This document shows, in pieces, positions 1-64,000 of a DNA stretch of 64,000 nucleotides. Source of the DNA: Myxococcota bacterium (GTDB lineage: Bacteria > Myxococcota_A > UBA9160 > SMWR01); assembly GCA_030749415.1 (NCBI GenBank), contig JASMKC010000054.1:16232-80231 (forward strand), in the 5' to 3' direction. Within the stretch, counting starts at the first letter, position 1. Each line of letters opens with the position of its first letter. Position numbers and translations under genes: made by a program. The notes under the pieces are model-generated. The model was not told the DNA's origin. It made no database searches and worked only from the letters and a program-made list of their open reading frames with translations.

Positions 1-452
1 CGGGGTACCGGACCGTCATCGTTCACCACCGAGATCGAATCGAGAGCGTCGAGGCGAATGTCCTTGTCGGGATGGTTTTTCAACACCGTGCCGAGGGCAG
101 TGATGGCGCCGGATCCGCCGCGCTCCTCCAATTCTCTCATCGCTTCTTCGAGCGCAACGTCATCCCCACGCACCAGCGCGTCGTCGAGGCGGACCGCGCT
201 GGGGTCGACCCTCTCGAGCACCGCTTCGTCGGGCGCCTCTACCTCGGTGGAGGGCTTCGGAGGTGCCGGGTCGAGAAAATCATCAGTCTCGACCGCAGAT
301 TTCGGAAGATCCGGCTCCTGCAGATCGACGGTCTCGATGACAACGCTGGGAGGCGCCGGAATCTCGGCGTGCGGCTCCACACGCTGGGAATCGGAACAGG
401 CGAGGGCCAGGAGAGCGGCACCCGAAAGAAGCAGGTGGAGTCGTGTTTCCAT
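1..452 (-). CDS. Partial lipoprotein with HEAT-like repeat (C-terminus lies beyond the window start)
   Basis: Not in the ORF track because it has no stop inside the window. A reverse-strand ATG at 452..450 opens METRLHLLLSGAALLALACSDS (signal peptide plus lipobox LALAC), and the frame stays open to position 3. The distal part, AITALGTVLKNHPDKDIRLDALDSI, looks like a HEAT/PBS-lyase repeat. An in-frame upstream ATG at 545 is an alternative start. Confidence 0.55.
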   Translation of the reverse strand, partial: METRLHLLLSGAALLALACSDSQRVEPHAEIPAPPSVVIETVDLQEPDLPKSAVETDDFLDPAPPKPSTEVEAPDEAVLERVDPSAVRLDDALVRGDDVALEEAMRELEERGGSGAITALGTVLKNHPDKDIRLDALDSISVVNDDGPVP

Positions 453-709
453 GTCGCGTCTCCGCAAGGAGCACGCCAGCAGGGAACTGAGGGCGATCCA
501 GACGAGAACGAATAAATGGTCCTGCACGAATACCGGGTGGGGCATGGCCTCACGCACGGCGCCGACCAGCAGGAGTACCGCGAGCAAGCAGGGAACTACA
601 GAGGGCGATAAGATGCGCGGAATCACGAAGCACTCCTATGCGGCTCTGCCTGGAGCCTGCTGCCGGTGAGGTTAAACGCTTGCTCTCGCAGCCGAAAGGA
701 CCCCAACTG

Positions 710-1303
710 ATGAGCCATCCGCTTCGATTCCGTCCGCTTTTCCTGGCTTCCGGTCTTCTCACCCTCGTCGCATGCGCCACCCCGATGCGCATTCATTTCG
801 ACAGGGATCCCGGCACCAATTTCAGTGCCTTCCGCACCTTCGCGTGGATCGGGCCGGCGCCCCTGGCACGGGCCAAGCAGGGTTCCAAAACGAATAGCGC
901 CGTAAGCCCCCTCGATGACCGGAGAATCCGGGACGCTGTGAACCGCATCCTCGAGACCCGTGGCTATCAACTCGTCGATTCGCCCGCCAAGGCCGACATG
1001 GTGGTAGCGTACAGCGTCGGATCCGAGGACAAGGTGCGCGTGCACGAGACGCCGGGCATGATGCCAACCTACCCCTATCCGGCACGCTATCGATACGGGC
1101 CGTGGTACACCGGTTCCAATGTGAGCGTCCAACAGTACACGCAGGGCACGCTGACCCTGGAATTCTACGATCGAAAAAGCGAGCAGGCGATCTGGGTGGG
1201 CTGGGCGTCAAAACGCCTCTCTCCGAGAGACGATTCGCAGGAACTCATTGCCGAAGCCGTCACGAAGATACTGGCCAACTTTCCCACGAAGCCCAGAACC
1301 TGA
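710..1303 (+). CDS. DUF4136-type lipoprotein
   Basis: Part of ORF 638..1303. The internal ATG at 710 gives MSHPLRFRPLFLASGLLTLVAC (lipobox). FRTFAW and GTLTLEFYDRKSEQAIWVGWASKRL match the DUF4136 pattern as I remember it. Confidence 0.75.
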   Translation: MSHPLRFRPLFLASGLLTLVACATPMRIHFDRDPGTNFSAFRTFAWIGPAPLARAKQGSKTNSAVSPLDDRRIRDAVNRILETRGYQLVDSPAKADMVVAYSVGSEDKVRVHETPGMMPTYPYPARYRYGPWYTGSNVSVQQYTQGTLTLEFYDRKSEQAIWVGWASKRLSPRDDSQELIAEAVTKILANFPTKPRT

Positions 1304-1735
1304 AGCGTCAGAAGACAGCGAGGGGCTCCCCGAAAGATCCCGGTCCAGGGGCGCCGAGTCCGGGTTCTCCCCTTTTCTGCCCTACCGCCGTGATCGCGCA
1401 GAAAGAGGCTCACCCGCCGGCCAAAACGGCCTCCGAGCCGGCTGTCGAGAAATGAACCGAGGATGTAGCCGATGAGTCCACTGGTGATGGTCAGACCGGA
1501 ATCCGGTCGAGTCGAGACACGAGGGCTGCACCCGAGACAGGCGGCGGACTTACCAGCGGGTTTTCTTTTTGCGAAGCCTCATTCCAGACATTTCAGGATG
1601 TGAACCCGGATATTCCCCGCGGACGTTTCGGTTGCCTGCCTCGAGCACTCGTTTCCGCCGCGACGCGTGGCGGCGAATCCGGCGGTGCAGAATAATTTCG
1701 GGGTCGTCCTGTATTCTGCCGCCCGAGGAAGGCTT

Positions 1736-3059
1736 GTGGTGAAGGACCTCATTTCCTGGTTGACCGCCCGGGACGTGAACTTCGTCCGGGTGGGGCGGGT
1801 GGACAGTGGCGGTGTCTTGCGCGTCGAGGCTCAGACAATAAGACACCTGGCCTCGGCGCTGGAGAACGGGCTCCCCATGGTCCCGGCCGTCCAGGCGGCG
1901 CTGCCGCTCAACGGCGTGGCGGACATCCCCGAACTCTCTGCCGTGGGCCAGGTATGGCTGGTTCCCGATCTGGAGACTGCGCGTGTGCTCCCCTGGGAGC
2001 CGAATCACGCCAGTTGCCTGGGGAGTTTCGTGGAAACCGGCGGAACCCCATGGACCCATTGTCCGCGGGCGGCGCTCGATCGCGCAGTCGCAGCGCTCGC
2101 CGCGAGAGGACTCGTGATGCAAGCCGCCTTCGCGGCACGAATTCATGCTCCTGCGCCGTGAAGACGGGAGGCTCAACCATTTCGAAAACTCCGGCTACGC
2201 GAGCGCCCACGGTCTAGACCACGCCGGGCCGATTCTCGACCGTATGGCACTCGCTCTGGAGGACCAAGACGTCTCCGTCCGGGCAGTTCTGAAAGAGGCC
2301 GGGCGCTCCCAGTACGAATTCGCCACCGATCACGGACAGGCTCTCGAAGCCGCGAACCATTTCTGTATCGTGCGCGAAACGATCGGAGCCATCGCCGCGT
2401 CGGAGGGCCTGGTCGGTACGTGCTTGCCACTCGTCTTCGAGCGCGAAGCCGGAAACGGCTGGCACATGCACTTCAGCCTCTTGCGTGACGGTGTGAACCT
2501 GACCGGACGGGGCGACCGACTGGGAAGTGAGGCGGAGGCCTTCGTCGCCGGCATCTTCGATCACCTGCCGGCACTGCTCAGTCTGACGGCCGCATCGCCG
2601 AATTCTTTCCGGCGCATTCGCCCGGGAGCCTGGTGTGGCGCCTTTCGCGCCTGGGGCTACGACCACAAGGAAGCTCCGCTGCGCGTTCCCACCGAACGCC
2701 GCGGGGCGCCCACCAACGTGGAGTTCAAGAGCTGCGATGCGACGCTGAATCCCTACCTGGCGCTCGCAGGCGTGATCGCCGCCGGTCTCGACGGAATCGA
2801 TCGCGCACTCGTGCTGCCGGAACCCATCGATCGGGACCCCGCGCTCCTATCCGAAGCCGAGCGGCAGGCCCGCGGCATCGACCGACTGCCCACCAACCTG
2901 GGAGAGGCGATCGACCTGCTCCGCGCCGACAGCGCCTTGGAGGCCATGCTCGAGGTGCCGCTGGTGCGCTCGTATGCCGCCGTAAAGCGAGGGGAGATCG
3001 ACGCACTCGAAGGCGTCTCTTTCGAAGAAGAGGTCGATCGCCTGATCGAGGTCTATTGA
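1736..3059 (+). pseudogene. Glutamine synthetase-family (GlnA-like) gene split into two ORFs by a frameshift
   Basis: ORF 1667..2161 carries an N-terminal beta-grasp-like part (VKDLISWLTARDVNFVRVGRVDSGGVLRVEA). Its likely start is GTG 1736, preceded by GAGGAAGG. ORF 2145..3059 carries the catalytic domain (HEFMLL, NGWHMHFSL, RIRPGAWCGAFRAWGYDHKEAPLRVP, NVEFKSCDATLNPYLA). The two frames overlap at 2118..2161. Confidence 0.7.
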
Positions 3060-3377
3060 CCCTCGCCGCGCGGGCCCCTGCCCCGCATCCCCCAGCGCCC
3101 ATCGAGAGAACAGATGGCTGGCGCGAAACGACCAACGTCGAAGCACGCCCCCAGCCAGAAAGCGCAGGGATTTAACCCCAAATCTGGGCATCCGGATCGC
3201 CGATTCTGTTCGCCATAATTAGCGAATCGAATCTGCCAGAAGCTCTTTGAGCGCTGTCGCGCGCCCTGAGGTCTCCTGAATCGTGGCCCAGTTATTGCAT
3301 TTAGATTCTTTCAGCAAATCAAATAGGTCCGAGCCAATGGCAGTTCCGAAGCGCTCGCCGATCTCAACGAACGGAGA

Positions 3378-3947
3378 TTGAAACCCATGGCAATGGCAGT
3401 CACGACGGTCAGGGGAGAGAACAAGATGCGCACCGGCAACAAACCGCCGCCCGCTCTGGAACTCAGCGACGAGATACGGCTCGGGCTGCGCCTGCTGGCA
3501 AAGCTGGCCCGCATTGCCGAGCAGGCATGTCAGTCCACCGGCATCAGCCTGCCTCAGTACCGGCTCCTCTCGGAGATCGCGACGAGTCCGAGCCGGGCCA
3601 GCCATCTGGCGACCCGGCTCGGGGTGACCCGACCCACGCTGACGTCGCTGGTCAACGGGCTAGAACACGCAGGGCTGATGGTGCGCGTACCGGTGCTGAC
3701 GGACCGCCGGGGCATCCAGCTTCGTGCCACGAACGAGGGCCTCGCCGCGGTCTCGCGTGCCGAGACAGCACTCGCCGAGCGCATGAGGGGTCTGGCGAGT
3801 CCGGCGCACCTGACCGATGTCACCAGCCTCGCCCGGCACATGAGCAACACCCTGGCGCAGCAAGCCGCGTCTTCGAAAAAAACCAGTGGGCGCCCTCGCC
3901 ACTCCAAAGACAGGAAGTTCAAGCTGCGTTTCCCCACCGTTGGATGA
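3378..3947 (+). CDS. MarR-family transcriptional regulator
   Basis: ORF 3378..3947. The winged-helix region reads ISLPQYRLLSEIATSPSRASHLATRLGVTRPTLTSLVNGLEHAGLMVRVPVLTDRRGIQLRATNEG. The start is uncertain: ATG 3426 has GGGGAGAG upstream, and ATG 3387 is also possible. The C-terminal tail is encoded by the left arm of the inverted repeat. Confidence 0.85.
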   Translation: MKPMAMAVTTVRGENKMRTGNKPPPALELSDEIRLGLRLLAKLARIAEQACQSTGISLPQYRLLSEIATSPSRASHLATRLGVTRPTLTSLVNGLEHAGLMVRVPVLTDRRGIQLRATNEGLAAVSRAETALAERMRGLASPAHLTDVTSLARHMSNTLAQQAASSKKTSGRPRHSKDRKFKLRFPTVG

Positions 3948-4067
3948 GTAGACAGCCGTCCTGCACGGACTGGGCGAATACCCCTAACCCCACCAACTTG
4001 CCCGGTTCTCGAGCAGTACTCTCTCTGCCCGCCACTCGGAAGGGAAACGCAGCTTGAACTTCCTGTC
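3909..4067. repeat. 26-bp perfect terminal inverted repeats flanking 107 bp (MITE-like element or long hairpin)
   Basis: gacaggaagttcaagctgcgtttccc at 3909..3934 is the exact reverse complement of gggaaacgcagcttgaacttcctgtc at 4042..4067. I saw no target-site duplication. The element sits between the convergent marR and MAPEG genes. Confidence 0.8.
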
Positions 4068-4255
4068 GGTGTGACCGTACGGATCCAGAACCCGTCACAC
4101 GGCCTCCTCTTCAGAGCGGGCCTCGCTGCCGAGCATCGCTGCGAACGCTCTCCAACCGAACGCGACACCGTGGAAAGCGAACCCGGCGGGGACATTTTGC
4201 GTCCGCGACAACCCGTTTTCGAGTTCAGGTAGTCCGGACTGCTGGTTCTTGCGCC

Positions 4256-4636
4256 CTAGAAGAAGAAGATCCCGATGGCACAGCCCGTTGCAGCCAGGAA
4301 AGCCAGCGAGCGCAGGACGTCGAGATTGGCGAGATAGCAGACCCCGTGAAGGATCCGTGCGGCGACCCAAACCGCGGCAAGAATCGATGCGGTCTCGCCG
4401 CTCCCACCGCGCGCGGTGTGAACCAGCACCGCAGCGGTAAAGAATGCCAGTGCCTCCCACGCGTTCTGTTGAGCCGCCACCGCACGTGCCCCGGCGCCCT
4501 CGAGCTGGGCGGATTGCACACGCGGATGCTTGTTGTCCATGCTCCCGAACTGCTGCACGCGGAAGTAGCCGCCGACCCAGGACAGTACGATGGGCAGCAA
4601 GGCGCCGATGAAGAGACAGAAAAGCAAAATGGACAT
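4256..4636 (-). CDS. MAPEG-family membrane protein
   Basis: ORF of 126 aa with hydrophobic helices. KHPRVQSAQLEGAGARAVAAQQNAWEALAFF and ARILHGVCYLANLDVLRSLAF fit the MAPEG (glutathione-transferase-like membrane protein) pattern. Confidence 0.8.
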   Translation of the reverse strand: MSILLFCLFIGALLPIVLSWVGGYFRVQQFGSMDNKHPRVQSAQLEGAGARAVAAQQNAWEALAFFTAAVLVHTARGGSGETASILAAVWVAARILHGVCYLANLDVLRSLAFLAATGCAIGIFFF

Positions 4637-4826
4637 TGGACCCCCTCGGTAACCAACGGTTCAGGAATAAGAGCAGCGGAGCCCCACCCGCGCAGAAACA
4701 GCGTAGCGGAGAAGAGCCAGCCCGCAGAAGCCCGCGTGCGGACGATGAGACGAAAGCTTCGGTCTGACCTTCATCCGGCAGACGGCGAGCGAATTGAAGC
4801 TCGGCTAGCGATTCACTTTCGCGGGC

Positions 4827-5645
4827 CTATTTTCCCTTGAAGACCGGCTTTCGCTTTTCGATCCACCAGGCTCGCGCGCCTTCTTCGTAGTCTTCGGTCT
4901 TGAAGCCGTGGACGAGGGCTGCGTCCTCCCGCTCGACCTGCGTTGCGATGCTGGTTTCGTGCAGACCCCGATAGATGAGCCGCTTCGTCAGCTCCATTCC
5001 AATCGGTCCGTTTCCGGCGATCTTCCGGGCAAATTCCATGGCTGTGTTCAAGACCTCTTCGGCGGGCACCGCTCGGTTCACCAGACCGATCCGCTCCGCC
5101 TCGGCCCCATCGACGAGGTCGCCGGTCATCAGCAATTCGCAGGCTTTCGTCAACCCGACGATGCGAGGCAGCGTGTAGGTGATGCCGCCTTCGGGCGGCA
5201 GGGCATAGCGGTGGGTCGAAGCCATTCCAAAGGTCGCATCGGTCGCGATCACACGAAGATCGCACGCCATCGCGAGGGCAAAGCCACCGCCGACAGCCGG
5301 ACCATTGATCGCCGCGATCGTGGGCTTCTCCAGTTGGCTCACCTCGACGCCAAACCAACCGATCGGCTCCATGCGGTGGCGCCGGCCGTCCTCCTCGACA
5401 GCTCCGGGAACCGGCTTCCCCATGGCGAGGGCGATCAACATCTCGGTGTCGGCCCCGGTGCAGAACCCGCGACCCCGACCGGTGAGAACGAGCACCCGGA
5501 CATCGTCGTCGCGGCGGACCTCTTCGATCGCCCTCGAGAAGGATTCGAGCATCTTGCCCGTCATCGCGTTGAGCTTTTCCGGGTTGTCGAGCGTGATCGT
5601 CGCGATGTGGTCGGCCTTCTCGTACGTCAGTTCGTGATACCCCAT
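4827..5645 (-). CDS. Enoyl-CoA hydratase/isomerase (crotonase) family protein
   Basis: ORF of 272 aa. ITLDNPEKLNAMT, VLVLTGRGRGFCTGADT and AAINGPAVGGGFALAMACDLRV are crotonase-fold signatures. Confidence 0.9.
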   Translation of the reverse strand: MGYHELTYEKADHIATITLDNPEKLNAMTGKMLESFSRAIEEVRRDDDVRVLVLTGRGRGFCTGADTEMLIALAMGKPVPGAVEEDGRRHRMEPIGWFGVEVSQLEKPTIAAINGPAVGGGFALAMACDLRVIATDATFGMASTHRYALPPEGGITYTLPRIVGLTKACELLMTGDLVDGAEAERIGLVNRAVPAEEVLNTAMEFARKIAGNGPIGMELTKRLIYRGLHETSIATQVEREDAALVHGFKTEDYEEGARAWWIEKRKPVFKGK

Positions 5646-5796
5646 CTACTCTCTCCATCCCAGTGCCTGGTACCGGATCCCGCCGACCGAACCCGGCCTG
5701 ATCCGATTTGCCTTTGCGAAGGCAGTGATCGGCGCTTTCCGGCGCCGGAGACGGGCCCGGGGGCATTGTGTCATACTTCTCGAAACGGAGGCCCCC

Positions 5797-6975
5797 ATGG
5801 GAAACAAGAGCCCCGAGAAGGCAACCGCGACGCTCGCGGACACCTCGCAATCCAATGCGTCGAGCGATGCAGCAGCCGGCGCTTTTGCCGATCTGGCCGA
5901 GCAGCTCCTCAAGATCGAGGCCGGCTACATCGGCTCCCATCGCGACATGGAGACATCCGAGGGCCGGTCTGCCGGGCGTTACCTGCTTGCGAATGCGCTT
6001 CAACACGGCTTCCAATGCTGTTTCGATATGGATCCCAAGCGCCCGGTGTTCCACCGCTGGTTGAGCCCGACCAAGAAGCTGCTCGGCGACAATCCCGACG
6101 CCCTCTACTACGGCGCCATCACCGATCCCGCAGGCACCTACCGCATTCGCGGCAACGTTCACGGCGCCTGCTACACCTCGTTCAGCGTCGAAGCCGGAAC
6201 CGCAGACGGGCAGATGTCGAAGGGCGTGATCTCGACCCTGAACGACACGGAATTCGACGTGGCTGCAGACGGCAGCTACGAGATCATCGCAAGTCCCGAA
6301 CCCCAGTCGAGCAACTGGCTACGGCTCGAGCCGGACGCCGGCTCCATCACGACCCGCCACTACTGGGAATGGGAACGCAGCGCAGCAGCAGACCCGACCT
6401 TCCACGTGCCTCTCTGGATCGAGCCGATCGAAGATCCCGGACCCGCGCCGCCGATGGATGATGCCGCAGTGGCTGCCGGTATCCGGCGGGTGATCAACTT
6501 CGCACGCGCCCTGACGATCGACTTCCCGGACATCTCCCCCGAGGTGATGCCCGCATGGGTCTCCAGTGAAGTCAATCAATTCGACAACTCGTCGTACGAC
6601 GCAAGCAACACGGAAATCGGCTACGCGGCGAAGGACAATGCCTACCTCCAGACCCGTTACGAACTCGAACCGGACCAGGCCCTGGTCATGCGGGGCCGTT
6701 TCCCTCGCTGCCGTTTCGCGAACGTGGTGCTCTGGAATCGCCGCCTGCAGACACCCCCATACCGGTACCGCCGAGTCTCGCTGAACCGCCGCCAGGTCCA
6801 CTACGCAGCCGACGGCAGCTTCGAAATTGTCGTAGCCCACCGCGACCCCGGCGTGCCGAACTGGATCGATCCCGCAGGCATTCGCGAGGGAATGATCTTC
6901 TGGCGCTTCCTGCTTCCGGATGAGCAGACACCGCCGATCGAAGCCGAAGTGGTGGACGTCGGCTCTCTGGGTTGA
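5797..6975 (+). CDS. DUF1214-domain protein
   Basis: Within ORF 5725..6975. ATG 5797 is preceded by ACGGAGG. DNAYLQTRYELEPDQALVMRGRFP, ANVVLWN and PNWIDPAGIREGMIFWRFLLP resemble DUF1214 family proteins. Confidence 0.75.
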   Translation: MGNKSPEKATATLADTSQSNASSDAAAGAFADLAEQLLKIEAGYIGSHRDMETSEGRSAGRYLLANALQHGFQCCFDMDPKRPVFHRWLSPTKKLLGDNPDALYYGAITDPAGTYRIRGNVHGACYTSFSVEAGTADGQMSKGVISTLNDTEFDVAADGSYEIIASPEPQSSNWLRLEPDAGSITTRHYWEWERSAAADPTFHVPLWIEPIEDPGPAPPMDDAAVAAGIRRVINFARALTIDFPDISPEVMPAWVSSEVNQFDNSSYDASNTEIGYAAKDNAYLQTRYELEPDQALVMRGRFPRCRFANVVLWNRRLQTPPYRYRRVSLNRRQVHYAADGSFEIVVAHRDPGVPNWIDPAGIREGMIFWRFLLPDEQTPPIEAEVVDVGSLG

Positions 6976-7026
6976 CGCCGCGCCGGGGCGAGACCGGAAT
7001 GCGGCCGCAACGCGGGTCGCCTCGGG

Positions 7027-7482
7027 TCAGAAATAGTACGGCTCCAGGCGGTTCAACAGATCCTGGACCGGTGCGATCTTCTCGTCCATGAACGTGGTGG
7101 TCATGACCCCAGATCCGTACCGATTGGCGTCCCGGACCTGGGTCCGGATCTTATCCGCGATGGGAAGGGTCTCCTCGTAGCCAGCGCCTGCATCTGTCCG
7201 GGAACGCAGTTGCCGCGCCGACTTCTTGAGCCGGTTGACGGACTCCCAGAGGCCTTTGGCATTGCGGCCTCCACGCTCGGTAGCCGCAGCGAGGTGCGGC
7301 TCCCGCCGGAGCGTCTTTTCGAGGGCCTGGACCGCATCGGCCAACTCGGTGGCAAGGGCCGTTACTTTGGCCTGGTCCCACTCCTGTCGTGCACCCGCAG
7401 TCGGCGCTACCGCGAATATGAGGGCCAGAACGACGAGCGGAATCCCCAGGCCGACCGCGAATCGTCGGAAATCAGATCTCAT
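7027..7482 (-). CDS. Hypothetical exported alpha-helical protein
   Basis: ORF 7027..7755 trimmed to ATG 7482, which has GGGGAGG upstream. It begins MRSDFRRFAVGLGIPLVVLALIFAVAPTAGA (signal peptide). I recognise no family. Confidence 0.6.
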   Translation of the reverse strand: MRSDFRRFAVGLGIPLVVLALIFAVAPTAGARQEWDQAKVTALATELADAVQALEKTLRREPHLAAATERGGRNAKGLWESVNRLKKSARQLRSRTDAGAGYEETLPIADKIRTQVRDANRYGSGVMTTTFMDEKIAPVQDLLNRLEPYYF

Positions 7483-7811
7483 CCCGCCTCCCCACAGTTG
7501 AGGTCTCATGACGGCACTCCTCTCAGGAACGCCGCGATGAGAATACCCGACCTCACCCACCAAGCCTCCCCGGCCGCACCGCGAGCGGCGACCTGCAGCT
7601 TCACTCGCGCGCCCAGCGTGATCCTGCGTCCCACCGGCACCCTGCAGGTCTGGGCCACATCGAGCGCATTCCGGGAAAGAAAGGCGTTGCGCCCGCCACG
7701 CGTCTCGCGGAACTCCCCGCTGTGTGGTCCGCAGACGAGTTGCTCCGTGCAACACCTCGAGCCCGAACGAAACGGGGCCGATCGCAGTCCGGGATTCGAT
7801 CGACCGAGAAC

Positions 7812-8630
7812 CTACGGGGTGATCCGCGCCACCTCACGCCCCGCCTTCACGCCCAGCAGCGTGCCTTCCTCGATCGGGTCCCAGTCGCCCCGGCTCAGCG
7901 GAACGCTGGCGAAGAGCAGAACCTCCTGGTCCGGACAGTCGACCTGGAGTCCGCCCACGTCCACTCCCTGACCCGACAGGTAGCGTTCGATCGTCCGCAC
8001 GTGGAGCCCGGGCGCCCGCGGCTCACTGCACTCTCCGTTCTCTTCCCAGCGTCGCTTGTGTGCGTGCACGAACAGCACGTCTCCGTCGTAGTAAAGGAAG
8101 TTTGCTTGCCCCAGCCTGCGCGCGTCCATCGCAAAGCCCGAGACGATTTCCATCCGCTCGCCCAACGAAGGCATTCCATTCTTCCACCACGCATCGTGTA
8201 GACGCTCGAGCAGTACACAGAAGGCATGCTCCGAATCAGTGTCTCCAATCGGCCGGTACAATTCCTGCTTCAGCGGCAGGCCATCGCAAAACCCGTCCAG
8301 CGAGCCGTTGTGCGCGAAAACGTGGCGCCGCCCGCCCAGCTCACGATCGAAGGGGTGCGTGTTTTCGAGCCGGACGGCCCCCCGCGATGCCAATCGCACG
8401 TGGGCCATGACGCAGTCGCTTCGCAAGTACTGCTCCGCAACGAAGCTCACCCACGGGCTCGAGGCGGCAGGTGCCGCCTCCTTGATGAGGCGCGCTTCTC
8501 CCCCCTCGTAATAGGAAATTCCCCAGCCGTCCTTATTCCCCGCTGTCAGCCCTCCATGCTTCGAGAACTCCTCCAGCGAATACTTCACGCTGGCGGCCGC
8601 ATTGCTCGACATGGCGAAGAGTTCACACAT
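7812..8630 (-). CDS. yafJ: Class II (Ntn-type) glutamine amidotransferase, YafJ-like
   Basis: ORF of 272 aa starting MCELFAMSSN (catalytic Cys2). DGWGISYYEGG, VMAHVRLASRG, ENTHPF, FAHNG and GDTDSEHAFC are colinear with E. coli YafJ as I recall it. Confidence 0.85.
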   Translation of the reverse strand: MCELFAMSSNAAASVKYSLEEFSKHGGLTAGNKDGWGISYYEGGEARLIKEAAPAASSPWVSFVAEQYLRSDCVMAHVRLASRGAVRLENTHPFDRELGGRRHVFAHNGSLDGFCDGLPLKQELYRPIGDTDSEHAFCVLLERLHDAWWKNGMPSLGERMEIVSGFAMDARRLGQANFLYYDGDVLFVHAHKRRWEENGECSEPRAPGLHVRTIERYLSGQGVDVGGLQVDCPDQEVLLFASVPLSRGDWDPIEEGTLLGVKAGREVARITP

Positions 8631-8707
8631 CGGGAGTCATGCTAACAGCGTGTCCGTGCCATGCGCGAGTCCCAACTGCGGTCTCACGGCGCGAGGCACC
8701 CTTGGAA

Positions 8708-9355
8708 TCAGGAACCGGGCGAAGACGCCGCCCCCCCTGCTTGGCAGCCCTCCATGACCTCAACGATTTCCTCCCGAAGCGCCTCGTACTCTCGCGACAC
8801 TTCCCCGAGCCAGGTCTTGCGTTCTTCATTCGAGTCGACCTTGGCAGTCTGGTCGGCGATCACCGCGACCATTCGCATCGCCTGGGCCTGGAGCAGCATG
8901 AAACGCGTGTCGAACGTCCCGTCGGAAAAGATCATCTCGTAGGTACCCAGCCCTTTCGCCGAAGCCTGGATTGCATCGCCGAAAGGACTCGGGGGCGGAT
9001 TCCCGGTCACATCCGGACGAAGCTTCCGAAGCTTCCCCAGTTGCGCCCCTCGCTGCTTCGAGACCTTGCTGATTCGGCCCATGAGATCTGCAACTTCCTT
9101 CGCTGGCCCGTGCAACGTGATCTCCCGCATGAACTTCAGCCAGCCGATGGAGGACTCGTCGGACAGCGACTGCGCGAGCAACTTGTAGCCGATCAGGGAA
9201 TCTCCATGGTCGTTTTCCGCTGCCTGAGCCGCGACCACATCCACCAGAATGGCCGTAACGAGGAGCAAACCGAACCGGACGCAGGCAGCCGAGACGTTCG
9301 GGTGTCGGGCGGGCACCGAGCAGTTTTGAAATCTATGCGGTGCTTTCATTTTCAT
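8708..9355 (-). CDS. Hypothetical exported protein
   Basis: ORF of 215 aa with a hydrophobic N-terminal segment (VRFGLLLVTAILVDVVAAQAAE). The rest is helical and charged. I recognise no family. Confidence 0.6.
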   Translation of the reverse strand: MKMKAPHRFQNCSVPARHPNVSAACVRFGLLLVTAILVDVVAAQAAENDHGDSLIGYKLLAQSLSDESSIGWLKFMREITLHGPAKEVADLMGRISKVSKQRGAQLGKLRKLRPDVTGNPPPSPFGDAIQASAKGLGTYEMIFSDGTFDTRFMLLQAQAMRMVAVIADQTAKVDSNEERKTWLGEVSREYEALREEIVEVMEGCQAGGAASSPGS

Positions 9356-9388
9356 TGTGATCTCCCTACGGAAAACCGGAAACGCTGC

Positions 9389-9733
9389 CTACCGAATCAG
9401 CTGCGCGAATAGAATCACAGCTTCGCGCTCCCCTTCGGTCACTTCACCATCGACTGCGACCATCGACTCGACTGAACGCAAGAACTGAACCCGGTGTTGC
9501 CGGGGTACATCGGTCGGATCAACGGAATCGGGGACGGGAGGTGACTTCAGCCATTTCTTGACCTGTCTCATCTCGCCTCGATCGAGCTGGAGGCGCGAAA
9601 TGAGATGCATACAGAGCGCACGCTCTTCGCGGGTAATCTTCAGATCCACCCAGGCAAACGAACACACGAAGCGCATGAGACGCATTCGTTCCTCGATGTC
9701 CAGATCCTTCAACGTGGAAGCAGACGTCATCAA
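9389..9733 (-). CDS. TerB-like domain protein (TerB / DjlA N-terminal type)
   Basis: ORF of 114 aa. There are two halves of the TerB-like pattern: FVCSFAWVDLKITREERALCMHLISRL and VESMVAVDGEVTEGEREAVILFAQLI. Confidence 0.7.
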   Translation of the reverse strand: MMTSASTLKDLDIEERMRLMRFVCSFAWVDLKITREERALCMHLISRLQLDRGEMRQVKKWLKSPPVPDSVDPTDVPRQHRVQFLRSVESMVAVDGEVTEGEREAVILFAQLIR

Positions 9734-9800
9734 GGTTCTCTCCGTTCCGCCGTCCGATTCAGATCCGTGCCGGAGTCGGCGTCATGATCCATCATATAAA

Positions 9801-10139
9801 CTAACACATCGAGTCATCGATTCCGAAGATGAGAGTTCGAGCTGGAGATACAGGCATTGCCGGCCGTGCACCAACAGAAACCGGATAGTGGGCAGAGATG
9901 CAAAACCCCTCGACCTCGGGGAACTGCACTCTGCAGGTGAGACGGCCCGTGCGAACCGGGGCCGGCAGATGGCAGAGCTGCAGCACGGATTCGGCTAGGT
10001 ATGCGGCATCTTCCGCCGGGTAGTCGTCGGAGATGTATCGCGTGCCGGCTGAACGCCCAGTTGCAAATCGTCGAGACGTAGCCCGGCCCCGCGCTGCGGG
10101 AACGTATTCACGCGCGAGCTTCTCCCTGAATTCCCGCAA
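9801..10139 (-). CDS. Hypothetical protein (weak call)
   Basis: ORF of 112 aa with a TTG start, co-directional with and 50 nt downstream of the esterase gene. I recognise no motif, and the 3' end lies in a lower-GC patch. Confidence 0.3.
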   Translation of the reverse strand: MREFREKLAREYVPAARGRATSRRFATGRSAGTRYISDDYPAEDAAYLAESVLQLCHLPAPVRTGRLTCRVQFPEVEGFCISAHYPVSVGARPAMPVSPARTLIFGIDDSMC

Positions 10140-10189
10140 CTTTCCCGGGCAAAGCTGGATCTGGTCGAGAACGAAGATCGGTTCCGCGA

Positions 10190-11143
10190 TCAGGGATCAC
10201 CCAGGAAGCGCTGGATCGCCGCGCTGCGCTCCTTGAACATCGCCTCGGCCGTCGGGCTGCCCGCCACGAGGTCGTAGCCATGGATGGCGCCCTTGGCCTC
10301 GCGCAAGTCGACGGACACGCCAGCCGCCTGCAGGGCGTCGGCGTATTGCCGGCCTTCGTCTCGCAGTGGATCGAATTCCGCCACCTCAACTCGGGCGGGC
10401 GGCAGCCCGGCGAAATTCTCCCGGTGCAGCGGCGCCGCGTAGGGAGAAACCGGCGTGCTGCCACCGCTCGTCGCGTACTCGGTTCCCCGGAGATACACCT
10501 TCCACATCGCCCGATTCGATGCGGTCTTCCACAAAGGGGTATCTGTGAACTCGCGCGCCGATTTGGTCTTGGTCTCGTGGTCCGTAACCGGGTAGATGAG
10601 GATCTGGGCGCAGATCGGGTTCTCGTTTCGATCCGCCGCCTTCTGCGCCACACCCGCCGCCAGCGCCCCCCCCGCGCTGTCTCCGATCAAAGCCACGCGC
10701 TGCGGATCGACCCCGAGATCGGCCGCGTTGGCGTGAACCCACGCCAGGGTCGCGTAGCAGTCGTCGAAGGGTGCCGGAAAGGGGTGACCGATGGACAGCC
10801 GATAGTCGGGGAAGAAGACGCGGCAACGTCCTTCGAGGGCGTAGCGCTCCGCAGCGGCAAGGTGAAGCCCTGCGTAAGTGAAGAAAAAGCCACCGCCGTG
10901 GTAGTCGATGAGGGCCGGTGCGGTGCCGGACAGATCTTTGGGAACGATCTCGAAGACGGGCGTCGCGGTGCCGTCCTCAGCGCGAACGGAGTGGGTGCGC
11001 ACAGCGACGCGATCGCTCCAGGTGAAGCCGCGGCGCTGTATCCGAATCAGCAGATTGACGCCGCGCAACAGGATCCCGTTCGACGGCATCGTGATTCTCG
11101 GCTGAGACACGAATTCGGGAGCCAGGGCGTAGGTCTCGCGCAT
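10190..11143 (-). CDS. Alpha/beta hydrolase, hormone-sensitive-lipase-type esterase
   Basis: ORF 10190..11260 trimmed to ATG 11143, which has GGAGG 8 nt upstream. It carries the oxyanion HGGGF motif and the nucleophile elbow GDSAGG. Confidence 0.85.
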   Translation of the reverse strand: MRETYALAPEFVSQPRITMPSNGILLRGVNLLIRIQRRGFTWSDRVAVRTHSVRAEDGTATPVFEIVPKDLSGTAPALIDYHGGGFFFTYAGLHLAAAERYALEGRCRVFFPDYRLSIGHPFPAPFDDCYATLAWVHANAADLGVDPQRVALIGDSAGGALAAGVAQKAADRNENPICAQILIYPVTDHETKTKSAREFTDTPLWKTASNRAMWKVYLRGTEYATSGGSTPVSPYAAPLHRENFAGLPPARVEVAEFDPLRDEGRQYADALQAAGVSVDLREAKGAIHGYDLVAGSPTAEAMFKERSAAIQRFLGDP

Positions 11144-11278
11144 GGGAAAAGCCTCCGGAACTGGGAATGCGCAAGAGTCTGCCAGGGTTTTCAGCGTCGA
11201 GCGACTCGAAGTTTCCCAGGCTTCGAGGGTGCGATCGCGCGTTCGACGCGGAGGCAGCACGCGAATCGCGGATCTGGC

Positions 11279-12214
11279 TCAGAGTTCGCCGCGCACCAGC
11301 TTCCAGAATGCCGGTGCAGCCTCGTCTTCGGCTGCGGAGTGCGACTCGGGCAGATTGCCGCCAACATCCGTAAAGCCGTACTCACGCCCGAGATCCGTCG
11401 TCTTGAATGCCTTTCCGGACTTCTCGGCGACGGCTCGGTCCGTAGCGAGCGCGACAACCGAGCGACCCGATAGCCGGGGGGTCTCGGCAACCCCCACGTC
11501 GAGTCCGAACACCGACAGCCGCCCGTCATCGCCGACCTCGCCCTGCGAGACCAGGGTCTCGGTTGCGACGAGGCCGGGCCAGATCGAAATCGCCGAGACT
11601 CCGAACTTGTGGATGTCGTGGTGAATCGCGGCCGTGAGCTTGTCGATTCCGGCCTTGCAGACACCGTAGGGAACCGCGATGACGTAGTAGTCCGGCTGCG
11701 CACCCTCGGAAGAGACGTTGACGATCAGGCCTGAGCCCTGCTTCAACATCAGCGGCGCGCCCAGCGCGCTCGCAACGTAGTGGGAGCGCAGACCCACGCG
11801 CAGGGTACTGTCGAAGCTCTCGAACGGGATGTCCCAGAACTTCAGCCCGAGCATCGACGCCTGGTCGTTCCAGCAAACGTTGTTGACCAGAATATCGAGC
11901 TTGCCTTCGTCTCTTTCGATTCGGTCGAAGACCTCGCGCACCTGCTCGTCATCGGCATGGTCACACGCGACGGCGACACCGCGCCCACCGAGCGCGTCGA
12001 TCTCGGTCGCCGTGGCATCGATCGTGCCGGCCTGCTTCGCATCCTTTGCCCAGGCGGGCAAATCCGCCGTATCGGGACGCGTGCGCCCCGTCACGTAGAC
12101 CGTGGCGCCCGCGGCCCCGAGCTCCACCGCGATGCCCTTCCCGATACCCCTGCTCGCACCGGTGACGAGCGCAACCTTGCTCCGGAGGGGAGCGTCCGTA
12201 CGAGTCATGCACAA
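11279..12214 (-). CDS. Short-chain dehydrogenase/reductase (SDR)
   Basis: ORF of 311 aa with the Rossmann motif VALVTGASRGIGKGIA and a YGVCK catalytic Y-x3-K. Confidence 0.85.
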   Translation of the reverse strand: MCMTRTDAPLRSKVALVTGASRGIGKGIAVELGAAGATVYVTGRTRPDTADLPAWAKDAKQAGTIDATATEIDALGGRGVAVACDHADDEQVREVFDRIERDEGKLDILVNNVCWNDQASMLGLKFWDIPFESFDSTLRVGLRSHYVASALGAPLMLKQGSGLIVNVSSEGAQPDYYVIAVPYGVCKAGIDKLTAAIHHDIHKFGVSAISIWPGLVATETLVSQGEVGDDGRLSVFGLDVGVAETPRLSGRSVVALATDRAVAEKSGKAFKTTDLGREYGFTDVGGNLPESHSAAEDEAAPAFWKLVRGEL

Positions 12215-12386
12215 ATCCTCCGGGGACCCAGCCTAGCGCTCCCCGCTGCGACCCGGCGAACAGACGCATCGAGCGGGCGGTGCGTGCCAGCCCACTCGGC
12301 CCAACCGGCAAACCGGGTGCTCGCGGGGGCACCCCTCCGGCGTACACCCAGCGCCGCAGGGCGGGAGTGAGTATGTTGAGTCCCGG

Positions 12387-14021
12387 ATGCAGAGCGTGGC
12401 AGGGAAGGGAGAGTCGCTGTCCGGGGCAGGCCCTTCTCTCGCCATCGTCGCGGGGGTCTGCACGGCGCTGTTGGCGGCCATCGCGGTGGTCTACGCCCAG
12501 ACGCTCGGGTTCTCCTTCGTATACCTCGACGACCCACGCTACGTGCTGGGGAATCCGGTCGTCCCAGACGGACTCACGCTGCGCGGTGTCGCCTGGGCCT
12601 TCACCGATTCGTTCGACGGAAACTGGTTCCCGATCACCTGGACGTCGCACATGCTCGACGTCGAGATCTTCGGCGTCGATCCGGCAGGCCACCACGCGAC
12701 GAACGTCGCACTCCACGCGGCCAACACCCTGCTGCTCCTGGCGGTATTGCGCCGGCTCTCGGGAGACTTCTGGCCCAGTGCCTTCGTGGCCATGATCTTC
12801 GCGCTCCACCCAATCCACGTCGAATCGGTGGCGTGGATCGCCGAACGCAAGAACCTGCTGAGCACCTTCTTCGGGCTGCTCGCGATCGGCGCCTACGAAC
12901 GCTTTGCGCGGCGGAGAGAAGGCCGCTGGCTGTGGGCCTCGACGGTGCTCCTCGCGTTCTCACTGATGTCGAAGCCGATGTTCGTGACGCTGCCCTTCGT
13001 CGTGCTGCTGCTCGATTACTGGCCACTGCGGCGCTGGCCGGGTGAACGGGTGAGCCGCCTGCTGGCGGAAAAGCTGCCCCTCTTCGCGCTATCGCTGGTG
13101 TCCTGCCTGGTGACCCTGAGCGCGCAGAGCGGAGCGGGGGCGATGCTCGCGGGCCAGCGGCTCGGCCTGCTGCATCGGGTGCTGAACGCCGCGCTGGGCT
13201 ACGCGGAGTACCTGCAACGGACGCTGTGGCCTCGAGATCTGGTCGCGCTGTATCCCCATCCCTACCTGCCTTCGGCGGGCGGCGTGCCTCCCACGGCGAC
13301 GGAGCTCCTGGCGGCCCTCGTCGCACTGGCGGCTGTCAGCGCCGGCGTCTGGGTACTGCGGCGGCACCGGTACCCGGTGGTCGGATGGCTCTGGTTCCTG
13401 GGCACGCTGGTGCCCGTCATCGGAATCGTACAGGTGGGCCAACAGGGCTTTGCCGACCGCTATGGCTATGTGCCTCAGGTGGGCCTTTGCATCATGGCGG
13501 CTTGGGGTGGGAGCGATCTGCTGCGCCGGGTAAGACCGCAGGCGGTCCGGACCTGGCTCGCGGCGGGCGCCTTCGCACTCGGCGTGCCCCTGGCATTCGC
13601 CGCCCACGCCCAGGCCGCTCACTGGCGCGAGCCCGCGAGCCCCTTCGACCGCGCCCTGGCCGTGTATTCCGGCAATCATTTCATGCGCCTTGGCCTCGCC
13701 GGCGCGTTGCGCCGGGCCGGCCGGCCCGACGAGGCCGCCGGCCACTACACGATCCTCCTCGCGACGAACCCCGGTTCCAGTCGCGCCGAGAACGGTCTCG
13801 GCATGATCTTCCAGGACCGGGGAGACAACGCAGAGGCCGTGACTCACTTCGAGCGCGCGCTCGAGATCGATCCCGACAACGGTCTGGTACTCGCAAACCT
13901 CGGCCGGTCACTCCGCGCGCTCGGACGCAACGCCGAGGCTCTAGAGGCGTTCCGCCGCGCGCTCGAATTCCGGCCCAACTCGAAACGCCTGCGGCGCGAC
14001 CTGGCTTCGCTCGAGCCCTAG
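12387..14021 (+). CDS. GT-C-type (PMT/TMTC-like) polytopic membrane protein with C-terminal TPR repeats
   Basis: ORF of 544 aa with about 10 hydrophobic helices. The early motif YLDDPRYVLGNPVV fits the family. The C-terminus holds TPR repeats (ENGLGMIFQDRGDNAEAVTHFERALEIDPDNGLVLANLGRSLRALGRNAEALEAFRRALEFRPN). Confidence 0.8.
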   Translation: MQSVAGKGESLSGAGPSLAIVAGVCTALLAAIAVVYAQTLGFSFVYLDDPRYVLGNPVVPDGLTLRGVAWAFTDSFDGNWFPITWTSHMLDVEIFGVDPAGHHATNVALHAANTLLLLAVLRRLSGDFWPSAFVAMIFALHPIHVESVAWIAERKNLLSTFFGLLAIGAYERFARRREGRWLWASTVLLAFSLMSKPMFVTLPFVVLLLDYWPLRRWPGERVSRLLAEKLPLFALSLVSCLVTLSAQSGAGAMLAGQRLGLLHRVLNAALGYAEYLQRTLWPRDLVALYPHPYLPSAGGVPPTATELLAALVALAAVSAGVWVLRRHRYPVVGWLWFLGTLVPVIGIVQVGQQGFADRYGYVPQVGLCIMAAWGGSDLLRRVRPQAVRTWLAAGAFALGVPLAFAAHAQAAHWREPASPFDRALAVYSGNHFMRLGLAGALRRAGRPDEAAGHYTILLATNPGSSRAENGLGMIFQDRGDNAEAVTHFERALEIDPDNGLVLANLGRSLRALGRNAEALEAFRRALEFRPNSKRLRRDLASLEP

Positions 14022-14136
14022 CCCATGCCCGGTTGTCCGCACCGAGATGAATCGCCTCTGGCCCGGAGGTTTCGCAGCGCCGCAATAGCAGGTACAAGAC
14101 GGGGTAGCCCGGGCCAGACCCTCCGCTCCGGGCCAA

Positions 14137-15186
14137 ATGGGTGATCCCATGACGGCCTTCGAACGCACATTCCCGACGACCCGCCGAAGGGTGCTGCAGC
14201 TGCTCGCGCTCCTGGGTCTCGGAGGCTCCGAAGCCGCGCGCACCGCCGCCGCACTCGCCGCACCTTCCAACCAGGCTGACCCGGTCTGGCCCGAGATGAC
14301 CTACCGCATCCTGGGCCGGACGGGCTTTGACGGCAGCCGGCTCGTCTTCGGCTGCGGCGCCGCGCTCATGCTCTGGGGAAAGGACGATCTCCTCGATGAG
14401 GCCTTCGACCACGGAGTGAACGTTTTCGACGTCGGAACGAGCCACTACTACCGCAACGCCGAGGCAAACCTGGCAGCCTTCGCCAAGAAACACCGCGACC
14501 GGATATTCCTGATCTCCAAGGGACTCGTCGGCATCGATGTCGAACCGACCGACGTGCTGAACAGCGCACAGTGCAAGACGGCTGCCCGGAACTGGGCCGG
14601 CGCACTGGACGCGAGCCTTACGGACCTCGAAACCGACCACGTCGATGCCTACTACGTCATGGCGGTAAACAACACCTCCCTCACGAGGAGTGAGGAGATG
14701 CGCGAGGCATTCCTGACCGCGAAGAAGGCGGGGAAGGTCGACCACTGGGGTGTGAGCACGCACCAGAACGCCCAGGCAGTTCTAGACGCCGCCGCAGACA
14801 CGGGGGAGTATTCGCTCGCCCAGATCGCGATCACGCCGGCGGGCTGGTACGACTGGAGCAGCAAGGGAGTCCTGGCCGGCTCGAAGTCCATGGCGGCTCT
14901 TCAGCCTGTGCTCGCCAAGGCGCGCGAAGCGGGCATCGGTTTGATCGGAATGAAGGCGGCACGTCACTTGACCGGTCGTTGGCTCGGTTTCGGTCCCGAC
15001 CGACCCACCGCCTTCGACGACCACTACGACACCGAGTTCCTTGCGACCCCCCTGTCACCTTTCCAGCGCAGCTACGCCTACGTGCTCGCGCACGGGCTCG
15101 ACGCGGTCAATGCCGACAGCCAATCCCCGGAGCACCTGCACGAGAATTTCGTCGCGGCGGCGACCGCCCAGAGCTATTTCGCGTAG
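14137..15186 (+). CDS. Aldo/keto reductase-family protein with a twin-arginine signal
   Basis: ORF of 349 aa. The N-terminus has a Tat motif, FPTTRRRVLQLLALLGLGG...ALAAPS. The AKR pattern is present: YRILGRTGFDGSRLVFGCG, FDVGTSHYY, LISKG, TDHVDAYYV, GKVDHWGVS. Confidence 0.85.
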   Translation: MGDPMTAFERTFPTTRRRVLQLLALLGLGGSEAARTAAALAAPSNQADPVWPEMTYRILGRTGFDGSRLVFGCGAALMLWGKDDLLDEAFDHGVNVFDVGTSHYYRNAEANLAAFAKKHRDRIFLISKGLVGIDVEPTDVLNSAQCKTAARNWAGALDASLTDLETDHVDAYYVMAVNNTSLTRSEEMREAFLTAKKAGKVDHWGVSTHQNAQAVLDAAADTGEYSLAQIAITPAGWYDWSSKGVLAGSKSMAALQPVLAKAREAGIGLIGMKAARHLTGRWLGFGPDRPTAFDDHYDTEFLATPLSPFQRSYAYVLAHGLDAVNADSQSPEHLHENFVAAATAQSYFA

Positions 15187-15308
15187 CGCGGCGAAACAGA
15201 AGAGATGCTTGCGAACACCCGGACCGGATGCGGGCACGTCGCGCTCGGGTCCGTGGGCGCGCACCGGGCGTGGGGTATCGTTCGAATCCCGAGTCAGAGG
15301 AGCCCTGG

Positions 15309-15818
15309 ATGAAGGATCCCATCGCCGCCGAAGCGCTACAGACCTACGAACGTTTCGTCGCCACCCGCAACGAGATCGACGTGGGAAACAGACCCTGGTC
15401 GGCCCTTGCCGACTACTTCACCGAGGATGCCGCCTACATCGATCCGGCCTGGGGACGCATCGAAGGCCGCGAGGCGATCCGCGAGTTCTTCGAAGCGTCG
15501 ATGGCGGGACTGACCGGGTACGGCTGGTCGACGCCCGAAAACTGGACGCTGGCGCAGGGCCACCGCCTGGTCAGCCAATGGGACCAGGTGCTCGGCCATC
15601 GCAAAGACGGAACACCGTGGATGGTTCCCGGCCTGTCGATCCTGTACTACGCGGGCAACCAGCTCTTCTGCTACAGCCACGACATGCTCAACATGACGCA
15701 TATCGGCCAGACCATGCGCGAAATGGGGTGGGAGCCGCCGAAAATTTTCAACATGCCGCCCCGGAAACCGAACCGGGACGTCTCGTTGCCCTCGGCCTGG
15801 ACTCATCTCGCGAAATAG
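15309..15818 (+). CDS. NTF2/SnoaL-like protein
   Basis: Within ORF 14979..15818. ATG 15309 is preceded by GAGGAG. YERFVATRN...ALADYFTEDAAYIDPAWGRIEGREAIREFF is typical of the SnoaL-like fold. Confidence 0.7.
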   Translation: MKDPIAAEALQTYERFVATRNEIDVGNRPWSALADYFTEDAAYIDPAWGRIEGREAIREFFEASMAGLTGYGWSTPENWTLAQGHRLVSQWDQVLGHRKDGTPWMVPGLSILYYAGNQLFCYSHDMLNMTHIGQTMREMGWEPPKIFNMPPRKPNRDVSLPSAWTHLAK

Positions 15819-15866
15819 CAAAGAATTCGTGAACGCCGATCGCGCCCGAGGTCTCTTTCGCGAGTT

Positions 15867-16325
15867 CTATTCGAAGCGGTCCGCCTGCGCAGCAGGAATT
15901 TCCCCGCCGAGTTCCCGGTACGCGGCCGCGGCCTCGTCGTACGCGGCGCGTGCCTCGTCGCGCTCGGTCACGATGGCGGCCTTTGCATCACCGCTGGGAT
16001 AGTGGTGGGCCATCATGTTCGAGTAGGCGGCATTTGCGGCCTCGAGGCGAGTGGCAGCCGTATCCAGAGCCTGACGGGCCCGGAGAAACGCTTCGCGGTT
16101 CTGGGCCGGCACCGGGGCCGGTTCCGCATCTCCGGGCAGGGGCTCGGGCGACGGGGTCAGGAGAGAATCCGGACTGACCGGTTGCACGTGGGGCACGTCT
16201 TCGAGCGGCACTGTCTCCCCTGGCTCCGCCGCCGGGGAATTCGTGACCGCTGCAAAACCGAGCGCTGCCGCCACAAGCAAGGCGGCAAAGCCGCGCCTTC
16301 GGAACATATCGATGCTAGAGCGCAT
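15867..16325 (-). CDS. Hypothetical exported protein
   Basis: ORF 15867..16532 trimmed to ATG 16325, which has GAGGAGG upstream. It has the signal peptide MRSSIDMFRRRGFAALLVAAALGFAAV, a Pro-rich linker, then a helical Ala-rich C-terminus. Confidence 0.55.
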   Translation of the reverse strand: MRSSIDMFRRRGFAALLVAAALGFAAVTNSPAAEPGETVPLEDVPHVQPVSPDSLLTPSPEPLPGDAEPAPVPAQNREAFLRARQALDTAATRLEAANAAYSNMMAHHYPSGDAKAAIVTERDEARAAYDEAAAAYRELGGEIPAAQADRFE

Positions 16326-16393
16326 TCTCTGCACCTCCTCGCATGGCCGACGGACCGGGCTGCGCCGATCGCGTCGTCTCTGCAACCATCCAA

Positions 16394-16747
16394 TTAGAAG
16401 GGGATGTCCCCGGTATCGGGCGGGGGTCCGTCGTGGCTGGGCGGCCCGGCATTGGACTGAGCCGCCAGCTTTTCGAGCGTCCAGACATCGAGGCTGTTGA
16501 AATAGCGGACTTCGTTCTTCGGGCTCGTCCACTCGCGCCCCCGCAGGCTGAAATCCACCCGCACCTCGTCGCCCTCTGCGAAGTCGTCCAGGGCTTCGCA
16601 GCGATTGCCCGTGAGTTGGAACAGCACGAACTGCGGGTATTGCGGGTTGTCCCCCATCTCGAGCACGAACTCGCGCTTCCGAAAGCGCTCTGTGATCTGC
16701 TTGGATTCGAAGACGGCGTGGATCCTACCGGTAGCTGCCAATCCCAT
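16394..16747 (-). CDS. DUF3127-domain protein
   Basis: ORF of 117 aa. TGRIHAVFESKQITERFRKREFVLEMGDNPQYPQFVLFQLTGNRCEALDDFAEGDEVRVDFSLRGREW matches the DUF3127 OB-like pattern. Confidence 0.7.
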   Translation of the reverse strand: MGLAATGRIHAVFESKQITERFRKREFVLEMGDNPQYPQFVLFQLTGNRCEALDDFAEGDEVRVDFSLRGREWTSPKNEVRYFNSLDVWTLEKLAAQSNAGPPSHDGPPPDTGDIPF

Positions 16748-17062
16748 CGGGCGAGCATAGTGCGTCGGAACGCGGAATGGCAGAGCCGGCAGGGCCTACG
16801 CATCGACCGGGACGCCCGACCTCGAGTTCCGCATCGGAAAAACAACGGCATCTCGGAGGAAACTCGAGGCTCGTCGAGGCTGCAGACCCGCCACTCACAT
16901 CGAGGCCCCACCCCGTGTTGCCAAGCCGCGTCGTGTGAAACGCCGGAAACCTCATGCAACCGACCGGCCGTGACCCCCCGTGGGGATTTCATCGACGGCC
17001 GCACTGAGCCATCCTTGGGCAGGCAGGGGGAACCGAGCCGCAGACGCGCGGGAGGAAACGAC

Positions 17063-17512
17063 ATGACGGGTATGAGAAACGCAATGACCGAGTCGCGAGT
17101 AGACCGGCGCGGCTTCGTTGGAATCGGGTTGAGAGCGGTCGCAGCGGTCTTCGCGCTGCCCGCCGCGGCTTCGCTGCTCGCGAGCTGCGGGAACGGCGAA
17201 CAACCCGCCGCGCCTCAGGCACCGAGCCCTCCGAAGGCCGCGGCTCCGGCAGCGCCGCCCGTTCCCGCGGCGTCTCCACCCGGTGGCGGCACCGAGCAGC
17301 TCATCACCGAAATCGCGGGCTCGGCCGCCATGGTGCAGGCGCTCCAGTACGTGAATCAGTCCGCGAAGCCCGACCAGAACTGCGGGAACTGCCAGCTCTA
17401 CACGGCACAGTCCGGGGGCGTCGGAAAGTGTCAGCTCTTCGCAACCGGGCTCGTGAAGGAAGCCGGTTGGTGCGCCTCGTGGGCGGCAAAGGTGACAGCC
17501 GAGAACTCTTGA
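17063..17512 (+). CDS. High-potential iron-sulfur protein (HiPIP) with a Tat signal and lipobox
   Basis: Within ORF 16343..17512. ATG 17063 is preceded by GGAGGAAA. It has a Tat motif (SRVDRRGFVGIGL), a lipobox (LLASC) and a Pro/Ala linker. The HiPIP Cys pattern is CGNCQLY...GKCQLF...GWCASW. Confidence 0.8.
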   Translation: MTGMRNAMTESRVDRRGFVGIGLRAVAAVFALPAAASLLASCGNGEQPAAPQAPSPPKAAAPAAPPVPAASPPGGGTEQLITEIAGSAAMVQALQYVNQSAKPDQNCGNCQLYTAQSGGVGKCQLFATGLVKEAGWCASWAAKVTAENS

Positions 17513-17703
17513 GCCTGCGACGCTCGCCGCGACGCAGCAGAACCGACAATGAGTGCTGAACTGGAGACGCTGATCAGCGGCTTGCCACCCGCTCTTTTCC
17601 CGGTGCTGCCCCCACAGGAACTCGGCCCCACGTCAACCTGCGACACGGGGCTCCGAAACAGGTTGGCCTCGGTACAGAAGCGAATGAAGTCGGCCTTCAC
17701 GAG

Positions 17704-18486
17704 CTACAGGGTGTTGAACCCCGGAATGAAACGGCCCGCGTGAGCCCCTCCATCCACAGGAAGGTCCACGCCGGTGCAGTGCAGGCTCGCGTCGCTGGCA
17801 AAGAAACACACGGCCTCAGCGATCCGATCGAGTGGCGCTTCTCCCGGGATCGCACGGTTTTCCGTGTAGGCGCGGGTCTCGTCCATGAACCCGGCTAGCT
17901 GAGACATCCAGGGGCCGTACATCCCGGGGTTTCCACCGGCCGGGCACACCGAATTCACGCGGATGCCGTCGCGACCCAGCTCGAGCGCCGCGGCCTTGCT
18001 CATTCCGCGCAAGCCCCACTTGGATGCGCAGTACGACGTGATCCCGTTCATCCCGAAGAGCGAATCCACAGAGCCCACGTTCACGATCGATCCCGCGCGC
18101 TGTTCGCGCATCACGGGCACCACGGCGCGCAGTCCCAGATAGGGGCCCACGGTGTTGACCTCGAGCAGCCGGCGCAAAACGTCCTCCGGGGTCTTCTCGA
18201 TGGTCCCCAGGTGGAGCACCGCGGCGTTGTTGACGAGCACGTCGACCCGCGCTGCGGACTCGACCGCTCGCGTCACGATCCGCTCCCACTCGTCCCGTTT
18301 CGTGACGTCGTGGGGCACGTAGATAGCGCGCTCGCCCAGCTCTTCCGCGACACGCTCACCTTCGTCGTGCAGGATGTCTCCAAGCAAGACCGTCGCCCCC
18401 AGCTCCACGAGCCGGCTGGCTATGGCAGCCCCCGTGCCCCGTGCAGCACCCGTTACGATCGCGACACGACCTTCCAGACTCTTCAT
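17704..18486 (-). CDS. Short-chain dehydrogenase/reductase (SDR)
   Basis: ORF 17704..18663 trimmed to ATG 18486. It carries MKSLEGRVAIVTGAARGTGAA, NNAAV and a YCASK catalytic motif. Confidence 0.85.
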   Translation of the reverse strand: MKSLEGRVAIVTGAARGTGAAIASRLVELGATVLLGDILHDEGERVAEELGERAIYVPHDVTKRDEWERIVTRAVESAARVDVLVNNAAVLHLGTIEKTPEDVLRRLLEVNTVGPYLGLRAVVPVMREQRAGSIVNVGSVDSLFGMNGITSYCASKWGLRGMSKAAALELGRDGIRVNSVCPAGGNPGMYGPWMSQLAGFMDETRAYTENRAIPGEAPLDRIAEAVCFFASDASLHCTGVDLPVDGGAHAGRFIPGFNTL

Positions 18487-19184
18487 TCGACCTGTCCTTT
18501 CTCGAAGTGAGAGCGGCGGTATCCAGAACCCGCTCGGCAAATCATCGACCGGACACCAAACCGCCGGCCGGAGACCCCGAACGAACGCGGGACCCACTTC
18601 CAACGCGGCGCCGATCCGGATCGGAACCCTCGAGAGGAACGGCTTTGGCCAGCGGGAGGGCACGCTCCATCGGGTGCATCATCTCACGACTTTTCCCGGG
18701 GCATCAACTGGGGAGCGCGCGCACGGATTCGCTGCTGATTGCACCCGCATCGGCTTCTGATGGAGACGCAGGCTCAGCACCGGGGACACGCGGAGAAGAC
18801 CTCGGAAAAAGAACTCGAGGCCGCCATCGCTGCGGCCACACAGGCACACACGGCCAGATCACACGCGGATTCGGTTCAGCCAGTCCCTGGACTTCCGTGC
18901 GGCGCGAGCGCTGGCCCGTGCGGAGGAACGGCTCGATCCGCAGACGCGCGAGGCCCGGCAAACACCACCACACGGGCCCCGAACACCGCCTCGAACCTCT
19001 GCGGGAGGGCCAGAGGCCCCAGCACCCCATCCCAGATCCAGCGACTGCGGCGGACGGGTCCGCTTGGCACCGCCACTCACCTGGCTGGAATGGCTCCCAC
19101 GCCGGACTGGCGCGCTCGAAAACGGCGCGATACACCTATCCCCCGTCCGGTGCTAAGTCCATCAACCCACATCCCGGAGGCTCC

Positions 19185-19595
19185 ATGCCCCTCCCCCTTT
19201 CCGGCCGTCTCGCCTGCATCCTGCTGGTCCTCCCCTTCAGCCTCGCCGCCTGCAAGACGATCGAACGGAACAATGCCATCCAGACCGAGCGCCTGCTGGC
19301 TGCCGCCGGCTTCCAGATGCGCATGGCCGACTCCCCCAATCGCACGAGCGAGCTCACCGCGCTGCCCATACGCAAGCTCGTGCCCACGCACCAAGACGGC
19401 AACCTCCGCTTCGTCTACGCCGACGACCTCGGGTGCAAATGCATCTACGTCGGCACCGAGAAGGCCTATCAGCGCTACCAGCGCCTGGTCGTCAAGCAGC
19501 AGATTGCCAACCAGCAAATGGAAGCCGCCCTGAGCATGGAGACGATGGGCTTCGACTGGGAAGGTTGGGGCCCGTGGTACGAGCCCTGGTACTAA
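19185..19595 (+). CDS. Hypothetical lipoprotein
   Basis: Within ORF 18441..19595. ATG 19185 is preceded by GGAGG. It begins MPLPLSGRLACILLVLPFSLAAC (lipobox). Confidence 0.65.
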   Translation: MPLPLSGRLACILLVLPFSLAACKTIERNNAIQTERLLAAAGFQMRMADSPNRTSELTALPIRKLVPTHQDGNLRFVYADDLGCKCIYVGTEKAYQRYQRLVVKQQIANQQMEAALSMETMGFDWEGWGPWYEPWY

Positions 19596-19628
19596 CGGCA
19601 AGCCAGCGCTCCTGACACCAACGGACGT

Positions 19629-20021
19629 TCACGCGCGGGTTGAAGACGTCCCGTCGCCGCGCACGAGCGCGATGAGCGCCAGGCCGCCCAGCACTGTCTC
19701 CCCAATCGTTGCGACGAGCGTTGCGGAATCCGTCGCCCCGTCGACTGCGACACCGACCAGACGGCCAAAGGCAAGCCCCAGCATCACGAACGCCGCGGCC
19801 CGCAGCGCCGTGATCCGAAAGCTCGACCGCAGAAGGCCCAGCCACATCAGGATGGCGAGGGCCGCAAAGGCCCCGCCGTGAATCGAGCGGGCTTCCGCGA
19901 TCGCCGTCACCGAAGTGAGCTCGACCCCGTAATCCCCCAGAAAGGCCCCGGGCGCGACAAGACCCCGAATGCCGATCATCGTCATGATCAGACCGTTCAG
20001 AATGAGGGCAACTTGCGACAT
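19629..20021 (-). CDS. Small four-helix membrane protein (DUF4345-like)
   Basis: ORF of 130 aa with four hydrophobic segments. The family assignment is from memory only. Confidence 0.6.
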   Translation of the reverse strand: MSQVALILNGLIMTMIGIRGLVAPGAFLGDYGVELTSVTAIAEARSIHGGAFAALAILMWLGLLRSSFRITALRAAAFVMLGLAFGRLVGVAVDGATDSATLVATIGETVLGGLALIALVRGDGTSSTRA

Positions 20022-20209
20022 CGCTTCCTCCCGGGTGAAAGCCGGCGCAGCTCAGGCCACCACGCCATCCCGGTAATGCAGCCGGCAGAGCCTAGCCGGC
20101 TGGATCGCGGGCGACACGAAGGCGGTACCATGGTCTTCGACTCCCTGGGGCCGGTTGCGCGGACAGGGCGAGCGGGGGAATCGCCTCCCCTCGGCACGGG
20201 AGAAGCTTC

Positions 20210-20911
20210 GTGTTCTTCGAAAACGCAATAGCGGGCGCAGGGTTCGCGGCCATCGTGATGGTGGCCACCGCAGCGATCGCGGGACGCCTTCTCCCGAGCC
20301 CCGCCACGCACAGCGCCATGCAGCACCTGGCCGCTGGGATGATTTGCGCTGTAGTCGCGGCGGAGCTCGTCCCGAAGGCCATGCAGACCGGCCGGGGAAT
20401 GGAGCTCGGCCTGGGCTTCGTGGCCGGCTTCGTGCTGATGCTTTCGGCCAAGGTCGTCGCGGGACGGCTGACGGGCGGGGCCAGCAGCGCGGGAATGCTG
20501 ATTGCCGTGGGGCTCGACATCGCGATCGATGGCTTGCTGATCGGAATCGCCTTTGCGATCGGAACCGACACCGGGGGCCTGTTCGTGCTCGCGTTCACCA
20601 TGGAGTTCATCGCGGTGGGGCTCGTGGTCGGCGCCCGGGGAGAGCAGAAACCGTCCCGGTCGATATGGACCGCAGCCATCCTCGCAGCTCCGGTGGTCCC
20701 AGCGGCTGCCGCTGGGCAGTCGCTGCTCTCCTCCATGTCTTTGGGGCTAGAGGCCGGACTGATGGGCTTTGCTGCATCCATCTGTCTCTACCTTGTCATC
20801 GAAGAGTTGATGCGCGAAGCCCATAAGGTCACTGAACATCCACTGGCCAACTGGCTCTTCTTCGCCGGTTTCCTCGGACTGGTGTTGCTGCAGATGCAGC
20901 TCACTCACTGA
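20210..20911 (+). CDS. ZIP-family divalent metal transporter (ZupT-like)
   Basis: ORF of 233 aa with a GTG start. It is polytopic, and HSAMQHLAAGM, GLDIAIDGLLIG and LYLVIEELMREAH fit ZIP transporters. Confidence 0.8.
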   Translation: MFFENAIAGAGFAAIVMVATAAIAGRLLPSPATHSAMQHLAAGMICAVVAAELVPKAMQTGRGMELGLGFVAGFVLMLSAKVVAGRLTGGASSAGMLIAVGLDIAIDGLLIGIAFAIGTDTGGLFVLAFTMEFIAVGLVVGARGEQKPSRSIWTAAILAAPVVPAAAAGQSLLSSMSLGLEAGLMGFAASICLYLVIEELMREAHKVTEHPLANWLFFAGFLGLVLLQMQLTH

Positions 20912-21004
20912 GCCGAAAGAGATCGGCTAGCCTTCGCAGGCGTACCTCTCCGGGCGATCAACCCAACGGGACTCCAGGACGTTGAAAGCACTGCTCCAGC
21001 CATC

Positions 21005-22018
21005 ATGAAGATTCTGGTCACAGGCGCAGCCGGCTTCATTGGCTGCTTCACTTGCAGAAAACTGATCGATCGCGGAGACGAGATCGTCGGACTCGACAAT
21101 CTCAACGACTACTATGACGTCAGCCTGAAAAAAGCTCGGCTCGAGACGCTGAAACCAGCGGAAGCATTCCGGTTCGTGAAGATGGACCTGGCCGACCGGG
21201 GATCCATCGAGGCGCTATTCGATGCCGAGAAGTTCCAGCGGGTGGTCCACCTGGGTGCCCAGGCGGGCGTCCAGTACTCACGTGAAAATCCGCACGCCTA
21301 TTCCGAAAGCAACCTCACGGGAACCCTGAATATCCTGGAGGGTTGCCGCAAGAACCCGGTGGAGCACCTGGTGTATGCATCCAGCAGCTCGGTCTACGGG
21401 GCGAATCGCAACATGCCGTATTCCGTGCACCGGGGAGCTGATCACCCGCTTTCGCTGTACGCCGCTACCAAGAAAGCCAGCGAATCGATGGCTCATGCGT
21501 ATTCCAGCCTCTACGAGATTCCGGTAACCGGCCTGAGGTTCTTCACCGTCTACGGCCCGTTTGGAAGGCCCGACATGGTGCTGTTTCGATTCACGCGAAA
21601 CATTCTCGCGGGCAAGCCGATCGATGTCTTCAATTACGGAAATCACCGAAGAGATTTCACCTACATCGACGATATCGTCGAAGGCGTCGTCCGAACGCTC
21701 GACCGAATCGCAGCACCCGACCCGAACTGGGATCCCGAGAACCCGGATCCGGCGAGCAGCAGCGCACCCTACCGCCTGTACAACATCGGCAACAGTCAAC
21801 CCGTGGACCTGATGCGCTACATCGAGGTCCTGGAAGAGTGCCTCGGACGCAAGGCGCAGAAGAACCTGTTGCCCATACAGCCCGGGGACGTACCCGACAC
21901 CCACGCCGACGTGGGCGACCTGGAAGCCGACATGGGCTATCGACCCTCCACGCGGATCGAAACAGGCGTCAGGCGGTTTGTCGAGTGGTATCTCGATTAC
22001 TATGGAGTCGAGAAGTAA
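21005..22018 (+). CDS. NAD-dependent epimerase, UDP-glucuronate 4-epimerase-like
   Basis: ORF of 337 aa. [31 protein letters not shown] and the YAATK catalytic motif match the CapI/WbnF-type extended SDR family. Confidence 0.9.
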
Positions 22019-22058
22019 CCCCGGGACGCCGCAATCCCGATTCTCTTCCCGCCAGGCG

Positions 22059-23684
22059 TCACGGCCCTGGGAGCCAGGTGGTTCCGAGCTTCCAGCCGCC
22101 TCCCAGACTCTTGTAGAGCGAGATCACCGCCTGCAGCTCCTCCGTTCGAGTCTCTGCCAGGTCGATGAGCGCCGGAAAGAACTCCTGTTGGGCCTGGAGA
22201 ACCTCGAAATAGCTCGCGAGGCCCTGGTTGTAACGGAGCAGCGAAAGCCGCACGGATTCGGCGAGTTGTTGTGACTGCCGCTCTCTGGCAATGCGCTGGT
22301 CCCGCAACAGCCGCCTCGCCACGAGCGCATCCGAAACCTCTCCGAAGGCCGCCAGCGCCGTCTGTTCGTAGGACGCCTTGGCTTCCTCCCACTGCGCCAC
22401 CCTGGCCTTGTACTCGGCGTAGAGCATCCCGCCCCGGAACAGCGGACCCCCGAATTCCCCCGCCAAGTTCCAGAGGCTCGCCGAGCCGTTGGCGAGTTCG
22501 CTCAGCTTGTCGCTCGACGCACCCCACATTGAGGTGAGGCCAACCCGCGGCAGAAAGTTCCCCATGGCCACACCGACCGCGGCATTCGTGGCGACCACTG
22601 CCTGTTCGGCCTGAAGAATATCGGGCCGCCGTTCCAGGAGTTCCGACGGGAGGCCCGGCGGGATCTCTGGAAGCCGCTGCTCGGCCAGGGGCGCGCCGCG
22701 CGGGATCGGGCCCGGCGGCCGGCCGAGGAGCAGGGAGAGATGGTTTTCCATCGCTTCGATCTGAATCTTGAGGTTTGGCACCGATGCACTCGCCTGGGCT
22801 TCTGCGGCCGCCGCTCGCGTGACCTCGAGTTTCGACGCCACACCTCCCTTGTACTTGCGATCGAAGAGATCGTACGTGTCCTGAAAAGCGGCGACCGCCT
22901 CCTCTGCGATCTGGAGTTTGGCGTCGAGTTCCAGGAGTTGCAGGTAGTGCGAAGCAACCTGTGATACGAGCGAGAGCAGGACAGCGCGCTGGTTGTCTTC
23001 GGACGCGAGAAGTTCCGCTTTCGCCGCCTCGTTGGCGCGCCGGATCCGGCCCCAGATATCGATTTCCCAGGCGACGCTGAGCCACCCCAGGAAGGACGTG
23101 AACTTCTGCTGCGAATCGCCGAGCAGGTTGATCGGATAGTGAGAACGGCGCGCGGAACCCTGGTAATCGACTTGTGGAAAAAATGCCGACCGGGTCGCAA
23201 TAACCTGGTTCCGGGCCTGCTCGGTTCTCGCCACTGCGATCTTGATGTCGTAGTTCTGCTCGAGGCTGGTCTTCAAGAGATCCTGGAGCACGGAATCTTC
23301 GAAGACTTCCCACCAGGGCAGGTCCGCCATCGACTCCGCCAACTGGGGATCGACAGCGAGACCGGAGCCGGCGGGCTCTGCGGGATCCGGTGGCTCCACG
23401 GGCTGCTCCGCTTCACCCGCACCCGCGGGCTCCACGGGCTGCTCCGCTTCACCCGCACCCGCGGGCTCCACGGGCTGCTCCGCTTCACCCGCACCCGCGG
23501 GCTCCACGGGCTGCTCCGCTTCGTCGGACGCTTCGGCCTCATCCGGCGACATGGAAGCCGCCGGCGGCGACGCGCCGCGGTACTGGGCGGGCGTATCCAC
23601 CACCGGCCGTTCGAAGTTCGGACCGATCGCGCACCCACTCAGCAGCAGACCGAGCACACAGGCGATGAGACCACGCGTCGTCAT
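22059..23684 (-). CDS. Efflux outer-membrane factor lipoprotein (NodT family)
   Basis: ORF 22059..23792 trimmed to ATG 23684, which overlaps the RND stop as ATGA. It has a lipobox (LLLSGCAIGP) and a duplicated OEP-type coiled region. It is the terminal gene of the MFP-RND-OMF operon. Confidence 0.9.
   Translation of the reverse strand: MTTRGLIACVLGLLLSGCAIGPNFERPVVDTPAQYRGASPPAASMSPDEAEASDEAEQPVEPAGAGEAEQPVEPAGAGEAEQPVEPAGAGEAEQPVEPPDPAEPAGSGLAVDPQLAESMADLPWWEVFEDSVLQDLLKTSLEQNYDIKIAVARTEQARNQVIATRSAFFPQVDYQGSARRSHYPINLLGDSQQKFTSFLGWLSVAWEIDIWGRIRRANEAAKAELLASEDNQRAVLLSLVSQVASHYLQLLELDAKLQIAEEAVAAFQDTYDLFDRKYKGGVASKLEVTRAAAAEAQASASVPNLKIQIEAMENHLSLLLGRPPGPIPRGAPLAEQRLPEIPPGLPSELLERRPDILQAEQAVVATNAAVGVAMGNFLPRVGLTSMWGASSDKLSELANGSASLWNLAGEFGGPLFRGGMLYAEYKARVAQWEEAKASYEQTALAAFGEVSDALVARRLLRDQRIARERQSQQLAESVRLSLLRYNQGLASYFEVLQAQQEFFPALIDLAETRTEELQAVISLYKSLGGGWKLGTTWLPGP
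23392..23522. repeat. Perfect 36-bp tandem repeat (3.6 copies) inside the OMF gene
   Basis: The unit ggctccacgggctgctccgcttcacccgcacccgcg occurs at 23392, 23428 and 23464, with a 23-nt partial copy from 23500. It encodes GEAEQPVEPAGA repeats in the mature N-terminal linker. Confidence 0.95.
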
Positions 23685-26600
23685 GCGCCGTCCCCTGGCG
23701 CGGCCGGCGGGTCTTGCGCGGCCGGATCGCCGCGGTGCGTAAGCTTCTCGACGAGGGCAAACGTCGCGGGAACCAGGAAGATCGCGATGCACGTGGAGGC
23801 GAGCATGCCACCCATCACCGCGGTCCCCAGGATGCGCCGGGAAATCGCACCGGAACCGGTGGCGATGACGAGCGGAACCACGCCGAGAATGAAGGCGAAG
23901 GCCGTCATCAAGATCGGCCGCAGCCGGATGCGCGCCGCATCGAGAGCCGCCTGCACGATCGACTCGCCCTCGGCCAGCCGGGAGCGGGCGTACTCCACGA
24001 TCAGGATGGCGTTTTTCGCCGAGAGTCCGATCAGCATCACCAGGCCGATCTGGAAGTAGAGATCGTTATCGAAGGAACGCGCCCAGACCCCGACGAAGGC
24101 ACCCAGCACCGCCACGGGGGTTGTGAGCAGCACGCTCATGGGAAGCCCCCAGCTCTCGTACTGGGCGGCCAGGATCAGGAAGACCATCAGCAGCGAAAAG
24201 GCAAAGATCACCGTGGGCGAGATCCCCATGGCCGCCTTCTTCGCCTGGAAGGCCATGCCCATGTAGTCGTACCCCATGCCCTCGGGCATGGTTTCGGCAA
24301 ATACTTCCTCGAGGGCCGCCATGGCCTGACCGCCGCTGTAGCCGGGAGCGGGTCCCACCATGAGCTGCGCGGCACCGTATTGGTTGAAACGGAGCGTGAA
24401 TTCAGGACCGTAGATGCGCTCGGTGTCGACGAGCGTCGAGAGAGGCACCATACCGCCGTTGTTGTTGCGTACGTAGAACTGGCCGAGTTTCTCGGAATCC
24501 GTTCGGAAGGCCCCTTCGGCTTCGATGTAGACCTGCCACACGCGTCCGAACCGATTGAAGTAGTTGATGAAGAGGCCGCCGTTGTAGGCCTGCAGGACCT
24601 GGTAGACGCTCGAAAGCTCCACGCCCTGCTTCATCGTCTTTTCCCGATTGACGTTCGCCAGGATCTGCGGAACGTCGGGCTGGAAGGTCGTTCGGACCAT
24701 GCCGAGCTCCGGCCGCGCCTGGGCCGCCTCGATGAATTTTTTGGTCTGCTCCGCGAGATACTCGACGCCCTGCCCGGTGCGATCCTCCAGCATGAAGGTG
24801 ATCCCGCCCGAGGAACCCACACCCGGGATCGCCGGCGGCGGGAAGCTGAAGGAAATGGCGCCGGGGACCTCTTCGAGCTTCTGGTTCAGCTTCTGCATCA
24901 TCACCGAGGCGGTGAGTCCCTTGGGATCGCGCTCATCCCACGGGTCGAGAGCGATGAAGAAGAAACCGAGGTAGGTCGACTGGACGTTCGAGATCAGGCT
25001 GAAGCCGACGATGGTGTTGTACCCCGCAACCCCTTCGGTCTCCTCCAGAAGCTTCTCGACCTCCTGGCAGTATTCGTCGGCGCGCTGGAGCGAAGCGGCC
25101 GCCGGGAGCTGCGCATTGAGCAGCAGGTAGCCCTGGTCTTCCTGGGGAAGGAAGCTCGACGGGATCCGTCCCGCCACGCCGACGATCAACACGACGACTC
25201 CCCCCAACACACCCACCGCCACCAAAAGCCTCCGGATGAAAAAATGCGTCATGCCGACGTAGCGGTGGGTAACGCGGTCGAACACCCGATTGAAACCGCC
25301 GAAGAATCGCCCCAGCGGCCCTCGCATCTCGGTGCGCGGGCGCAGGAGGAGCGCCGAGAGCGCCGGGCTCAGCGTCAGCGCGTTGATCGAGGAGATCACC
25401 ACCGAGACCGCGATCGTCACCGCGAATTGTTGGTAGAGGCTTCCGGTGATGCCCGGAATGAAGGCCGTGGGCAGGAAGACCGCCACCAGAATAAGGGTCG
25501 TGGCAACGATGGGTGAGGTGACGGCCTCCATCGCCTTCAGGGCGGCATCCGTCGAGGACATCCCGTTTTCGATGTTGAGTTCGACCGCCTCCACCACGAC
25601 GATGGCGTCGTCGACCACGATCCCGATGGCCAGCACGAGCCCGAAGAGCGACAAGGTGTTGATGGAAAACCCGAGCACCGGAAAGAGCATGAACGTGCCC
25701 ACCAGCGAAACCGGCACCGCCAGCAGCGGGATCAGCGTGGCCCGGAAACCCTGGAGGAAGATGAACACCACGAGAATGACGAGACCGAGCGCCTCGAAGA
25801 GCGTAATGACGATCTCCTCCACGCCAGCGCGGACGGCCAGCGTGGTATCGAGTGAGACGCTGTAGTCGAGATCGTCGGGAAAACGCGTCTGCAGGTCGTC
25901 CATCAACGCCGTGGCGGCATTCATGGTGGCGATGGCGTTGGAACCGGGCTGCTGGTAGATGGCGAGGATCGCCGCGGGCTTGCCGTTGAAGCGGCCGATC
26001 AGGTTGTAGGTCTGGGCCCCGAGTTCGACCCGGGCGACATCCTTCACACGCACGAAGGAGCCGTCCGGCGTGGCGCGCACGACGATGTTCTCGAATTCTT
26101 CGACCGACTTGAGCCGCCCCTGGGCACGAACCGTGTAGGTGAATTGCTGTCCCGGAGGCACGGGCTCGGCCCCGAGCTGTCCCGCCGGATTCACCGTGTT
26201 CTGGGTCTCGATGGCCTCGACGATCTCGGGAACCGTGATCTGGAGCTTGGCGAGCGTGTCGGGATCGACCCAGAGACGCATGGCATACTCGCCGGCCCCA
26301 AAAACCTGGACCTGGCCGATCCCATTGACGCGGCTCATCGGGTCTAGCGCGTTGATGGTGACGTAGTTGGCCAGGAAGAGCGCGTCGTAGGTGCCCCCGG
26401 GCGAGTAGACCGAGAAGAGCGCCAGCGGACTCGACGAGGCCTGCTCGATGGTGACACCGAAGTTGCGCACGTCGATGGGCAGCTGGGCCTCGGATTGCGA
26501 GTAGCGCATCTGCGTGAGGATCTGGTCGGTGTTGGGATCGGTGCCCGGCTCGAAATCCACGCGCAGCGTCATCTGACCGTTGTTCGCGTTGGTCGAGTAC

Positions 26601-26833
26601 ATGTAGATCATGTCCTCGACGCCGCTGATCGCCTGCTCGATGGGCGTCGCCACCGATTCCATCACCGTCACCGCATCGGCTCCCACGTAGGTGGTGCTGA
26701 TGTTGATCTCCGGCGGTGCGATGTTCGGAAACTGCGAGATCGGCAGGTCGAGCATCGCCACGAGCCCGAGGATCACCATGACGATGGCGATCACCATGGC
26801 AACAATGGGCCGGCCGATGAAGAAGCGGGACAT
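23681..26833 (-). CDS. RND multidrug efflux permease (HAE1/AcrB family)
   Basis: ORF of 1050 aa starting MSRFFIGRPIVAMVIAIVMVILG. It has 12-TM architecture with two large periplasmic loops, colinear with AcrB-type pumps. Confidence 0.95.
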   Translation of the reverse strand: MSRFFIGRPIVAMVIAIVMVILGLVAMLDLPISQFPNIAPPEINISTTYVGADAVTVMESVATPIEQAISGVEDMIYMYSTNANNGQMTLRVDFEPGTDPNTDQILTQMRYSQSEAQLPIDVRNFGVTIEQASSSPLALFSVYSPGGTYDALFLANYVTINALDPMSRVNGIGQVQVFGAGEYAMRLWVDPDTLAKLQITVPEIVEAIETQNTVNPAGQLGAEPVPPGQQFTYTVRAQGRLKSVEEFENIVVRATPDGSFVRVKDVARVELGAQTYNLIGRFNGKPAAILAIYQQPGSNAIATMNAATALMDDLQTRFPDDLDYSVSLDTTLAVRAGVEEIVITLFEALGLVILVVFIFLQGFRATLIPLLAVPVSLVGTFMLFPVLGFSINTLSLFGLVLAIGIVVDDAIVVVEAVELNIENGMSSTDAALKAMEAVTSPIVATTLILVAVFLPTAFIPGITGSLYQQFAVTIAVSVVISSINALTLSPALSALLLRPRTEMRGPLGRFFGGFNRVFDRVTHRYVGMTHFFIRRLLVAVGVLGGVVVLIVGVAGRIPSSFLPQEDQGYLLLNAQLPAAASLQRADEYCQEVEKLLEETEGVAGYNTIVGFSLISNVQSTYLGFFFIALDPWDERDPKGLTASVMMQKLNQKLEEVPGAISFSFPPPAIPGVGSSGGITFMLEDRTGQGVEYLAEQTKKFIEAAQARPELGMVRTTFQPDVPQILANVNREKTMKQGVELSSVYQVLQAYNGGLFINYFNRFGRVWQVYIEAEGAFRTDSEKLGQFYVRNNNGGMVPLSTLVDTERIYGPEFTLRFNQYGAAQLMVGPAPGYSGGQAMAALEEVFAETMPEGMGYDYMGMAFQAKKAAMGISPTVIFAFSLLMVFLILAAQYESWGLPMSVLLTTPVAVLGAFVGVWARSFDNDLYFQIGLVMLIGLSAKNAILIVEYARSRLAEGESIVQAALDAARIRLRPILMTAFAFILGVVPLVIATGSGAISRRILGTAVMGGMLASTCIAIFLVPATFALVEKLTHRGDPAAQDPPAAPGDGA

Positions 26834-26855
26834 GTGGCATCGCCTTTGGCAGTGC

Positions 26856-28118
26856 TCAGCTCGCCCGCGCGTCGGAGGACGATTTCTTCGGGTCCGGTTC
26901 AGTCTTGGATTTTGCGTCCGTGGCCTCTTGGGACTTCTTTTTCGGGTCCACCTTCATCCCGGAGCGGAGCTTCTGGAACCCCTGGACCACGACCCGTTCG
27001 CCGGCTTTGATGCCCTTCTTGACGACCCAATCCGAGCCGTGGGTCGCGCCCACCTCGACCGCACGCACCTCGACCGTGTCGTCGGTCTTCACCACGTAGA
27101 CGTTGTAGGTACCCTGCACGTCGTCGACCGCGCTCTGCGGGATCACCACGGCGTTCTGTTCGACACCGAGATCCGCGCGGACCCGTGCAAACTGGCCGGG
27201 ACGCAGGACGTTGTTCGGGTTCTGGAAACGACCCTCCACGAGGATGGTCCCGGTCAACGGGTCGACCTCCCGCCCGAGGACGTACGGCGTGCCCCGGTAC
27301 TTCCACGCAACGTCACCGGTGAGGAAGAGTTCCAGGACCTTCCCGGCTTTTCCGATCTTGCCGCTCGACGCACCCTGGTTGTACTTCACCAGATCCATGT
27401 ACTGTTTCTCAGAGATCGGGAACTGCACCTTGATCGGATCGAGCTGCGAAACCGTCGTGAGCAGCGTCTGCGAGGCGACGAGGTCGCCGATCTGGGCGAC
27501 CGCGATTCCCGAGACTCCCTTGATCGGCGACTGGATCTTCGTCCAGCTCAGGTTGAGCTTCGCCCGTTCGACGCGCGCCTTTGCGCTGACCACCGCGGCC
27601 TCGTCGCGGAGCATCGCCTGGACTGCATCGTCGAGTTCTTGTTGACTCACCGCACCCTGGACCGCCAGGGGCCGGTAGCGCTTCACGTGGCTGCTGCTCT
27701 TGCCCAGGTTCGCTTTGGCTTCTCCGAGTTGCCCGAGAGCGCTGTCGAGTTCCGCCTGGAACTCGCGCGGATCGATCTGGAAGAGAAGCTGCCCTTCCTC
27801 GACGACAGTCCCCTGCTCGTACTCCCGACTCCGGAGGTACCCCTTTACCTGGGGCCGGATCTCCGCGTTGTTATAACCCTCGGTGGAGCCCACCCACTCC
27901 GCGAAGAGGGGCAGGTTCTTCTCGACGGCTTCCGCGACGTAGACCAACGGCGGCTTGGGCGCCTCCGATTCCGAGCTGCCGCAGCTGGCACACGCGGCGA
28001 CGACAGCGAGCGCAGCGACGACCGCGCGAACGCGCTGGCTGTGCGCCGGCCCGTTCGGCTCGAAGACTCCGCTCCCGCGGCAATTCACCGCCGTCGCTTG
28101 CTCGTAACGACCCTGCAT
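26856..28118 (-). CDS. RND efflux periplasmic adaptor (MFP)
   Basis: ORF 26856..28259 trimmed to ATG 28118, which has GGAGG upstream. It has a signal/lipobox (VVAACASCG) and HlyD-like hairpin and barrel regions. It lies 22 nt upstream of the RND gene. Confidence 0.9.
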   Translation of the reverse strand: MQGRYEQATAVNCRGSGVFEPNGPAHSQRVRAVVAALAVVAACASCGSSESEAPKPPLVYVAEAVEKNLPLFAEWVGSTEGYNNAEIRPQVKGYLRSREYEQGTVVEEGQLLFQIDPREFQAELDSALGQLGEAKANLGKSSSHVKRYRPLAVQGAVSQQELDDAVQAMLRDEAAVVSAKARVERAKLNLSWTKIQSPIKGVSGIAVAQIGDLVASQTLLTTVSQLDPIKVQFPISEKQYMDLVKYNQGASSGKIGKAGKVLELFLTGDVAWKYRGTPYVLGREVDPLTGTILVEGRFQNPNNVLRPGQFARVRADLGVEQNAVVIPQSAVDDVQGTYNVYVVKTDDTVEVRAVEVGATHGSDWVVKKGIKAGERVVVQGFQKLRSGMKVDPKKKSQEATDAKSKTEPDPKKSSSDARAS

Positions 28119-28483
28119 TCGACCTCCGGCTTCGGCAGCCGGACAGCCTAGCGTGCCTGGGACGAAACTTGGACCGGGAACACGAGGAACCCGGACGGAG
28201 ACCTGCAACGTCTGAGAAACCGCCCCTGCGTCCACGACCGCGGCGCAAAGGCCGGCCAACTCCGCGCCCCGAGGGCCGCGGCCAGCGAGCGAAGTGACCA
28301 GGCGTCAGGTACCGGTGACAGAAGGCACCCGATCCCGTCGCGAGACCCGCCCCTACCCCGTCGAGAGACCCGCCTGCCCGAGGCATTCGCGGCCCGACGC
28401 GGCGGTGGATCCCGACCGCACGTGTCTCCCGGCCGGTCCGGCGACACCCGGCTTCACCGGGGGCAAAGGGCTAGGCTTCGCCG

Positions 28484-30034
28484 ATGGCGAACCCGGGGCC
28501 TTCGCTTGGCGCGAAGGCCCTCGCTGGCATCGGTCTCCCCAACACCTTTTCGGTGCTCTCGGCCCTGCTGCTCGGCAGCTTCGTGATCGGTGCGGCGTGG
28601 TCGATCGAGACGACCGGCACGGCGCTGATCGGTGCCAAGGACCAGGTCGTCCACTTCTTCGACTGGCTCTTCGTGCTCTCGGCAAACGCGTGCCTGCTCC
28701 TCGTGATAGCGCTCGGCCTGTACCCGAAGGCGAACGTCAAGCTGGGCGACCCGGCCACGAAACCCGAGTTCGGTTACGTCGCGTGGTTCGCCATGCTCTT
28801 CTCGGCGGGCCTGGCTTCGGGCCTGCTCTACTGGGCCACGGCCGAGCCGATCCTCCACCACCAGGGCAATCCGATGCTCGGCGACGCCGGCATCGCGCCC
28901 GGATCCAAAGCCGCGGCGACCGTCGCGCTGCGGATTACCGTAATGCACTGGGGTCTCCACGGCTGGGCCTTCTACGTCGTCGCCGCCCTCGGCATCGGCG
29001 TCTACAGCTACCGCTACGGCCGCCCTCTCACGTTCCGCTCGGCACTCATCCCCGTGGTGGGTCCGCGCTGGATCGACCGCTGGCCGGGACGCGCCATCGA
29101 CCTCATGGCGCTGCTCGGCACGGTCTGCGGGGTCGCCACCTCGATCGGGCTCTCGGCGGCGGGCATGAACGCGACGCTCCAGTCGCTCTTCGGCATCGAA
29201 ATCAACCTGAGCTACCAGACCGCGATCGTATTCGGGGTCTGTGCGCTCGGCGTCGCGTCGGCCGTGTCGGGCATCTCCCGCGGCATCCGCCGTCTGAGCG
29301 AGCTCAACGTGTGGCTCAGCGGTGTGCTCCTGCTCGCCTTCCTCGCGCTCGGGCCGGCGGCGGAACTCGTGCAACTCGTCTTTACCACCCTCGTCGATTA
29401 CACCGTTTCGTTCCTGCCGACGGGCCTGTGGCTCTCCGAAACTCCGGAGGAACAGGCGTGGCAAGCCGACTGGACCGTCTTCTACTGGGGCTGGTGGCTC
29501 GCGTGGACGCCCTTCGTGAGCCTGTTCATCGCGCGCATCTCGAAGGGACGCACCGTCCGCGAGTTCACCCTCGCCGTGATGCTCGTGCCGACACTCGTCA
29601 TCGTGTTGTGGATGGCGATCGTCGGCGGAACCGCGCTCGCGCAGGAGATCGCAAACCCCGGCGCAGTGAGCACGGCGGTAAACCGGGACTACGCCCTCGG
29701 AATCACCACCGTGATCGAAAACCTGGCGCCGCCTCCCGTGTCGACCGCGCTCGTCGCGCTGGCGGCCTTCCTGCTCTTCACCTGGCTCATCACCTCCCTC
29801 GACTCGGCGACGCTCGTGATCTGCCACCTGCTCGATGTCGCGGAATCTCCGGCCGCAAAGACCTTCTGGGGCGCTGCGCTGGCGGCCGTCACGGTCGCGC
29901 TGATCTGGGTCGGGGGCGTTCCGGCACTGCAGGCTGCATCGATCCTGATCGGTCTCCCGCTGGCGTTGATCGTCATCGCATTGGGTGCAGGCCTGCTGAA
30001 GGACGCCGCCATGGGCCGGCTCGAAGGCCGCTGA
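28484..30034 (+). CDS. BCCT-family (betaine/carnitine/choline) transporter
   Basis: ORF of 516 aa. WFAMLFSAGLASGLLYWATAEP and the Trp-rich segment WTVFYWGWWLAWTPFVSLFIARISKGRTVREF are hallmarks of BCCT carriers. Confidence 0.9.
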   Translation: MANPGPSLGAKALAGIGLPNTFSVLSALLLGSFVIGAAWSIETTGTALIGAKDQVVHFFDWLFVLSANACLLLVIALGLYPKANVKLGDPATKPEFGYVAWFAMLFSAGLASGLLYWATAEPILHHQGNPMLGDAGIAPGSKAAATVALRITVMHWGLHGWAFYVVAALGIGVYSYRYGRPLTFRSALIPVVGPRWIDRWPGRAIDLMALLGTVCGVATSIGLSAAGMNATLQSLFGIEINLSYQTAIVFGVCALGVASAVSGISRGIRRLSELNVWLSGVLLLAFLALGPAAELVQLVFTTLVDYTVSFLPTGLWLSETPEEQAWQADWTVFYWGWWLAWTPFVSLFIARISKGRTVREFTLAVMLVPTLVIVLWMAIVGGTALAQEIANPGAVSTAVNRDYALGITTVIENLAPPPVSTALVALAAFLLFTWLITSLDSATLVICHLLDVAESPAAKTFWGAALAAVTVALIWVGGVPALQAASILIGLPLALIVIALGAGLLKDAAMGRLEGR

Positions 30035-30082
30035 AAACACCCGGGCCGCGCCGGCTGCCCGGGTGCGCGATACTGCGCGAGG

Positions 30083-31924
30083 ATGCGCGACGGGGGATCT
30101 CGCCTCACGGCAGTCGGCAGCGGCGCGCTCGTATTCGCGGCCTGTCTCGCCGTCGTCTACGCCACCCCGCGCGACGCCTACTGGATCGCCGACTGCGGCA
30201 ACAAGGCAATCCTCTCGGAACGGCTGCTCGAAACGGGCTTCAGCACGCTCACGCTGGAGCATCCCGCCGCCGCCTGGGACCCGGCCGGCGAGGCGTTTCC
30301 GATTCCACCGCCGTTCGCACTCCCCGGCGACGCGGGCTTCGTCTCCCAGTACCCGCCGCTCTATTCCGCGCTCGCGGCCCCGTTTCTGGCGCTGTTCGGC
30401 CCGGCCGGGCTCCGTGTTCCCGCCGCCCTGGGCGTCGCGGCGTGCGTCGCACTCTTCGTGCTGTGGACGGCGCCGGTCTTCGGCCCGCGCTGGGCCGCGC
30501 TGGGTGGGCTCGCGCTCGGGCTCGCCTCTCCGCTCTTCTTCTACGGCACGGTCGTGTGGGAACACAGCCTGACCGTCGCCCTGGCGCTCGCCGCCGTGGT
30601 GCTGCTGGGGCGGCCGTCTGCTGCCCGGGCCGCCGCGGCTGGGAGCCTCGCGGCGCTGGCCTGCGCCTTTCGCGCCGAGCTGGTGCTCATGGGCATCGCA
30701 CTCGCCGTCGCACTCACCGCCCACTTCCGGCGCGCGGCTCCGGCAGTGTGGTTCGGAGCGGGCGCGCTCCCCGTCCTGGGGGCCTGGCTCGGGTTCAACA
30801 CCCTCGCCTACGGCGACCCGCTCGGGGTGCACGTGGCGGAAAACGTCGGCGTCACCGGCGCCACCGCGGCCGCCGCACCGCTCGAACTCGCGCGCCGCGC
30901 GACCGCTCTGCTCACGGCGTACGGCGCGGACCCGGCGGAAGGAGCCTGGCTGGCGCTCGCCCTGCTCGGCAGCGTGGGCACCGGCATCTGGGCAGCGCGC
31001 CGCGGAGGCCGCGTCGAGGGCTGGGTAGCCGCCGCGGCGACGGCCGTGGGAGCGGCGGTATGCCTGCTCGCCACCGCACAGATCTCCACGGCGCGCGTGC
31101 CGCTCATCGCATTGACGCGGTACAACGGGCTGCTGGCACACCTGCCCTGGCTCGCGCTCGCGGGGCTCGGCGCGGCGCATCTATTCCGGGAAGCGAAACA
31201 CGCGACACTTCGCGTCGGGGTCGGGGCGGGCCTGCTCTTCCTGGCCGCCGCGCTTCCCTTGCGCGTGGCGCTGACCTCCTTCGAGACCGGCGGCTTCTGG
31301 GGTCCGCGCATGCTGTTGCCCGCGCTTCCCGCGCTCGTCGCAACGGCCGTGGCCGCACTGCGCGCCCTGGCACCGCGGGTCGCACTGCCCGCCACCGCCG
31401 TGCTGTTCGCGGCCGGGCTCGTGGCAAGCGCCGGTGCAGTCGAAATCCTGGCGCGCCAGAAACTCGAAGTCGCGACGCTCCAGGACTTCCTGCGCCGCCA
31501 ACCGCAGGAAATCGTGGTGACGAACCACCCGGCCCTCGGCCAACAGCTCGCCGGCGCGTGGGGCGAAAAGGCGCTGCTGCACGTGGACGACGACGAAGCG
31601 CTCGCGCGCCTGGCGGGTGGGCTCGGACAGCGGGGCGCCGGCGAATTCTTGGTGCTCGATCGCGCGCGCAGCGGCCGGAAGCTCGCCCAGCTGCCGGCGT
31701 TCGACTGCCGGCCGGCGGGCGCGCACCGCGGCCGCCACATGCCGTTGGTCTACGACCTGGAATTCTGGACATGCCGCACCGACCGCGGGGAGGCCCCTCT
31801 TCCACCAAGGAGTCCCTCCCATTCCCAGGCCGGGCCCGGGCCCGACACCGGCAAGCCCCACCCTCGGCCGGTTATGATGGATGCGCGCAATCCTTCCACG
31901 CCACCCCGAGGCCACCGACGATGA
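30083..31924 (+). CDS. GT-C-like polytopic membrane protein (ArnT/PMT_2-like glycosyltransferase candidate)
   Basis: ORF of 613 aa with more than 10 hydrophobic helices. The early motif QYPPLYSALAAPFLALFG resembles the PMT_2/ArnT family. Its stop overlaps the next gene's start as ATGA (31921..31924). Confidence 0.6.
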   Translation: MRDGGSRLTAVGSGALVFAACLAVVYATPRDAYWIADCGNKAILSERLLETGFSTLTLEHPAAAWDPAGEAFPIPPPFALPGDAGFVSQYPPLYSALAAPFLALFGPAGLRVPAALGVAACVALFVLWTAPVFGPRWAALGGLALGLASPLFFYGTVVWEHSLTVALALAAVVLLGRPSAARAAAAGSLAALACAFRAELVLMGIALAVALTAHFRRAAPAVWFGAGALPVLGAWLGFNTLAYGDPLGVHVAENVGVTGATAAAAPLELARRATALLTAYGADPAEGAWLALALLGSVGTGIWAARRGGRVEGWVAAAATAVGAAVCLLATAQISTARVPLIALTRYNGLLAHLPWLALAGLGAAHLFREAKHATLRVGVGAGLLFLAAALPLRVALTSFETGGFWGPRMLLPALPALVATAVAALRALAPRVALPATAVLFAAGLVASAGAVEILARQKLEVATLQDFLRRQPQEIVVTNHPALGQQLAGAWGEKALLHVDDDEALARLAGGLGQRGAGEFLVLDRARSGRKLAQLPAFDCRPAGAHRGRHMPLVYDLEFWTCRTDRGEAPLPPRSPSHSQAGPGPDTGKPHPRPVMMDARNPSTPPRGHRR

Positions 31925-32691
31925 AACCCCGCCTCGACACGCCGGCCACCGGAATCATCGTGACCGGCGGCGCCTCCGGCCTCGGACACGCCAGCGCCGA
32001 GGCGCTGGCCGCCGTGGGGCGCGCCGTTTCCCTGTGGGACCTCGATGCCGAAAAGGCGTCGGGCGCCGCGAAGGCGCTCCACGAGCGCTACGGCGTCGTC
32101 GCGGAGGGCATCGCCGTCGACGTGCGCGACCCGGCGGCATTGCGCGCCGGCGCCGAGCGCGCGCGCGCACACCTGCCCAGCATCGGCGGGCTGGTCCATG
32201 CCGCCGGCATCGTCGACACCGATTCCATCGACGGGCTCACCCCGGAGAGCTGGGACGACGGAATCAACATCCACCTCCGGCCGCTGGCACTGCTCGCCAA
32301 GGAGCTGCTGCCCGACCTGGCTGCGAACCCGGGCTCGGCAATCGTCGCCTTCGCATCGATCAACGCGACGCTCGGAAACGCCGCGAACCCGATCTACACG
32401 GCGGCCAAGGGCGGCGTGCTCTCGCTGGTGCGCTCGCTCGCCGACCGACTCGCCGCCGACGGCATCCGGATCAACTCGATCTCGCCCGGACAGATCCGCA
32501 CCCCGATGACGCAGCCGGCGATCGACATCCTGCCGGAGGGCTTTTTCGAGAAGCGGATCCTCCTGGGGCGGATCGGGGAGCCGGAGGAAATCGGCCGTGT
32601 CGTGCGCTTCCTGCTCTCGGACGAGGCGAGCTACATCACCGCCTCCGAATTCGTCGTCGACGGCGGCAACCTCTCCTCCCAGCGCGGCTAA
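31921..32691 (+). CDS. Short-chain dehydrogenase/reductase (SDR)
   Basis: This is the last 771 nt of the artefactual 1465-aa ORF 28294..32691. ATG 31921 opens GIIVTGGASGLGHA, with YTAAKGGV (Y-x3-K) and IRINSISPG further on. Confidence 0.85.
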   Translation: MKPRLDTPATGIIVTGGASGLGHASAEALAAVGRAVSLWDLDAEKASGAAKALHERYGVVAEGIAVDVRDPAALRAGAERARAHLPSIGGLVHAAGIVDTDSIDGLTPESWDDGINIHLRPLALLAKELLPDLAANPGSAIVAFASINATLGNAANPIYTAAKGGVLSLVRSLADRLAADGIRINSISPGQIRTPMTQPAIDILPEGFFEKRILLGRIGEPEEIGRVVRFLLSDEASYITASEFVVDGGNLSSQRG

Positions 32692-32730
32692 ACCGGCGGA
32701 CCGACGGTTTCCAGCGCGGCAGTAGCCGGC

Positions 32731-32810
32731 CGTTCGCCACCCGGATCAGACTTTCTTCACCCGGACCGGACGTTCGCCATCCGGCTCAGACGTTTTTCAC
32801 CCGCACGTGA
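32731..32810. repeat. Imperfect 40-bp tandem duplication spanning the stop codon of the orphan gene
   Basis: cgttcgccacccggatcagactttcttcacccggaccgga (32731..32770) versus cgttcgccatccggctcagacgtttttcacccgcacgtga (32771..32810) gives 33 of 40 identical positions by my count. Confidence 0.8.
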
Positions 32811-34135
32811 AAGATCGCCTTGCCGCCGCCCGCGATCTGCACCGGAATCGCGGCCTCGCTCCATGCTTCCGGGTTCCGGATCACAACGAAGCCAGCGTCC
32901 TTCCACTCGGCGACGAGACTCGCTCCCGCCACGAGCATGCCATTGCAGCTGGCGGCGAAGCGTTTTTCGGGTGAGAACTTCGCGACCACGGCGCGCGCAG
33001 TTTCGACGGCCCTGACCGCGGTATCGACCTGCTCCGCGTATTCGCCCGCAACGGCCCGCGCAAGCCGGCCGGCCTCGTCGAGCAGTTGGCGGATCTCGTC
33101 GGCCGGCTTGCGCGCAATCGCCGCGACGGAGAGATCGAAGCCGATCCCTCGACCCCAGGGCCCGCGGTAGAGCACAGCGCCCCAGATGCCCAGGGTGCGA
33201 TCGATGGGTTCACCCCGGTTCTCGAGCTCCTGCTTGAGCGAGAACGCGACCGAAGTGGGCCGGCTTCCCTTCTTCTGGGGACCTCCGGTAAAAACCGTGT
33301 CGATCATGAGGACGTCGTCATCCCCCGTATCCGGCAGCTCGAGCGCCACCCGGTCGAGAAGAATCGCAACCTCCCGGTTCGCATCGGCAGTACCCGGCAC
33401 GAAGCGGTGCGCGCTAAAGCCAATGCCCACCTCTTCTGCACCGTCGCTCCGGCGGCTCGCCCGGTAGCTGCCCACACGCAGCGGAAGCCGTTTCCCTCCC
33501 GGCTGGCCGAGATCGCCGATGGAACCGCGGAGCCGCAACTCGACGTCGTCATCGATCGCCGCCCGCGCGAATTCTGCGATCGCCGAGCCCAGGCCGAAAC
33601 CCGCGGCAGCCACCGCCCCATAGCCGGGGACGAAGGCCATGGCCGAAAGTGCGCGGAGCGCTTCGCCAATTGCGGCGAGCACCTTGCGGTCGCCGCCGTC
33701 CGATTCGACGAGCTCGATATTCACATCGACAAGCCCCTCGGGCCGGCCGACGTAGAGGAGCTGGCGCTGGATCGAAACCGGCTTCCCCGGCTCGAACTTC
33801 CACGCCACGGTCGAAACCTGCCCGTTGAAGGAGAGCACGAGCGCACCCTCCCGACCCTTTTCCCAGTCCTTCGAGAGGAGCTTTAAAATCGAGACGTCGG
33901 TGAGCGTGACGGCAATGGGATCGCCGGCCAGGGAAGCGCCGCGCGCCGGTGCCGCAAACCGGACGTGCCCACCGGACCCGATCTCGCCGGCGTAAGCCGT
34001 AGGGCGCGGGCGCTTGGGATGCGGCTTGCGCGGGCGCTTGGGATGCGGCTTGCGCGGGGACTTCTTGCGCGGTTTTCGCCCGCTCTTTCGCTTCGCCCGG
34101 GTCCGCAGTTTCTTCTTCGTGGACCTGGCTGCCAT
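32786..34135 (-). CDS. Orphan protein with an extremely basic N-terminal tail
   Basis: ORF 32786..34192, with ATG 34135 as the likely start. It begins MAARSTKKKLRTRAKRKSGRKPRKKSPRKPHPKRPRKPHPKRPRP, followed by about 400 aa in which I recognise no domain. Codon third positions look strongly G/C-biased, as in neighbouring genes. Confidence 0.65.
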   Translation of the reverse strand: MAARSTKKKLRTRAKRKSGRKPRKKSPRKPHPKRPRKPHPKRPRPTAYAGEIGSGGHVRFAAPARGASLAGDPIAVTLTDVSILKLLSKDWEKGREGALVLSFNGQVSTVAWKFEPGKPVSIQRQLLYVGRPEGLVDVNIELVESDGGDRKVLAAIGEALRALSAMAFVPGYGAVAAAGFGLGSAIAEFARAAIDDDVELRLRGSIGDLGQPGGKRLPLRVGSYRASRRSDGAEEVGIGFSAHRFVPGTADANREVAILLDRVALELPDTGDDDVLMIDTVFTGGPQKKGSRPTSVAFSLKQELENRGEPIDRTLGIWGAVLYRGPWGRGIGFDLSVAAIARKPADEIRQLLDEAGRLARAVAGEYAEQVDTAVRAVETARAVVAKFSPEKRFAASCNGMLVAGASLVAEWKDAGFVVIRNPEAWSEAAIPVQIAGGGKAIFHVRVKNV

Positions 34136-34191
34136 GGATCCGTTCTCCGCCCGAGACCAAAGGCCGGCCGCTGCCCGGCTCTGGCCGGGCA

Positions 34192-36822
<2,631 letters not shown>

Positions 36823-36864
36823 CCCCCGGCGGGGCGGCCCCGTGCGCGCACGTGACCGGGGAGC

Positions 36865-39201
36865 TCAATCCCCTTTCGGCGCGAAAGCAAAGATCAGGGC
36901 GGGCAACACGAACAAAGTCGCCGCCAGCGCCCCCAGGATCGATAGCGCCACGAAGAAGCCAAAGCTCGCGACCGTCTGCCAGGCCGACATCATCAGGGTG
37001 AGGAATCCCAGCGAAAGCGCGAACGAGGTAATGACCACCGCACGCCCGCTGTGCTGCAGCGCCCCGCGCATGGCTTCGTGCGAGTTCTGCCCCGCTTCCC
37101 GCCGCAGCTGGTACTGGCGCAGCACGTGAACGGCGTCGTCGACGCCAATGCCGATCACCACCGCCGCGATCATGGCCCGCGCCACATCGAGGCTCATGCC
37201 GACCCAGCCCATGGTGCCGAGCACCACCACCACCGGCAAAAGAGTAGGCACCATCGCCGCGAGCCCCAGCTTCCAGGAGCGCAGGAAGACCGAGACGAGG
37301 ACGAAGACGAGAGCAAAGGCGATGGGAAAGCTGCGGAGTTGGGTGGCCTGAACGTCGCGGACCCAGTCGTGCTGAAGAGCGACCGCACCGGTTAACTGAA
37401 CCTGCCAGCTTTCCGGCAAGTTGTCGCGAACCAGACGATTCACTGCAGCAAGGGTAACTTCCTGCTCATCACGGGAATCCATCTTCGTTCCGAGAGAAAT
37501 TCGCAACCGCGAGCGATCCAGGCTGAGCCACCGGCCCAAGGTGTCCGCGTCGTCAAAGGAGATCAGCTCGAGAAACTCAGCGTTCGAGGCCGAGGAATCT
37601 CCGAGGCGATCAAACTCCGGCGCGCCCCCGTGCAGGACGCGATTGAGTCGGCCGACGAAATTCAGCAAACTTTCGGACTCACTCAGTGCGTTGATGCGAG
37701 AAAGGCTCGCCGCAAACTCGGCAAGTACAGAAAGCGTCGCCGGGTCCTCGATCTCCGTTCCCGGAGGCAACCGAATGTCTACCTCCAGTGTCTGGGAGCC
37801 TCCAAGCGCATCTTCGACAAAGGTGACCGCCTGCACGACCTTGCTCGACTCACCAAATGCCTCCAAAAAGTCATTGTCTGCCCGCAGGTGCACGGCCCAG
37901 CCATAGCCGAAGAACACCAACAGCAGCAGGCTGGCCGCGAGAAGCGATGCGGCACGCTGTGAACTGGTGGCCACAACCGCATCAAGCACCGGCGGCCAGA
38001 CTGCACTCATCCGTTCGGACCTGGGCGTCTGGGCCCGCAAGCGAACGATCGCAATCGGGAGCAGTGAGAAACTGAGAACCAGGCAGGCAAGGACACCGAC
38101 GGGCAACATCACGCCGAAACGCACGAACGTGTCGAGGTCGCTGGCGGTAAACGACGCAAACGCAACGGCTGTCGTGAGCGTCGTGATGACGCACGCTGGA
38201 CCCGCGTCGCGTGCCGCGGCCAGGATCGCGTCTCTGGGCGGTGCTGCAGGGTCCGCGCTTCGCTCTGCGGCGTAGCGGCTCAGCAGGTGCACGGCATCAC
38301 ACACCCCGACAATGACCACGACCGGGGCAAGCACCTGAAGCACCGCGTCCTGGGGCCAGCCGAGCCAACCCAGCACACCCAGCGTCCACAGGAAGGCGAG
38401 GCCCATCGTCGCTAGGCTCGCCACGCTCTGCTGCCACGAGCGCGTCATCAGGTAGAGCAATAGCCCGATCACGACAACCAGCACTGGGATCAGCGCATCC
38501 GTACTCTCTGCGAGAGCGCGGCCGGCGAGAACGTTCGAGGTGCCATCCCCTACAATGTGAAAAGAGAAGTCCCTCGCGCGAAACGGCTCGAGAACGCCGT
38601 CGATAGCATCCGTGAGCAACAAGTCGGTCTCTGGCTCACTGTCGGCGGGCTGCACCACGATCACACCCACCCGCGCGTCCTCGGAGATGAGATCCCCCAC
38701 CCACAGCGGATCGTCGAGCACGCGCTGTGCCAGCTCGTCGGCGTCTTCCGCCACCACACCGTTTTCCACGAAGCGCCGAACTCGGATGCCTTCACTGCTC
38801 GGCACCAGCACCGTCGCATTCGCGGGACCGATCACACTCACAACCGGCGCCGCCGCCGAAAGCTCCCGCGTCAGCGCATCGGCCATCTCGAGCGAAGCCG
38901 CATCGAAGACGTTCTCGCACGGCTCCCCCGGGCCGCACTCCCAGGCAATACGCACGGGGTAGCCCCCGGAAAACTCCGAGATCAGCGAATCGAGCGCCTG
39001 GATGGCCGGGTGGTCATCGCCAATCAATACCCGGAACCCGTAGGCGGGCTTCACCCGCGGCAGCCCCACCGCGAACACGCCCGTCACCGCCAGCAACACC
39101 CCCAGCGTGAGCCACGGCCGCCGCAGCGAAAACTCGGTCAGGCGATACACGGCGTCCCCCGCGAACCGCCGCGCAGTAACCGCGCGCCTGCAAAACTGCA
39201 T
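36865..39201 (-). CDS. MMPL/RND-superfamily exporter
   Basis: ORF of 778 aa with two 6-TM bundles separated by soluble domains. It begins FSLRRPWLTLGVLLAVTGVFAVGLPRV. It is colinear with MMPL/HpnN-like transporters. Confidence 0.85.
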   Translation of the reverse strand: MQFCRRAVTARRFAGDAVYRLTEFSLRRPWLTLGVLLAVTGVFAVGLPRVKPAYGFRVLIGDDHPAIQALDSLISEFSGGYPVRIAWECGPGEPCENVFDAASLEMADALTRELSAAAPVVSVIGPANATVLVPSSEGIRVRRFVENGVVAEDADELAQRVLDDPLWVGDLISEDARVGVIVVQPADSEPETDLLLTDAIDGVLEPFRARDFSFHIVGDGTSNVLAGRALAESTDALIPVLVVVIGLLLYLMTRSWQQSVASLATMGLAFLWTLGVLGWLGWPQDAVLQVLAPVVVIVGVCDAVHLLSRYAAERSADPAAPPRDAILAAARDAGPACVITTLTTAVAFASFTASDLDTFVRFGVMLPVGVLACLVLSFSLLPIAIVRLRAQTPRSERMSAVWPPVLDAVVATSSQRAASLLAASLLLLVFFGYGWAVHLRADNDFLEAFGESSKVVQAVTFVEDALGGSQTLEVDIRLPPGTEIEDPATLSVLAEFAASLSRINALSESESLLNFVGRLNRVLHGGAPEFDRLGDSSASNAEFLELISFDDADTLGRWLSLDRSRLRISLGTKMDSRDEQEVTLAAVNRLVRDNLPESWQVQLTGAVALQHDWVRDVQATQLRSFPIAFALVFVLVSVFLRSWKLGLAAMVPTLLPVVVVLGTMGWVGMSLDVARAMIAAVVIGIGVDDAVHVLRQYQLRREAGQNSHEAMRGALQHSGRAVVITSFALSLGFLTLMMSAWQTVASFGFFVALSILGALAATLFVLPALIFAFAPKGD

Positions 39202-39677
39202 CGTCCGGGCGAAATCGTTGCTTGCATCGTGGCGGAAAGCCTAAGCCCGAGGAGGGCAAAGCGCGTCGCCCGGCCAGTGCGCAACGGCCAATTAACACAT
39301 TTTATTGACGCAAAGCGTCCGGGGGCGTCCGAAAGTGTCCGGAAGCGGGATTCGGCGTCTGGACGCCTGTATTGCCACGCCAGACGATAAAGGGCGCCTG
39401 GAAGGGCAGCCGCAGCCAGCTCGCCAGGAGCTTCCCGGGCTCGGTGGGCTCGGCGGGCTCGGGCTCGGCGGACTGGCGGCGTGATCGCGAGCTGGAAATT
39501 CGGGCTGAGCAGGTGCTTGAAGCCGGCAGCCACGTTGACGGCGGCCATTACCCGGAGCAGGAAACGCTTGGTGCGCGGCACGCGCCCGGTGTGCCGGCAA
39601 GCTCCGACCGGGGAAAGACCCTCGCGCGATCGGACCTGCCGGAAACGGACCGGTAGAATCCGGGTGCGACGGAGCCG

Positions 39678-40865
39678 ATGCATCACCGCCCCCGAAACGA
39701 AACCCGCTGGGCCCTGATCGGGCTGGCTTGGATCCTGGCCTCGACCCCCGCGGCCGCCACCCCCCGGGTCGCCCTGCCCGCCCAGGCGCCGGAAGTCCCG
39801 TGGCCCACCCGGCAATGGCCCTCGGGCGCGCTTCCCGCCGACGTCGATCGAGGCCGCTTCGCAGAACTCGTCGAGTTGCTCTTCTCCGACCGGGGGAGCG
39901 GCGGCGTGCGGGACACGCGCGCCCTGCTCGTCGTGCAGGGCGGCCGGCTCGTGTTCGAGCGCTACGCCGAGGGGTTCGGGCCCGGGCAGCGCTTCCATTC
40001 CTGGTCGATGGCGAAAAGCGTGACCCACGCCCTGGTGGGGGTGCTGGTCGCGCAGGGCCGGCTCGACATCGCGGCGCCCGCACCCGTCGCGGGCTGGCAA
40101 CAGCCTGGCGACCCGCGTGCGGCCGTCACCCTCGACGACCTGCTCCACATGAGCTCCGGCCTCGACAACGCCGACGGCTTGGATTCCATGGATTCCTTCG
40201 CCGGACGGGCACTATTCGGACCGGGCAGCCGGGACCCGGCCGCCTACTCCGCGGATGTCCCGGCCGTGTACGAGCCGGGAAGGCACTGGGCCTACTCGAC
40301 GGGAACCACCGCCATCGTCGCGGCCATCGCGGGCCGCGCCATGCAAGGCGGCGCCCGGGAAAAGCTCGCGTTCATGCGCCGGGAGCTCTTCGCACCGATC
40401 GGCATGACGAGCATGCAACCCGAGTTCGCGCTCAGTGGCGATTTCGTGGGCGGCGCCTTCGTCCACGCCACGGCGCGCGACTGGGCGCGCTTCGGCACGC
40501 TCTACCTGCGCGACGGCATCTGGGAGGGCCGGCGCATCCTGCCCGAGGGCTGGGTCGACTACGCCCGCACCCCGGCCCCGGCCGCAAACAACGCAACCTA
40601 CGGCGCTCACTTCTGGCTGAACGAAGATCCGGCCCCGGGGCAGTGGAAGATGCTGCCCGGGGCACCGCCTTCCGTCTTCGCGGCCGAAGGGGCCTCGTTC
40701 CAACTCGTGGCGATGGCCCCGAGCCGCGATCTCGTCCTGGTGCGCCTGGGCGAAGCGCCCTTCGAGAACTTTCCAAAGCTGCGGCGCTGGCTCGGGGAAC
40801 TGATCGCCCTGTTCCCGCCCCGCGCACGGAGCCCCGGCGCCGCCGCAGGGGAACCCGCCCCGTGA
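39678..40865 (+). CDS. Serine hydrolase (beta-lactamase/transpeptidase-like family)
   Basis: ORF of 395 aa with a signal peptide (WALIGLAWILASTPAAA). The S-x-x-K nucleophile motif sits in HSWSMAKSVTHALVG. GGAG lies upstream of ATG 39678. Confidence 0.85.
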   Translation: MHHRPRNETRWALIGLAWILASTPAAATPRVALPAQAPEVPWPTRQWPSGALPADVDRGRFAELVELLFSDRGSGGVRDTRALLVVQGGRLVFERYAEGFGPGQRFHSWSMAKSVTHALVGVLVAQGRLDIAAPAPVAGWQQPGDPRAAVTLDDLLHMSSGLDNADGLDSMDSFAGRALFGPGSRDPAAYSADVPAVYEPGRHWAYSTGTTAIVAAIAGRAMQGGAREKLAFMRRELFAPIGMTSMQPEFALSGDFVGGAFVHATARDWARFGTLYLRDGIWEGRRILPEGWVDYARTPAPAANNATYGAHFWLNEDPAPGQWKMLPGAPPSVFAAEGASFQLVAMAPSRDLVLVRLGEAPFENFPKLRRWLGELIALFPPRARSPGAAAGEPAP

Positions 40866-41167
40866 GCCGCGGCTGGTCCATCGCCCTGGGGAGTCTCGTT
40901 GCCCTCGCCCTCGCCGCTGCCGTTTTCTACGGGCCGAAGCTGCGCGAGGGCGCAAACATGGGAGCGGGGTTCGTGGCCAAGCAGATGTGCTCCTGCCTCT
41001 TCGTCGAGAAACGCCGCTTCGATGCGTGCCGGCCCGACCTGATGGCCGGCACCGAGGTCTTCCGCACCGAGCAAGTCGCGGATCCCCCGGGCGTGCGGGC
41101 CCACCTCCCGTTCGTTGCGGAGCGCACGGCGCTCTTCGATGCGGAGCTGGGCTGCACCCTGCAGTGA
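40862..41167 (+). CDS. Small membrane-anchored hypothetical protein, start overlapping the hydrolase stop
   Basis: GTG 40862 overlaps the TGA of the hydrolase as GTGA. It begins MSRGWSIALGSLVALALAAAVFYG (TM anchor) and contains 4 Cys. The reading is taken from the tail of ORF 39728..41167. Confidence 0.45.
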   Translation: MSRGWSIALGSLVALALAAAVFYGPKLREGANMGAGFVAKQMCSCLFVEKRRFDACRPDLMAGTEVFRTEQVADPPGVRAHLPFVAERTALFDAELGCTLQ

Positions 41168-41404
41168 CCGGAGAAGCCACCCAGGGCGCAGGCGCGTTCT
41201 CGGTTTTCGCCAAGGCGTGCGCTCACCGCGCCTGGGGCCCGGTTGGCTACTGGGCCTGGACGCGGCAACCGGACCTCGCGGCTTCGAAATCGCCCGAACC
41301 CGACCCGCCCACGAACGACTCCAGTACTGGTATTCTGGTGCGTCCTCGCGCTGCGCCAAAGCGGTGCGGAGCGTTTCGAACCCCACTGCGATACGGGAAA
41401 TACC

Positions 41405-43006
41405 GTGCAGATCCGCAAGCTGTTGACGATCTTCTTGTCACTGGGCATCGCGCTCGCTGCAACCAGCGTCGTGATGGCCTTCCTGCTCGAACGGGCCCTG
41501 CTCGAGGTCGAAGACGCGCAGGAGCGGCGGCACGCGTCCTACCTGCTCGCCGACGAGCTGCGCCAGTCGTCCGACGATCTCACCCGCTTCGCGCGCACCT
41601 TCGTGATGAGCGGCGACGAGAACTACAAACGCTACTTCAAAGCGGCCATCGACATCCGAGACGGCAAGCTCGAGCGGCCCGAAGGCTACGAGAGCATCTA
41701 CTGGGATCTCGTAATCGGCGGAGAGCTGCCCGAGCCCAGCAACACCGGCAACCCCACGCCCTCGCTCGAAAGTCGCATGCTGCATTCCGACTTCACCGTC
41801 GAAGAGTTCAGCACGCTCAAGGATTCGCAGAACCGCTCCGACGAGCTCGTCGGACTCGAAAACGTGGCGATGAACGCCGTCGCGGGACGCTTCGACGACG
41901 GGACCGGCGCATTCGAAAAACGCGGAGAGCCCGACAAGGAGCTGGCCGCACAACTGTTGCACGGAGAGCGCTACCACAAGGCCAAGGCGGAGATCATGGC
42001 GCCCATTGGCGCGTTCCTGAAAATGGTGGACACGCGCACCTACGAAACCTTGAACGGATTGAACCGCCGGGCCTACCGGTTGCTGGTGGGCATCCTCGCC
42101 ATCGCCACCGCACTCGTTGCCTGCCTCGGAATCATGACGTGGATCCTGCGACGCAGGCTCATCCAACGGACGCAGACCCTGGTGCAAACCGCCGAACAGG
42201 TCACGGCCGGGAACCTCGATGCGCGCAGCGGCCTGCGGGGGAACGACGAACTCGGCCAGCTCTCGGAATCGATCGACGACATGATCGAGCGGCTCTCGAA
42301 TGCCCTGGGAGATGCCAACGCGCGCACCCAGGAATCGATGGAGCGCAGCGAGGAACTCGACACCGAACGCAAGCGCTCGGACAAGCTGCTGCACAACATC
42401 CTGCCCTCCGTCATCGCCGGCCGCCTGAAGAAAGGCGAGTCCACGATCGCGGAGACCTACCCCGAGGTGACGGTGTTATTCGCCGACATCGTGGGTTTCA
42501 CGCAGCTCTCCGACCGGATCGGGCCGCGGCAGATCGTGAGCATGTTGAACGACGTCTTCGGACGCTTCGACGGGATCGCCGAAAAGCATTCAGTCGAGAA
42601 GATCAAGACCATCGGAGACTGCTACATGGTGGTGGGGGGCGTCCCCGAGCGCAGCGCCACCCATTGCCAGCAGATCGCGGAATTCGGGCTCGACGCCCTG
42701 GCGAGCTTTCGCGAGTACGCGAAGGACTTCGGAGAACCCCTCCAGGTGCGCATAGGCATCCACACGGGAACGGTAGTGGCGGGCGTGGTGGGAACACAGA
42801 AATTTTCCTTCGACCTGTGGGGCGACGTGGTTAACGTTGCGAGCCGGATGGAATCGAGCGGCCTTCCCGACCGCATCCACGTCTCGGACGGCGTCCAGAT
42901 CCGGCTGGCCGACGACTACCAATTCGAAGACCGCGGCATCACGGACCTCAAGGGAAAGGGCACCATGCACACCTGGTTTCTCGAAAGCCGGAGGCACGCC
43001 GAATGA
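41405..43006 (+). CDS. Membrane-bound class III adenylate/guanylate cyclase with periplasmic sensor and HAMP domains
   Basis: ORF 41243..43006 trimmed to GTG 41405 (VQIRKLLTIFLSLGIALAATSVVMAF). It has a second TM segment and a HAMP domain (AEQVTAGNLDARSGLRGNDELGQLSESIDDM). The cyclase core reads VTVLFADIVGFT...KTIGDCYMVVGG...GIHTGTVVAGVVG...DLWGDVVNVASRMES. Confidence 0.9.
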   Translation: MQIRKLLTIFLSLGIALAATSVVMAFLLERALLEVEDAQERRHASYLLADELRQSSDDLTRFARTFVMSGDENYKRYFKAAIDIRDGKLERPEGYESIYWDLVIGGELPEPSNTGNPTPSLESRMLHSDFTVEEFSTLKDSQNRSDELVGLENVAMNAVAGRFDDGTGAFEKRGEPDKELAAQLLHGERYHKAKAEIMAPIGAFLKMVDTRTYETLNGLNRRAYRLLVGILAIATALVACLGIMTWILRRRLIQRTQTLVQTAEQVTAGNLDARSGLRGNDELGQLSESIDDMIERLSNALGDANARTQESMERSEELDTERKRSDKLLHNILPSVIAGRLKKGESTIAETYPEVTVLFADIVGFTQLSDRIGPRQIVSMLNDVFGRFDGIAEKHSVEKIKTIGDCYMVVGGVPERSATHCQQIAEFGLDALASFREYAKDFGEPLQVRIGIHTGTVVAGVVGTQKFSFDLWGDVVNVASRMESSGLPDRIHVSDGVQIRLADDYQFEDRGITDLKGKGTMHTWFLESRRHAE

Positions 43007-43491
43007 GCGCGGGCACACCGGACGCCGAGAAAATCTCTCCCGACGCGTTCCGGGAAGTGCGTGACCGACTCGAAATCACAGACCTCATGCACCGCTACGC
43101 CCAGATGGTCGACTTCCGCGAGTGGGACCGCATCGACTCGGTCTTCACACCCGACGCCACCATCGACTACACGAGCACCGGCGGGAAGAGCGGCCCGGTC
43201 CGCGAGGTCCTCGCCTGGCTGGATCGCGCCCTCGAGCCATGGCCGATCAACCTCCACTTCATCACGAACCTCAGCCTGGAGCTCGACGCGGACCGAGCGC
43301 GGGCGCGCTGCTACTTCAACGCGCCCATGGGCCGGGTCGAAAACGGCGGGGGCCAGCTCGTCATCACCAACGCCGGCTACTACGCAGACGACCTGGTGCG
43401 AACCGACGCCGGCTGGCGGATCGCGCGCCGCCACTGCGAACAGACGCTCATGATCGGACAACTTCCCGAAGGTTACGAAATCCCCGGGTGA
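43003..43491 (+). CDS. NTF2/SnoaL_4-like protein
   Basis: ORF of 162 aa. ATG 43003 overlaps the cyclase stop as ATGA. ITDLMHRYAQMVDFREWDRIDSVFTPDATIDY is typical of the SnoaL_4 family. Confidence 0.75.
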   Translation: MSAGTPDAEKISPDAFREVRDRLEITDLMHRYAQMVDFREWDRIDSVFTPDATIDYTSTGGKSGPVREVLAWLDRALEPWPINLHFITNLSLELDADRARARCYFNAPMGRVENGGGQLVITNAGYYADDLVRTDAGWRIARRHCEQTLMIGQLPEGYEIPG

Positions 43492-43549
43492 TGCTGGCAG
43501 GCCGGAGGCGCGCAACGCGCTGCCTCCCGCAGCGGGCAGGCCCGCCCGG

Positions 43550-43777
43550 TCAACGATTCGCTTCGGTGTCGGCCCAACGCAGCTGGTCTTCCAGGAGCTC
43601 GTTGTTCAGCCCGCCCTTCTGGACGAGCTCTTTCTGACGCGCGATGTCGTCCTTTTCATGGACGGCGGCTTCCTCGTCGAGATCCGTGAGATCGGCCTCG
43701 GTGTAGGTCGTGGTACAGGCCACTGACCCCAAGGCGATGCAAGCGAGCCCCATCAGCATTCGTACAGTGTTCGACAC
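43550..43777 (-). CDS. Small lipoprotein
   Basis: ORF of 75 aa. GTG 43777 is preceded by GGGAGGA. It begins MSNTVRMLMGLACIALGSVAC (lipobox). Confidence 0.6.
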   Translation of the reverse strand: MSNTVRMLMGLACIALGSVACTTTYTEADLTDLDEEAAVHEKDDIARQKELVQKGGLNNELLEDQLRWADTEANR

Positions 43778-43805
43778 TTCCCTGTCCTCCCGGTATGACG
43801 CAGCT

Positions 43806-43976
43806 TCAACTTCCCTTCGACCCGCGGCCCATGTTCATCAGGAGCGAGATCACCAGGGTAAGCACGACGCTCCCGACGATCGAAATGTGGACCGCATAAT
43901 TCAGCTCCTTGAATACGAAATTCAATACGATGAGCAGGGCGACGAAGATGAGCAGGCTCTTGAGACGTCGGTCCAT
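43806..43976 (-). CDS. 56-aa two-helix membrane peptide (below the ORF-track size cutoff)
   Basis: My own translation is MDRRLKSLLIFVALLIVLNFVFKELNYAVHISIVGSVVLTLVISLLMNMGRGSKGS. It lies 28 nt upstream of, and co-directional with, the lipoprotein gene. Its SD is weak. Confidence 0.4.
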   Translation of the reverse strand: MDRRLKSLLIFVALLIVLNFVFKELNYAVHISIVGSVVLTLVISLLMNMGRGSKGS

Positions 43977-44001
43977 GGGAAGAGCCTACCATTCCCGGCT
44001 T

Positions 44002-44604
44002 TCATTCGGCGCGCAGCGCGGCCAGGAGGCTTCGAATCAGGCGCCCGGCCTCGCGCCGGGCGGCAGGCCCGTCGTCGGCTTCGGCCACCGAGGCGGCCAA
44101 CTCGCCGGTCAGCGAACTCAGGACGCGGGCCACCATCTCGGGCGAGCCGGGGTCCATCACCCCGGAAGCCATGAAGGCCGCGACGGCCTCCCGCAAGCGG
44201 CCAAGCGAGTAGCGGTCCATGATGGCGCGCCATTCGGTGGCGCTCAGCACGGTGCGGGCGTCGCGCAGCGCGATCCGCTGGAAATCCGCTGCGAGGCCCG
44301 CATCCAGGGTCGCGCCAATGGCGGCCTCGAGCCCCTGCCAGGAACCGCCATACCCACTGCCGATGGCCGTGGCCCGCTCCATCGACTCCGCCTCCAGGGC
44401 ATCGAAGACGGCCCGAAACAGGCCGCGCTTGCTGCCGAAGTGGTGGTAGAGAGCACCGGTCGTGACCCCGGCTCGAGCGGCGATCTGCTCTATGCCGACC
44501 GCTGCAAACCCTTGTTTCCCGAAGAGCTCCCGCGCCGTCTCCAACAGGGCGTCGCGGGTCGCGCAGGCGTTTTCCTCGCGTCGGGTGGGGGGAGTTTCCA
44601 GCAT
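44002..44604 (-). CDS. TetR-family transcriptional regulator
   Basis: ORF of 200 aa with the N-terminal HTH TRDALLETARELFGKQGFAAVGIEQIAARAGVTTGALYHHFGSKRGLF. Confidence 0.9.
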   Translation of the reverse strand: MLETPPTRREENACATRDALLETARELFGKQGFAAVGIEQIAARAGVTTGALYHHFGSKRGLFRAVFDALEAESMERATAIGSGYGGSWQGLEAAIGATLDAGLAADFQRIALRDARTVLSATEWRAIMDRYSLGRLREAVAAFMASGVMDPGSPEMVARVLSSLTGELAASVAEADDGPAARREAGRLIRSLLAALRAE

Positions 44605-44635
44605 ACCCAGAAGCTAGCAGGCATAGAAACACTAT

Positions 44636-44658
44636 GTTACATAGAATTTCTATGTAAC
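44636..44658. promoter_or_regulatory. Candidate TetR operator: 11-1-11 perfect palindrome
   Basis: gttacatagaa-t-ttctatgtaac lies in the 76-bp divergent intergenic region between tetR (44604) and ORF 44681. It contains a -10-like TAGAAT. Confidence 0.6.
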
Positions 44659-44680
44659 CAGAAACCCTGGGAGATTCCCC

Positions 44681-44983
44681 ATGCATGCCCCCCAGTGGAT
44701 CGCCGCTCTTGTCCTGCTCACGATCGGATCCGCAACCGTCTGGGCTTTCAGGCGCAGCCCGGGCTGGGGCTTCGCCGAGGAATTCGGGTCCATCTGGACC
44801 CTGCCGTGGGGCAGACAAGTCGTGCTCGACTTCTTTGGACTCGAAGTCGTGCTCGCTCTGTTCATGGTGAGCCATGCCGCCGGGAGCGGAACCTGGCTCG
44901 CGCTGATCGTGTGCCTGGCGCTGATGCCCATCTTCGGCTCGAGCGCGGCGGCGGCCTACTGGCTGCTGGCCGTCACGCCCTGA
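44681..44983 (+). CDS. Small three-helix membrane protein
   Basis: ORF of 100 aa, hydrophobic, divergent from tetR. GGGAGA lies upstream of the ATG. Its 3' end overlaps the convergent oxidoreductase gene by 28 nt. Confidence 0.6.
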   Translation: MHAPQWIAALVLLTIGSATVWAFRRSPGWGFAEEFGSIWTLPWGRQVVLDFFGLEVVLALFMVSHAAGSGTWLALIVCLALMPIFGSSAAAAYWLLAVTP

Positions 44984-47166
44984 TCTGAGCCGCCGGGGCC
45001 CGAAGCCCCGCGCAGACGCCGGATGTCGACCGGAATGCCCGAGAGGTGCGACATGCCCGAGAGCTTTTCGATGTTCTCGTAGCCATCGCCCGCGAGGAGA
45101 TTCGAGTTCACGCCGGGATGCTGGCGGGCGTGGGAGAGCCCGTCGGCCTTCTCGTGCCCCCAGCACTGCGGGATCGCCACGGTGCGGGGCATCATTTCGT
45201 CGGTCACGCGCACGGGTATTTCGATCCGGCCGAAGGCGGAGACCACCTCGACCACGTCCCCGTCGCCAACTCCGATCCGCTGCGCATCGGCGACGCTCAT
45301 GTACGCATAGTTCGTGGCCTCACTCACCAGCCGCTCGCAGTTTGCCGACGAGGTATTCAGGCGCCGCATCTCCCGCTTCCCGACCAGCTTGATCCGGTCG
45401 CGGCTCGCGATCTCCCGGCGATGGAGCGAAGCGGCCGTGTCCTCGAAGGTCTTCACGTAGGGCTCGGGCGCCAGGTCGACCTTCCCCTCGCCGGTCAGCA
45501 CCCGGTCGGTGCCGAGAAAGTTGCCGCCCGGGTTCTCGGGCAGCAGGATGCCGTGCGGGTGCTCGGCCGCGAACTTCCGCGTCCCCGGCAGGCCCGCCTT
45601 TTTCAGCATCCCGTCGAGGAGCTTTGCCGGACCCACCGCGATTCGATCCAGCCGCGAATACGCGAGGCGTGCGTTGAGTTTCGCCGCGAGGCTCAGCAGC
45701 CTGTTGTCGAAGAGCGTCACACCCAGGTGAGCTGCCAGGCGCGTGTAGATCCACCACTCGTGGCGAACGCCCGGAGGCGGGTCGACGACCGCGTCGGCGT
45801 AGATCATGTAGGGCTTCGGGGTGCAGGCCGCGAAGCTCTGGAGCGCGTACGGAATCTCCGGCCGTTCCAGCCACGTCGGCGCGGGCAACACGTACTCCGC
45901 GAGGTTCCCGGTCTCGTTGCGAAGGAGATCGACACTCACCAGCAGGTCGAGGCCCGCCAACGCCCGGTCGAGACGCCCGTCCGGATTGCTGCAGGCGAGC
46001 AGCGGGTTGCTGGCTTCGACGATGAGCCCTCTCACCCGGCCCGACAGAATGTCGTCCGCCAGCATCCCGGAGGGCTGCTGCCCGGAAACGGTCGGCAAGT
46101 CGTCGTCGCGGTGGAAGGACGTCTGCATCTGCGGGTCGTCCTTGACCTGCTTCGCCATGTCGAACAGGCCCTCGCCCATGAGCGTCCCGCCCCGGCGGTC
46201 GAGGTTCCCCGAGATCGCGTTGATGCACTCGAGCAGCCAGAAGCAGAGCGTTCCGCTGCGGCCCTGGTTGACGCCCGTCGCCATGTAGAGCGCGGCGCCG
46301 TCCGCCGCCGTGTGGCTGCGCACCAGCTCGCGCAGGGTCTCGGCCGAAATGCCGGTCGCCTCGGCCTGACGCTCGGGGCTCCAGCCCGCCACGGCGCCGC
46401 GCAGGGTTTCGAAGCCCGTCATGCTGCGGTCGACCCGGGTGCGATCGACATGGCCCTGCCGAATCAGCTCGTTGCAGAACGCCGCCAGGAAGAAGACGTC
46501 CGTGTCCGGCCGGATGAAGACGTGCTCGCCAACCTGCGCCGTTTCGATGCGGCGCGGGTTCACGAAGACGGCGCGGCCGCCGCGCTTCACCACCGCCTGG
46601 AAGCGGCCCCGGGCCCCCGGCAGGTGGAAGAGCGTGGTCCCCGAAATCGCGGGGTTCGCACCGAGCACCATCACGAAGCCCGCCCGGTCGATGTCCGGAT
46701 AGGCCAGGCGCATGGGCGAGCCGTACATGTCCTCGTTCACCCGGAACTTGTTCATCGTGTCGCAGGTGCCTGTGCCGTACATGCGGTTCGAGCCGAGCGC
46801 GGCAAAGAGCGCGCCGCGAAACAGCGGTGCCAGAACGTTCGCGCCGCCAGCGGAGCCCACGAAATGGCCCATGGCCTGGGGCCCGTGGGTGTCCACGATG
46901 CGCCGCATCTTCTCGGCGATGTCGCGGAGCGCCCCGTCCCAGGCCACCGGCTTCCAGCCGGAGCGCGTGCGCCGGATCGGCTGCAGCACCCGGTCCGGGC
47001 TGTGCTGCACGGAAGCGAAAGACGTGCCCTTCACGCAGGCATAGCCCTGACTCACCACGTGCTGCGGGTCCGGACGGATATCGACCACCCGGTTCGCCTC
47101 GACATCCACCTCGAGGCCGCAGGTCGCTTCGCAAATGCGGCAGAACGTGATGTGGGTTGCAGCCAT
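44956..47166 (-). CDS. Molybdopterin-dependent oxidoreductase (MopB superfamily, formate-dehydrogenase-like)
   Basis: ORF of 736 aa. The N-terminal Fe-S motif is FCRICEATCGLEV...ACVKG. The molybdopterin and C-terminal dinucleotide-binding regions are colinear with the family. Confidence 0.9.
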   Translation of the reverse strand: MAATHITFCRICEATCGLEVDVEANRVVDIRPDPQHVVSQGYACVKGTSFASVQHSPDRVLQPIRRTRSGWKPVAWDGALRDIAEKMRRIVDTHGPQAMGHFVGSAGGANVLAPLFRGALFAALGSNRMYGTGTCDTMNKFRVNEDMYGSPMRLAYPDIDRAGFVMVLGANPAISGTTLFHLPGARGRFQAVVKRGGRAVFVNPRRIETAQVGEHVFIRPDTDVFFLAAFCNELIRQGHVDRTRVDRSMTGFETLRGAVAGWSPERQAEATGISAETLRELVRSHTAADGAALYMATGVNQGRSGTLCFWLLECINAISGNLDRRGGTLMGEGLFDMAKQVKDDPQMQTSFHRDDDLPTVSGQQPSGMLADDILSGRVRGLIVEASNPLLACSNPDGRLDRALAGLDLLVSVDLLRNETGNLAEYVLPAPTWLERPEIPYALQSFAACTPKPYMIYADAVVDPPPGVRHEWWIYTRLAAHLGVTLFDNRLLSLAAKLNARLAYSRLDRIAVGPAKLLDGMLKKAGLPGTRKFAAEHPHGILLPENPGGNFLGTDRVLTGEGKVDLAPEPYVKTFEDTAASLHRREIASRDRIKLVGKREMRRLNTSSANCERLVSEATNYAYMSVADAQRIGVGDGDVVEVVSAFGRIEIPVRVTDEMMPRTVAIPQCWGHEKADGLSHARQHPGVNSNLLAGDGYENIEKLSGMSHLSGIPVDIRRLRGASGPGGSDQGVTASSQ

Positions 47167-47211
47167 GGTGGCTCTCGGTGTGCGGCTCCGCCCGACGGCC
47201 GCATCTGCATC

Positions 47212-47808
47212 TCAGGCCGGCTGGTCCGCCGGGGTCCCGGGGCCGCTGCCGGAGCGAGCCGCCAGGGCGAGGAGAACCATCGCCCAGCCGTTGAAGACCA
47301 GTTCGATGGCGATGAACATGCCAATCACGAAGAATGAAGACCCGGGCCATTCCACGGCGATCATGGCGCCCAGACCCACGGCCACCGCTCCGCCGAAGAG
47401 CATCCAACCCCAGCCCTTGTGATCCCGGTGGTGCAGAGCCACCCAGATACGGGCCGCCCCGGCGACGAAGATGGCGGCCGCCAGGAAGAGGGTGAAAAAG
47501 CTCGAAGCCAGCAGCGGATCCATGACCACGACGATGCCGGCGACGATATGGACCGCCGAGATGATCAGCTGCCAGCCGATGCTCTTCCAGCCGCGACACT
47601 TGAAGACCTGGAAGATCTCCACCACCCCGGCGATCAGCAGCAACCAACCGAAGAATTCGACACCGATGAGCGTGAGCGCGAAGCAATAGCCGAGGCCCAC
47701 GAACCCCAGTACCAGGGAGACCAGGCCCAGCGCCAGGAGCCAGCCCCAGTTCTTCCGAACCTCGCCGAAGAGCGCCTCGGGTGTGATAGCAGGGGTCGGC
47801 ATGAGCAC
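47212..47808 (-). CDS. HdeD/DUF308-family membrane protein
   Basis: ORF of 198 aa with six hydrophobic helices. NWGWLLALGLVSLVLGFVGL and the repeated DUF308-type segments fit the family. Confidence 0.8.
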   Translation of the reverse strand: MLMPTPAITPEALFGEVRKNWGWLLALGLVSLVLGFVGLGYCFALTLIGVEFFGWLLLIAGVVEIFQVFKCRGWKSIGWQLIISAVHIVAGIVVVMDPLLASSFFTLFLAAAIFVAGAARIWVALHHRDHKGWGWMLFGGAVAVGLGAMIAVEWPGSSFFVIGMFIAIELVFNGWAMVLLALAARSGSGPGTPADQPA

Positions 47809-47924
47809 CTCCTCTTCTTTCCCAGGGCCTTCTTACCCGAGCCGCGGCCGCGATGCAAAGCAGCGGGCCGCGGGAATCGACGTGCGCGAAGCCCTAGACT
47901 CCCACGACATCGAACGGACAGCAC

Positions 47925-48743
47925 ATGGTCTTCACCTGGCTTCAAAACAGGCGCCGCCGCCAGCGGCTCAGCGAACCCTTTCCGCCGGCGTGGAACGGCA
48001 TCATCGAACGCAACATCGCTCACGACGCGGATCTCGACGCGGACGAGCGCGCGCGCCTGCGCGAGTTCATCCAGATCTTCATCGGCGAGAAGAGCTGGGA
48101 GGGCTGCGGCGGCCTCGAAATGACCGACGAAATCCGGGTCACCATCGCGGCACAGGCCGGGCTGCTCGTTCTCGGGATCCCGCACGAATACTACAGCAAC
48201 GTGAGGTCGATCCTCGTCTACCCGACGACGGTGGTCACGCCCAAGCGAGCGCCCGGCGTGTTCGAGATGCCGACCGGACCCGTCGCCTCGGGGGTTCCGA
48301 TCCTGGGTGAGGCGCAGCTTCGCGGCCCGGTGATCCTGGTCTGGGACGCCGTGAAACGCAACGCGCGTCATCCCGAGCAGGGTCATGACGTCGTCTACCA
48401 CGAGTTCGCCCACAAGCTCGACATGCTGGACGGATCCGTGGACGGGACGCCGCCGCTCGGGAGCCGCGAGGAAATCCGCCGCTGGGCCGAGGTCTGCGAA
48501 CGCGAGTTCAACGACCTGCGCTCGCGCGTCACGCGGGGAAAGGCAACCTTTCTCGACCAGTACGGCGCGACCAACGAAGCGGAGTTCTTCGCCGTCGCCA
48601 CCGAGTTCTTCTTCGACAAGCCGAGCGCCATGAAGCGCCACGAACCGGAACTCTACGAGCTGCTGCAGAATTTCTATGCTCAGGACACCGCCGCGAGGGC
48701 TTCCCGGCAGCTCGAAGACTCCCACCCGGGCACTTCCAGCTGA
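47925..48743 (+). CDS. mtfA: MtfA-like zinc peptidase (M90 family)
   Basis: ORF of 272 aa. The HExxH motif sits in VVYHEFAHKLD, and NEAEFFAVATEFFFDKP is typical of MtfA/DUF980. Confidence 0.85.
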   Translation: MVFTWLQNRRRRQRLSEPFPPAWNGIIERNIAHDADLDADERARLREFIQIFIGEKSWEGCGGLEMTDEIRVTIAAQAGLLVLGIPHEYYSNVRSILVYPTTVVTPKRAPGVFEMPTGPVASGVPILGEAQLRGPVILVWDAVKRNARHPEQGHDVVYHEFAHKLDMLDGSVDGTPPLGSREEIRRWAEVCEREFNDLRSRVTRGKATFLDQYGATNEAEFFAVATEFFFDKPSAMKRHEPELYELLQNFYAQDTAARASRQLEDSHPGTSS

Positions 48744-48849
48744 CGTCGCGACGCGAAGCGCCCCGCGAACGACGCCAGCAGTGAGTTCCCCGCGAATGGC
48801 GCCCACAGCGGCTCCCCCGCGAACGACGCCGACGGGTTAGAATCGCCGC

Positions 48850-49365
48850 GTGAATCTCGAAATTCCGCACCTGCTGATCGGAGCCCTGCTGCTCTTCTTC
48901 GGGCGGCGGTTCTTCTGGCTCTTCGTCGGCCTCGTGGGGTACCTGGTCGGTTTCGATTTCGCGACCGGATCCCTGAACGTCGATCCCCGGTGGCTTGCCG
49001 TGGTGCTGGCCGCGCTAGTCGGCGTGGCAGCGGCGGTGCTGGCAATGTTCTTCCAGCTCGCTGCCGCGGGCATCGCGGGCTTCGGTGTCGGACTCTACGC
49101 GGCGACAGCGCTAACGGGTACAGCGACGCCCTCCTGGATCGCCGTGCTGTGCGGCACCGTGGGCGCAGTCATCGCGGTGGCGGTATTCGGCTGGGCCCTG
49201 GTGCTGCTCTCGGCGCTGGCCGGGGCCGCAGCGCTGATCAACCCCTTCGAACTCGCACCGACGATGCGCGTGGTCGCCTTCGTCGTCCTCGCCGCACTGG
49301 GCATCGCGTTCCAGTCTGCCGGAATGCAGCGCAGTTCCGGCGGGGGCCGCCAGGGCAGAGCCTAG
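48850..49365 (+). CDS. Polytopic membrane protein (DUF4203-like)
   Basis: ORF of 171 aa with a GTG start and 5 to 6 Gly/Ala-rich helices. The family call is from memory only. Confidence 0.6.
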   Translation: MNLEIPHLLIGALLLFFGRRFFWLFVGLVGYLVGFDFATGSLNVDPRWLAVVLAALVGVAAAVLAMFFQLAAAGIAGFGVGLYAATALTGTATPSWIAVLCGTVGAVIAVAVFGWALVLLSALAGAAALINPFELAPTMRVVAFVVLAALGIAFQSAGMQRSSGGGRQGRA

Positions 49366-50735
49366 GCCCGGGGAAAGGCCAGGCTCACGCGGAGCCCGGG
49401 CGCGTTGTCTTCCAGCCGAAGCTCCGCACCGTGGAGCCGGGCCACGGCGGCCACGAAGCTCAGGCCGAGACCGGTACCCGGGCGCTGACGCGACGAATCG
49501 AGCCGCACGAAGCGCTGGAGCACCCGCTCGCGATCTTCGGGTGCAATGCCCGGGCCCCGGTCGGCGATCTCGATCTCGATTCCCCCGGCCGTGCGCCGCG
49601 TCGAAACGGCAATGCCTCCGCCGCCCTCGCCGTACTTGATGGCGTTGTCGATCAGGTTCACCACCGCCTGCGACAACAGGTGCCGGGCAGCGGCGACGCT
49701 GAGCCCGGCCTCGAGCGCGGTTTCGATGCTCAGGCCGGCCTCCTCGGCCACCGGTTGGTAGAGATCGACCGCATCTCCGACCACCGCGTCCAGGTCGAGC
49801 GGCTCCATCTGCTGACGAGCGGCCCCGCTCTGGATCTGCGAAAGGCTGAGCAGGGCATTGAAGGTGTCGAGCACACCGTTGGTCTCGTCCAGCAGCCGGT
49901 GCAGCGCTTCCCGGGCGTGCGCCTCGTTCTCCGGGGCCGAGAGCGCCGCCTCGATGTGGCTCCGCATGCGCGACAGGGGCGTCCGCAGGTCGTGGGCGAC
50001 GTCGTCGGTGACCTCGCGCATGCGGGCAATCAGATGCTGGTTCTCTTCGAGAAGGCGGTTGAAGTGAACGGCCAGGTCGTCGAATTCGTCGCGCGGCTCG
50101 CCCACCGGAACCCTCTCTTCGCTCCCCCCGCCGAGGATGTTCAGCACCGTGCCGTTCATACCCTCCACCCGCTTCAGGAGGTTTCGACCCATGGCGAGAC
50201 CGCCGGCGATGGCCAACAACAGGGCGAACGCGAAGGCACTGAGCGCCGCGGTGCCGAGCAGATCCTGGATCTTTCGTTGCTCGGTGACGTCGTGACCCAC
50301 GAGCAGGTGGCGTCCGTCGCCGAATACGATGGAGGCAGCGCGAACGTGCCGCACGCTGCGCAGCGTGCCGGCACCCTCTTCCCAGGAGAGATCGCCGGCG
50401 GGCAGGGGACCCACCACGCCCTCGGGCCAGCCGGGAAGGTTCCCGGCGATCATCTCGTAGCGCGCTTCGGCAAATCCGTAGACGATGCGGTTGCGGCTCG
50501 ACTCCCCGCTGCGCCGCGCGATTTCGGCGGCCAGCGCCTCCTGCCCCCGTCCCTCGATGTGGAATTCGAGATCGCTGAGCTCCTGCTCCACGATGTCGTC
50601 GGCTCTCTCTTCGAGGAGCAGGTCGGCCGCTACATAGAGGCCGCCGAGAGAGAGCGCCGCGACAAAGCCCACGAGGCCCACCGTCGCCAGCGTGAGACGA
50701 ACCCGGATGCTGCGGCGCCGTTCAGTCGGGTTCAC
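49362..50735 (-). CDS. Sensor histidine kinase (TM-HAMP-HisKA-HATPase)
   Basis: ORF of 457 aa with a GTG start at 50735. The H-box is VTDDVAHDLRTPLS and the ATPase region reads DRGPGIAPED...GTGLGLSFV. It overlaps the response-regulator stop by 14 nt. Confidence 0.9.
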   Translation of the reverse strand: MNPTERRRSIRVRLTLATVGLVGFVAALSLGGLYVAADLLLEERADDIVEQELSDLEFHIEGRGQEALAAEIARRSGESSRNRIVYGFAEARYEMIAGNLPGWPEGVVGPLPAGDLSWEEGAGTLRSVRHVRAASIVFGDGRHLLVGHDVTEQRKIQDLLGTAALSAFAFALLLAIAGGLAMGRNLLKRVEGMNGTVLNILGGGSEERVPVGEPRDEFDDLAVHFNRLLEENQHLIARMREVTDDVAHDLRTPLSRMRSHIEAALSAPENEAHAREALHRLLDETNGVLDTFNALLSLSQIQSGAARQQMEPLDLDAVVGDAVDLYQPVAEEAGLSIETALEAGLSVAAARHLLSQAVVNLIDNAIKYGEGGGGIAVSTRRTAGGIEIEIADRGPGIAPEDRERVLQRFVRLDSSRQRPGTGLGLSFVAAVARLHGAELRLEDNAPGLRVSLAFPRA

Positions 50736-51405
50736 GGATCTGGTAGCCGGCGCCGCGCACCGTGTGGATCAAGGCATGCTCGTAGCCCTTGTCGACCTTG
50801 TGCCGCAGGCGGCTGATATGCACGTCGATGACATTGGTCTGGGGATCGAAGTGGTAGTCCCACACGGCCTCGAGAATCATGGTGCGCGTCACGACGCGCC
50901 CGGCGTGGCGCATCATGAACTCGAGAAGCTGAAACTCCCGGGGCTTCAAATCGATAGGACTCCCGCCCCGCTGCACGCTCCGCTTGAGGAGGTCCATCTC
51001 GAGATCCGCAACGCACAGCCGCGTCTCGGCGGGCGCTCCCGCGCGGCCGCGCCGCTGCACCAGCAGTTCGAGGCGCGCGAGCAGCTCTGTGAACGCGTAG
51101 GGCTTCACCAGGTAGTCGTCGCCGCCCGAACGCAGGCCGTGCACGCGCTCGTCCACCTCGCCCATTGCACTCACGATCAGTACCGGCGTCTCGCGGCCGG
51201 CCTTGCGCAGCGTCTCGATCACGGAGAGTCCATCGAGAGACGGAAGCATGCGGTCCACGATGAGCGCGTCGTAGGACTCGTGCATGGCCCGGTTGAGCCC
51301 TTCGAGCCCATCCTCCACCGCGTCCGCCACGTGTCCGCTCTCCGAGAGCGCCTTGCACAGGTACCCGGAAGCCGTGGTGTCGTCTTCGATGAGGAGCACC
51401 TTCAT
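50722..51405 (-). CDS. OmpR-family response regulator
   Basis: ORF 50722..51732 trimmed to ATG 51405, which has GGAG upstream. It reads MKVLLIEDD...DALIVDRMLPSLDG...DDYLVKPYAF, with the winged helix LKPREFQLLEFMMRHAG...TVRGAGYQI. Confidence 0.9.
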   Translation of the reverse strand: MKVLLIEDDTTASGYLCKALSESGHVADAVEDGLEGLNRAMHESYDALIVDRMLPSLDGLSVIETLRKAGRETPVLIVSAMGEVDERVHGLRSGGDDYLVKPYAFTELLARLELLVQRRGRAGAPAETRLCVADLEMDLLKRSVQRGGSPIDLKPREFQLLEFMMRHAGRVVTRTMILEAVWDYHFDPQTNVIDVHISRLRHKVDKGYEHALIHTVRGAGYQIREPD

Positions 51406-51446
51406 TGCCACTCCGTCCCGTGGCTGCAGTCTACCTTGCGCGAGCC

Positions 51447-53294
51447 TCAGCGCGTGGGGTAGAGGGCCGGGAGCGGCGCTTCCGGCTCCCGCCGCTTCCT
51501 GCGGGTCGCCCGGAGCGCGCCGCGGTAGATCCGCCACAACTCGGCGCCCTGCCACTCGCCCTCCCGCTCGGCATAGACCGCGCGATGCACTTCCTCGATG
51601 ACCCGCTCGAGTTCCGGCGCATCGAGGCGGGCGGCCCAGGCCGCGGGACCCAACCCGGCGGCTTCGGGCCAGCGCGCACGAGCGACCTGGCGCAACGCCG
51701 TCACGGCCGCGGCGCGATCCGAATTCCGGCACGCGCGGCGCAGGGAGGCCTCGGCCCGGCGAAGGTTTTCAAGCGGGCCTCGGCCCCCCTCCTTGACCAA
51801 CTGGAGGGGCGCCCAGTGTCGGCGAGCCCGGGGAAGGCCCGCCATGGTCAAAAGGATGAGGATGCCGAGGCCCGCGCCAACCCACGCACCGAAACGCCAC
51901 AGGTGGGGAAAATTTGCGGCATTTCGAGCTTGAGTCGGCTCAGAGACAACATTCGGTGCGGTGGGGGGAACCGCAGGGAGGGGTGCGGCGAGTTCTTCGT
52001 CGCCGGGCAAAACTTCGACGCTGCGCGCCGGCAGGGTCGCCGTGCGGGCCGTGTCCGTCTGGGTGTCCCACCAGGCGAGTTCGACGGCGGGAAGCGTGAC
52101 CGCGCCCGGCCGCGTCGGAATGAGGGCCGTCCGCTGAAGCTTCACCGAAACGACCTCGTCTCCCACCATCGCGGTTTCGTCCACGGCCGGTTCGCCGTAC
52201 TGCTTCATGCCTTCGATCTCGGGCAGGTCGAGTTCGGGTAGCTGAGCGCCCGAGAGTCCCGTGGCCCGGATCGCGACGCTGCGCTCGATGGGCTCTCCCA
52301 CCCGGAAGACCGGCACGTCGCGCTCCCAATCTTCGATGAGCTCTACGTTTCGCGCCGGCAGCCACCACTGGCCGCTGGCGCCGGCGGGTCGGGCCTTCAC
52401 GTCGAGAGTCGCGGCTGCGGAAACCATTCTCACGGGCTTTCCGCCGCCCCCCAGGAAGCTGTCGAAGAGGCTCGAGGGCGCGCCGAAGCCCGCCGAGAAA
52501 TCGTCGAAGAACGAGGACCCTAAGAACCCATCGAAGGGATCTCTCCGGCGGCTCTGCCGCGCCTCGCGCACCCGCCCATCGAAGACGACCGGGGGAACGT
52601 AGATTTCTCCGCTGCGCTGCGGGAAGATGGCGAACTGGCGCTCGACGACCTGGTAGGCATGGCCGCCGATCTCCCGGCGATACGTGCGGTCCTCTCCGAT
52701 CCGCTCGACCACGGCGTCTTCCACCGTCGGCGAGTGGATCTCTCCGTCGATCAGGCTCCCGTCGGAATGAAGCCTCACGGTGAGCAGTACGCGGCTCTGC
52801 ACGTAGGGCTCGGAGTCATCGACTTCTGCGTCGAGAAAGACCGCACCCCGCGCCTGCGTCGCGGCGTCAAGCGCAGAAGCACCTTTCGCGACGTCAAGCG
52901 CAGAAGGGCTTTCCGCAACCTGAAGCGCGGCAGGGCTTTCCGCAACCTGCAGCGCGATCGGTGCGCTGACGGCGTCGCCGGCACGGATCTCGGGAATCTC
53001 CAATTCACCCGTACCGCGCGGCGCGAGGGTCACGGTCCAGTCGAGGCTCGAGTCGACACGATTGTTGACGATGCTGGTCCGCATGCTGCGGGTCACCTTC
53101 AGGATGTCGAAATCCCGGGTGAGAACGTCGAGTTCCGGACGCTCGGTGCCGCCGCGCAGGCGCAACAGGAGATTCACGGTCTCTCCCGGGGCCAGCTGGC
53201 GCCGTTCCAGGCGTGCGTCGAGCTGTGCCGCATCCGCCGCACTGGCAACCAGCAGTGCGGCCGCCACGGCCAATCCGATAGTCGTTCGCCTCAT
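51447..53294 (-). CDS. batD: BatD-family (oxygen-tolerance) protein
   Basis: ORF 51447..53393 trimmed to ATG 53294, which overlaps the upstream stop as ATGA. It has a signal peptide (MRRTTIGLAVAAALLVASAADA). The N-terminal BatD pattern is GETVNLLLRL...DFDILKV...WTVTLAPRGTGELEIPEI, and there is a C-terminal TM segment. Confidence 0.8.
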   Translation of the reverse strand: MRRTTIGLAVAAALLVASAADAAQLDARLERRQLAPGETVNLLLRLRGGTERPELDVLTRDFDILKVTRSMRTSIVNNRVDSSLDWTVTLAPRGTGELEIPEIRAGDAVSAPIALQVAESPAALQVAESPSALDVAKGASALDAATQARGAVFLDAEVDDSEPYVQSRVLLTVRLHSDGSLIDGEIHSPTVEDAVVERIGEDRTYRREIGGHAYQVVERQFAIFPQRSGEIYVPPVVFDGRVREARQSRRRDPFDGFLGSSFFDDFSAGFGAPSSLFDSFLGGGGKPVRMVSAAATLDVKARPAGASGQWWLPARNVELIEDWERDVPVFRVGEPIERSVAIRATGLSGAQLPELDLPEIEGMKQYGEPAVDETAMVGDEVVSVKLQRTALIPTRPGAVTLPAVELAWWDTQTDTARTATLPARSVEVLPGDEELAAPLPAVPPTAPNVVSEPTQARNAANFPHLWRFGAWVGAGLGILILLTMAGLPRARRHWAPLQLVKEGGRGPLENLRRAEASLRRACRNSDRAAAVTALRQVARARWPEAAGLGPAAWAARLDAPELERVIEEVHRAVYAEREGEWQGAELWRIYRGALRATRRKRREPEAPLPALYPTR

Positions 53295-55312
53295 CTCCAG
53301 CTCCCATTCGCGCCGTAGCGCCGTTCGGCGTAGCGGCGGCGCAGCTTCTCGCGCAGCAGCCCGCCCGGATCGTCCGGAACCCGGTTGAGCCACTGCTCCG
53401 CTTCCTGGTCCTCTTCGCTCAGCTCCCGCCCGGATCCCCCGGACGCCATCGGGCGTCCGGTCTGATCGGGGGCGTCTTGGTCGCCGCCCGCACCGGCCGT
53501 CGATCGACCGGCTTCGGGCCGCGGCTGCGCGGGTTCGGTCTGCTGCCCGCCGGCACCGCCCCGGGGCTCGGCGCTCGCCTGCTGCGATTCGCTCGGAGCC
53601 GAAGACTCGGCGGTCTGCGGCTCGGGCGCTTCGGATTCGCCCTGCCCCGCCGCCGGATTCTCGGCAGACTGGCTCTCACCGGAGTTCTCCGCCTGGGCCT
53701 CGGAGCCTTCCGCTTCGGATTTGCTCTGGGCCCCTTCGGGTTCGCTCTGGGCCCCCTCGGGTTCACTCTGGGCCCCCTCGGGTTCACTCTGGGCCGAGTC
53801 CTGCCCGGCACCCGCCTCGTCGGTGTCGGATTGCGCCGACTCGTTCTCGCTTCCCGACGACGGGTCTTCCTGCGACGACTCGTCCTGTTCCGATTCCTCC
53901 GACTGGCCGCCGCCCTGCGAGGCCTGCTCTTGCTGCGGCTGCTGTTGTTGCTGCTGCTCCTGTTGCTGCTGCTCCTGTTGCTGCTGCTCCTGTTGCTGCT
54001 GCTCCTGTTGCTGTTGCTCGAGCAGCTTCTCGACCAGTTCGCGGTTGAAGCGGGCATCCTCGTGGTCGGGCTCGATTTCCAGCACCCGGCCATAGGCCGC
54101 GATCGATTCCTCGAAGCGGTTGGCGCGCGCCAGGGCATTGCCCAGGTTGTATTGGGAGCGCCCGTCGTCCTGGCCCTGGAGCATCTGCGCCGCGGCCTCG
54201 TACTCACCGCTCCGGTACAGCGCAGCACTGCGCCACTCCGGGTCTTCGAAGAGTTCGGCTGCGCCGGCGGCGTCGCCCTGCTCTAACGCGGCAGCTCCCT
54301 GCTGGTCGGGACGGGCAAACCATTCCGCCACGCCGGCAGTCGCCGTCTGAGGGACGGCGGGCAAGAAGAACATCACACCCAGCGCCGCGGCCCAACCGCG
54401 CCGGAATGCCAGGGGCACCAGCAGCAACGGGAGCAGCACGAGCCAAGCCCCCACATCATTCCAGGCGTCGGCTTTCAAACCGGACTGCTGGGCAGTCGCC
54501 AGCAACGACGCCGAGCCGCTCCCGCCGCCGAGCAGGTAGTCGAGATCGGAATCGTCGGCGCGAACCGAGGCGAAGCGCCCGCCGCCGGCTTCGGCCAACG
54601 CCTCGAGCGCCTCCGCGTCACCACCGATGCCGAGCACCGAAACCGGGTAACCCGCGGCTTCCGCTCGTTGCGCGGCCTCGAGCGCAGCCTCGGGCACATC
54701 GCCGAGCCCGTCGCCGAGAAGCAGCACGCGACCCTGGGCGGCGCCGGCCTGTGTCAGCAACTCGCGCGCCTGGTCGATGGCGCGGCCCACGTGGGCGCCG
54801 CGTCCCGGCATGAGCCTCGACTCGAGCAGCGGGACCTGTGAGGCAATGACGCTCGGATCGTCGGTCAACGGCGTCACCGGGTAGGGCTCTTCCGCGAAGA
54901 TCACGAGCCCGGCGGCGCCTTCCACTCGCTCGAGGACGTCGAGCGCCTCGTAGCGCGCACGTGCCAGGCGCGTGGGCGCGACGTCGCGGGCATTCATCGA
55001 CGGGGCCAGGCTCAGCGCGAGCACGGTCTGCACCGGCTCCTTGAAGGCCGGCTGAGGCAGGCGCTCCCAGGTGGGTCCCGCCAGGGCGAGACACGCCGCC
55101 GTCCAGGCCACGGCGAAGACCGCGGGCACCGTCCGCGAACTCCGGCCGCCGCCATCCACCACGAGGTGCCGGAGGAGTTCCGGATCGCACACGCGGCGCC
55201 ACGCGCCGGCGCTGCGCCGCTGCCGCAGCGCGGCCCAAAGGGCGGGTACCAGCAAGGCAAGGGCGAAGAGCCAAGCCGGTCTCAGGAAGTGGAAGTTCTC
55301 GAAGCCCGTCAC
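53291..55312 (-). CDS. VWA-TPR fusion protein (BatB/BatC-like) with a long acidic/Gln-rich tail
   Basis: ORF 53291..55387 trimmed to GTG 55312, which overlaps the batA stop as GTGA. It has two N-terminal TM helices, a VWA-like domain and TPR repeats (YNLGNALARANRFEESIAAYGRVLEIEPDHEDARFN). A low-complexity tail follows, and the end is conserved (WLNRVPDDPGGLLREKL). Confidence 0.8.
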   Translation of the reverse strand: MTGFENFHFLRPAWLFALALLVPALWAALRQRRSAGAWRRVCDPELLRHLVVDGGGRSSRTVPAVFAVAWTAACLALAGPTWERLPQPAFKEPVQTVLALSLAPSMNARDVAPTRLARARYEALDVLERVEGAAGLVIFAEEPYPVTPLTDDPSVIASQVPLLESRLMPGRGAHVGRAIDQARELLTQAGAAQGRVLLLGDGLGDVPEAALEAAQRAEAAGYPVSVLGIGGDAEALEALAEAGGGRFASVRADDSDLDYLLGGGSGSASLLATAQQSGLKADAWNDVGAWLVLLPLLLVPLAFRRGWAAALGVMFFLPAVPQTATAGVAEWFARPDQQGAAALEQGDAAGAAELFEDPEWRSAALYRSGEYEAAAQMLQGQDDGRSQYNLGNALARANRFEESIAAYGRVLEIEPDHEDARFNRELVEKLLEQQQQEQQQQEQQQQEQQQQEQQQQQQPQQEQASQGGGQSEESEQDESSQEDPSSGSENESAQSDTDEAGAGQDSAQSEPEGAQSEPEGAQSEPEGAQSKSEAEGSEAQAENSGESQSAENPAAGQGESEAPEPQTAESSAPSESQQASAEPRGGAGGQQTEPAQPRPEAGRSTAGAGGDQDAPDQTGRPMASGGSGRELSEEDQEAEQWLNRVPDDPGGLLREKLRRRYAERRYGANGSWR
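53724..53795. repeat. 21-bp tandem repeat x3.4 (encodes GAQSEPE)
   Basis: ctctgggcccc(t/c)tcgggttc(g/a) units start at 53724, 53745 and 53766, with a partial copy following. The last two full copies are identical. Confidence 0.9.
53951..54010. repeat. Perfect 15-bp tandem repeat x4 (encodes EQQQQ)
   Basis: ctgctgctcctgttg occurs at 53951, 53966, 53981 and 53996, embedded in a longer CTG/TTG-rich run. Confidence 0.95.
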
Positions 55313-56352
55313 CGTGCCATCTCCTCTTCGGGGGCAGCGAAACGCTCCGGCCGCAGCGAGAGGTCGGTCTCGCGCGCGAATCGCCACAGCAGCAGCAGCG
55401 CAGCGAGAGCCAGCGCCGCCGCCAGCGGGTAGTGGAAGAGCGCCCGAGTCGGCCTCACCTGGGCCGCCTCACCTTCGGTTGGCTCTAGCGCATCGATGCG
55501 GCGGTAAACCTCGACGAGGCCCTGCGTGTCGCGGGCGCGGAAGTAGGCGCCACCGGTCAGGTCCGCCACCTTCTGAAGCGCCGCCTCGTCGAGCTCGGCG
55601 TCGGTATTCATCACGCGCGGCCCCATCAGGGTCTGGACGACCTGGCGTCCCGAGCCGATCCCGATCGTGTAGATGCGCACGCCTTCACGGGCCGCCAGTT
55701 CGGCGGCCTGGACGGGCTCGAGCACGCCGGTGTTGCTGGCGCCGTCGCTCAGCAGGACGAGTACGCGCTCCTCGGCGGGTCGATTTCGCAAGTGCTTCAC
55801 GGCCAAGCCGATGGCATCGCCGATGGCGGTCTCCTCGCCGGGCAGGCCGATTTCCGCCTCGTCGAGCATCTCGATCACGGTCTGCCGGTCGAAGGTGAGC
55901 GGCGCCTGGAGGTAGGCGCGGGTTCCGAATAGCACGAGGCCAATCCGGTCGCCTTCGCGATGGTTGACGAACTCGCGGGCCACCGCGTTCACCACCCGAA
56001 GGCGGTCGACGCTGTGGCCGGAGACGTCGAAGTCCTCGGTCGCCATGCTTCCCGAGAGATCGAGGGCGATCATGAGGTCTCGCCCGTGGGTGGAGACCGA
56101 CCGCGGCTCACCCATCCAGCGCGGCTGCGCTGCCGCAACAACCAGCAGCGACCAGGCGGCCACCTTCAGCACCAGAGCCGCGCGGCCACTGCCGCTGCCG
56201 CCGGCGCCGCCGGCGGGCAATGCCCGAAGCGAAGCGAAGAAGGGAACGCGCAGCGCTCCGCCGCTGCCCTCAGGAGCCGGCGGGAACAACCACCACACCA
56301 GCAGGGGGAGGGGAAGCAGGAGCAACAACCACGGCAGGGCAAAGTCGATCAC
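55309..56352 (-). CDS. batA: VWA-domain protein BatA
   Basis: ORF of 347 aa. GTG 56352 overlaps the upstream stop as GTGA. It has an N-terminal TM segment (ALPWLLLLLPLPLLVWW) and an intact MIDAS motif (IALDLSGSMATEDF) within a VWA fold. Confidence 0.85.
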   Translation of the reverse strand: MIDFALPWLLLLLPLPLLVWWLFPPAPEGSGGALRVPFFASLRALPAGGAGGSGSGRAALVLKVAAWSLLVVAAAQPRWMGEPRSVSTHGRDLMIALDLSGSMATEDFDVSGHSVDRLRVVNAVAREFVNHREGDRIGLVLFGTRAYLQAPLTFDRQTVIEMLDEAEIGLPGEETAIGDAIGLAVKHLRNRPAEERVLVLLSDGASNTGVLEPVQAAELAAREGVRIYTIGIGSGRQVVQTLMGPRVMNTDAELDEAALQKVADLTGGAYFRARDTQGLVEVYRRIDALEPTEGEAAQVRPTRALFHYPLAAALALAALLLLWRFARETDLSLRPERFAAPEEEMAR

Positions 56353-56828
56353 GAGATCCTCCGGATCCAGTCGCGGGCGGCCACGATCCAGGCGTCGCCG
56401 TCCGGTTCCAAAATGGAGTTCGGGCCCGCGTATACGGCCAGTGCGATGGAAACACCCACGTCGGCGGGAAAACCGGTGCCCTTCCCGCTTTCCGCCAGGA
56501 AGCCGAGCCAGTCATCCCCGTAGAGCCCCGCAACTTCCGCCCGCGCGAAGCGCGCCAGAGAGACGCGACGCAGCACGCAGGAGAGCGAAACCGCAAGTTC
56601 CGAGAGATCTCCCGTCGAGCCGAAGTCGTGCTGCACGGCTTCGATCTCGCGCAGCGCGGCGCGCTTGATGCTCCGCCGGCGCCAACCCGACACCAGGTAG
56701 AGGGACGCGGCAAGCACGAGAAAGAGGAGCAGCATCGCCCACCAGCCCGGTGCCAGCGGCCAGAGTGAGACGGCTTCGGGCAGGTGGATGTCGCGCAGGG
56801 CCGCGAGTGCGTCGGTGGTGGGTGCCAT
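56349..56828 (-). CDS. DUF4381-domain membrane protein
   Basis: ORF of 159 aa. LRDIHLPEAVSLWPLAPGWWAMLLLFLVLAASLYL is the typical DUF4381 N-terminus found in Bat/MoxR operons. Confidence 0.75.
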   Translation of the reverse strand: MAPTTDALAALRDIHLPEAVSLWPLAPGWWAMLLLFLVLAASLYLVSGWRRRSIKRAALREIEAVQHDFGSTGDLSELAVSLSCVLRRVSLARFARAEVAGLYGDDWLGFLAESGKGTGFPADVGVSIALAVYAGPNSILEPDGDAWIVAARDWIRRIS

Positions 56829-57799
56829 CAGCTCGGCCTCCGGTTTCGGTTTGCCAGCCGTTCGGGATGCAGAGCAGCCCCCAGCGCAGCCGCCGGATCG
56901 TCGTCCGTGCGAAGCGAGAGCAGCTGGATGCGGTGGCTCCGACAGAAATCCTTCAGTGCCTCACGCCGGGTGTCGAAGGGCGCGGAGTAGGCGCGGCGCC
57001 AGCCGCCGCCCCCCGATGAAATGGCGTGCACACCGTTGCCGTCGCTCACGCGGTAGCGACCGGCCGGGGGCGCCTCCGCCTCGAGGGCGTCGTAGACCAG
57101 GATGCAGGTGGTGTCGCACCGCCGCCCGATATCGGACAGGGGCAGCCGCCAGCGGTCGTCGAAGTCGTAGAAATCACTCAGCACGAATACCCGGCTCCCC
57201 GAACGCACCCGTTCGCGCAGGCGGGCGAGGCAGTCGAGCGTGCCCGGAGCCCCGTCTTCTTCGGAAGCCGCGGTGGCGCGCGAGATCGCACCGAGCAAAT
57301 CCATCAGCGGACCTTCACCGGCCGCGGGCGGTAGCTCGCTCACCCGTTCCGGGGAACGCACGACGCCGCCGACCGGGTCACCACCCAATTGCGCCGACCA
57401 GGCCAACAGCGCGGCGGCTCGCGCCGCGGCCACGGACTTGAAAGCACGGCGCGTTCCGAAGCGCATGCTGGGCCCGGCATCCAGCATCAGCCACAGGGGC
57501 CGGTCGTGCTCTTCGTGAAAGACCTTGCTGTGAACCCGACCGGTCCGGGCCGTCACCCGCCAGTCGATCTGGCGAACGTCGTCGCCGGGCTGATAGGCGC
57601 GGACTTCGTCGAAATCCAGGCCCCGGCCCCGGAATGGCGAGGGGTACGGACCCGCCAGCGGCGTCTCGACCCGGAGCGCCGGGCCGAGATCCAAGCCGTG
57701 TGCGGCGTGCCGCATCTGCACCAGCTCCGCGGAGCCTGCGACTACACCTGCAGCGTCCGCTTCAGCTCCGGGTGTCGCGTTGCCCTCGATCCAGCTCAT
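56828..57799 (-). CDS. DUF58-domain protein
   Basis: ORF 56828..58057 trimmed to ATG 57799, which has GAGGGA upstream. FDEVRAYQPGDDVRQIDWRVTARTGRVHSKVFHEE is the DUF58 signature. Confidence 0.85.
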   Translation of the reverse strand: MSWIEGNATPGAEADAAGVVAGSAELVQMRHAAHGLDLGPALRVETPLAGPYPSPFRGRGLDFDEVRAYQPGDDVRQIDWRVTARTGRVHSKVFHEEHDRPLWLMLDAGPSMRFGTRRAFKSVAAARAAALLAWSAQLGGDPVGGVVRSPERVSELPPAAGEGPLMDLLGAISRATAASEEDGAPGTLDCLARLRERVRSGSRVFVLSDFYDFDDRWRLPLSDIGRRCDTTCILVYDALEAEAPPAGRYRVSDGNGVHAISSGGGGWRRAYSAPFDTRREALKDFCRSHRIQLLSLRTDDDPAAALGAALHPERLANRNRRPS

Positions 57800-57840
57800 G
57801 ACTCGTCCCTCGCTTCTTCCGAGACCGTGACGACACCCGC

Positions 57841-58845
57841 TCAGGGGAGCGGAACCGTCTCGATCAGTGAACGAATGAAACCGTCCGGAGTGATGCCTTC
57901 CGCGCGCGCCTCGTAGGTGAGAAGCACCCGGTGGCGGAGCACTTCGAACACCACGGCGTGGACGTCTTCCGGCGTCACGTAGGAGCGTCCGTCCAGCCAG
58001 GCGCGCGCCCGCGAGCAGCGGTCGAGAGCGATCGTCGCACGCGGACTCGCACCCCACTCCACCCAGCGGGCGAGCTCGGCGTCGAAGGGTGCGGGGTCGC
58101 GTGTCGCAACCACGAGCTGCACCAGGTATTCCTCGAGTGCGGGAGCCAGGTGAACGTCCATGACTCGACTTCGCGCGCGGAAGACGTCGGTCTGCGTCAC
58201 CGCGCGGAAGTGCGGAGCGGGAATCCCGCCGGCCTCGTCACGCACCAGGCGCAGCACATCGCGCTCGATGCCGGGCGCCGGGTAGCCGACCCGGACATAC
58301 ATCAGGAAGCGGTCGAGCTGTGCCTCCGGCAGGGGATAGGTGCCTTCCTGCTCGATCGGATTCTGGGTGGCCATCACCAGGAAGAGATCGGGAAGCGGGT
58401 AGGACTCGTTTCCCACGGTCACCTGGCGCTCGGCCATCGCTTCGAGCAGAGCCGACTGCACCTTGGCCGGCGCACGGTTGATCTCGTCCGCCAACAGCAG
58501 GTTGTGGAAGATCGGACCCGGCTGGAAGCTGAAACTCCCGTCCTCCGGCTTGAACACGTCGGTGCCGGTGAGATCCGCGGGCAGCAGATCGGGGGTGAAC
58601 TGCACCCGGTGGTCATCCCCCTCGATCGCCTCGGCAAGTGCTTTGATGGCGGTGGTCTTCGCGAGCCCGGGCGCCCCCTCCACGAGCAGGTGGCCATCGG
58701 CCAGCAGGCTGATGAGAAGCTTCTCGATCAGCTCCGGCTGTCCGAGGACACGCGCCTCGAGGTGATTGCGGAGGTGACGGAACGTCGCGTGAACGTCGGT
58801 CTCGGTGAGTCTGAGGTCGACCTGCGGAGCAGCTGCAGAAGTCAT
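57841..58845 (-). CDS. MoxR-family AAA+ ATPase
   Basis: ORF 57841..58980 trimmed to ATG 58845, which has GGGAGAGGA upstream. It carries Walker A (GAPGLAKT), Walker B (LLADEINRA) and VMATQNPIEQEGTYPLPEAQLDRF. Confidence 0.9.
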   Translation of the reverse strand: MTSAAAPQVDLRLTETDVHATFRHLRNHLEARVLGQPELIEKLLISLLADGHLLVEGAPGLAKTTAIKALAEAIEGDDHRVQFTPDLLPADLTGTDVFKPEDGSFSFQPGPIFHNLLLADEINRAPAKVQSALLEAMAERQVTVGNESYPLPDLFLVMATQNPIEQEGTYPLPEAQLDRFLMYVRVGYPAPGIERDVLRLVRDEAGGIPAPHFRAVTQTDVFRARSRVMDVHLAPALEEYLVQLVVATRDPAPFDAELARWVEWGASPRATIALDRCSRARAWLDGRSYVTPEDVHAVVFEVLRHRVLLTYEARAEGITPDGFIRSLIETVPLP

Positions 58846-59249
58846 GGGTTCCTCTCCCTGAACGGTTTCGATCCTTTCGATCGCGGGGTATCTGACCCCG
58901 CCGTGCCGGCGTCGTCTGAGTGCTGCGCCGATCACGATCCAAGGTTTAGGTCCAGGGGGTTGCCGCAGGACTTCCGTCACATGAACTCTGGTTCATGTGC
59001 GTTTCCAGAGCCTCGGCAAGTCGGACAGCGGGGGCCTATCGAAGGCGAGAGCCCAATGCTCGGGGGTTGCCGCGCCGGTCCGGCGGCCGGGGGTAGCGTG
59101 GAAGCGCCCCCCGTGTCCGCCGAGAAAACGGACCTCACACGCTGACCACTCTCGGTGGAATGGGCGAAACGCGCCATGGTAACTTCGGGCAGGCGGTCGA
59201 TGCCGCTCGGCGGCAATTCGAGGCGCAACCCAGCGCGAGGACACACGAC

Positions 59250-59912
59250 ATGGACTTTCCCGACCTCGATCCGGAACTCGTGAAGAGCCTGCTCGAATCA
59301 CTGGCGAGCTTGGACCCGCGGGCATCGGTTCCCCTCGCGCTGACCTACATGCAGGTCGGAGACGAAGCGGCGCTCAAAGGCTTCGACGCCATGGCACTTG
59401 CCAACCCGGTCGCCGGCGAAATGCTGGAGAGTCGCTACCTCAGTCCCACACCGGACGTCGCCTACCTGGCGACGCTTCCCGACGGCAGCCTCGGCAAGGA
59501 ACTCGAGCGCTTCCTGACGGAAAACGAGCTCGATGCCAACCTGCTGCGGGAGTCCACCTTCATCGGCGCACACAAGGCGCGGGGCGAAGACGTGGGGTAC
59601 CTGATCGAGCGGGGATTCCAGCTCCACGACATATTCCACGTCCTCACCGGCTTCGACACGACGCCACTCGGCGAAGTTCGAGTCGTCAGCTTCACCGTGG
59701 CCCAGACCCCCGCTCCCTACCCGGCGATGATCATCGCAAGTCGTCCGCTTCAGATGGTCCTGTACAAGCCAGAATTGCTACCGGCCGTCATGGACGCCAT
59801 CACGGAAGGCTGGGCACTCGGGCGAAAGGCGAAGCCGCTCATCAACGTGCACTGGGAGGAGTACTGGGAACACCCTCTCGCCGAACTGCGCCGGCAATAC
59901 GCGCTCGACTGA
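59250..59912 (+). CDS. Coq4-family protein
   Basis: ORF 59160..59912. The internal ATG 59250 has GAGGA upstream, and 59160 remains possible. The Coq4 zinc-ligand motif HDxxH-x11-E is present as HDIFHVLTGFDTTPLGE (59625..59675). Confidence 0.75.
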   Translation: MDFPDLDPELVKSLLESLASLDPRASVPLALTYMQVGDEAALKGFDAMALANPVAGEMLESRYLSPTPDVAYLATLPDGSLGKELERFLTENELDANLLRESTFIGAHKARGEDVGYLIERGFQLHDIFHVLTGFDTTPLGEVRVVSFTVAQTPAPYPAMIIASRPLQMVLYKPELLPAVMDAITEGWALGRKAKPLINVHWEEYWEHPLAELRRQYALD

Positions 59913-59947
59913 TCCGACCGATACCGGAAAACGGCACCGGCTCAAGC

Positions 59948-60421
59948 GTGCTCGAAAAAATCGTATCCGGGGGCCAGAGCGGTGCAGACCGTGCGGCGCT
60001 CGACATCGCCGTGGAGCTCGGTCTAGCAACGGGCGGCTGGGTTCCCCGCGGACGCAGGGCAGAGGATGGCCGGATCCCCGAGCGATACGAGGGCCTGCGC
60101 GAGACCGGTTCCGGCGCCTATGCGACCCGCACGGAACGCAACGTCCGAGACTCCGACGCAACCCTCGTTTTCGGCTTCGGGTCTCCCAGCGGGGGCTCCG
60201 AGTTGACCGCAAGGCTCGCGCGCAGGCTTGGAAGGCCGTTACTCGTGCTCGACCTCTCCCAATGCACTTCCGAAGCGGCTGCCACCCGCGTACGCGCCTG
60301 GCTCGCCGAAAAGGAGACCCGCATTCTGAACGTCGCGGGTCCGCGAGCGAGCCGGGAGCCCGCCATCGCGGAAGCGACGGCGCGAATCCTCCGCGAGGCG
60401 CTGCGCTCTCCGGATTCCTGA
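59948..60421 (+). CDS. SLOG-fold protein of the putative molybdenum-carrier (YpsA-like) family
   Basis: ORF of 157 aa with a GTG start. IVSGGQSGADRAALDIAVELGLATGGWVPRGR and RILNVAGPRAS match the family annotated as putative molybdenum carrier protein. Confidence 0.75.
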   Translation: MLEKIVSGGQSGADRAALDIAVELGLATGGWVPRGRRAEDGRIPERYEGLRETGSGAYATRTERNVRDSDATLVFGFGSPSGGSELTARLARRLGRPLLVLDLSQCTSEAAATRVRAWLAEKETRILNVAGPRASREPAIAEATARILREALRSPDS

Positions 60422-60513
60422 AACTTCCGTTCCAGGCATCGCGAGCCAGCCCGCCGCAGGAGTCAGCCGAAGAAGCCGCGGTACATCCGAAGCTGCTCCG
60501 GAACTCCTCCCGC

Positions 60514-61011
60514 CTACTCTATGCCGTGCTCGTCCAACTCGTGTCGCTCCGGAGCACAATGCCGGTTGCCCTCCACGAGCCGCACGCACGAGTTCGAACG
60601 CAGCACGGGGTCGAGCTTTTCTGGGGCGATGCGGGATGCATCCTCGTAGTGCTCGATCGCGAACTGAAACCATTCCCACGCGACCGAGCCAGTACGCCTA
60701 CCGCGCTGCGACAACATGTAGCGAGCCTGGTGCTCGCAGATGAATCCCGCATAGTAGGCCTGATCGTATTCACTGGTGAGGCGCGGCAGCACTTCCCGGG
60801 CGCGCTCGATCCCGCGCGGCAACCCGCGATCGAGAAGATTTGCCCGCACGGTCACCAGCAGCACAAGGGCTGGCTGGCTTTCGGGCTCGAGATCGAGGAC
60901 ATCCAGGCACATGCTCTCGGCAGTGCTGAGGTCCCCCTCGAGCCGGCACTGTCCGGCCAGCGAGAGCGCCGCCTCCAAGTCGTTCCGGGGCAAGGACTTG
61001 ATCTCGGACAT
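60514..61011 (-). CDS. Hypothetical protein immediately downstream of sdhB
   Basis: ORF 60514..61050 trimmed to ATG 61011. This start lies 16 nt after the sdhB stop and is preceded by GGGGAGGAGGGG. The N-terminal half looks TPR-like and helical. I recognise no family. Confidence 0.55.
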   Translation of the reverse strand: MSEIKSLPRNDLEAALSLAGQCRLEGDLSTAESMCLDVLDLEPESQPALVLLVTVRANLLDRGLPRGIERAREVLPRLTSEYDQAYYAGFICEHQARYMLSQRGRRTGSVAWEWFQFAIEHYEDASRIAPEKLDPVLRSNSCVRLVEGNRHCAPERHELDEHGIE

Positions 61012-61027
61012 CGTCCCCTCCTCCCCG

Positions 61028-61804
61028 CTACTGCGAGTCCATCCGTCCACGGCGATTGATCGGCTCGATCAACGTGGCGCGCAGGTAGTCGCGGTTCATG
61101 CGTCCGATGAAGCGGATGCTGATCTCTTTGGGACAGGCGGCCTCGCACTCGGCATAGTTCCGGCACGACCCAAAACCCTCCGCCTCCATCTGCTCGACCA
61201 TTTTCTGCACCCGCTCGTAACGCTCCGGCTGGCCCTGAGGAAGCAGGGCCAGGTGCGAGACCTTGGCCGACGTGTAGAGCATGGCAGCGCCGTTGGGACA
61301 CGCTGCAACGCAGGCGCCGCAGCCGATGCAGCAGGCAGCATCGAGAGACTCCTCGGAAACCTCTGGCTCGATGGGGAGCGCGTTGGGGTCGGGCTTGGGA
61401 CCCGAGTGCACCGTCACGTAGCCACCGGCCTGCATGATCCGGTCGAACGCGGAGCGATCCACCACGAGATCTCGCACCAACGGGAAGGACGTCGAACGCC
61501 AGGGCTCCACCGTGATCCGCGCACCGTCTTTGAAGTGACGCATGTAGAGCTGGCACGTGGTCGTGCCGGGCACCGGACCGTGGGGCTGCCCGTCGATGAC
61601 CATCGAGCACATGCCGCAGATGCCCTCACGGCAATCCGAATCGAACGCCACGGGATCGTCGCCGCGCTCGGTCAACTTCTCGTTGAGCATGTCGATCATC
61701 TCGAGAAAAGACATCACCGAGCTGACATCATCGATCTCGTAATCGACGAAGCGTCCCGGCGCATCGGCATTTGCCTGCCGCCAGATCTGGAGCACGAACT
61801 TCAC
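61028..61804 (-). CDS. sdhB: Succinate dehydrogenase/fumarate reductase iron-sulfur subunit
   Basis: ORF 61028..62251 trimmed to GTG 61804, which overlaps the sdhA stop as GTGA. The Cys clusters are [20 protein letters not shown] and [12 protein letters not shown]. Confidence 0.9.
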
Positions 61805-63717
61805 GTCTTGTAGTTCCTCTGGGCCAGTGGAAGAGCGTGGAACGAGAGCGGCTCCTCGTGTTTCAGGGGCTCCGCGTCGTCGCCTCGATGCTCCCAGACC
61901 GTCACGTGAGAGAAATTGACGTCGTCTCTCAGCGCCTCGCCCTCCTCGGTCTGATGCTCCTCCCGGAAGTGGCAGCCGCAGGATTCGGCGCGCTGGAGGG
62001 CGTCGCGGCACATCAGCTCGCCAAATTCGAGAAAATCGGCGAGCCGGCCCGCGTACTCGAGCGTCTGGTTCAGTTCCGCACCGCCGCCCGGCAGCTTCAG
62101 GTCGTTCCAGAAGCGCTCCCGAAGCTCCGGAATCAGCCGAATCGCCTCGTTCAGCCCGTCGGCGTTTCGCGATATCCCGCAGTGGTTCCACATCGTGCGC
62201 CCGAGCTCGCGGTGGAGCGACTCCACCGTGCTCGAGCCGCCGATCGAGCACAGGCTTTCGATTCGCTCGCGCGCTTCGCGCTCGGCGTCGGCGAAGGCGG
62301 CATGGGTCGTGTCGACGTCTCCGTAGAGATGGCTGCTCACGTAGTCACCGATCGTCAGCGGGATGACGAAGTACCCATCGGCGAGGCATTGCATCATGGA
62401 ACTCGCACCCAGACGATTGGCACCGTGATCGGAAAAATTCGCCTCACCGATGGCAAAGAGCCCCGGCAGCGTCGTCATCAGATCGTAATCCACCCAGAGG
62501 CCACCCATGGTGTAGTGCGGTGCGGGGTAGATGCGCATCGGTGTATTCCAGGGATTCTCACCGGTGATCCGCTCGTACATCTCGAACAGGTTTTCGTACC
62601 GGGAGCGCACGACATCCTCACCCTGGTCCGCGATGGCGTCACGGAAATCGAGATAGACGCCGAACCCGGTGGGACCCACACCGAGACCCTCGTCGCACAC
62701 CTCCCGGGCGTTGCGCGAGGCCACGTCGCGCGGAACCAGGTTCCCGAACCTGGGGTAGCGCTCTTCCAGGTAGTAATAGCGCTCGGCGTTGGGGATATCG
62801 GAGGCCGAACGCTCGTCGCGAGCGTTGCGCGGGACCCAGATGCGGCCGTCGTTGCGCAACGACTCGCTCATCAGCGTCAGCTTCGACTGGTGCTCCCCAG
62901 CGACCGGAATACAGGTGGGGTGGATCTGGTTGTAACAGGGGTTCGCAAAACCGGCGCCGCGCTTGTGGGCACGCCACGTGGCCGTCACATTGCAGCCCTT
63001 GGCATTCGTGGAAAGGTAGTAGACGTTCGAGTAGCCCCCAGTGGCGATCACGACCGCTTCTGCAGCGTGCGAGCGGATCTCCCCGGTCACGAGATCGCGC
63101 ACGACAATGCCTCGAGCACGTCCATCCACCACCACCACATCGAGCAGCTCGGTGCGGGTGTGCATCTTTACGTTGCCGGTGTGAATCTGCTGGGCCAGCG
63201 AAGAGCACGCGCCGAGCAGGAGCTGCTGACCGGTCTCTCCGCGGCAGTAGAAGGTGCGCTCCACCAGCACGCCGCCGAATGAGCGATTCGCCAGCATGCC
63301 GCCGTACTCCCGCGCGAAGGGCACGCCTTGGGCCACGGCCTGATCGATGATGTTGGCACTGAGCTCCGCGAGCCTCCAGACGTTCTCTTCCCGGGCGCGA
63401 TAGTCGCCCCCCTTCTGAGTGTCGTAGAAGAGGCGATAGATCGAATCGCCGTCGTTGCGGTAGTCCTTCGCGGCATTGATCCCGCCCTGCGCAGCGATGC
63501 TGTGCGCACGCCGCGGACTGTCCTGGAAGCAGAAACACTCGACGCGGTAGCCCATGGCCGCCATGGAAGCGGCGGCCGATGCGCCCGCCAGCCCGGTTCC
63601 CACCACGATCACGCGGTAGTGCGGCCGGTTGCGCGGACCGACGAGCCGCAAGTGCTCTTTGTGGGTCGACCACATTTCTTCGATCGGCGCCTGGGGAATT
63701 CTTGCGTCGAGATCCAC
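61801..63717 (-). CDS. sdhA: Succinate dehydrogenase/fumarate reductase flavoprotein subunit
   Basis: ORF of 638 aa with a GTG start after GAGGAAGAGG. It has the FAD fold ([14 protein letters not shown]) and the flavinylation region ([15 protein letters not shown]). The length and order match the B. subtilis-type enzyme. Confidence 0.95.
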
Positions 63718-63732
63718 GAGTGCCTCTTCCTC

Positions 63733-64000
63733 TCAGTCCGGGCCGGTGAGCTGCGCGAAATGTGCCGATTCAGACGGCGGCGGCATGACACCGCTCCAGA
63801 ACGCTGCGGGCAAGGCAGCAAAGGCGAGGGTGAGAAGAACGGCCACCAGCGTTCCGAGACGGCGAAGACCGCTGTTGCGGTCGGGATTGTCGATTCCCAG
63901 CGACTGAAAGACGCTCCAAACACCGTGATACAGGTGGATTGCCAGCACACCCATGGCTACCAGGTAGAACACCGCGAAGTACCACTGCTGAAAGGCGCGG
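63733..64000 (-). CDS. sdhC: Succinate dehydrogenase cytochrome b558 subunit (N-terminus beyond the window end)
   Basis: The frame is open to position 64000. It reads RAFQQWYFAVFYLVAMGVLAIHLYHGVWSVFQSLGIDNP... with a heme-ligand His region. It lies 15 nt upstream of sdhA, giving sdhC-A-B order. Confidence 0.8.
   Translation of the reverse strand, partial: RAFQQWYFAVFYLVAMGVLAIHLYHGVWSVFQSLGIDNPDRNSGLRRLGTLVAVLLTLAFAALPAAFWSGVMPPPSESAHFAQLTGPD

Follow-up and report, generated by a model that had tools for sequence, protein, structure and literature searches.

The stretch of DNA analysed here, referred to as the window, is 64 kb long. Positions 49362-58845 hold eight genes, all on the minus strand: moxR, DUF58, DUF4381, batA, a batB/C fusion, batD, an OmpR-type response regulator (RR) and a histidine kinase (HK). 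The first-pass annotation had described a co-directional MoxR-DUF58-DUF4381-BatA-BatB/C-BatD block with an OmpR/HK pair appended, and the gene calls, strand, coordinates and Pfam domains agree with that description. The genes are listed below.

57841..58845, minus strand: moxR, encoding an AAA+ ATPase of 334 aa, MoxR-proper type (Pfam AAA_3, 5.6e-63, 211 bits, and AAA_lid_2)
56828..57799, minus strand: gene of a DUF58 protein, 323 aa (Pfam DUF58, 1.3e-39, 136 bits)
56349..56828, minus strand: gene of a DUF4381 protein, 159 aa, single-pass membrane protein (Pfam DUF4381, 4.6e-34, 118 bits)
55309..56352, minus strand: batA, encoding a 347-aa membrane-anchored VWA protein (Pfam VWA, VWA_2)
53291..55312, minus strand: batB/batC fusion, encoding 673 aa with a VWA domain, a TPR repeat and a long, low-complexity tail that is acidic and Gln-rich (Pfam VWA_2, TPR_1/2)
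51447..53294, minus strand: batD, encoding 615 aa with a signal peptide, a large periplasmic region, a C-terminal TM helix and DUF7939 (Pfam BatD, 1.7e-17; DUF7939, 9e-13)
50722..51405, minus strand: response regulator, 227 aa, OmpR/PhoB family (Pfam Response_reg and Trans_reg_C), predicted phospho-acceptor Asp 51
49362..50735, minus strand: sensor histidine kinase, 457 aa (Pfam HAMP, HisKA and HATPase_c)

The batA product matches the Pfam BatA N-terminal domain with 24 bits against a cutoff of 25.9, and NCBIfam VWA_BatA_Lepto at 3.5e-52, under that model's cutoff. The batB/C fusion presents partial matches to NCBIfam BatB_Lepto and BatC_Lepto, and tandem repeats lie within its coding sequence at 53724-53795 and 53924-54019. 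In comparison with the Bacteroides fragilis BatI (aerotolerance) operon and the homologous operons of Leptospira, Borrelia, Francisella and Riemerella, the window presents the same core set in the same order (MoxR, DUF58, small membrane protein, BatA, BatB, TPR protein BatC, BatD), with tightly overlapping genes common to both. It differs in that BatB and BatC are fused and carry the long acidic Gln-rich tail, that no BatE gene follows batD, and that batD is followed by an added OmpR-type RR and HK, and moxR preceded by a palindromic predicted operator. Bat mutants of Leptospira have featured in oxidative stress studies (PMC3557215).

A search for BatD homologues found 425, and 556 Bat operon relatives were confirmed among GTDB species genomes. 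Given that identical gene order recurs in diverged relatives, the eight-gene arrangement is not due to chance. MoxR also matches Pfam bpMoxR, which describes MoxR-vWA-beta-propeller ternary systems, with 58 bits, as would be expected if the cluster served in MoxR-vWA conflict or anti-phage defence, with the appended two-component system (TCS) as its trigger. However, AAA_3 is a far better match at 211 bits, no beta-propeller or effector gene is present, no Bat protein matches a PADLOC model, and the operon is a conserved, widespread and syntenic chromosomal cluster in the 556 GTDB relatives. A defence role is extremely improbable, being effectively refuted by the empty PADLOC result and the gene content.

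All junctions given in the first-pass annotation, from moxR to the HK, were re-read in the sequence and each was correct: a 41-nt gap between moxR and DUF58, stop/start overlaps of TGATG (DUF58/DUF4381), GTGA (DUF4381/batA), GTGA (batA/batB/C) and ATGA (batB/C/batD), and a 14-nt overlap of the RR stop with the HK start. The junction between batD and the RR is a short spacer.

51406..51446, minus strand: batD-RR spacer of 41 nt, in which a GGAG ribosome-binding site occupies 51414-51411

A terminator scan across this junction returned none, and its RNA fold presents no extra stability in comparison with shuffled sequence (z = 0.60), which bears out the earlier remark that no obvious terminator hairpin separates the two genes. 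From this layout we infer that the TCS genes of the window are co-transcribed with batD; an internal promoter may lie ahead of the RR. Among relatives, the gap from batD to the RR is 3-82 nt in nine of 12 loci.

Of 80 GTDB Bat loci, 12 have an RR-HK pair directly after batD and co-oriented with it, as do 6/6 further BatD homologues that were looked up independently. In these 18 other loci, RR identity to the window is 68-84%, with BatD identity just 35-54%; the MoxR proteins of TCS-carrying relatives are 67-76% identical to that of the window. No TCS lies beside the Bat genes in the remaining 68 GTDB Bat loci, which are mainly proteobacterial (0/68), and no Bat genes adjoin the stand-alone TCS relatives (0/80). 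In neighbour-joining (NJ) trees the TCS-bearing loci are monophyletic, both for MoxR+BatA (8/8 tips, 49 in total) and for BatD (11/11, 71 in total). The TCS link is confined to one monophyletic clade; Bat operons in general do not have it. The tie between TCS and Bat genes proposed in the first-pass annotation is thus supported within this one clade, by 18 loci besides the window. A terminator or independent promoter after batD, combined with TCS genes that lack ties to Bat operons in other genomes, had been named there as counter-evidence; what was found is no terminator and 18 linked loci. All TCS-bearing Bat loci come from marine Myxococcota-like MAGs, i.e., uncultured metagenome-derived genomes.

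Two further features were located upstream of moxR.

58978..58999, no strand assigned: predicted RR operator, a 22-bp palindrome CACATGAAC-CAGA-GTTCATGTG, 135 nt ahead of the moxR ATG
58942..58948, minus strand: -10-like element TAAACCT, beginning exactly 32 nt past the box

The core of the palindrome is the box ATGAAC-N4-GTTCAT at 58981-58996, which is the single such site in the 64-kb window at up to two mismatches. The box lies upstream of moxR in 13/13 TCS-bearing loci having upstream DNA, and the intergenic sequence surrounding it there is otherwise unalignable. The TCS-bearing GTDB loci (0.21 Mb) hold five exact and six one-mismatch boxes, every one upstream of moxR or of an FKBP gene; the Bat-only loci (1.02 Mb) hold no exact box and three at one mismatch, and the TCS-only loci (0.75 Mb), scanned at up to one mismatch, hold none. 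The palindrome flagged in the first-pass annotation is thus real, unique in the window and kept before moxR in TCS-bearing relatives. Since the box precedes moxR wherever relatives carry the TCS, and not where the TCS is missing, these results support the view that the Bat operon is controlled through the RR, which we infer to be the protein that binds the box.

Binding of the RR to the box is a prediction, and the RR scores under the cutoff of the CusR/CopR subfamily. The TCS could instead be a conserved neighbour that does not control the Bat genes, the palindrome being the site of an unlinked transcription factor or part of an alternative-sigma promoter, given that GAAC in the half-site resembles the -35 elements of ECF-type sigma factors. 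Three loci (L009, L019 and L076) also fit an unlinked factor: batD is separated from the RR by a hairpin and by a Peptidase_M90 gene on the opposite strand, so a separate promoter must serve the TCS in these loci, and the RR promoter region presents no box at up to two mismatches. Consequently, autoregulation by read-through is not universal and co-transcription is not obligatory. Nevertheless, the box strictly co-occurs with the TCS (all 13 moxR promoters, and no exact box in either the Bat-only or the TCS-only loci), both half-sites are symmetrically conserved, which fits a dimeric factor, unlike a sigma -35 element, and the RR is the sole regulator conserved in these neighbourhoods. We therefore regard an unlinked factor or alternative sigma as unlikely, and the RR as the predicted ligand of the box.

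Of the first 15 promoters found to carry the box (eight moxR-side and seven FKBP-side), 13 have a TA dinucleotide at box offset +32, as do L162, L164, L165 and L166. TAAACCT is thus a putative -10 element; since a canonical sigma-70 promoter scan of the region detected none, this assignment derives solely from positional conservation. If transcription starts about 7 nt past the -10-like hexamer, the box centre falls near -52. The RR might alternatively repress from the box, or be a dual regulator through a third half-site, with signalling derepressing the operon. Such a half-site, GTTCAT, lies 16 nt past the box in the moxR promoters of L001, L016, L018 and L066, with the variant GTTCAG in L004, L164 and L165; this is the core promoter, where a bound regulator could occlude RNA polymerase. 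However, the third half-site is absent from the window promoter, which has GGCAAC at that place, and from all FKBP promoters. The main box, moreover, keeps a fixed phasing upstream of -35, and a -35 hexamer is not recognisable, as is typical of activator-dependent promoters of the OmpR/PhoB family. EMSA, DAP-seq and RNA-seq data show the OmpR-family regulator PhoP of Riemerella anatipestifer to bind at the moxR promoter and to activate the Bat operon (PMC9603813; PMC11834572). Repression or dual regulation is rather unlikely, and the RR would activate rather than repress at the box.

The regulatory logic of R. anatipestifer PhoPR matches that proposed for the window TCS. PhoP acts across the genome on about 50 direct targets, and has a site of its own upstream of phoPR and a motif likened to that of ArcA (PMC9603813; PMC11834572). 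PhoPR is not reported within the Bat operon, whereas the window TCS is physically appended to it, with only two recognisable local box targets (moxR and FKBP).

The subfamily closest to the RR is CusR/CopR/CzcR (NCBIfam TIGR01387, 248 bits, cutoff 279). Direct repeats are the usual binding sites of OmpR-family regulators, and to our knowledge the CusR/CopR subfamily, under whose cutoff the window RR scores, provides the only inverted-repeat precedent. The E. coli CusR site, as quoted in bioRxiv 10.1101/2023.09.26.559466, is AAAATGACAAnnTTGTCATTTT, a 6-4-6 inverted repeat like the window box, yet the half-site of the box is ATGAAC in place of ATGACA; L016 and L018 are the exceptions, with ATGACA as the left half-site.

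In the HK, two TM helices enclose a periplasmic domain of roughly 120 aa; HAMP, HisKA (with the H-box VAHDLRTPL) and HATPase_c come next. Given that heavy-metal subfamilies are the top NCBIfam matches for both proteins, and that the box shares its geometry with the CusR box, the TCS might be a true heavy-metal (Cu/Ag/Zn) sensor of the CusRS/CopRS/CzcRS type, which would place the Bat operon in a metal-stress response. E. coli CusRS/HprRS and Pseudomonas CopRS/CusRS/CzcRS indeed form the best-scoring subfamily, and CusRS/CopRS-type systems combine a very small regulon with autoregulation, as proposed for the window TCS. Both proteins are under the curated cutoffs, however, with the HK reaching 171 bits against 292 for TIGR01386 in an alignment that begins only at residue 125. 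The sensor domain is unalignable with that of the metal-sensing family, yielded no match to the PDB by sequence comparison, and holds no conserved His, Cys or Met in an alignment of 10 orthologues. No metal-resistance genes lie near the window TCS, and efflux pump, multicopper oxidase or metal-chaperone genes adjoin the TCS in 0/19 loci; the actual neighbours are FKBP, Peptidase_M90 and HSP20, with DegP/HtrA in stand-alone relatives. The HK signal is probably not a metal, and a metal-sensing TCS is very unlikely.

These neighbours suggest an envelope signalling role instead. Near the TCS of nine loci (L002, L009, L016, L018, L019, L066, L076, L162 and L163), the box precedes an FKBP_N+FKBP_C gene encoding an FkpA-like periplasmic PPIase, which suggests the Bat proteins are co-regulated with envelope protein-folding functions. 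Given that the window has no FKBP gene and a single box, this wider regulon is not visible there. A DegP/HtrA protease gene lies directly upstream of the RR in 12 of 34 stand-alone TCS relatives with enough upstream DNA, although these may not be functional equivalents, since their HK identity is only 31-49%. Envelope and secretion-stress TCSs control periplasmic proteases and foldases, as in CpxAR (degP/ppiA), MprAB (pepD) and CssRS (htrA); the degP/htrA genes beside stand-alone relatives and the box-preceded FkpA-like PPIase gene of the Bat-linked version are in line with them. By sequence, however, the window HK is outside those families (CpxA, 99.8 bits against a cutoff of 486; BaeS, 140 against 500), and no cpxP-like gene accompanies the TCS.

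Based on the sequences compared, we consider it fairly probable that in one marine Myxococcota-like lineage a Bat-type MoxR operon gained a dedicated 3' TCS of the envelope-stress type, which activates the operon via the box and is probably autoregulated by read-through. The HK would sense a periplasmic or envelope signal via its periplasmic domain and lead to phosphorylation of the RR. An RR dimer on ATGAAC-N4-GTTCAT, centred about 40 bp upstream of the -10-like hexamer (roughly -52), would then activate moxR through batD. In the window, read-through of the 41-nt spacer would induce the RR and HK as well, i.e., positive autoregulation, and in relatives the box would also drive the adjoining FkpA/Mip-like periplasmic prolyl isomerase gene. 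The locus is an informative lineage-specific variant of the widespread, poorly understood MoxR/Bat membrane-protein cluster, and not a new system type.

A further gene is a neighbour of the TCS.

47925..48743, plus strand: Peptidase_M90 (MtfA-like) gene (Pfam Peptidase_M90, 4.6e-82), a clade-conserved TCS neighbour, always on the opposite strand

This gene adjoins the TCS in the window and in L009, L016, L018, L019, L066 and L076, and is a neighbour in none of the 68 TCS-negative Bat loci (0/68). Its membership in the RR regulon is uncertain; in L016, L018 and L066 it shares a strand with the box-preceded FKBP gene and is located downstream of it.

The region at 49362-58845 holds eight minus-strand genes, all co-directional, and Pfam assignments confirm both the 9.5-kb block described in the first-pass annotation and the identities given there to its members.

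Genes of the Bat operon and of its two-component system (TCS), in order, all within 49362-58845
Minus strand, first gene: MoxR AAA+ ATPase (Pfam AAA_3, 211 bits, and AAA_lid_2, 71 bits)
Minus strand, second gene: DUF58 protein (Pfam DUF58, 136 bits)
Minus strand: DUF4381 protein (Pfam DUF4381)
Minus strand: BatA, a membrane-anchored VWA protein (Pfam VWA and VWA_2; BatA N-terminal domain at 24.0, against a cutoff of 25.9)
Minus strand: VWA-TPR protein, a BatB/BatC fusion with a long acidic Gln-rich tail (Pfam VWA, VWA_2 and TPR_1/2)
Minus strand: BatD (Pfam BatD, 64 bits against a cutoff of 24, and DUF7939)
Minus strand: OmpR-type response regulator, RR (Pfam Response_reg and Trans_reg_C)
Minus strand: histidine kinase, HK (Pfam HAMP-HisKA-HATPase_c)

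Read directly from the sequence, moxR and the DUF58 gene are separated by a gap of 41 nt, the next four junctions are TGATG, GTGA, GTGA and ATGA in that order, batD and the RR gene are 41 nt apart with a GGAG ribosome-binding site in the gap, and the RR and HK genes overlap by 14 nt; every junction reported earlier reads the same. The MoxR-DUF58 pair, BatA/B/C and BatD place the operon in the Bat-type MoxR (BatI / aerotolerance) class. The NCBIfam models for Leptospira-specific BatA, BatB and BatC match the window proteins, all below cutoff. As regards the MoxR-vWA conflict/defence systems, no beta-propeller gene is present, and no defence model of the PADLOC scan matched any Bat protein. The Rfam scan of the whole window gave no family match. 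The Bat operon with its dedicated TCS is a variant of a known operon, not a new system. The aerotolerance or oxidative-stress phenotype of Bat operons is disputed among species.

The linkage of the TCS to Bat operons was examined in 80 Bat loci gathered from GTDB species genomes with a BatD alignment as probe, onto which the eight window proteins were mapped. The probe was the 9-sequence alignment A2, the 25-sequence alignment A1 being too diverse for the scan, which confirmed 556 Bat/MoxR operon relatives among GTDB species genomes. RR and HK genes follow batD directly and on the same strand in 12 of the 80 loci (L001-L005, L007, L009, L016, L018, L019, L066 and L076), whose records are labelled Myxococcota, Deltaproteobacteria, Planctomycetota, Spirochaetaceae or 'TMED'. 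All carriers are uncultured metagenome-assembled genomes (MAGs), most of them marine or deep-sea. Identity to the window proteins in these loci is 68-84% for the RR, 42-59% for the HK and only 35-49% for BatD. Six BatD homologues held out from the survey (P0004, P0006, P0019, P0024, P0026 and P0034) all have RR-HK after batD. None of the remaining 68 loci, mostly from gamma- and betaproteobacteria, has a TCS after batD, and some of these (L008, L011 and L036 among them) encode a BatD as similar to the window's as those of the TCS-bearing loci.

Neighbour-joining trees of MoxR plus BatA (8/8 tips) and of BatD (11/11) each group the TCS-bearing loci in a single clade that contains no other locus. 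Given that the clade is exclusive in both trees, the phylogeny points to a single acquisition of the TCS by the Bat operon. In the reverse direction, a metagenome scan with the HK alignment yielded 80 more distant TCS relatives (HK 31-49% identical, RR 49-77%), none of which adjoins Bat, FKBP (FkpA/Mip-like periplasmic PPIase) or Peptidase_M90 genes. The scan recovered no member of the Bat-linked clade; since it returned distant relatives only, this set serves as a negative control and as family context, not as extra orthologues. Hence, given its presence in the 12 surveyed and six held-out loci and its absence from the 68 other loci and the 80 TCS relatives, the linkage between TCS and Bat is real and conserved, but lineage-specific rather than general to Bat operons. 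The association of 3' TCS genes with Bat operons, for which the first-pass annotation had suggested a survey, stands for this one clade and not for the other 68 loci surveyed. The Pseudomonas aeruginosa genes from PA3070 (moxR) to PA3078 (cprRS) might share the Bat-plus-TCS layout.

Upstream of moxR lies the palindrome singled out in the first-pass annotation; with up to two mismatches allowed, the 64-kb window contains ATGAAC-N4-GTTCAT nowhere else. In pattern form, this box is ACATGAAC-N4-GTTCATGT.

Elements of the moxR promoter region in the window
58978-58999: palindrome CACATGAAC-CAGA-GTTCATGTG, upstream of moxR
58948-58942, minus strand: -10-like element TAAACCT, +32 nt from the box, assigned by positional conservation only

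An alignment of the DNA upstream of moxR in the relatives shows the box as a shared element in sequence that is otherwise unalignable. It is exact in L001, L002, L004 and L066, reads ATGACA...GTTCAT in L016 and L018, and is degenerate in L005. Among held-out loci with upstream DNA it is present in 5/5 (L164, L165 and L166 exactly, L162 and L167 with a single mismatch), and it is found in all 13 moxR promoters of TCS-bearing loci for which upstream DNA is available. The frequency of the box in the three classes of loci is presented in the table below.

Box counts by class of locus
TCS-bearing GTDB loci: 0.21 Mb searched, 5 exact, 6 with one mismatch
Bat-only loci: 1.02 Mb searched, 0 exact, 3 with one mismatch
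TCS-only loci: 0.75 Mb searched, 0 exact, 0 with one mismatch

In the TCS-bearing loci, each of the eleven sites precedes either moxR or the FKBP gene. Judging from these counts, the box goes with the Bat-linked TCS and neither with Bat operons nor with the TCS family in general, and its conservation makes the palindrome a strong candidate for the operator of the RR. In a box-anchored alignment of the first 15 promoters, 13 have a -10-like hexamer starting with TA exactly 32 nt downstream of the box. This would put the centre of the box at about -52; no -35 hexamer follows it, and the moxR promoter appears to have the layout usual for an activator-dependent promoter. A third GTTCAT half-site follows 16 nt after the box in several moxR promoters and is absent from the window's. 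The gene upstream of moxR is not the same in other loci, and the box is therefore assigned to moxR. In the window, this neighbour is a Coq4-family gene (59160-59912, plus strand), divergent from moxR, and the box lies in the 314 nt of intergenic DNA that the two genes share; in this genome, Coq4 could also be under divergent control of the box.

A second target is suggested by the gene beside the TCS in relatives, which encodes an FkpA/Mip-like protein with FKBP_N and FKBP_C domains and a signal peptide. In eight loci (L002, L016, L018, L019, L066, L076, L162 and L163) this gene is preceded by the box, again with +32 spacing to the hexamer. L009 has the box 573 nt from the FKBP match, with the spacing to the TA hexamer unchanged. 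A Peptidase_M90 (MtfA-like) gene is a further clade-specific neighbour, which in L016, L018 and L066 follows the FKBP gene in the same orientation. In the window, the HK gene is followed by a convergent membrane ORF and then by the Peptidase_M90 gene, whose promoter has no box at up to two mismatches. The likely regulon ties Bat to foldase functions of the envelope. In two relatives (L164 14041-14277 and L165 14050-14286), HK is followed by an HSP20 small heat-shock gene; as a third regulon member it was rejected, given both loci have no ATGAAC box there and carry a sigma-54-like TGGCAC-N5-TTGC promoter element.

The batD-RR gap, in which no obvious terminator hairpin had been noticed at first reading, also contains no terminator-like site by the terminator scan, and its RNA fold is no more stable than that of shuffled sequence (z = 0.60). 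Across 48.5-59.5 kb, terminator-like matches are no more frequent than expected by chance and lie at no gene end, and the sigma-70 promoter scan returned zero matches. Three relatives (L009, L019 and L076) have an opposite-strand Peptidase_M90 gene and a hairpin between batD and RR, an arrangement showing that independent transcription of the TCS is possible. The separate RR promoter regions of these three loci, divergent from M90, contain no box at up to two mismatches. A further spacer variant is seen in L162, where an insertion of about 200 nt with a MITE-like look (8428-8640), with a perfect inverted repeat of 21 nt at its ends (GAGCCTGACCCAAGACTGCTG ... CAGCAGTCTTGGGTCAGGCTC), lies between batD and an RR gene called at only 175 aa, which appears truncated or frameshifted.

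The TCS is of the OmpR/PhoB family: the RR combines a receiver with a winged-helix Trans_reg_C domain and has its Asp51 within a VDRMLP motif, and the HK combines HisKA, with the H-box VAHDLRTPL and a His248 invariant across 10 orthologues, with HATPase_c. For both proteins the best-scoring NCBIfam subfamily is the heavy-metal one, yet the RR scores 248.0 bits against the 279.2-bit cutoff of TIGR01387, and the HK 171.4 bits against the 292.55-bit cutoff of TIGR01386, aligned only from residue 125. A preprint (bioRxiv 10.1101/2023.09.26.559466) gives the E. coli CusR site as AAAATGACAAnnTTGTCATTTT and states that Pseudomonas CusR, CopR and CzcR likewise bind palindromes. E. coli CusR shares the 6-N4-6 palindrome geometry with the window box (ATGACA-AnnT-TGTCAT versus ATGAAC-N4-GTTCAT), a likeness of geometry only. 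The HK periplasmic domain (about residues 42-160) has no conserved His, Met or Cys in alignment A3 of 10 orthologues (residues ~40-165 inspected), and no metal-efflux, metal-oxidase or metal-resistance gene lies near the TCS in the window or in 18 related loci. Given the sub-cutoff scores, the absence of conserved ligands and the absence of metal genes nearby, the TCS is not classed here as a heavy-metal sensor.

A PDB sequence search of the HK matched its cytoplasmic domains only, leaving the periplasmic domain without a sequence relative in that database and its fold without a clue. The Cpx and Bae envelope-stress models also score far below their cutoffs (CpxA 99.8 against 486 bits, BaeS 140 against 500 and BaeR 108.7 against 380), and the likeness of the window TCS to these systems is functional and contextual only. 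Among the stand-alone relatives, a DegP/HtrA gene (Trypsin_2 and two PDZ domains) lies directly upstream of RR in 12 of the 34 loci with enough upstream DNA. Since DegP/HtrA adjoins the stand-alone relatives and the box precedes an FkpA-like gene, gene context suggests that periplasmic protein quality control is the theme of the TCS family. The order degP/htrA - RR - HK recurs in L091 (7598-14354), L085, L092, L095, L100, L128, L138 and L153, followed by glnE in L091 and by a porin gene in L100; the DegP-linked family looks widespread.

In the proposed mechanism, an envelope signal would activate the HK, which would phosphorylate the RR at Asp51, and an RR dimer would bind the palindrome and activate the genes from moxR to batD. 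Transcription in the window would cross the 41-nt spacer into RR-HK, resulting in positive autoregulation; in the relatives, the same box would drive the FkpA-like gene in parallel. A precedent is found in Riemerella anatipestifer, where PhoP activates the Bat operon and binds to its moxR promoter (PMC9603813). TCS control of Bat is there as proposed here, but that TCS is not encoded in the operon. The conserved linkage and box support the earlier proposal that Bat is controlled by the TCS, and narrow it to one clade; an envelope signal is suggested by the gene neighbours (FkpA-like PPIase and DegP/HtrA). More tentatively, and less likely than not, a stress response dedicated to protein folding in the envelope could have the Bat complex as its effector. 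The HK would then sense damage to proteins of the periplasm or inner membrane, or else the Bat assembly state, and one type of operator would co-induce MoxR/VWA/BatD and the FkpA-like chaperone. If true, the clade gives the first defined signal-to-operator-to-Bat circuit and a direct route to Bat function.

To our knowledge, the molecular function of the Bat/MoxR operon is still unresolved after 25 years. An operon with its own sensor, regulator and recognisable operator offers a testable handle on it: the 22-bp site is suited to EMSA and reporter assays, and the HK stimulus would report the condition where Bat proteins are needed. The predicted regulon is small (Bat and the FkpA-like PPIase, possibly the M90 peptidase) and would place Bat with envelope protein quality control rather than with oxygen detoxification. 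The clade also illustrates the recruitment of a DegP-associated TCS family to a new target operon. Given all carriers are uncultured, mostly marine MAGs, tests would have to be heterologous.

The window proteins are identical to those of contig JAMYGJ010155621.1 (L081; metagenome assembly GCA_024712105.1). The convergent ORF after HK (48850-49365, plus strand) encodes a 171-aa multi-pass membrane protein with only a weak TM7S3_TM198 match and overlaps the HK stop codon by 4 nt; tblastn found it only in L081 and in none of the 12 TCS-bearing GTDB loci. Within the operon, the VWA-TPR protein has its acidic low-complexity tail between the TPR region and a conserved C-terminal motif. This tail is encoded in part by two in-frame tandem repeats of the minus strand, at 53724-53795 and 53924-54019; one has a 15-nt unit in 6.4 copies, giving (EQQQQ)n, and the other a 21-nt unit in 3.4 copies, giving (GAQSEPE)n. 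The length of this tail may vary from strain to strain. A further coding tandem repeat, a 27-nt unit in 3.2 copies, is located in batD at 52869-52955.
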